A stretch of 16,678 bases of DNA, from NCBI GenBank assembly GCA_964632315.1, contig CAZWEM010000068.1, forward strand, positions 1 to 16,678. Direction: 5' to 3'. The translations under genes and the position numbers were made by a program. This document shows, piece by piece, positions 1 through 16,678 of this stretch (positions are counted from its first letter, which is position 1; the number at the start of each line of letters is the position of its first letter). The notes beneath the pieces are model-generated. The model did not search any database and was not told the DNA's origin. It worked only from the letters and a program-made list of their open reading frames with translations. This DNA is from an uncultured archaeon (lineage in GTDB: Archaea > Asgardarchaeota > Lokiarchaeia > Sigyniarchaeales > SOKP01).

Positions 1-1291
1 ATGAACAACAGCCCTTAAAACATTGCTGGCATACTCTACATCCCATTGCGATCAAAACTGGCATTGAACACATCGTGACATCGGCACCTAAGGCTATGGC
101 TTTTATCAAATCTGCAGAATATCGAATTGAACCTCCAGCTATTAAAGTGACTTCTTCTCTTAGGTTTTCTTCCCTTAACCTTTTATCAACAGCAGCAATG
201 GCCAATTCAATTGGAATACCCGCATGATCTCGGATGATTCTTGGAGCTGCACCCGTTCCGCCTCTAAATCCATCTAATGTTATGAAATCTGCTCCACCTC
301 GTGCTATGCCTACAGCAATTGGTGCCGAGTTATGAACTGCTGCGATTTTTACACCTATGGGGACCTTATATCTGGTCGCCTCTTTTAATGCAGCAATTAA
401 TTGAGCTAGATCTTCAATTGAATAGATATCGTGATGAGGATAAGGAGATAATGCGTCGCTCCCTATGGGTATCATTCTTGTTTCAGAGATCAAACTGCTC
501 ACTTTCTCTCCAGGTAAATGACCACCATGGCCTGGTTTTGCTCCTTGACCAATTTTAATTTCTATTCCCGCTGCATAATGGAGGTAATTAATGTCAACTC
601 CAAATCGTCCTGATGCGACTTCAGTAATGAGATTTGGGGCATATTCATAGAAATCGGGGTGTAATCCCCCCTCTCCTGAGCCCGCTATTATATTCAATTC
701 TTTAGCAGCTTGATAAATGGCTTGACAAGCATTATAACTGATAGATCCTAAACTCATGTGCCCAATCATCATTGGCATATCGATTTCAATATTAGGATTT
801 ATAGTTGTCTTTAAAGAGATACTATTTAAGTCCTCATATTTAATTTCAAAATCGAGTCGTTTTGGTTTCCGTCCTAAAAAGACCTTAGTTTCAATAGCTT
901 CCCTCAAGGGATCGATACTAGGATTTGTTACTTGGCAAGCATCAAGGAGTAAGTCATCAAATATTGATCTAATTGGCCTATCATTACCAGTCGCTGAAAG
1001 TAACACTCCTCCGATACCTGATTGAGCCCAAATTATATTACGGATCATTTTTGTATAATTACCATGAGGAGGGAGGTAAGATTCGTTCTTAGAAATATGA
1101 ATAGCCTTCCCAGGGCACATTACAACGCATCTTTGGCAAGCGACGCATTTTTCATCTTCAGCAATTATTTGATCTCCATTAAAAGAGAAGACATCATAAG
1201 TGCAATTATTGATGCATCTCTTGCATTTTTTACAAGCCTCTCGATTAATATTCACTTTATAATTTGCAACTAATTCATGGGTTAACGCCAT
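1..1291 (-). CDS. gltB2: Archaeal-type glutamate synthase FMN-binding subunit (GltB2) with N-terminal 2x[4Fe-4S] ferredoxin domain; 3' end truncated by the window edge
   Basis: Not in the ORF track because there is no stop inside the window. Manual translation from ATG at 1291 gives MALTHELVANYKVNINREACKKCKRCINNC...CVACQRCVVMCP...DACQVTNPSIDPLRE...HMSLGSIS...GSGEGG...EVASGRFGV...IEIKIGQGAKPGHGGHLPGEKV...SPYPHHDIYSIEDLAQLI...LDGFRGGTGAAP...KAIALGAD...GCRVCQQCFKGCC. These are the diagnostic GOGAT synthase-domain and [3Fe-4S] motifs. GGAGGTG RBS lies within the last codons of gltB1. Confidence 0.95.
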   Translation of the reverse strand, partial: MALTHELVANYKVNINREACKKCKRCINNCTYDVFSFNGDQIIAEDEKCVACQRCVVMCPGKAIHISKNESYLPPHGNYTKMIRNIIWAQSGIGGVLLSATGNDRPIRSIFDDLLLDACQVTNPSIDPLREAIETKVFLGRKPKRLDFEIKYEDLNSISLKTTINPNIEIDMPMMIGHMSLGSISYNACQAIYQAAKELNIIAGSGEGGLHPDFYEYAPNLITEVASGRFGVDINYLHYAAGIEIKIGQGAKPGHGGHLPGEKVSSLISETRMIPIGSDALSPYPHHDIYSIEDLAQLIAALKEATRYKVPIGVKIAAVHNSAPIAVGIARGGADFITLDGFRGGTGAAPRIIRDHAGIPIELAIAAVDKRLREENLREEVTLIAGGSIRYSADLIKAIALGADVTMCSMPVLIAMGCRVCQQCFKGCCS

Positions 1292-2485
1292 TTAGCACAC
1301 CTCCATCAGTGTTTCGTAATTTATGTTTTTACGTTCTCCAATTCCATCACTTAGCAATCCCTTGCCTAATTCAGCAATAACAGCTGTACCACTTTTAGGA
1401 TGCCATATCTTTTTTAGATCTAATTTATAATGATCAATACTCAATTTTCTGAAAGATGCTTCCTCACTGCTCATGTAGACAGTGTTTTCATCATCAGATA
1501 TTCCAACCACTAAAGGACGTAACTTTTTTCGATCAGTTAGTCCGATCATCGTGGGATTAGGATTTGAAAGACCAACTACAATTGAAAACGGACCATTTAA
1601 CATGGCACTTCTATAGGTAGCCCTCACGAACTTGAATATATTCTGCGATTGTTCATCTAATTTATCGATCTCCTCATATAATGAAGGGGCTAAAGCAAAA
1701 CCAGCAATCGATAGTGGAATCTCATGTCTACGACAAAGAAGATCAAACAAATATGCGATTACTTCTGTATCGGTAGATAACGTGCATTCGTATCCAAAAG
1801 ATTCCAAGAACCTTCTATTCGTTCCGTATGAAGTTATTTCCCCATTATGCACAACCGAGCAATTTAAAAGATTAAATGGGTGGGCTCCCCCCCACCAACC
1901 CGGAGTATTTGTTGGAAACCTAGAATGAGCTAACCACATGTAAGCATCATACTCTGAGACTCTATAATACTCTGCAATCTCATGTGACCAGCCATTTCCT
2001 TTAAACACTCCCATGTTTTTTCCCGAGGACATTACAAACGCATTTTTTATATTTGCATTGATATGCATCACGCTTTGAACTATTTTTTCATCATGACTCC
2101 TAAAGTCTTCACCCTTAGGTTTAAAAAATATCCTCCACGTTATCGGTGGATTTTCTACATTACTTGGAATTTTGGTAGGGATTGGTTCAGATTGGACGAT
2201 ATGGCCACGTTTTTTAAGATATTCCACAACTTGAGCCTTTGCATTTTGATCTTCAAAGAGAAAATGAAAAGCATAGTAATCCTTATATTTTGGATAGATG
2301 CCATATGCAGCATAACCTGCTCCAAGCCCATTCTCTCTTTCTTTTAAAATACAGAGCATGTCAACAACTTTTTGACCAGAAACTTTAGTACCATCAATGT
2401 TAATGAATCCAGAAATTCCACAACCATCAAAAACTCGTTGATTCCTAAATTTTTCGGGCAAAGAAGTATAATCTGTCCATCTCAT
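1292..2485 (-). CDS. gltB1: Glutamate synthase glutamine amidotransferase subunit (class II/Ntn GATase, GltB1)
   Basis: DG|CGISG nucleophile Cys22 after a 21-aa leader; ERENGLGAGYA, SSGKNMGVFKG, AHSRFPTNTPGWWGGAHPF, VHNGEITSY, TDTEV, LNGPF, DRKKLRP motifs; stop abuts the gltB2 start (TAA-ATG). Confidence 0.92.
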   Translation of the reverse strand: MRWTDYTSLPEKFRNQRVFDGCGISGFINIDGTKVSGQKVVDMLCILKERENGLGAGYAAYGIYPKYKDYYAFHFLFEDQNAKAQVVEYLKKRGHIVQSEPIPTKIPSNVENPPITWRIFFKPKGEDFRSHDEKIVQSVMHINANIKNAFVMSSGKNMGVFKGNGWSHEIAEYYRVSEYDAYMWLAHSRFPTNTPGWWGGAHPFNLLNCSVVHNGEITSYGTNRRFLESFGYECTLSTDTEVIAYLFDLLCRRHEIPLSIAGFALAPSLYEEIDKLDEQSQNIFKFVRATYRSAMLNGPFSIVVGLSNPNPTMIGLTDRKKLRPLVVGISDDENTVYMSSEEASFRKLSIDHYKLDLKKIWHPKSGTAVIAELGKGLLSDGIGERKNINYETLMEVC

Positions 2486-2492
2486 AAAAGAA

Positions 2493-3851
2493 TCACTCCT
2501 CTATTGATTGGGAATTAATCTCCGTGTTTTTTGATTCTATTAGATTAAATAATTCTTTCAAATCGCTCACATTTGGTTCAAAATCCTCTAAATTAACTCT
2601 TTTACGGGCAGATTTTGATATCACTCCTATAATCCCTTTTTGAAGAAATGAATTAAATTCAGATTCATAACCCTTAGTTACATGACCTTGTTTAGTAGCT
2701 AAATTTCTTAATATCGTAAATATTTCTATGTATCCTACTCCTAAGGGACAGAGCTCGTAACATAGGTAGCAATCAAGACACATCCAAATAGAAGGATCTG
2801 AGATCGCTTCACTAATCTTCCCTTGAAGAATACTGCTAATGATCTTATTTGGACTGAATTCTGTCATTTTAGAAAGAAGGCAATCATCCTCACATGCTCT
2901 ACATGCGTGGCACTTAATCAAGAAAGAGAGATTAAAATTTTGTTGAATCTGCAAATTTTTTTCTTGGATAGTTGATATCTTTTCAAATAATGAATTGACA
3001 TTGGTCCTATGGTATTTTCTAATGATTTCTTGGATATCAATTCCTAATGCAATGCATAATAATTCGGAGTAATATAAAACAGGTATATCGAATTGAAATC
3101 CTTGTTTTTTCAATTCTCGTTGTTGGTGATCGAATTGGATATAACATTGAGGGCAGCACACAACAATGCAATCCACGTCAGTTTTATTTATACTACTCAA
3201 TTTAGCTTTTATCATCTCTAAAGCCAAGCTTGGCTTTCCTGCTCTTTCAAGGCTTCCTCCACAACACTCCATTTTTAAATCATATTCTATACCTTCAGCC
3301 CCAAGATCCCTTATTAAATCATCAAACAAGGTGGGTTTTAAAGGATCATCTAATTGTAATTTATTGCTTGGCCTAAGAAAATGACATCCATAATGAACTG
3401 CTACTCTTAACCCAGTCAGAGGAAATTTAAGATTATTCTTTATAGCTTCCCTGCTGAATTTAAAGAAAAATTCAACGAAATGATAAACTTGGGAAGTGCC
3501 TTGAACCTCTAAATCTATTTTATTTAAATAATTGTTTAATTTTCTCCGAAAATGATGATCTTCTTCGATTTCACATCGTGTCTTTTTTAGAGTTGTATAA
3601 CAACCATTACAAGGGGTAATTAAATCTTGATTTTTTGATTCAGCTAATGCTAGATTCCGGGCTGCAGTCAAGTAATATAATAATTTATTCGAGTTCTTTA
3701 TTCCGTTTGGATCTGGGCAGCATGAGAATCTTGAATCATTACTATATGAGATCTCAAGACTTTCTAAGACTTTTCTTACTGACACCTCAATAAAAGGAAG
3801 TCTATAAGATATGACACATCCCGGGAAGAAAGCAACTTGATCTTGAAACAT
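2493..3851 (-). CDS. hdrBC: Heterodisulfide reductase subunit B-subunit C fusion protein (two CCG domains plus 2x[4Fe-4S] HdrC-like domain)
   Basis: CCG1 is C12-x31-C44C45-x35-C81xxC84 (FFPGC, SCCP, AARNL, PCNGC). CCG2 is VAVHYGCHFLRPS...ECCGG...CCPQCYIQFD...IPVLYYSELL. The C-terminal domain has CHACRACEDDC and IWMCLDCYLCYELCP, typical of HdrC. Confidence 0.9.
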   Translation of the reverse strand: MFQDQVAFFPGCVISYRLPFIEVSVRKVLESLEISYSNDSRFSCCPDPNGIKNSNKLLYYLTAARNLALAESKNQDLITPCNGCYTTLKKTRCEIEEDHHFRRKLNNYLNKIDLEVQGTSQVYHFVEFFFKFSREAIKNNLKFPLTGLRVAVHYGCHFLRPSNKLQLDDPLKPTLFDDLIRDLGAEGIEYDLKMECCGGSLERAGKPSLALEMIKAKLSSINKTDVDCIVVCCPQCYIQFDHQQRELKKQGFQFDIPVLYYSELLCIALGIDIQEIIRKYHRTNVNSLFEKISTIQEKNLQIQQNFNLSFLIKCHACRACEDDCLLSKMTEFSPNKIISSILQGKISEAISDPSIWMCLDCYLCYELCPLGVGYIEIFTILRNLATKQGHVTKGYESEFNSFLQKGIIGVISKSARKRVNLEDFEPNVSDLKELFNLIESKNTEINSQSIEE

Positions 3852-3869
3852 CGGTTAACCAACAATATT

Positions 3870-3887
3870 GTGGGACTAGCATCCCAC
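3870..3887. promoter_or_regulatory. Palindromic candidate operator GTGGGA-N6-TCCCAC upstream of the hdrBC-gltB operon
   Basis: Perfect 6-bp GC-rich arms in an otherwise AT-rich region, 19-36 bp upstream of the hdrBC ATG and just downstream of TATA-like boxes on the minus strand (~3895-3908 and 3921-3928). Confidence 0.5.
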
Positions 3888-4256
3888 TAAACAATTTTAT
3901 AATATAATTAACAAAGTGAACTTATAAGCATTGTTATATCAAAAATTATCTGGATTTCATTCATTTTTTTACTGATATTGCTAAAAAAAATTCAATTGTA
4001 TCAAAGATCTTATTTAAAAAGAGAAGCGGAAACTAAAAATTGTTCAAAATTCAAGCCGACGAAATTCGATCTTCCTTGGTGTTAAATATCCATCCGTTAA
4101 GATTTGGCTAGGAATTTTTCAATCTCTTTTAGAAGAATAATCTCACATAACCATATTGCACGAAATTCGCTTAAAACGCTTTCAACAATAATAAAATAGC
4201 TAAATGCATAGATAAAATAATGCTTACTCTCATAATATTAGGAATACAAGGCTTCT

Positions 4257-4394
4257 ATGCTCAATTTTAGACAAACCGCTGGAAGTGTTAAAATTAAAGG
4301 GAAAAAGAGGAAGTGCAAAAATTGTGGTTGTAAGGCTTCAATATTCATCAAGGATAATGAAAGTTATAATAAAAAAGGGTTAAAGACCCCATAA
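4257..4394 (+). CDS. Possible 45-aa basic micro-ORF or gene remnant with one CxxCG knuckle
   Basis: MLNFRQTAGSVKIKGKKRKCKNCGCKASIFIKDNESYNKKGLKTP*; below the ORF-track cutoff; no clear RBS. Confidence 0.2.
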   Translation: MLNFRQTAGSVKIKGKKRKCKNCGCKASIFIKDNESYNKKGLKTP

Positions 4395-4540
4395 CTTGAA
4401 ATATAAATATAAAAATTGATTTATGTAGGTTTAAAGCTAAGGAGAGTCTCTTATTTACAAATATTTATAATAATTTTAGAAATGTGATTCTCTAAGCCTT
4501 AAGCCACAAGATTTCGGATTTGACCTAGCATTTTCCTAGC

Positions 4541-4622
4541 GGTTTTGTAAAAATGAACTTAGATGGGGTGTAGTCTCATTTAAGTGTCCCACTTGAACAG
4601 TGTTTGTTAAATTCACAAAACT
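4541..4622 (+). other. Candidate structured non-coding element (nested stems)
   Basis: 12-bp stem 4557-4568/4574-4585 with three G-U pairs, enclosed by an 8-bp stem 4541-4548/4615-4622. Confidence 0.3.
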
Positions 4623-4855
4623 TTGTAACTCAATCATTAATTGATAGAATTACTAAAAAAAATTCAATAAAATAGATAAGGAAATTCAATAATAGTGATA
4701 ATTTCTTTAAAAAGTAAAAAAATCATATATAAAGGGTAGGAGGGTGCCAATTTTCTAATTTATTATATCTATTTTATGAAAATTTAATTTGAGAATTTCA
4801 TTATATAACCAATCATGTAATTAATTTGATAGATAATGATTTAAGGGTTTATCCT

Positions 4856-4900
4856 TTAAGACTTGACGGGGAATCTCTTAAGATACTTGACGATGGAAAT
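4856..4900 (+). repeat. Imperfect direct repeat TTAAG(AT)ACTTGACG x2, 24-bp spacing
   Basis: ACTTGACG at 4861-4868 and 4885-4892, each preceded by TTAAG and followed by a GGAA-containing tail; ~80-110 bp upstream of the 4970 start. Confidence 0.5.
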
Positions 4901-4969
4901 ATTTTAATAAAATCCAAACTATTTATTCAATGTATTGCTATATTATAAATGTGTTAAAGAAGGAGGGTT

Positions 4970-5458
4970 GTGAAAATTAAAATAAACATTAATCATAAGG
5001 CTTTGGACCCCATAGATCGAAGTTATGATATTGGGATTGAGATAAGTGGAAATGGAACAGAGAAGAACCCAAAATTTATAAATTTTGATGATCTTATTGA
5101 AAAGCATTTATTTACAGTCGAGATTCATGATTCAGAATCTTTTTTAAGCCTTAAATTACGAGATTTCGGGAATCTTAGATTTTTAAACTCAAAAAATATC
5201 ACGATTCAAAACTCTCAATTAATTGAGTTAACCTTTATGGGTTGTGAAAATGTGGTCTTAAACGTAATAAACACTGATTACATTAAAATTGAAAATTGTA
5301 GAAACTTGACGCTTTTAAGTGGTAAGGTGAGATATGTTCATGTTATCGCAAGTTTCAATATCAAAATTGCGAATTCGACCATTCAGAAATTAGTCAGAGA
5401 GAGAAATACGGACTTGAAAATAGAGACTTCGATGATTGAGAAAACAAAATTAAAATAG
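4970..5458 (+). CDS. Small parallel beta-helix/solenoid repeat protein (paralog A)
   Basis: AGGAGG RBS before GTG; GNGTEKNP cap motif; five consecutive 18-aa coils (LRFLNSKNITIQNSQLIE / LTFMGCENVVLNVINTDY / IKIENCRNLTLLSGKVRY / VHVIASFNIKIANSTIQK / LVRERNTDLKIETSMIEK); no signal peptide or TM segment. Confidence 0.8.
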   Translation: MKIKININHKALDPIDRSYDIGIEISGNGTEKNPKFINFDDLIEKHLFTVEIHDSESFLSLKLRDFGNLRFLNSKNITIQNSQLIELTFMGCENVVLNVINTDYIKIENCRNLTLLSGKVRYVHVIASFNIKIANSTIQKLVRERNTDLKIETSMIEKTKLK

Positions 5459-5578
5459 GATTTTGAATAAATCAGTTATTTTAAACAATTCAATCCTTTA
5501 ATATGGCAGTATGTTTAAATATTAAAGTTAGGAATTTGAATATTAAGCTCTTTATATCAAATAAGCAGGGGTACCATT

Positions 5579-6088
5579 ATGAAAATCCATATTGAAAATG
5601 AACCGAAATTTTCTCTTTTAGCGCTAGGAGGGATAAATTTTGATTTAGTGTGGGAATATGAACTAGTTGGAATAGGATCTCTAGATGAACCTTTTGTTGT
5701 TAAACCAACCAATCAAAACGGGAATTTATTTTCCATAAGCATTGTAGATTCTAATCGGTTTCACATTTTATTGAATAGTTTAAAAATGGTAGGCTTAATT
5801 CTCAAAAATTGTAGAAATATCTTTATTCAGGATTCGCAATTAGTTTATTTACGATTAATTGACTGTGAAAAAATTAAAATCCAATCTGTAAGAATTAAAA
5901 AGATGTGCAAAATAGTAAGTTCTAAAGAAATTAATGTCTCAAATTTGATCTGTAAGAAAATGTATTTAAAAAATGGAGTTGAAATAAACGTTTCTTCTAG
6001 TCATATCTCTCGGTTATATGAAAAAGAAGAAAATGGGGTTTTATTTAGAGATAGCATTATTAAGAAAGTCAAAGAATGGGAATATTAA
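5579..6088 (+). CDS. Small parallel beta-helix/solenoid repeat protein (paralog B)
   Basis: Colinear with paralog A (MKI-I start, GIGSLDEPF cap, LFSISIVDS, NCRNIFIQDSQL); five 18-19-aa coils. Confidence 0.8.
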   Translation: MKIHIENEPKFSLLALGGINFDLVWEYELVGIGSLDEPFVVKPTNQNGNLFSISIVDSNRFHILLNSLKMVGLILKNCRNIFIQDSQLVYLRLIDCEKIKIQSVRIKKMCKIVSSKEINVSNLICKKMYLKNGVEINVSSSHISRLYEKEENGVLFRDSIIKKVKEWEY

Positions 6089-6177
6089 ATGATTTATCGT
6101 TTTAATTAACTCACGTATGCGGATTTTAACTTCTTTTTTTATATTTCACATATTTTCTTTAATGGAAAAATAAAAGA

Positions 6178-6366
6178 TCAACATACTTCTTTTTTTAAAA
6201 TTTCTATAAATTCCTCATCCTTCTCGCATTCAGGTTTCTTATTTTTGAGAGAAAAGAAATCCGAAAAAGAGATGACAATTTTTGAAAGTTCACGTGTGAA
6301 AGAATAAACGCCTTCTCGAGGATAATAATTTTTGAAAAAATTTTGCTGAATATTGGATGAACTCAT
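6178..6366 (-). CDS. Small hypothetical protein (62 aa from ATG 6366)
   Basis: The track ORF starts at GTG 6378, but GGTGA-TTAAA-ATG makes ATG 6366 the likelier start; TTATATAT TATA-like box ~35 bp upstream; no recognisable motif. Confidence 0.55.
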   Translation of the reverse strand: MSSSNIQQNFFKNYYPREGVYSFTRELSKIVISFSDFFSLKNKKPECEKDEEFIEILKKEVC

Positions 6367-6477
6367 TTTAATCACCACTTAAAACAAGAATTAAGGGAAT
6401 ATATAAGGAAACCCCCGACAAATTTAGTGATACATGTAAAGATCAAAACAGCATTTATGATTGAACTCGTTAGATCA

Positions 6478-6942
6478 TTACTTAATAAGCTTCCCTAGCG
6501 AACTTTCTTCCTTTATAACATTTAGGATTAAATGCGTATTAGTTCGCTCTACTTCAGGATACTTGTGCATCTCTTTAATCATTGCACTTAATTCGGAACG
6601 GTCCTTAAAGCGAGCAAGAATAAGGGCATCATAGGTTCCGGTGATGTCATACACTGCAAATACATTTGGATTTTCCGCGACCTTTTTCTCCATTTCGATC
6701 ATCTTACCTTTTGACGTTGTTAGTTCAATTACCGCCACAATCGTGAACCCAACTTTTTCATAATCGATTGTAGCTCCATAATTTTTAATGATACCTGAGT
6801 CTTCTAATTCGCTTACATGCCTTTTTATAGTCACTGGGGACTTATCGAGCTTTTTAGAAATACTGTGATATGTTTCACGTCCATCTTGTCCTAAAATTTT
6901 TAAAATTTCAAAATCAATATCTTCTAAATTCTTTTCATTCAT
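6478..6942 (-). CDS. Lrp/AsnC family transcriptional regulator
   Basis: N-terminal HTH (IDFEILKILGQDGRETYHSISKKLDKSPVTIKRHVSELEDSGII) and RAM domain (VYDITGTYDALILARFKD...VERTNTHLILNVIKE). Confidence 0.95.
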   Translation of the reverse strand: MNEKNLEDIDFEILKILGQDGRETYHSISKKLDKSPVTIKRHVSELEDSGIIKNYGATIDYEKVGFTIVAVIELTTSKGKMIEMEKKVAENPNVFAVYDITGTYDALILARFKDRSELSAMIKEMHKYPEVERTNTHLILNVIKEESSLGKLIK

Positions 6943-7029
6943 ATTTTCTAAAATTTTATTATTGATTTACGTAAAAAAATCTAATATACCTTTCAAAATA
7001 AATGATAATATTTGCATTTTTATTTAATA

Positions 7030-9009
7030 TTATAAGAATCTAACAAGGTTTTCATTTTTAAACTTAGTTTTTAAAAGGGTCATCTGTATATAACTAAAGC
7101 TTGTTAAAATAAAAAAGATGCTGAGAATTATTATAATTGGAATTTGAATAGGTGGTGTTGATAAAAGGTTAAACGAAAATAAAATAGTTAAGATAAGTCC
7201 AAAAGCGAAGCTTAACGCAATTGATACTACCAATATTAAAAAGAATTCCCAAAATAATATTTTTTTTATTGTTTTAAATTTAGCACCAATAGCACGCATT
7301 ATTGCATAATCGGTTAATTTTTGAGTTAAACTTGATTTTTGATAATTATATATTAAAATTAGTGCAATGATGAATAAAATAATTAGGGTAAATATAGAAT
7401 AAGAATTCAGTGATGTGAGAAAATCTAAGTTTTTTTTAAAAATATTATTTAGCGATATGAATCTGAATGACTCTCCCAGGTTTTTTTTGATAAGATTTGA
7501 TAGATAAGATTTATTGATTTGGTCCATATTTACTTTCAAGCATGCGATATTTATTTGATCCTCAGTAAGATTACACATATCTTGAAAAGTAGAACGGTCT
7601 AAATACCCAGCGTGACCAGAATAAAAACTGTCAATCAAAACTCCAGAGATGTGAAATGTATGGTTTAAATTTGTAAAACAGATGCTCTGCGCATACGCAT
7701 AATCAAAAAAATTATACGCTAACCCATCTCCAATAGTAATATTATCGAAAGCATCATTATTATTAAAGAATCTTCCTTGAATTTCAAATTCTTGAATTAA
7801 TTGCTTGGAATCTATACCCATAAATGGAAAACATCCTTTTCTTTGCTGACCAATGATATTATAAAAACTGGAGGGAGGAGGAGGATATGGTCCTAGGCCA
7901 AATGGATCATCTTCATGAGGATTGGCCCCTAACTCACTAAATGGATCATAATCATTATAATATCCATCTAATTCTTCTATATTGCAAAAATCGATCAACC
8001 GATAATCTATTTTTTCAACTTCACTATAATTTGCAATTTCTAAGAGATCGCTAGTATTAAATAGATAATTAGGATTAGTGAATTGAATATCTTCTTTTGT
8101 GACATATATATTAGGATTAGAAAACATTTCATACATTCTTGAATAATTAGTAATGACATTTTTATGTCCAATAACGATGACATTATCATCTTGGGATTTA
8201 TGAATCCAGTCTCGAGAGCTATGATTTAGCATTAAGTTTCCCGTACTTAAAGTAAAAATAATTAAGATTATAGTTGAGAAGATTATGGTATATCTGCGAA
8301 AATCACTTCGCCTTCTTTTCAAATTATTTATGGCAATTTTAATTGAAAAGTACCTTAATTTTAAAAATCTTTTAGGTTTTAATAAAGCTAGATTATATGG
8401 AATATCCTTTGAAAAGAGCTTTATAATACTTTCTTGACCAACTCTTCGTAATATTGCTCCAGCTACAAAATAAACACCAAATAGATCAGAGAAAAAGATA
8501 ATGAGAAGAATAAAAGAATTTATCTGAGGGATTAAGGGAAATCCAAGAAGATTTATATATAATGAAAAACCGAGAAATGAAATCACCCCTAACATATAGC
8601 CCAAAAGAGAACTAAATAGGTATAAAACTAAAGCTTCAAGTAAATAATAGGAATATAACTTTTGAGGAATACACCCCAAAGCCTTCATAGTTGCGATATC
8701 CTTTTTTTTAGAGTGTATTAGAGAAATACTTGAAGTAACAACAATAATAAAGTTTAAAATCAGTATTATGACTAAAAAAAGATTGCTAAATTGTGAGAAG
8801 ACGCGGTCAATTGCTCCTGAAAGATAAAATTGATTCTCAAATGATGCAAAATTATTGCTTAATATGCTAAGAAATGTTTGCTTGTTGATTGAGTTAAATA
8901 AATTAATCATGAAGGTTGTCAAACCTAATATCAAAATCATTATGTAAATTAACGGAAAAGTAATTTTTCTGCTTCTATAGATATCCTTTAACACAAAGTC
9001 TAAAGCCAT
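7030..9009 (-). CDS. FtsX/MacB-like (type VII) ABC transporter permease with two FtsX domains
   Basis: Two signature segments (KKKDIATMKALGC and KLTDYAIMRAIGAK, each followed by E-hydrophobic TM helices); IAINNLKRRR hinge; extracytoplasmic domain with IQGRFF, ITIGDGLA and ISGVL motifs and several N-x-S/T sequons. Confidence 0.88.
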   Translation of the reverse strand: MALDFVLKDIYRSRKITFPLIYIMILILGLTTFMINLFNSINKQTFLSILSNNFASFENQFYLSGAIDRVFSQFSNLFLVIILILNFIIVVTSSISLIHSKKKDIATMKALGCIPQKLYSYYLLEALVLYLFSSLLGYMLGVISFLGFSLYINLLGFPLIPQINSFILLIIFFSDLFGVYFVAGAILRRVGQESIIKLFSKDIPYNLALLKPKRFLKLRYFSIKIAINNLKRRRSDFRRYTIIFSTIILIIFTLSTGNLMLNHSSRDWIHKSQDDNVIVIGHKNVITNYSRMYEMFSNPNIYVTKEDIQFTNPNYLFNTSDLLEIANYSEVEKIDYRLIDFCNIEELDGYYNDYDPFSELGANPHEDDPFGLGPYPPPPSSFYNIIGQQRKGCFPFMGIDSKQLIQEFEIQGRFFNNNDAFDNITIGDGLAYNFFDYAYAQSICFTNLNHTFHISGVLIDSFYSGHAGYLDRSTFQDMCNLTEDQINIACLKVNMDQINKSYLSNLIKKNLGESFRFISLNNIFKKNLDFLTSLNSYSIFTLIILFIIALILIYNYQKSSLTQKLTDYAIMRAIGAKFKTIKKILFWEFFLILVVSIALSFAFGLILTILFSFNLLSTPPIQIPIIIILSIFFILTSFSYIQMTLLKTKFKNENLVRFL

Positions 9010-9188
9010 TCAATCACGTTCTAAAAATGAAAATTTTAGATTTCGTCTAATTTATTATTTATCCTTTCCTTAGCTTTTAATTCTTTTGTATAATTTGGAT
9101 TTTTATCATAATTTTATGAAAGTTCGAAAGTCATTAATATAATTATATTCTTAAGTAATTATCAGTAAACCCTTAAAAGTGATATTTA

Positions 9189-10712
9189 TTGAATGAATTT
9201 GTAAATATAATCCCATATCCAGTAAACGTGAAATATGACGAAGGTTATTTCACATTATCTGACGAGATTGATATTCAATTTGATGAAGACTTCGTAAAAG
9301 AGGCAAATTATCTGAAAAATTTTACCAAGAAGTATCTTAAGATTAATTTTGGATTACCTCAATCTTCCTCTACGAATGATAAATTAATACAAATAATTCT
9401 ATCAGATGAGAACATCCCCTCTGAAGGATATTTACTAAATATAAAGAGTGATTCCATCCAAATTAAAGCAAAAACATCTAAGGGAGCATTCTATGGAATA
9501 CAATCATTAATTCAATTACTAATTAGGGACAGCAAAATTTCTTGTGCTAAAATTATTGATTATCCCCGTTTTGGCTGGCGTGGATTCATGTTGGACGAAG
9601 CCAGACATTTTTTTGGCATAGAAGAAGTCAAGAAACTAATAGATGTCATGGCTCTATATAAATTCAACATTTTTCATTGGCATCTTACAGACGACCAGGG
9701 TTGGAGAATCGAAATTGATGAGTTTCCCTTGTTGAATGAAATTAGTTCAAAAAGGAAAGGTACTTCAAAAGGCTCTAGAAAATTAATGGCTGATTTAGAT
9801 GGAGGCAATAAAAGCCTTAATGGCGTTCCTGTCTCAGGCTTATATACAAAAAGTCAGATTAAAGAATTAATTCGTTATGCGAAAGATCGATTTATCACCA
9901 TTATTCCCGAAGTAGATTTTCCAGGACATGTTCAGGCAGTCCTTGCAGCTTATCCCGAATTAAGTTGTACAGGCGGTCCATTTGAGGTAAGTGTAAAATT
10001 TGGAGTCCATAAGGATGTTTTCTGCATAGGAAAAGAAAAAGTTTTTGATTTTTCTGAGAAAATTTTTAAGGAAATCATCTCATTATTTCCCTCCAAAATC
10101 ATTCATGCTGGCGGGGATGAGGTCCCAATTAGAAGATATAAAAGTTGTCCCGATTGCCAAGCTTTAATGAAAAAAGAACAAATGACTGATGAAAAACTGT
10201 TACAACCATACTTTACTACCAGGATGGCAAAATTTTTGGAAAAAAATAATCGGATCTTGATGGGATGGAACGAAATACTTAACGATAATCTTCCCGAAAA
10301 AGTGATTTCTCAATTTTGGGCAGGAGATTTCAATATCGCTGTAGATCATATTAAAAAAGGAAGAAAAACTGTCATGTCAGATATGAGATTCGTTTACCTG
10401 AATTATCCATCCAAACTTACCCTAATTTCGAAGACGTACGATTATGAACCAATTCCTGAAAATCTTAATCTGAAGTATCACAAAAATATTCTAGGGATCG
10501 AAGCATGTTTGTGGACTGAATATGTTCCAGGTATCAATACGCTAGAATATCAAGTGTTCCCAAGGTTGATTGCAGTAGCAGAAACAGGATGGACATTAAA
10601 AGAAAATAAAAATTACCACTCATTCGAACAAAGATTGCCGTTTTCATTAGGAATGCTTGAAAAAATGAATGTAATGTATGCAAAATCAGATGAATACGAC
10701 ATACAATATTAA
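9189..10712 (+). CDS. Beta-N-acetylhexosaminidase, glycoside hydrolase family 20 (no signal peptide)
   Basis: IIPYP, EGYLL, GAFYGIQSL, DYPRFGWRGFMLDEARHF, HWHLTDDQGWR, IIPEVDFPGH, catalytic HAGGDE, GWNE, GIEACLWTEY, FPRLIAVAETGW; TTG start. Confidence 0.95.
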   Translation: MNEFVNIIPYPVNVKYDEGYFTLSDEIDIQFDEDFVKEANYLKNFTKKYLKINFGLPQSSSTNDKLIQIILSDENIPSEGYLLNIKSDSIQIKAKTSKGAFYGIQSLIQLLIRDSKISCAKIIDYPRFGWRGFMLDEARHFFGIEEVKKLIDVMALYKFNIFHWHLTDDQGWRIEIDEFPLLNEISSKRKGTSKGSRKLMADLDGGNKSLNGVPVSGLYTKSQIKELIRYAKDRFITIIPEVDFPGHVQAVLAAYPELSCTGGPFEVSVKFGVHKDVFCIGKEKVFDFSEKIFKEIISLFPSKIIHAGGDEVPIRRYKSCPDCQALMKKEQMTDEKLLQPYFTTRMAKFLEKNNRILMGWNEILNDNLPEKVISQFWAGDFNIAVDHIKKGRKTVMSDMRFVYLNYPSKLTLISKTYDYEPIPENLNLKYHKNILGIEACLWTEYVPGINTLEYQVFPRLIAVAETGWTLKENKNYHSFEQRLPFSLGMLEKMNVMYAKSDEYDIQY

Positions 10713-11122
10713 ACCGAGTTTACATGTAGTAGTTGAGATGTTCCAACGCAAACTAATTCTCCCTCCTCATTTTTAATCTTAGATTCACAGAAAATTACGT
10801 TCTTACCAGCCCTCAAGCAAGTAGCTTCTGCGATCACCCTCCCTTTTGAGACAGACTTCAAAAATGAGACCTGAAGGTCGATCGTGGTCACCCAGCCTTT
10901 AAAATCAGTCGCTGAAAATGCTGCACAAGCACAGGAAGCATCTATCATAGATGCTAATGCTCCACCGTGAATCATTCCGTTTTGTGAGAGCTCCTTTCTC
11001 ATCATTAATTCAATTCTTGACTTTCCATCGTGAATTTCTTTGACTTCCATTCCAATTGTGGAGTAATACGGTAGTCTTTCATATAAATTATCGATTATAT
11101 CTTCCATCTTCATTATGATCAT
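10709..11122 (-). CDS. PaaI family hotdog-fold thioesterase
   Basis: SQNGMIHGGALASMIDASCACA, TTIDLQVSFLKSV, RAGKNVIF; the true start may be a downstream Met (11113 or 11107); stop shares TTAA 10709-10712 with the convergent GH20 gene. Confidence 0.92.
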   Translation of the reverse strand: MIIMKMEDIIDNLYERLPYYSTIGMEVKEIHDGKSRIELMMRKELSQNGMIHGGALASMIDASCACAAFSATDFKGWVTTIDLQVSFLKSVSKGRVIAEATCLRAGKNVIFCESKIKNEEGELVCVGTSQLLHVNSV

Positions 11123-11246
11123 TTTTTTATTACTTAAGCCGAATTATGAGAATTTAAAGAATTATTCAAAAAATACTTTGTTTCATAAGAGATTTATTAA
11201 TAATCTGAAGTTGAATTGTTATACTAAATCAAATTGAGGTGAATTC

Positions 11247-11612
11247 ATGAGAGTTGTTCATTTTGAGTTGAATGTTAGAAATGTGGAAAAAACAAAAGAA
11301 TTTTATGAAAAAGTGTTTAAGTGGAAGATAGAGAAATGGGAAGGTCCCATGGAGTACTGGCTCATTATGACGGGGGATGAAAAAGACCCTGGTATTGATG
11401 GAGGGTTGGGACGAGTAGACAGTGAAAGTCCAAGTATAGTAAATACCATCGATGTAAAGAATATTGATGAAGTCATAAAAGAAATTGAAACGAGAGGAGG
11501 AAAAATTGTAAATCCAAAACATGCTGTTCCAGGTGTAGGATGGTTAGCTTACTTTAAAGACCCTGAAGGACTCCTTTTTGGAATAATGCAAGCTGATCCT
11601 AATGCGAGTTAA
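11247..11612 (+). CDS. VOC (glyoxalase/bleomycin-resistance) family protein
   Basis: RVVHFEL, KEFYEKVFKW, PGIDGGL, GGKIVNPK.AVPGVGWLAYFKDPEG..FGI; GAGGTGA RBS. Confidence 0.93.
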   Translation: MRVVHFELNVRNVEKTKEFYEKVFKWKIEKWEGPMEYWLIMTGDEKDPGIDGGLGRVDSESPSIVNTIDVKNIDEVIKEIETRGGKIVNPKHAVPGVGWLAYFKDPEGLLFGIMQADPNAS

Positions 11613-11832
11613 ATTCAGAATTTATCTGATGGAAATATACATAGATTTAGAATAATCAATTTATCAATTTAAACCAGTTTCTCTTATTTTTTACTCCAGA
11701 GTGATGGTTTTCACAGACAACTTATTGGATCATCTTGTTCTTTTTAAATTAATTTTTAATATTTTGGACTCTAATCTTGAAATTATGTTTATCCAATTCA
11801 AAAATATTAAAATTAAAAAAATTAGATTAAGT

Positions 11833-14800
11833 TTAATTTGTTTTGATCTTTTTCGAATTCCTCCAGCTTAAACCGACCATCCCCACGATTGCTAAAAAGA
11901 AAATTAACATTACATTAGGTCCTGGTATAAAAATTGGAGTATTACTAGGGGTACTTTTATAAATAATGACTGTATCAGAACCAAGATTTCCAGCAGTATC
12001 GTTTGCATAAAATGTGATTGTAACTGGTCCATTTGGCAAGTCATTCCATAGTTCTTCATCTATAATACCAGCATATACGGTAATTACAGAATTTACTCCA
12101 TTATTCAATGTATACCATACTGTATGAAGATTGTCCTCTATAACATCGATATCATAAAGAGGAACGTAAGTAGTATATTCATCTCCTGTATTGGGTACGT
12201 TGATGACTACATTAGGTGCTGCTACATCTTTTTGAACTATTATTTGAACTGAACCAAGATTTCCTGATGTATCATTAGCGAAGAACCTAATTATTATTTG
12301 ACCATCTGGAAGGGTATTCCAGATTAATTCGTCTAGCGTGCCAGTATTGCTCGTGATAATAATATTATTCAAACCACCATCCATAGTATACCACATTGTA
12401 TCCAAATTGTCTTCAAGAATGGAAATTTCATACAATGGTACAGAATCACTAAAAGTTTCGCCGTTAATTGGAGTGTTTACAGAAATAATTGGTGGTATGG
12501 AATCATTTGGTCCATCGTCAAATATCGGATAATCGTCATAGCTTCCTGCTAATCCTTCAATCAAATAAGGAGTATCTCCTATCCCATCATCATTGAGATC
12601 TTCTCCAGAATAATCATCCCACGAATTCCCTATAGTTCCATTATCCCATTCATTTAAAGTTCCATTATCTTTTGCGTTAAGGCCATTCCCAGTAAAAAAA
12701 TTTAAGTATAAAGTATTTTGATTGGCCTCGTAATCAAGAAGAATACCTATTATTTCATTTTCGAGAATTTGATTATTTAATACCTTTGTCTCGTCAACTG
12801 CTAAAAGAACGATCCCATAACCTGAATTATGATACACGTAGTTGTCTTTTATAATATTATTACTTGAGAAAATAATTCCCACACCATATTGATTTTCGAT
12901 TAAATCATTATTAAGAATCATAGATGTAAAACTATACCAAGAATAAATCCCAAGTCCATATTGATAGATAGTATTTTGAGTTAAAATCGAATTATTGCTA
13001 TACATGAGACTAATTGCATAACTATAAACGCTAGGGGTTGGATCCATTAGTTCATTAAGTGATATTGTATTATTATGAGAGTAGGATAAGCTAATTCCTC
13101 TAGGTGTTGTAATGGAATCAACATTCAAAATTCTATTATAAGTGATTTCATTGTTATGGCTATTATTCAACCAAATCCCAATATCATTAACATCATAAAT
13201 TGTGTTATTGTAAACCAACGAATTATTTGTGGATATAAGAGAGACTCCGTAGAGCGTGTTATGAATAGTACAATTTTCAATCTTAAAGTACACGTTAGAA
13301 TTACGTATTTCAATTCCGTTATAGATGCCTCCACCGTCGATCTCGAGATCTTTTATGATATAAGGATCATTCAAGGTACCAACTCCTGTACACCACTCAT
13401 TTTCGAATGCTGTTTTGGTCCAGTTAAAATTAGAATCGAGATCATCGATGTAGATTCTATAGGGTGGAGAGCTAAGCTGTGAAACCCATTCGCAAGGATA
13501 GAAATATAGCTTATTTAATGCATTATATGGAAAATTTGTCAGATTATTACTATGAGCGTATACAATTTTGGTATGATAAAGGGGAATATGATTGAAGCTT
13601 TGAGTTGCCATATAGCTTTGAATGTGCTTGTAAATAGTATCTCTGGCTACCAGATCAGTCTCTGTTAAAGCAGCTGCCATTAAAGCATTTAAGGTAGGAT
13701 CATTGACTTGAGCAGAGTTTGATCCGGAGATAGGATTAAACAATGGATCAAGCATGTTGTAAGGTTCAAGATAATCAGGGGCCCATCCAATAACGTACAA
13801 TTCTAAATGATCAAATCCTTGATCTGGAGTACCTCCACCAACATCGTAGAGATAATCCAAAAATTGATCCCATTGGACGCCATCGTCTTCAGTGGCACAA
13901 CCGATTAATTTAAGCCATACCGTAACTGCAACGTACAAATCTTCTCTAAAAGTATTCCCGAGGTTATATGTATAACGAACTGTTTTGAACGGAGCACTAG
14001 CTGCTTGATCTATCCAATCTTGGTCAACATTTACATCTAATCCAACTCCATAACCCATGGATTGCAGGGTTTCTCGAGCAACAACAACATTTCCCTCGTC
14101 GGGTACAGCTCTAGGATCAATAGATACAGATGCATTATATGCCGCACCAAAAGCAGGTGAGATGGCAGTATAAGATCTTAAGGCATTTCCTAATCGTAAT
14201 TCTTCAATTACGTAGGAATAGTTCACAGCAAAAGCGAATGCTTTTCTCCAAGTTGTGTTATATTTATGGTTATTAACACCCATGTATTGATAAACTAAAC
14301 TTGGTTTACCTGTTTCATCAGTAAAATCCTTCACATAAATATGAGGGATCGTTCTATATGTTGCTATATTTTGATCAGTCGCTAAAAGATTCCAGTCGAT
14401 TTGATTATTGAGAAATGCTTGATGAGCGTTGTTTGCATCATCAAAAATGACATAAGTCATTTGGCTTATGTTTGCGGTTCCTTGCCAGTAATTTCCAAAT
14501 GCGTGGAAACTAACGAGTATATTCGGAGTATAGCCATCATACACAAAAGGGCCAGTACCACAAACGTTTCCAGAGAGAGGGATGAAAGTTTGAGCATCAG
14601 CAGCGTGGAACGTGGGTGAGATCATCCCTGCGTTGATATAAGTCAATGTATTTAAAAATGGAGCATATGCACCATTCAGGGTAATAGTGATGTTATATTC
14701 ACTATTTACAACAACATTGTTCATTATAGGGGTTACTCCATCAGGGAAACTCCATAAAGATTTCGTTTGTGCTACTGTACCATGATTATCTCCAGTAGCG

Positions 14801-15261
14801 TTTATAAGGAAATTCAGTCTGTCTAAATTCCACTTTGCAGCAGCGGCATTAAATGGTGTACCATCATGGAATAGAACTCCTTCCCGTAGTTTTATCTGCA
14901 GTGCAGTCATATTTATCCAGTAGTATGATTCGGCAAGTTGATTAACTAAAGGTAAATCTAAATCTGACAAATTATTCGTGAAAAGCGTCTCAACCACTTG
15001 TTCGAGCACGTTGTTAGAGGCACTATCCCAAGAATCAACTATTTCCAATGTATGAGGCCCTGAAGATGTCCCAACGCTAAATGGTCGATACTGCTGACTG
15101 GTTTTCACCTTTAAGTTATCCTCATCGAGCTTACCACCATTTTGGCCATAAATCTTTGCTGCATTAATTCTATTAGTTTTATGGAGCACTATTATGGAAC
15201 TTGTAATTAAGATAAAAACAAAAATTAGATAAGTGTATTTTAATTTTTTTATTTTTGTCAT
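11833..15261 (-). CDS. Membrane-anchored multidomain surface protein: family-5 (Dpp/Opp-like) solute-binding domain, NosD/CASH beta-helix, two Ig-like repeats, Loki-CTERM-like anchor
   Basis: N-terminal basic plus hydrophobic signal; SBP5 motifs KLREGVLFHDGTPFNA, CGTGPF, YWQG, RKAFAFAVNY, GWAPDYLEPYNML; GVGTLNDPYII cap followed by ~22-aa GIxLxxSxNNxIxxN coils; GNSWDDYSGEDLNDDGIGDTPY; two ~91-aa repeats; C-terminal IPGPN-TM-RNSKKIK. Confidence 0.9.
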   Translation of the reverse strand: MTKIKKLKYTYLIFVFILITSSIIVLHKTNRINAAKIYGQNGGKLDEDNLKVKTSQQYRPFSVGTSSGPHTLEIVDSWDSASNNVLEQVVETLFTNNLSDLDLPLVNQLAESYYWINMTALQIKLREGVLFHDGTPFNAAAAKWNLDRLNFLINATGDNHGTVAQTKSLWSFPDGVTPIMNNVVVNSEYNITITLNGAYAPFLNTLTYINAGMISPTFHAADAQTFIPLSGNVCGTGPFVYDGYTPNILVSFHAFGNYWQGTANISQMTYVIFDDANNAHQAFLNNQIDWNLLATDQNIATYRTIPHIYVKDFTDETGKPSLVYQYMGVNNHKYNTTWRKAFAFAVNYSYVIEELRLGNALRSYTAISPAFGAAYNASVSIDPRAVPDEGNVVVARETLQSMGYGVGLDVNVDQDWIDQAASAPFKTVRYTYNLGNTFREDLYVAVTVWLKLIGCATEDDGVQWDQFLDYLYDVGGGTPDQGFDHLELYVIGWAPDYLEPYNMLDPLFNPISGSNSAQVNDPTLNALMAAALTETDLVARDTIYKHIQSYMATQSFNHIPLYHTKIVYAHSNNLTNFPYNALNKLYFYPCEWVSQLSSPPYRIYIDDLDSNFNWTKTAFENEWCTGVGTLNDPYIIKDLEIDGGGIYNGIEIRNSNVYFKIENCTIHNTLYGVSLISTNNSLVYNNTIYDVNDIGIWLNNSHNNEITYNRILNVDSITTPRGISLSYSHNNTISLNELMDPTPSVYSYAISLMYSNNSILTQNTIYQYGLGIYSWYSFTSMILNNDLIENQYGVGIIFSSNNIIKDNYVYHNSGYGIVLLAVDETKVLNNQILENEIIGILLDYEANQNTLYLNFFTGNGLNAKDNGTLNEWDNGTIGNSWDDYSGEDLNDDGIGDTPYLIEGLAGSYDDYPIFDDGPNDSIPPIISVNTPINGETFSDSVPLYEISILEDNLDTMWYTMDGGLNNIIITSNTGTLDELIWNTLPDGQIIIRFFANDTSGNLGSVQIIVQKDVAAPNVVINVPNTGDEYTTYVPLYDIDVIEDNLHTVWYTLNNGVNSVITVYAGIIDEELWNDLPNGPVTITFYANDTAGNLGSDTVIIYKSTPSNTPIFIPGPNVMLIFFLAIVGMVGLSWRNSKKIKTN
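11956..12504 (-). repeat. Two tandem ~91-aa Ig-like (Big) domain repeats within the surface protein
   Basis: DSIPPIISVNTP...VPLYEISILEDNLDTMWYTMDGG...FFANDTSGNLGS versus DVAAPNVVINVP...VPLYDIDVIEDNLHTVWYTLNNG...FYANDTAGNLGS. Confidence 0.85.
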
Positions 15262-15411
15262 TTTATTTGAATCCTTTGAATTTTTGTAAATTGTAATTAT
15301 AATTTAAATCAACTTACTATTTAAATTCATATAAAATTCATAAAAAACAGATTGAGATTGTGAAATCTTCTTCTTTAGAAGATCAGAACATAATGATCCT
15401 TGAAGAAACAT

Positions 15412-16395
15412 TCAGAAAAATTCCATATAACTGCTTAACATAGGTTTCTTATCCGTGCACTTTGCTTAGAATTGGCACATTTCGCATTCGACTGTATAAG
15501 TTTCCTCGTTCATTTTCCAAGTTACCCTTCTTATGTCACATTTTAAATGAGGTTTATGTTGAGAGATTGATTTTCCCGCGACTTTCATTCGATATTTATT
15601 GGATTTAATTTAATTAAATCCTTTATCAGTTATCACAAATATCTGACATCTATCAACCCATTTTTTACAATTCCCTTCCTAAAATACAAGCAATTTGAAT
15701 GCAGCTCATCGCTTCTTCGTGGAGTTATTTCAAGATGAGCATCTGTAATTACTGAACCTAACTGAATGTTACTTCCTGCTTCTGTTATTAATCCTTCATG
15801 AAGTCTGATCCTGCCGCAAAAGCAACTTATCTTGCAGACCAAGTTGTATAGAATTTGCCTTTCAAAATAATGGTTTACTCATCATTTAGTATGCCTAACT
15901 TAGCATTATAGCCTTTATCATTAAAAAAATTAATAGCCTTTTCGATTATATCGAGCTTAAAAATTTTTCCATAATTTCTTACTACCACCACCTATACCTC
16001 TGCTGGTAAAACTATCCGCCGAAGTTGAACTTGAACAATGCTACTTCTCCTTATAACTTATGTAAAAGGAAATTCAATTGACATCGTGCATAACTCAAAG
16101 ATACTCATATAGTCTTGGTCACAAGCTAACTACATCTCTAAATGAGTCAATTATTCTGAGCATAGAATTTCATTGTATTTTTGAAAGATTAGATCCTCCG
16201 CTCTTACCATTCTGATTAATGGTTTTCAAATACTTTTCCCCCTCCAAATTTCTCTTCACGAAGATTTAATAATTCATTATTTAACCTTAATCCCACCAGT
16301 TGAACATAAAAAAGGTCCACTATCAACTTTTTTTAAACAATTTGTAAATTAAAAATCCTTTTATTTTGCATGTTACTCAACCTTTTATTTTGCAT
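15412..16395 (-). pseudogene. Decayed epoxyqueuosine-reductase (QueG)-like 4Fe-4S protein pseudogene
   Basis: Fragments across shifted frames: FGGGKVFE / KPLIRMVRAEDLIFQKYNEILCSE*LTHLEM* / SIEFPFT*VIR / LPAEV* / RNYG...FFNDKGYNA / KGKFYTTWSAR*VAFAAG / LHEGLITEAGSNIQLGSVITDAHLEITPR..SNCLYF / GNCKKWVDRCQ..ITDKGFN*IKS / ECEMCQF*AKC. These match, from memory, the family pattern WSERH.A.AAGLG..GLIT..G..IRL.SVITD...C..C...CP..AIT..GHDK..C...GC..CQ..VPC. Boundaries are approximate. Confidence 0.8.
15601..15621. repeat. Perfect inverted repeat GGATTTAATT-T-AATTAAATCC
   Basis: 10-bp perfect arms with a 1-nt spacer, inside the pseudogene. Confidence 0.8.
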
Positions 16396-16404
16396 ATTAC
16401 TCAA
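16357..16404. repeat. 24-bp tandem duplication (2 copies, 1 mismatch)
   Basis: CCTTTTATTTTGCATGTTACTCAA CCTTTTATTTTGCATATTACTCAA. Confidence 0.95.
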
Positions 16405-16502
16405 TTTCTTCAGTTAAAAAAAATACCATTATATAGAATTCGGGTGAAATGATATTATATAATCGTTTTTTAAACTTGATATAAAAAAAATAGTGAGATT
16501 TT

Positions 16503-16678
16503 ATGAATTTAACAGATCAACAACAAGAAGAACAAAAATCTCGGCATTCTAACTTGACCTACTTGTCATTTGGAATGTACCAGCTTGCGTGGACAATATT
16601 AGTCTCATCATTAGGGTTATTCTTGTACTATTATTATCACGCTGTAATTGGACTTGACCCATTAATGATTCTACTCGC
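16503..16678 (+). CDS. MFS transporter, GPH/MelB-like family, N-terminal fragment (runs off the window)
   Basis: MNLTDQQQEEQKSRHSNLTYLSFGMYQLAWTILVSSLGLFLYYYYHAVIGLDPLMILL; the (Y)xSFG...LYYYY.xV.GL pattern of TM1-TM2 in GPH symporters; not in the ORF track. Confidence 0.75.
   Translation, partial: MNLTDQQQEEQKSRHSNLTYLSFGMYQLAWTILVSSLGLFLYYYYHAVIGLDPLMILL

Follow-up and report, generated by a model that had tools for sequence, protein, structure and literature searches.

Which electron donor serves a split glutamate synthase whose operon opens with a heterodisulfide reductase gene? Such an operon lies in the window, a stretch of 16,678 nt from a Lokiarchaeia genome. An earlier note on this DNA had proposed that a dedicated HdrBC couples glutamate synthase to thiol/disulfide chemistry and knew of no described system with this wiring; our literature search, which had little reach into subscription journals, likewise found no paper on the pairing of hdrBC with glutamate synthase.

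Operon organization

Three open reading frames on the minus strand, 2493-3851 (452 aa), 1292-2485 (397 aa) and 2-1291 (430 aa, open at the edge), form the cassette. The ORF check agreed with the layout given in the earlier note: hdrBC, gltB1 and gltB2 are co-oriented with gaps of 7 bp (hdrBC-gltB1) and 0 bp (gltB1-gltB2), and the 1.1 kb gap before hdrBC, the first gene, was measured as 1118 bp, the nearest upstream ORF starting at 4970 on the opposite strand. The gene identities stood as well, namely a CCG pair with an HdrC-type dicluster, a class II glutamine amidotransferase, and a ferredoxin joined to a Glu_synthase FMN domain, and the RBS-like motifs were recovered in the last codons of the upstream genes. 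Beyond these claims, hdrBC proved to be a single fused gene in the order B then C, and its position at the head of a split glutamate synthase operon is confirmed. The features are as follows.

2493..3851, minus strand: hdrB-hdrC fusion, first gene of the operon and proposed electron-input subunit, 452 aa (domain and structure matches)
2976..3851, minus strand: HdrB domain, aa 1-292, with two CCG repeats (alignment to HdrB)
2538..2939, minus strand: HdrC domain, aa 305-438, with two [4Fe-4S] motifs from C314 and C358 (profile match and motifs)
2493..2501, minus strand: GAGGAGTGA, Shine-Dalgarno-like, identical with the last two codons and stop of hdrBC, putatively serving gltB1
1292..2485, minus strand: gltB1, class II glutamine amidotransferase subunit, 397 aa (domain match and motifs)
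1298..1304, minus strand: GGAGGTG, Shine-Dalgarno-like, within the last codons of gltB1, putatively serving gltB2
1..1291, minus strand: gltB2, truncated at aa 430 of 506, where the contig stops (domains; full length from a relative, L416)
3852..4969, no strand: AT-rich gap upstream of hdrBC, presumed promoter region (ORF map)
6478..6942, minus strand: Lrp/AsnC regulator gene (domain match), candidate regulator of the operon from its proximity in relatives

The window is the entire contig, and genes to the left of gltB2 therefore lie outside the present assembly. The contig ends within gltB2, and gltB3, the GXGXG beta-helix subunit, was not found in this assembly. In relatives at 85-95% identity the operon is completed by gltB3 (present at both 95% and 85% identity) with no gene after it. 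The closest relatives and 20 Asgard loci contain the four-gene unit only; neither gltD, frhB nor a pyridine-nucleotide oxidoreductase gene occurs in their operons, so that the conventional GltD or FrhB donor, which the earlier note had named as one part of a case against its proposal, is absent there.

The Lrp/AsnC gene is found near the cassette in several relatives, in one of them (L418) about 650 bp upstream. Control by NrpR was considered for an 18-bp palindrome at 3870-3887 in the upstream gap, which resembles an NrpR box, and was rejected, as the palindrome is not conserved among relatives and NrpR was not found.

The fusion protein and the synthase subunits

The fusion matches HdrB of 8RVU (E 6e-62) and HdrC of 5ODC (E 5e-15). 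Both five-cysteine CCG motifs are present, as is the HdrB fold, which was taken from the model of an orthologue in G012 (pLDDT 92; TM 0.93 against HdrB chains). All ten cluster cysteines are kept (C12, C44, C45, C81 and C84; C156, C196, C197, C233 and C236), together with H157 and R17. Across 145 glutamate-synthase-linked copies the ten cysteines and H157 are invariant and the CoM/CoB loops are replaced. For the CoM/CoB pocket, residues Gly46, Gly198, Arg14, Arg201, Arg240 and Phe233 of 5ODR were compared (PMC13261682). The equivalents of the CoB-binding Arg14 (R17, kept in 144 of the 145 copies) and of Arg201 (R203, 118 of 145) are retained here, and Asn49, Ser200, His242 and Gln235 replace the other four; judged by these residues, the pocket signature is lost. 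Scores stay below the curated family cut-offs, with 256 of 345 bits for TIGR03288 and 66 of 160 for TIGR03290.

GltB1 has its nucleophile, Cys22, behind a short propeptide, and its remaining amidotransferase motifs are intact. GltB2 consists of an N-terminal 2x[4Fe-4S] ferredoxin (about 1097-1258) and an FMN synthase domain (PF01645, 375 bits) in which the substrate lysines/arginine and the Fe-S cluster motif are present, the motifs lying at aa 244, 271, 313, 344 and 418. The full-length GltB2 of L416 (506 aa) is 98% identical to the contig copy across 430 aa.

Distribution, phylogeny and donor slot

Among 301 genomes of the phylum, the full-length fusion immediately precedes gltB1 in 24 of 24 cases, and among metagenome loci in all 70 that could be tested. 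The survey of synteny that the earlier note had called for places the adjacency well beyond a single genome, and the linkage of hdrBC with gltB1, far beyond chance, is near-obligate. A fusion gene lacking an adjoining synthase gene was never seen where the contig permits the test (in L428 the contig end intervenes). The reverse does not hold: the fusion is missing from 8 of the 33 split gltB1 loci in the phylum, and some of these have no partner gene whatsoever. The close relatives G003, G252 and G027 have gltB1-B3 without the fusion, and G016 has kept gltB1-B3 with only a remnant of the 3' end of the fusion gene. Since the synthase genes are retained, the fusion is dispensable or replaceable in these four genomes.

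In a tree of HdrB plus HdrC, 34 B-then-C sequences from Asgard archaea, Methanoperedens and bacteria fell on one side with an SH-aLRT of 99. This tree was run under a quick model with 20 outgroup rows, on segments that had been trimmed by their similarity to the query. An earlier tree of the HdrB domain only had shown two groups of linked copies and open forks; with HdrC added they formed one branch, the kind of separate clade that the earlier note had asked about.

The donor slot was surveyed in 33 split-synthase loci retrieved by GltB2 alone. Seventeen contained a ferredoxin with a pyridine-nucleotide oxidoreductase, three FrhB, one a GltD-like fusion and three HdrBC, and two donor modules never met in one locus; about a quarter of the other split synthases had no donor gene nearby. 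One genome (G071) holds two cassette types, one of each. By position, HdrBC occupies the slot of the NAD(P)H-, F420- or GltD-type donor modules of other split synthases. Synteny, the separate branch, the donor slot and the intact catalytic cysteines together support the coupling to thiol/disulfide chemistry first proposed for this locus, and HdrBC is likely to be a dedicated electron-input subunit independent of HdrA.

Lipoyl genes as a lead to the donor

Operons in several lineages join the cassette to lipoyl genes: gltB1-B2-B3-lpd-lipB-lipA-lipoyl domain-hdrBC, a bacterial arrangement with a free lipoyl domain, in L422-L424, lpd-lipoyl-hdrBC-gltB in L197 and L202, lplA and gcvH inside the operon in L398 and L399, and a LipA-type radical SAM-lipoyl fusion adjoining hdrBC in L428. 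The operons with lipoyl genes in cis belong to a sister branch that is about 38% identical, and no lipoyl genes were found near the cassette in the 20 Asgard loci. A GcvH-type carrier occurs in all 114 fusion carriers of two large surveys. In the order of Methanoperedens the figures are 45/45 for carriers and 11/145 for non-carriers, in one actinobacterial class 69/69 and 10/82. These counts run across kin and overstate independence, so that Fisher tests were not taken at face value. Genomes of the Methanoperedens family have the GcvH-type carrier in 39 of 41 cases and GcvP in only 4 of 41. The present genome encodes three proteins of the GcvH type that bear the lysine motif, two LplA-type ligases, a LipS-type pair and an Lpd above the family cut-off, all in trans, and the lipoyl link would here likewise act in trans. 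GcvH and Lpd have other uses, in glycine cleavage in the present genome and in a 2-oxoacid dehydrogenase operon in Methanoperedens.

With a dihydrolipoamide potential of -0.29 V (PMC6067878), synthesis driven by dihydrolipoamide comes out only a few kJ/mol less favourable than NADPH-driven synthesis when the acceptor potential is estimated. Direct thiol-driven synthesis, which the earlier note had discounted as less favourable, is the best-supported option.

Proposed mechanism and alternatives

On balance, we favour reading hdrBC-gltB1-gltB2-gltB3 as a glutamine-dependent, biosynthetic glutamate synthase with HdrBC as input, a dihydrolipoyl-type dithiol as donor and no HdrA; that a lipoyl group is the donor in the present genome is, taken separately, somewhat the better guess. 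The HdrB domain would form a complex with the synthase and, like TfrB in thiol:fumarate reductase, run in the thiol-oxidising direction. A dithiol would be oxidised at its two non-cubane clusters, most likely the dihydrolipoyl arm on a small carrier, either of the GcvH type or a free lipoyl protein, and single electrons would pass through the two HdrC clusters and the GltB2 ferredoxin domain to FMN. The reduced FMN would then act on 2-iminoglutarate, formed from 2-oxoglutarate and the ammonia released by GltB1, and the carrier would be re-reduced by dihydrolipoamide dehydrogenase with NADH. HdrA would not be required.

The same architecture could be fed by a pair of low-molecular-weight thiols, CoM-SH/CoB-SH in the methane oxidisers and some other thiol in Asgard archaea and bacteria. 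The conserved arginines R17 and R203 and the Asgard cassettes without an adjoining lipoyl gene speak for it, as does energetics, since synthesis is favourable at either published CoM/CoB potential (-138, revised to -281 mV; PMC12054007). We consider it unlikely, given that the fusion has kept neither the glycine-rich CoM loops nor Phe233 and Arg240, that lipoyl genes lie in cis in several lineages, and that the operons L398, L401 and L408 hold a separate canonical CoM/CoB-type HdrB, of which the fused copy is unlikely to be a duplicate. Moreover, the bacterial carriers are not known to make CoM or CoB. Quite improbable is a bifurcating or simple flavin-fed complex in which HdrBC recruits HdrA from elsewhere to feed GltB. 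Full-length HdrA matches number at least eight in the present genome, and several of them have no hdrBC of their own; there are also many GltD-like genes, and genes of either kind may act in trans. Methanoperedens relatives carry an hdrC-hdrB-hdrA(mvhD) unit within or beside the operon. An adjacent hdrA, however, brings its own canonical hdrB and hdrC. A search that scored six candidates per genome saw no HdrA in 62 of the 69 actinobacterial carriers or in the Nitrospirota carrier, and carriage is unassociated with HdrA in that class (Fisher p 0.35, kin not being independent). HdrA was found in 7 of the 69, and the HdrA complex entertained in the earlier note, with HdrBC as its high-potential arm, is not needed generally.

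GltB1-3 might also be a plain ferredoxin-dependent synthase with HdrBC as a co-regulated accessory for redox switching, disulfide repair or Fe-S supply. The ferredoxin domain of GltB2 itself and the split synthases described above that lack the fusion or any nearby donor gene would suit this; the strict attachment of the fusion to synthase genes, its exclusion of other donor modules and the full Lpd-lipoyl supply chain in cis in L422-type operons, which suggests stoichiometric flux, render it rather improbable. As a further option, the earlier note had let the system run in reverse, taking up the electrons of glutamate oxidation in an archaeon that ferments amino acids. Lokiarchaeia are amino-acid fermenters and an Lrp/AsnC gene lies nearby, but the glutaminase subunit is intact, four GDH homologues in the genome are available for catabolism, and the reverse reaction toward any such disulfide is uphill by an estimated 16-44 kJ/mol. 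Furthermore, the cassette has glnA, amt and PII as neighbours in many lineages, methane oxidisers among them; glnA stands next to about one in four metagenome loci and next to 8 of the 20 Asgard cassettes. This neighbourhood points to the synthesis direction; we regard reverse operation as very improbable. The same low rank is given to an SdhE-like membrane anchor fed by quinol and to an MgsABC-like N-methylglutamate synthase. The former draws on a match to the SdhE model that stays below threshold (149 bits against a cut-off of 500) and is far exceeded by the HdrB models at 256 bits. The latter enzyme, too, is a GltB homologue made up of three genes (PMC6237917), but the B1-B2-B3 order, the ferredoxin-fused B2 and the glnA/amt linkage are those of an archaeal-type glutamate synthase, and methylamine genes are absent from the loci read.

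Implications

The cassette bears on the donor of split archaeal-type glutamate synthases and on the substrates of HdrB outside methanogens, two questions approachable with four to six small soluble proteins. The chances are about even that it represents a fourth and widespread class of glutamate synthase, in which protein-bound dihydrolipoate supplies the electrons by way of an HdrA-independent HdrB-HdrC. If so, Asgard archaea, anaerobic methane oxidisers and many uncultured bacteria would assimilate ammonia via a thiol relay, lipoate would gain an anabolic role as electron carrier, HdrB of non-methanogens would have its first defined substrate, and the stand-alone GcvH-like proteins of anaerobic methane oxidisers would be explained. 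Thousands of annotations as "CoB-CoM heterodisulfide reductase" would then be misnomers, which matters where hdrB serves as a marker of methane metabolism or bifurcation.

Comparison with known systems

With HdrB and HdrC of methanogen HdrABC (5ODC, 7BKB, 8RVU) the fusion shares the fold (TM 0.93), the ten cluster cysteines, the histidine, the first arginine and the two HdrC cubanes; it differs in its B-then-C fusion, sub-cut-off scores, altered CoM/CoB loops and separate branch. The genes hdrA and mvhD of the bifurcating complex are absent from the cassette unit. TfrAB would share the use of a CCG module that oxidises thiols for an anabolic flavoenzyme without HdrA. In TfrB (NCBIfam NF004898) the ferredoxin parts come first, the substrate is CoM-SH/CoB-SH and the acceptor fumarate; relative to TfrB and HdrD the domain order is reversed here, and NF004898 scores just 70 bits against a cut-off of 385. 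A precedent for Hdr-like subunits with lipoyl carriers is the sHdr-LbpA system of sulfur oxidation, which combines them with lipoate-binding proteins and Lpd (PMC6067878, PMC11094781). That system is catabolic, needs sHdrA and sulfur transferases and is proposed to reduce lipoamide, whereas here lipoyl is the proposed donor for nitrogen assimilation, and no shdrC1B1AHC2B2, lbpA or sulfur transferase genes occur in the cassette unit. NAD(P)H-GOGAT (GltBD) and ferredoxin-GOGAT have the glutaminase, FMN and 2-oxoglutarate motifs in common with the present synthase, in which three genes replace the single-chain GltB and the unit lacks GltD. A further close parallel is the archaeal-type split synthase GltB1/GltB2/GltB3, including the putative F420-dependent FGltS with an FrhB partner (PMC9012536). 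It shares the three-gene GltB, the ferredoxin-fused FMN subunit, the glnA/amt context and a donor gene in the operon; the donor slot, in contrast, is filled here by an HdrB-HdrC fusion instead of FrhB, GltD, or a ferredoxin with an NAD(P)H oxidoreductase.

The operon and its neighbourhood

The window spans contig C68 entirely, within a source genome of 4.4 Mb whose proteins have relatives labelled Promethearchaeota/Lokiarchaeota. Three genes of the cassette lie on it:

2493-3851, minus strand: hdrBC, HdrB-HdrC fusion in B-then-C order (ORF and domain matches)
1292-2485, minus strand: gltB1, class II amidotransferase (ORF and domain matches)
2-1291, minus strand: gltB2, ferredoxin and FMN synthase subunit (cut at residue 430 of 506)

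The co-orientation of these minus-strand ORFs and their gaps of 7 and 0 bp agree with the earlier note, as do the gap before hdrBC (about 1.1 kb claimed, 1118 bp measured) and the ribosome-binding motifs, which are present where it had placed them. GltB1 and GltB2 both retain their catalytic motifs. In relatives with a fusion 95% and 85% identical, gltB3 completes the unit, and since a convergent gene comes after gltB3 in the related locus L418, the operon consists of four genes. As completed from these two relatives, it contains no gltD, frhB, hdrA or mvhD.

An inverted repeat with perfect 6-bp arms and a spacer of 6 nt (3870-3887) is located 18 nt before the hdrBC start; about 30 similar motifs occur across the genome, and the repeat is not conserved in relatives. 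The window copy of hdrBC starts with ATG. Among 35 close relatives (L133-L151, L178-L192, L198), 24 lack any ATG, GTG or TTG ahead of the conserved hdrBC N-terminus. Nearly all carry an ATT in a constant position, about 8 nt past a Shine-Dalgarno-like motif, possibly a non-canonical start that limits or regulates hdrBC translation. The cassette is often adjoined by a second Glu_synthase-domain gene, which is divergent, about 549 aa long and cysteine-rich at its N-terminus (L168:13134-14780; also L177, L180, L184, L194). Upstream, two plus-strand ORFs (4970-6088; 162 and 169 aa) have no Pfam match; this stretch is variable, since in L418 no genes of such size and orientation are called in the interval from the Lrp gene to hdrBC. 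The window further encodes a GH20 beta-N-acetylhexosaminidase (9189-10712), convergent with a thioesterase gene (4 bp overlap) in an arrangement repeated in L418-L420, and a 1142-aa protein with a family 5 solute-binding domain and NosD-like beta-helix repeats (11833-15261).

Conservation of the cassette

The cassette is real and widespread. The proposed hdrBC-glt synteny was borne out in 301 genomes of the phylum, in which each of the 24 full-length fusions found has a gltB1 match no more than about 35 bp from its end. Among 80 metagenome loci retrieved by the fusion alone, gltB1 is next in 70, and the other ten end within 300 bp of the fusion gene. The linkage is looser in reverse: of the phylum's 33 split gltB1 loci, 8 are without the fusion, and in genome G016 a remnant of the HdrC 3' end precedes gltB1 (L128:12156-12341), showing recent loss. 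Other carriers of the cassette belong to Ca. Methanoperedens (32 of the 41 genomes in its family), Actinomycetota (69/151 genomes of one class), Eubacteriales and Nitrospirota, the last with hdrB and hdrC split in unchanged order. Whether glt-linked copies form a clade of their own, as the earlier note had asked, was examined with a tree built on the combined B and C domains (quick model, limited outgroup): all 34 B-then-C sequences fell on one side of a branch (SH-aLRT 99), and the seven other HdrB copies of the source genome fell outside it.

The HdrB domain and the electron-donor slot

Judged from sequence, the thiol chemistry of the HdrB domain is kept, as every one of 145 linked copies retains all ten cluster cysteines and H157. 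The predicted model of an orthologue matches HdrB with a TM of 0.93. From the six CoM/CoB contacts named for the methanogen structure 5ODR (PMC13261682), just the equivalents of Arg14 and Arg201 are retained; other residues stand in place of the glycine-rich loops and Phe233. K52 and L201 are conserved specifically in the branch. Three HdrB paralogues of the source genome retain the methanogen CoM/CoB signature.

HdrBC occupies the donor slot of the synthase. Of the 33 split synthase loci retrieved by GltB2 alone, 17 carry a ferredoxin and pyridine-nucleotide oxidoreductase pair, three an FrhB-like gene, three HdrBC and one a GltD-like fusion, and none carries two of these types; genome G071 possesses one cassette of the HdrBC type and another of the oxidoreductase type. 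This distribution is as expected for alternative electron-input modules.

The wiring of the cassette as an arm of an HdrA bifurcating complex, suggested earlier, is argued against by the presence of HdrA in just 7 of 69 actinobacterial carriers (11/151 genomes of the class); none was found in the Nitrospirota carrier. HdrA is hence not required. Where hdrA does adjoin the cassette, in genomes of the Methanoperedens order, a canonical hdrC and hdrB of its own accompany it. The source genome contains many HdrA genes, so that HdrA may act in trans there. In nine loci of Methanoperedens relatives (L398, L399, L401, L402, L408, L411, L413, L414, L426) the cassette stands in a run with an hdrA-mvhD fusion and an hdrC-hdrB pair of the canonical CoM/CoB type, in many cases along with lplA, glnA, amt and PII, possibly a link between the heterodisulfide pool and a lipoyl relay.

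Association with lipoyl proteins

A Eubacteriales operon has the order gltB1-gltB2-gltB3-lpd-lipB-lipA-lipoyl domain-hdrBC, and its Lpd, LipB and LipA score above family cut-offs. Elsewhere, hdrBC is preceded by lpd and a 78-aa lipoyl protein (L197, L202) or, 15 bp upstream, by a radical SAM-lipoyl fusion (L428), and lplA and a gcvH-like gene lie within the cassette's run in L398 and L399. Counted across kin, GcvH-type proteins occur in 45/45 carriers vs 11/145 non-carriers of the Methanoperedens order, and in 69/69 vs 10/82 of the actinobacterial class. In the Methanoperedens family, likewise counted across kin, 39 of 41 genomes encode a GcvH-type protein and 4 of 41 GcvP. The order also contains stand-alone GcvH-like genes in pairs, unaccompanied by genes for glycine cleavage P or T (L339-L348, L400, L409, L415); some of the pairs occur with lipS-type and lplA genes.

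Three GcvH-type proteins that retain the lysine motif are encoded in the source genome, along with an Lpd, two ligases and a LipS-type pair. None of these genes lies close to the cassette, and a search of the genome for E2-type lipoyl domains found none. In one cluster (L259, L364, on contig C99), lplA is accompanied by genes for a ferredoxin, a cysteine-rich protein of 132 aa and a candidate carrier, a DGC-GcvH fusion (298 aa, lysine motif kept).

Proposed mechanism and direction

Most likely, NADH would reduce a lipoyl carrier via Lpd, the HdrB domain would oxidise the carrier dithiol, and electrons would pass from HdrC through the GltB2 ferredoxin to FMN; we infer each of these steps. For the source genome the carrier is the weakest step, because the lipoyl-bearing operons belong to a sister branch with about 38% identity.

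Taking -50 kJ/mol for the NADPH glutamate synthase reaction, the potential of the glutamine plus 2-oxoglutarate half-reaction was estimated at about -0.06 V. With dihydrolipoamide (-0.29 V; PMC6067878), synthesis is computed to be downhill by about 44 kJ/mol, given this estimated acceptor potential. With CoM/CoB thiols it is downhill by 16 to 43 kJ/mol on the same estimate, depending on whether -138 mV or the revised -281 mV is chosen (PMC12054007). Synthesis is therefore favoured with either donor and oxidation is not, which, together with the neighbouring genes, speaks against the cassette as an electron sink for glutamate oxidation: glnA adjoins roughly one in four metagenome loci and 8 of the 20 Asgard cassettes, and amt and PII lie near several. 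The source genome encodes glnA and four GDH homologues.

Comparison with known systems

The glt genes are of the split archaeal type, a group of synthases proposed to include F420-linked forms (PMC9012536). A pairing of HdrBC with glutamate synthase is apparently undescribed, no description being found in the literature searched. In membership tests the cassette fell outside HdrABC, the sHdr-LbpA system, with which it would have lipoate in common, and thiol:fumarate reductase. In the latter, a CCG module oxidises thiols for an anabolic flavoenzyme. The cassette is proposed to work alike, and its mechanism is directly testable.
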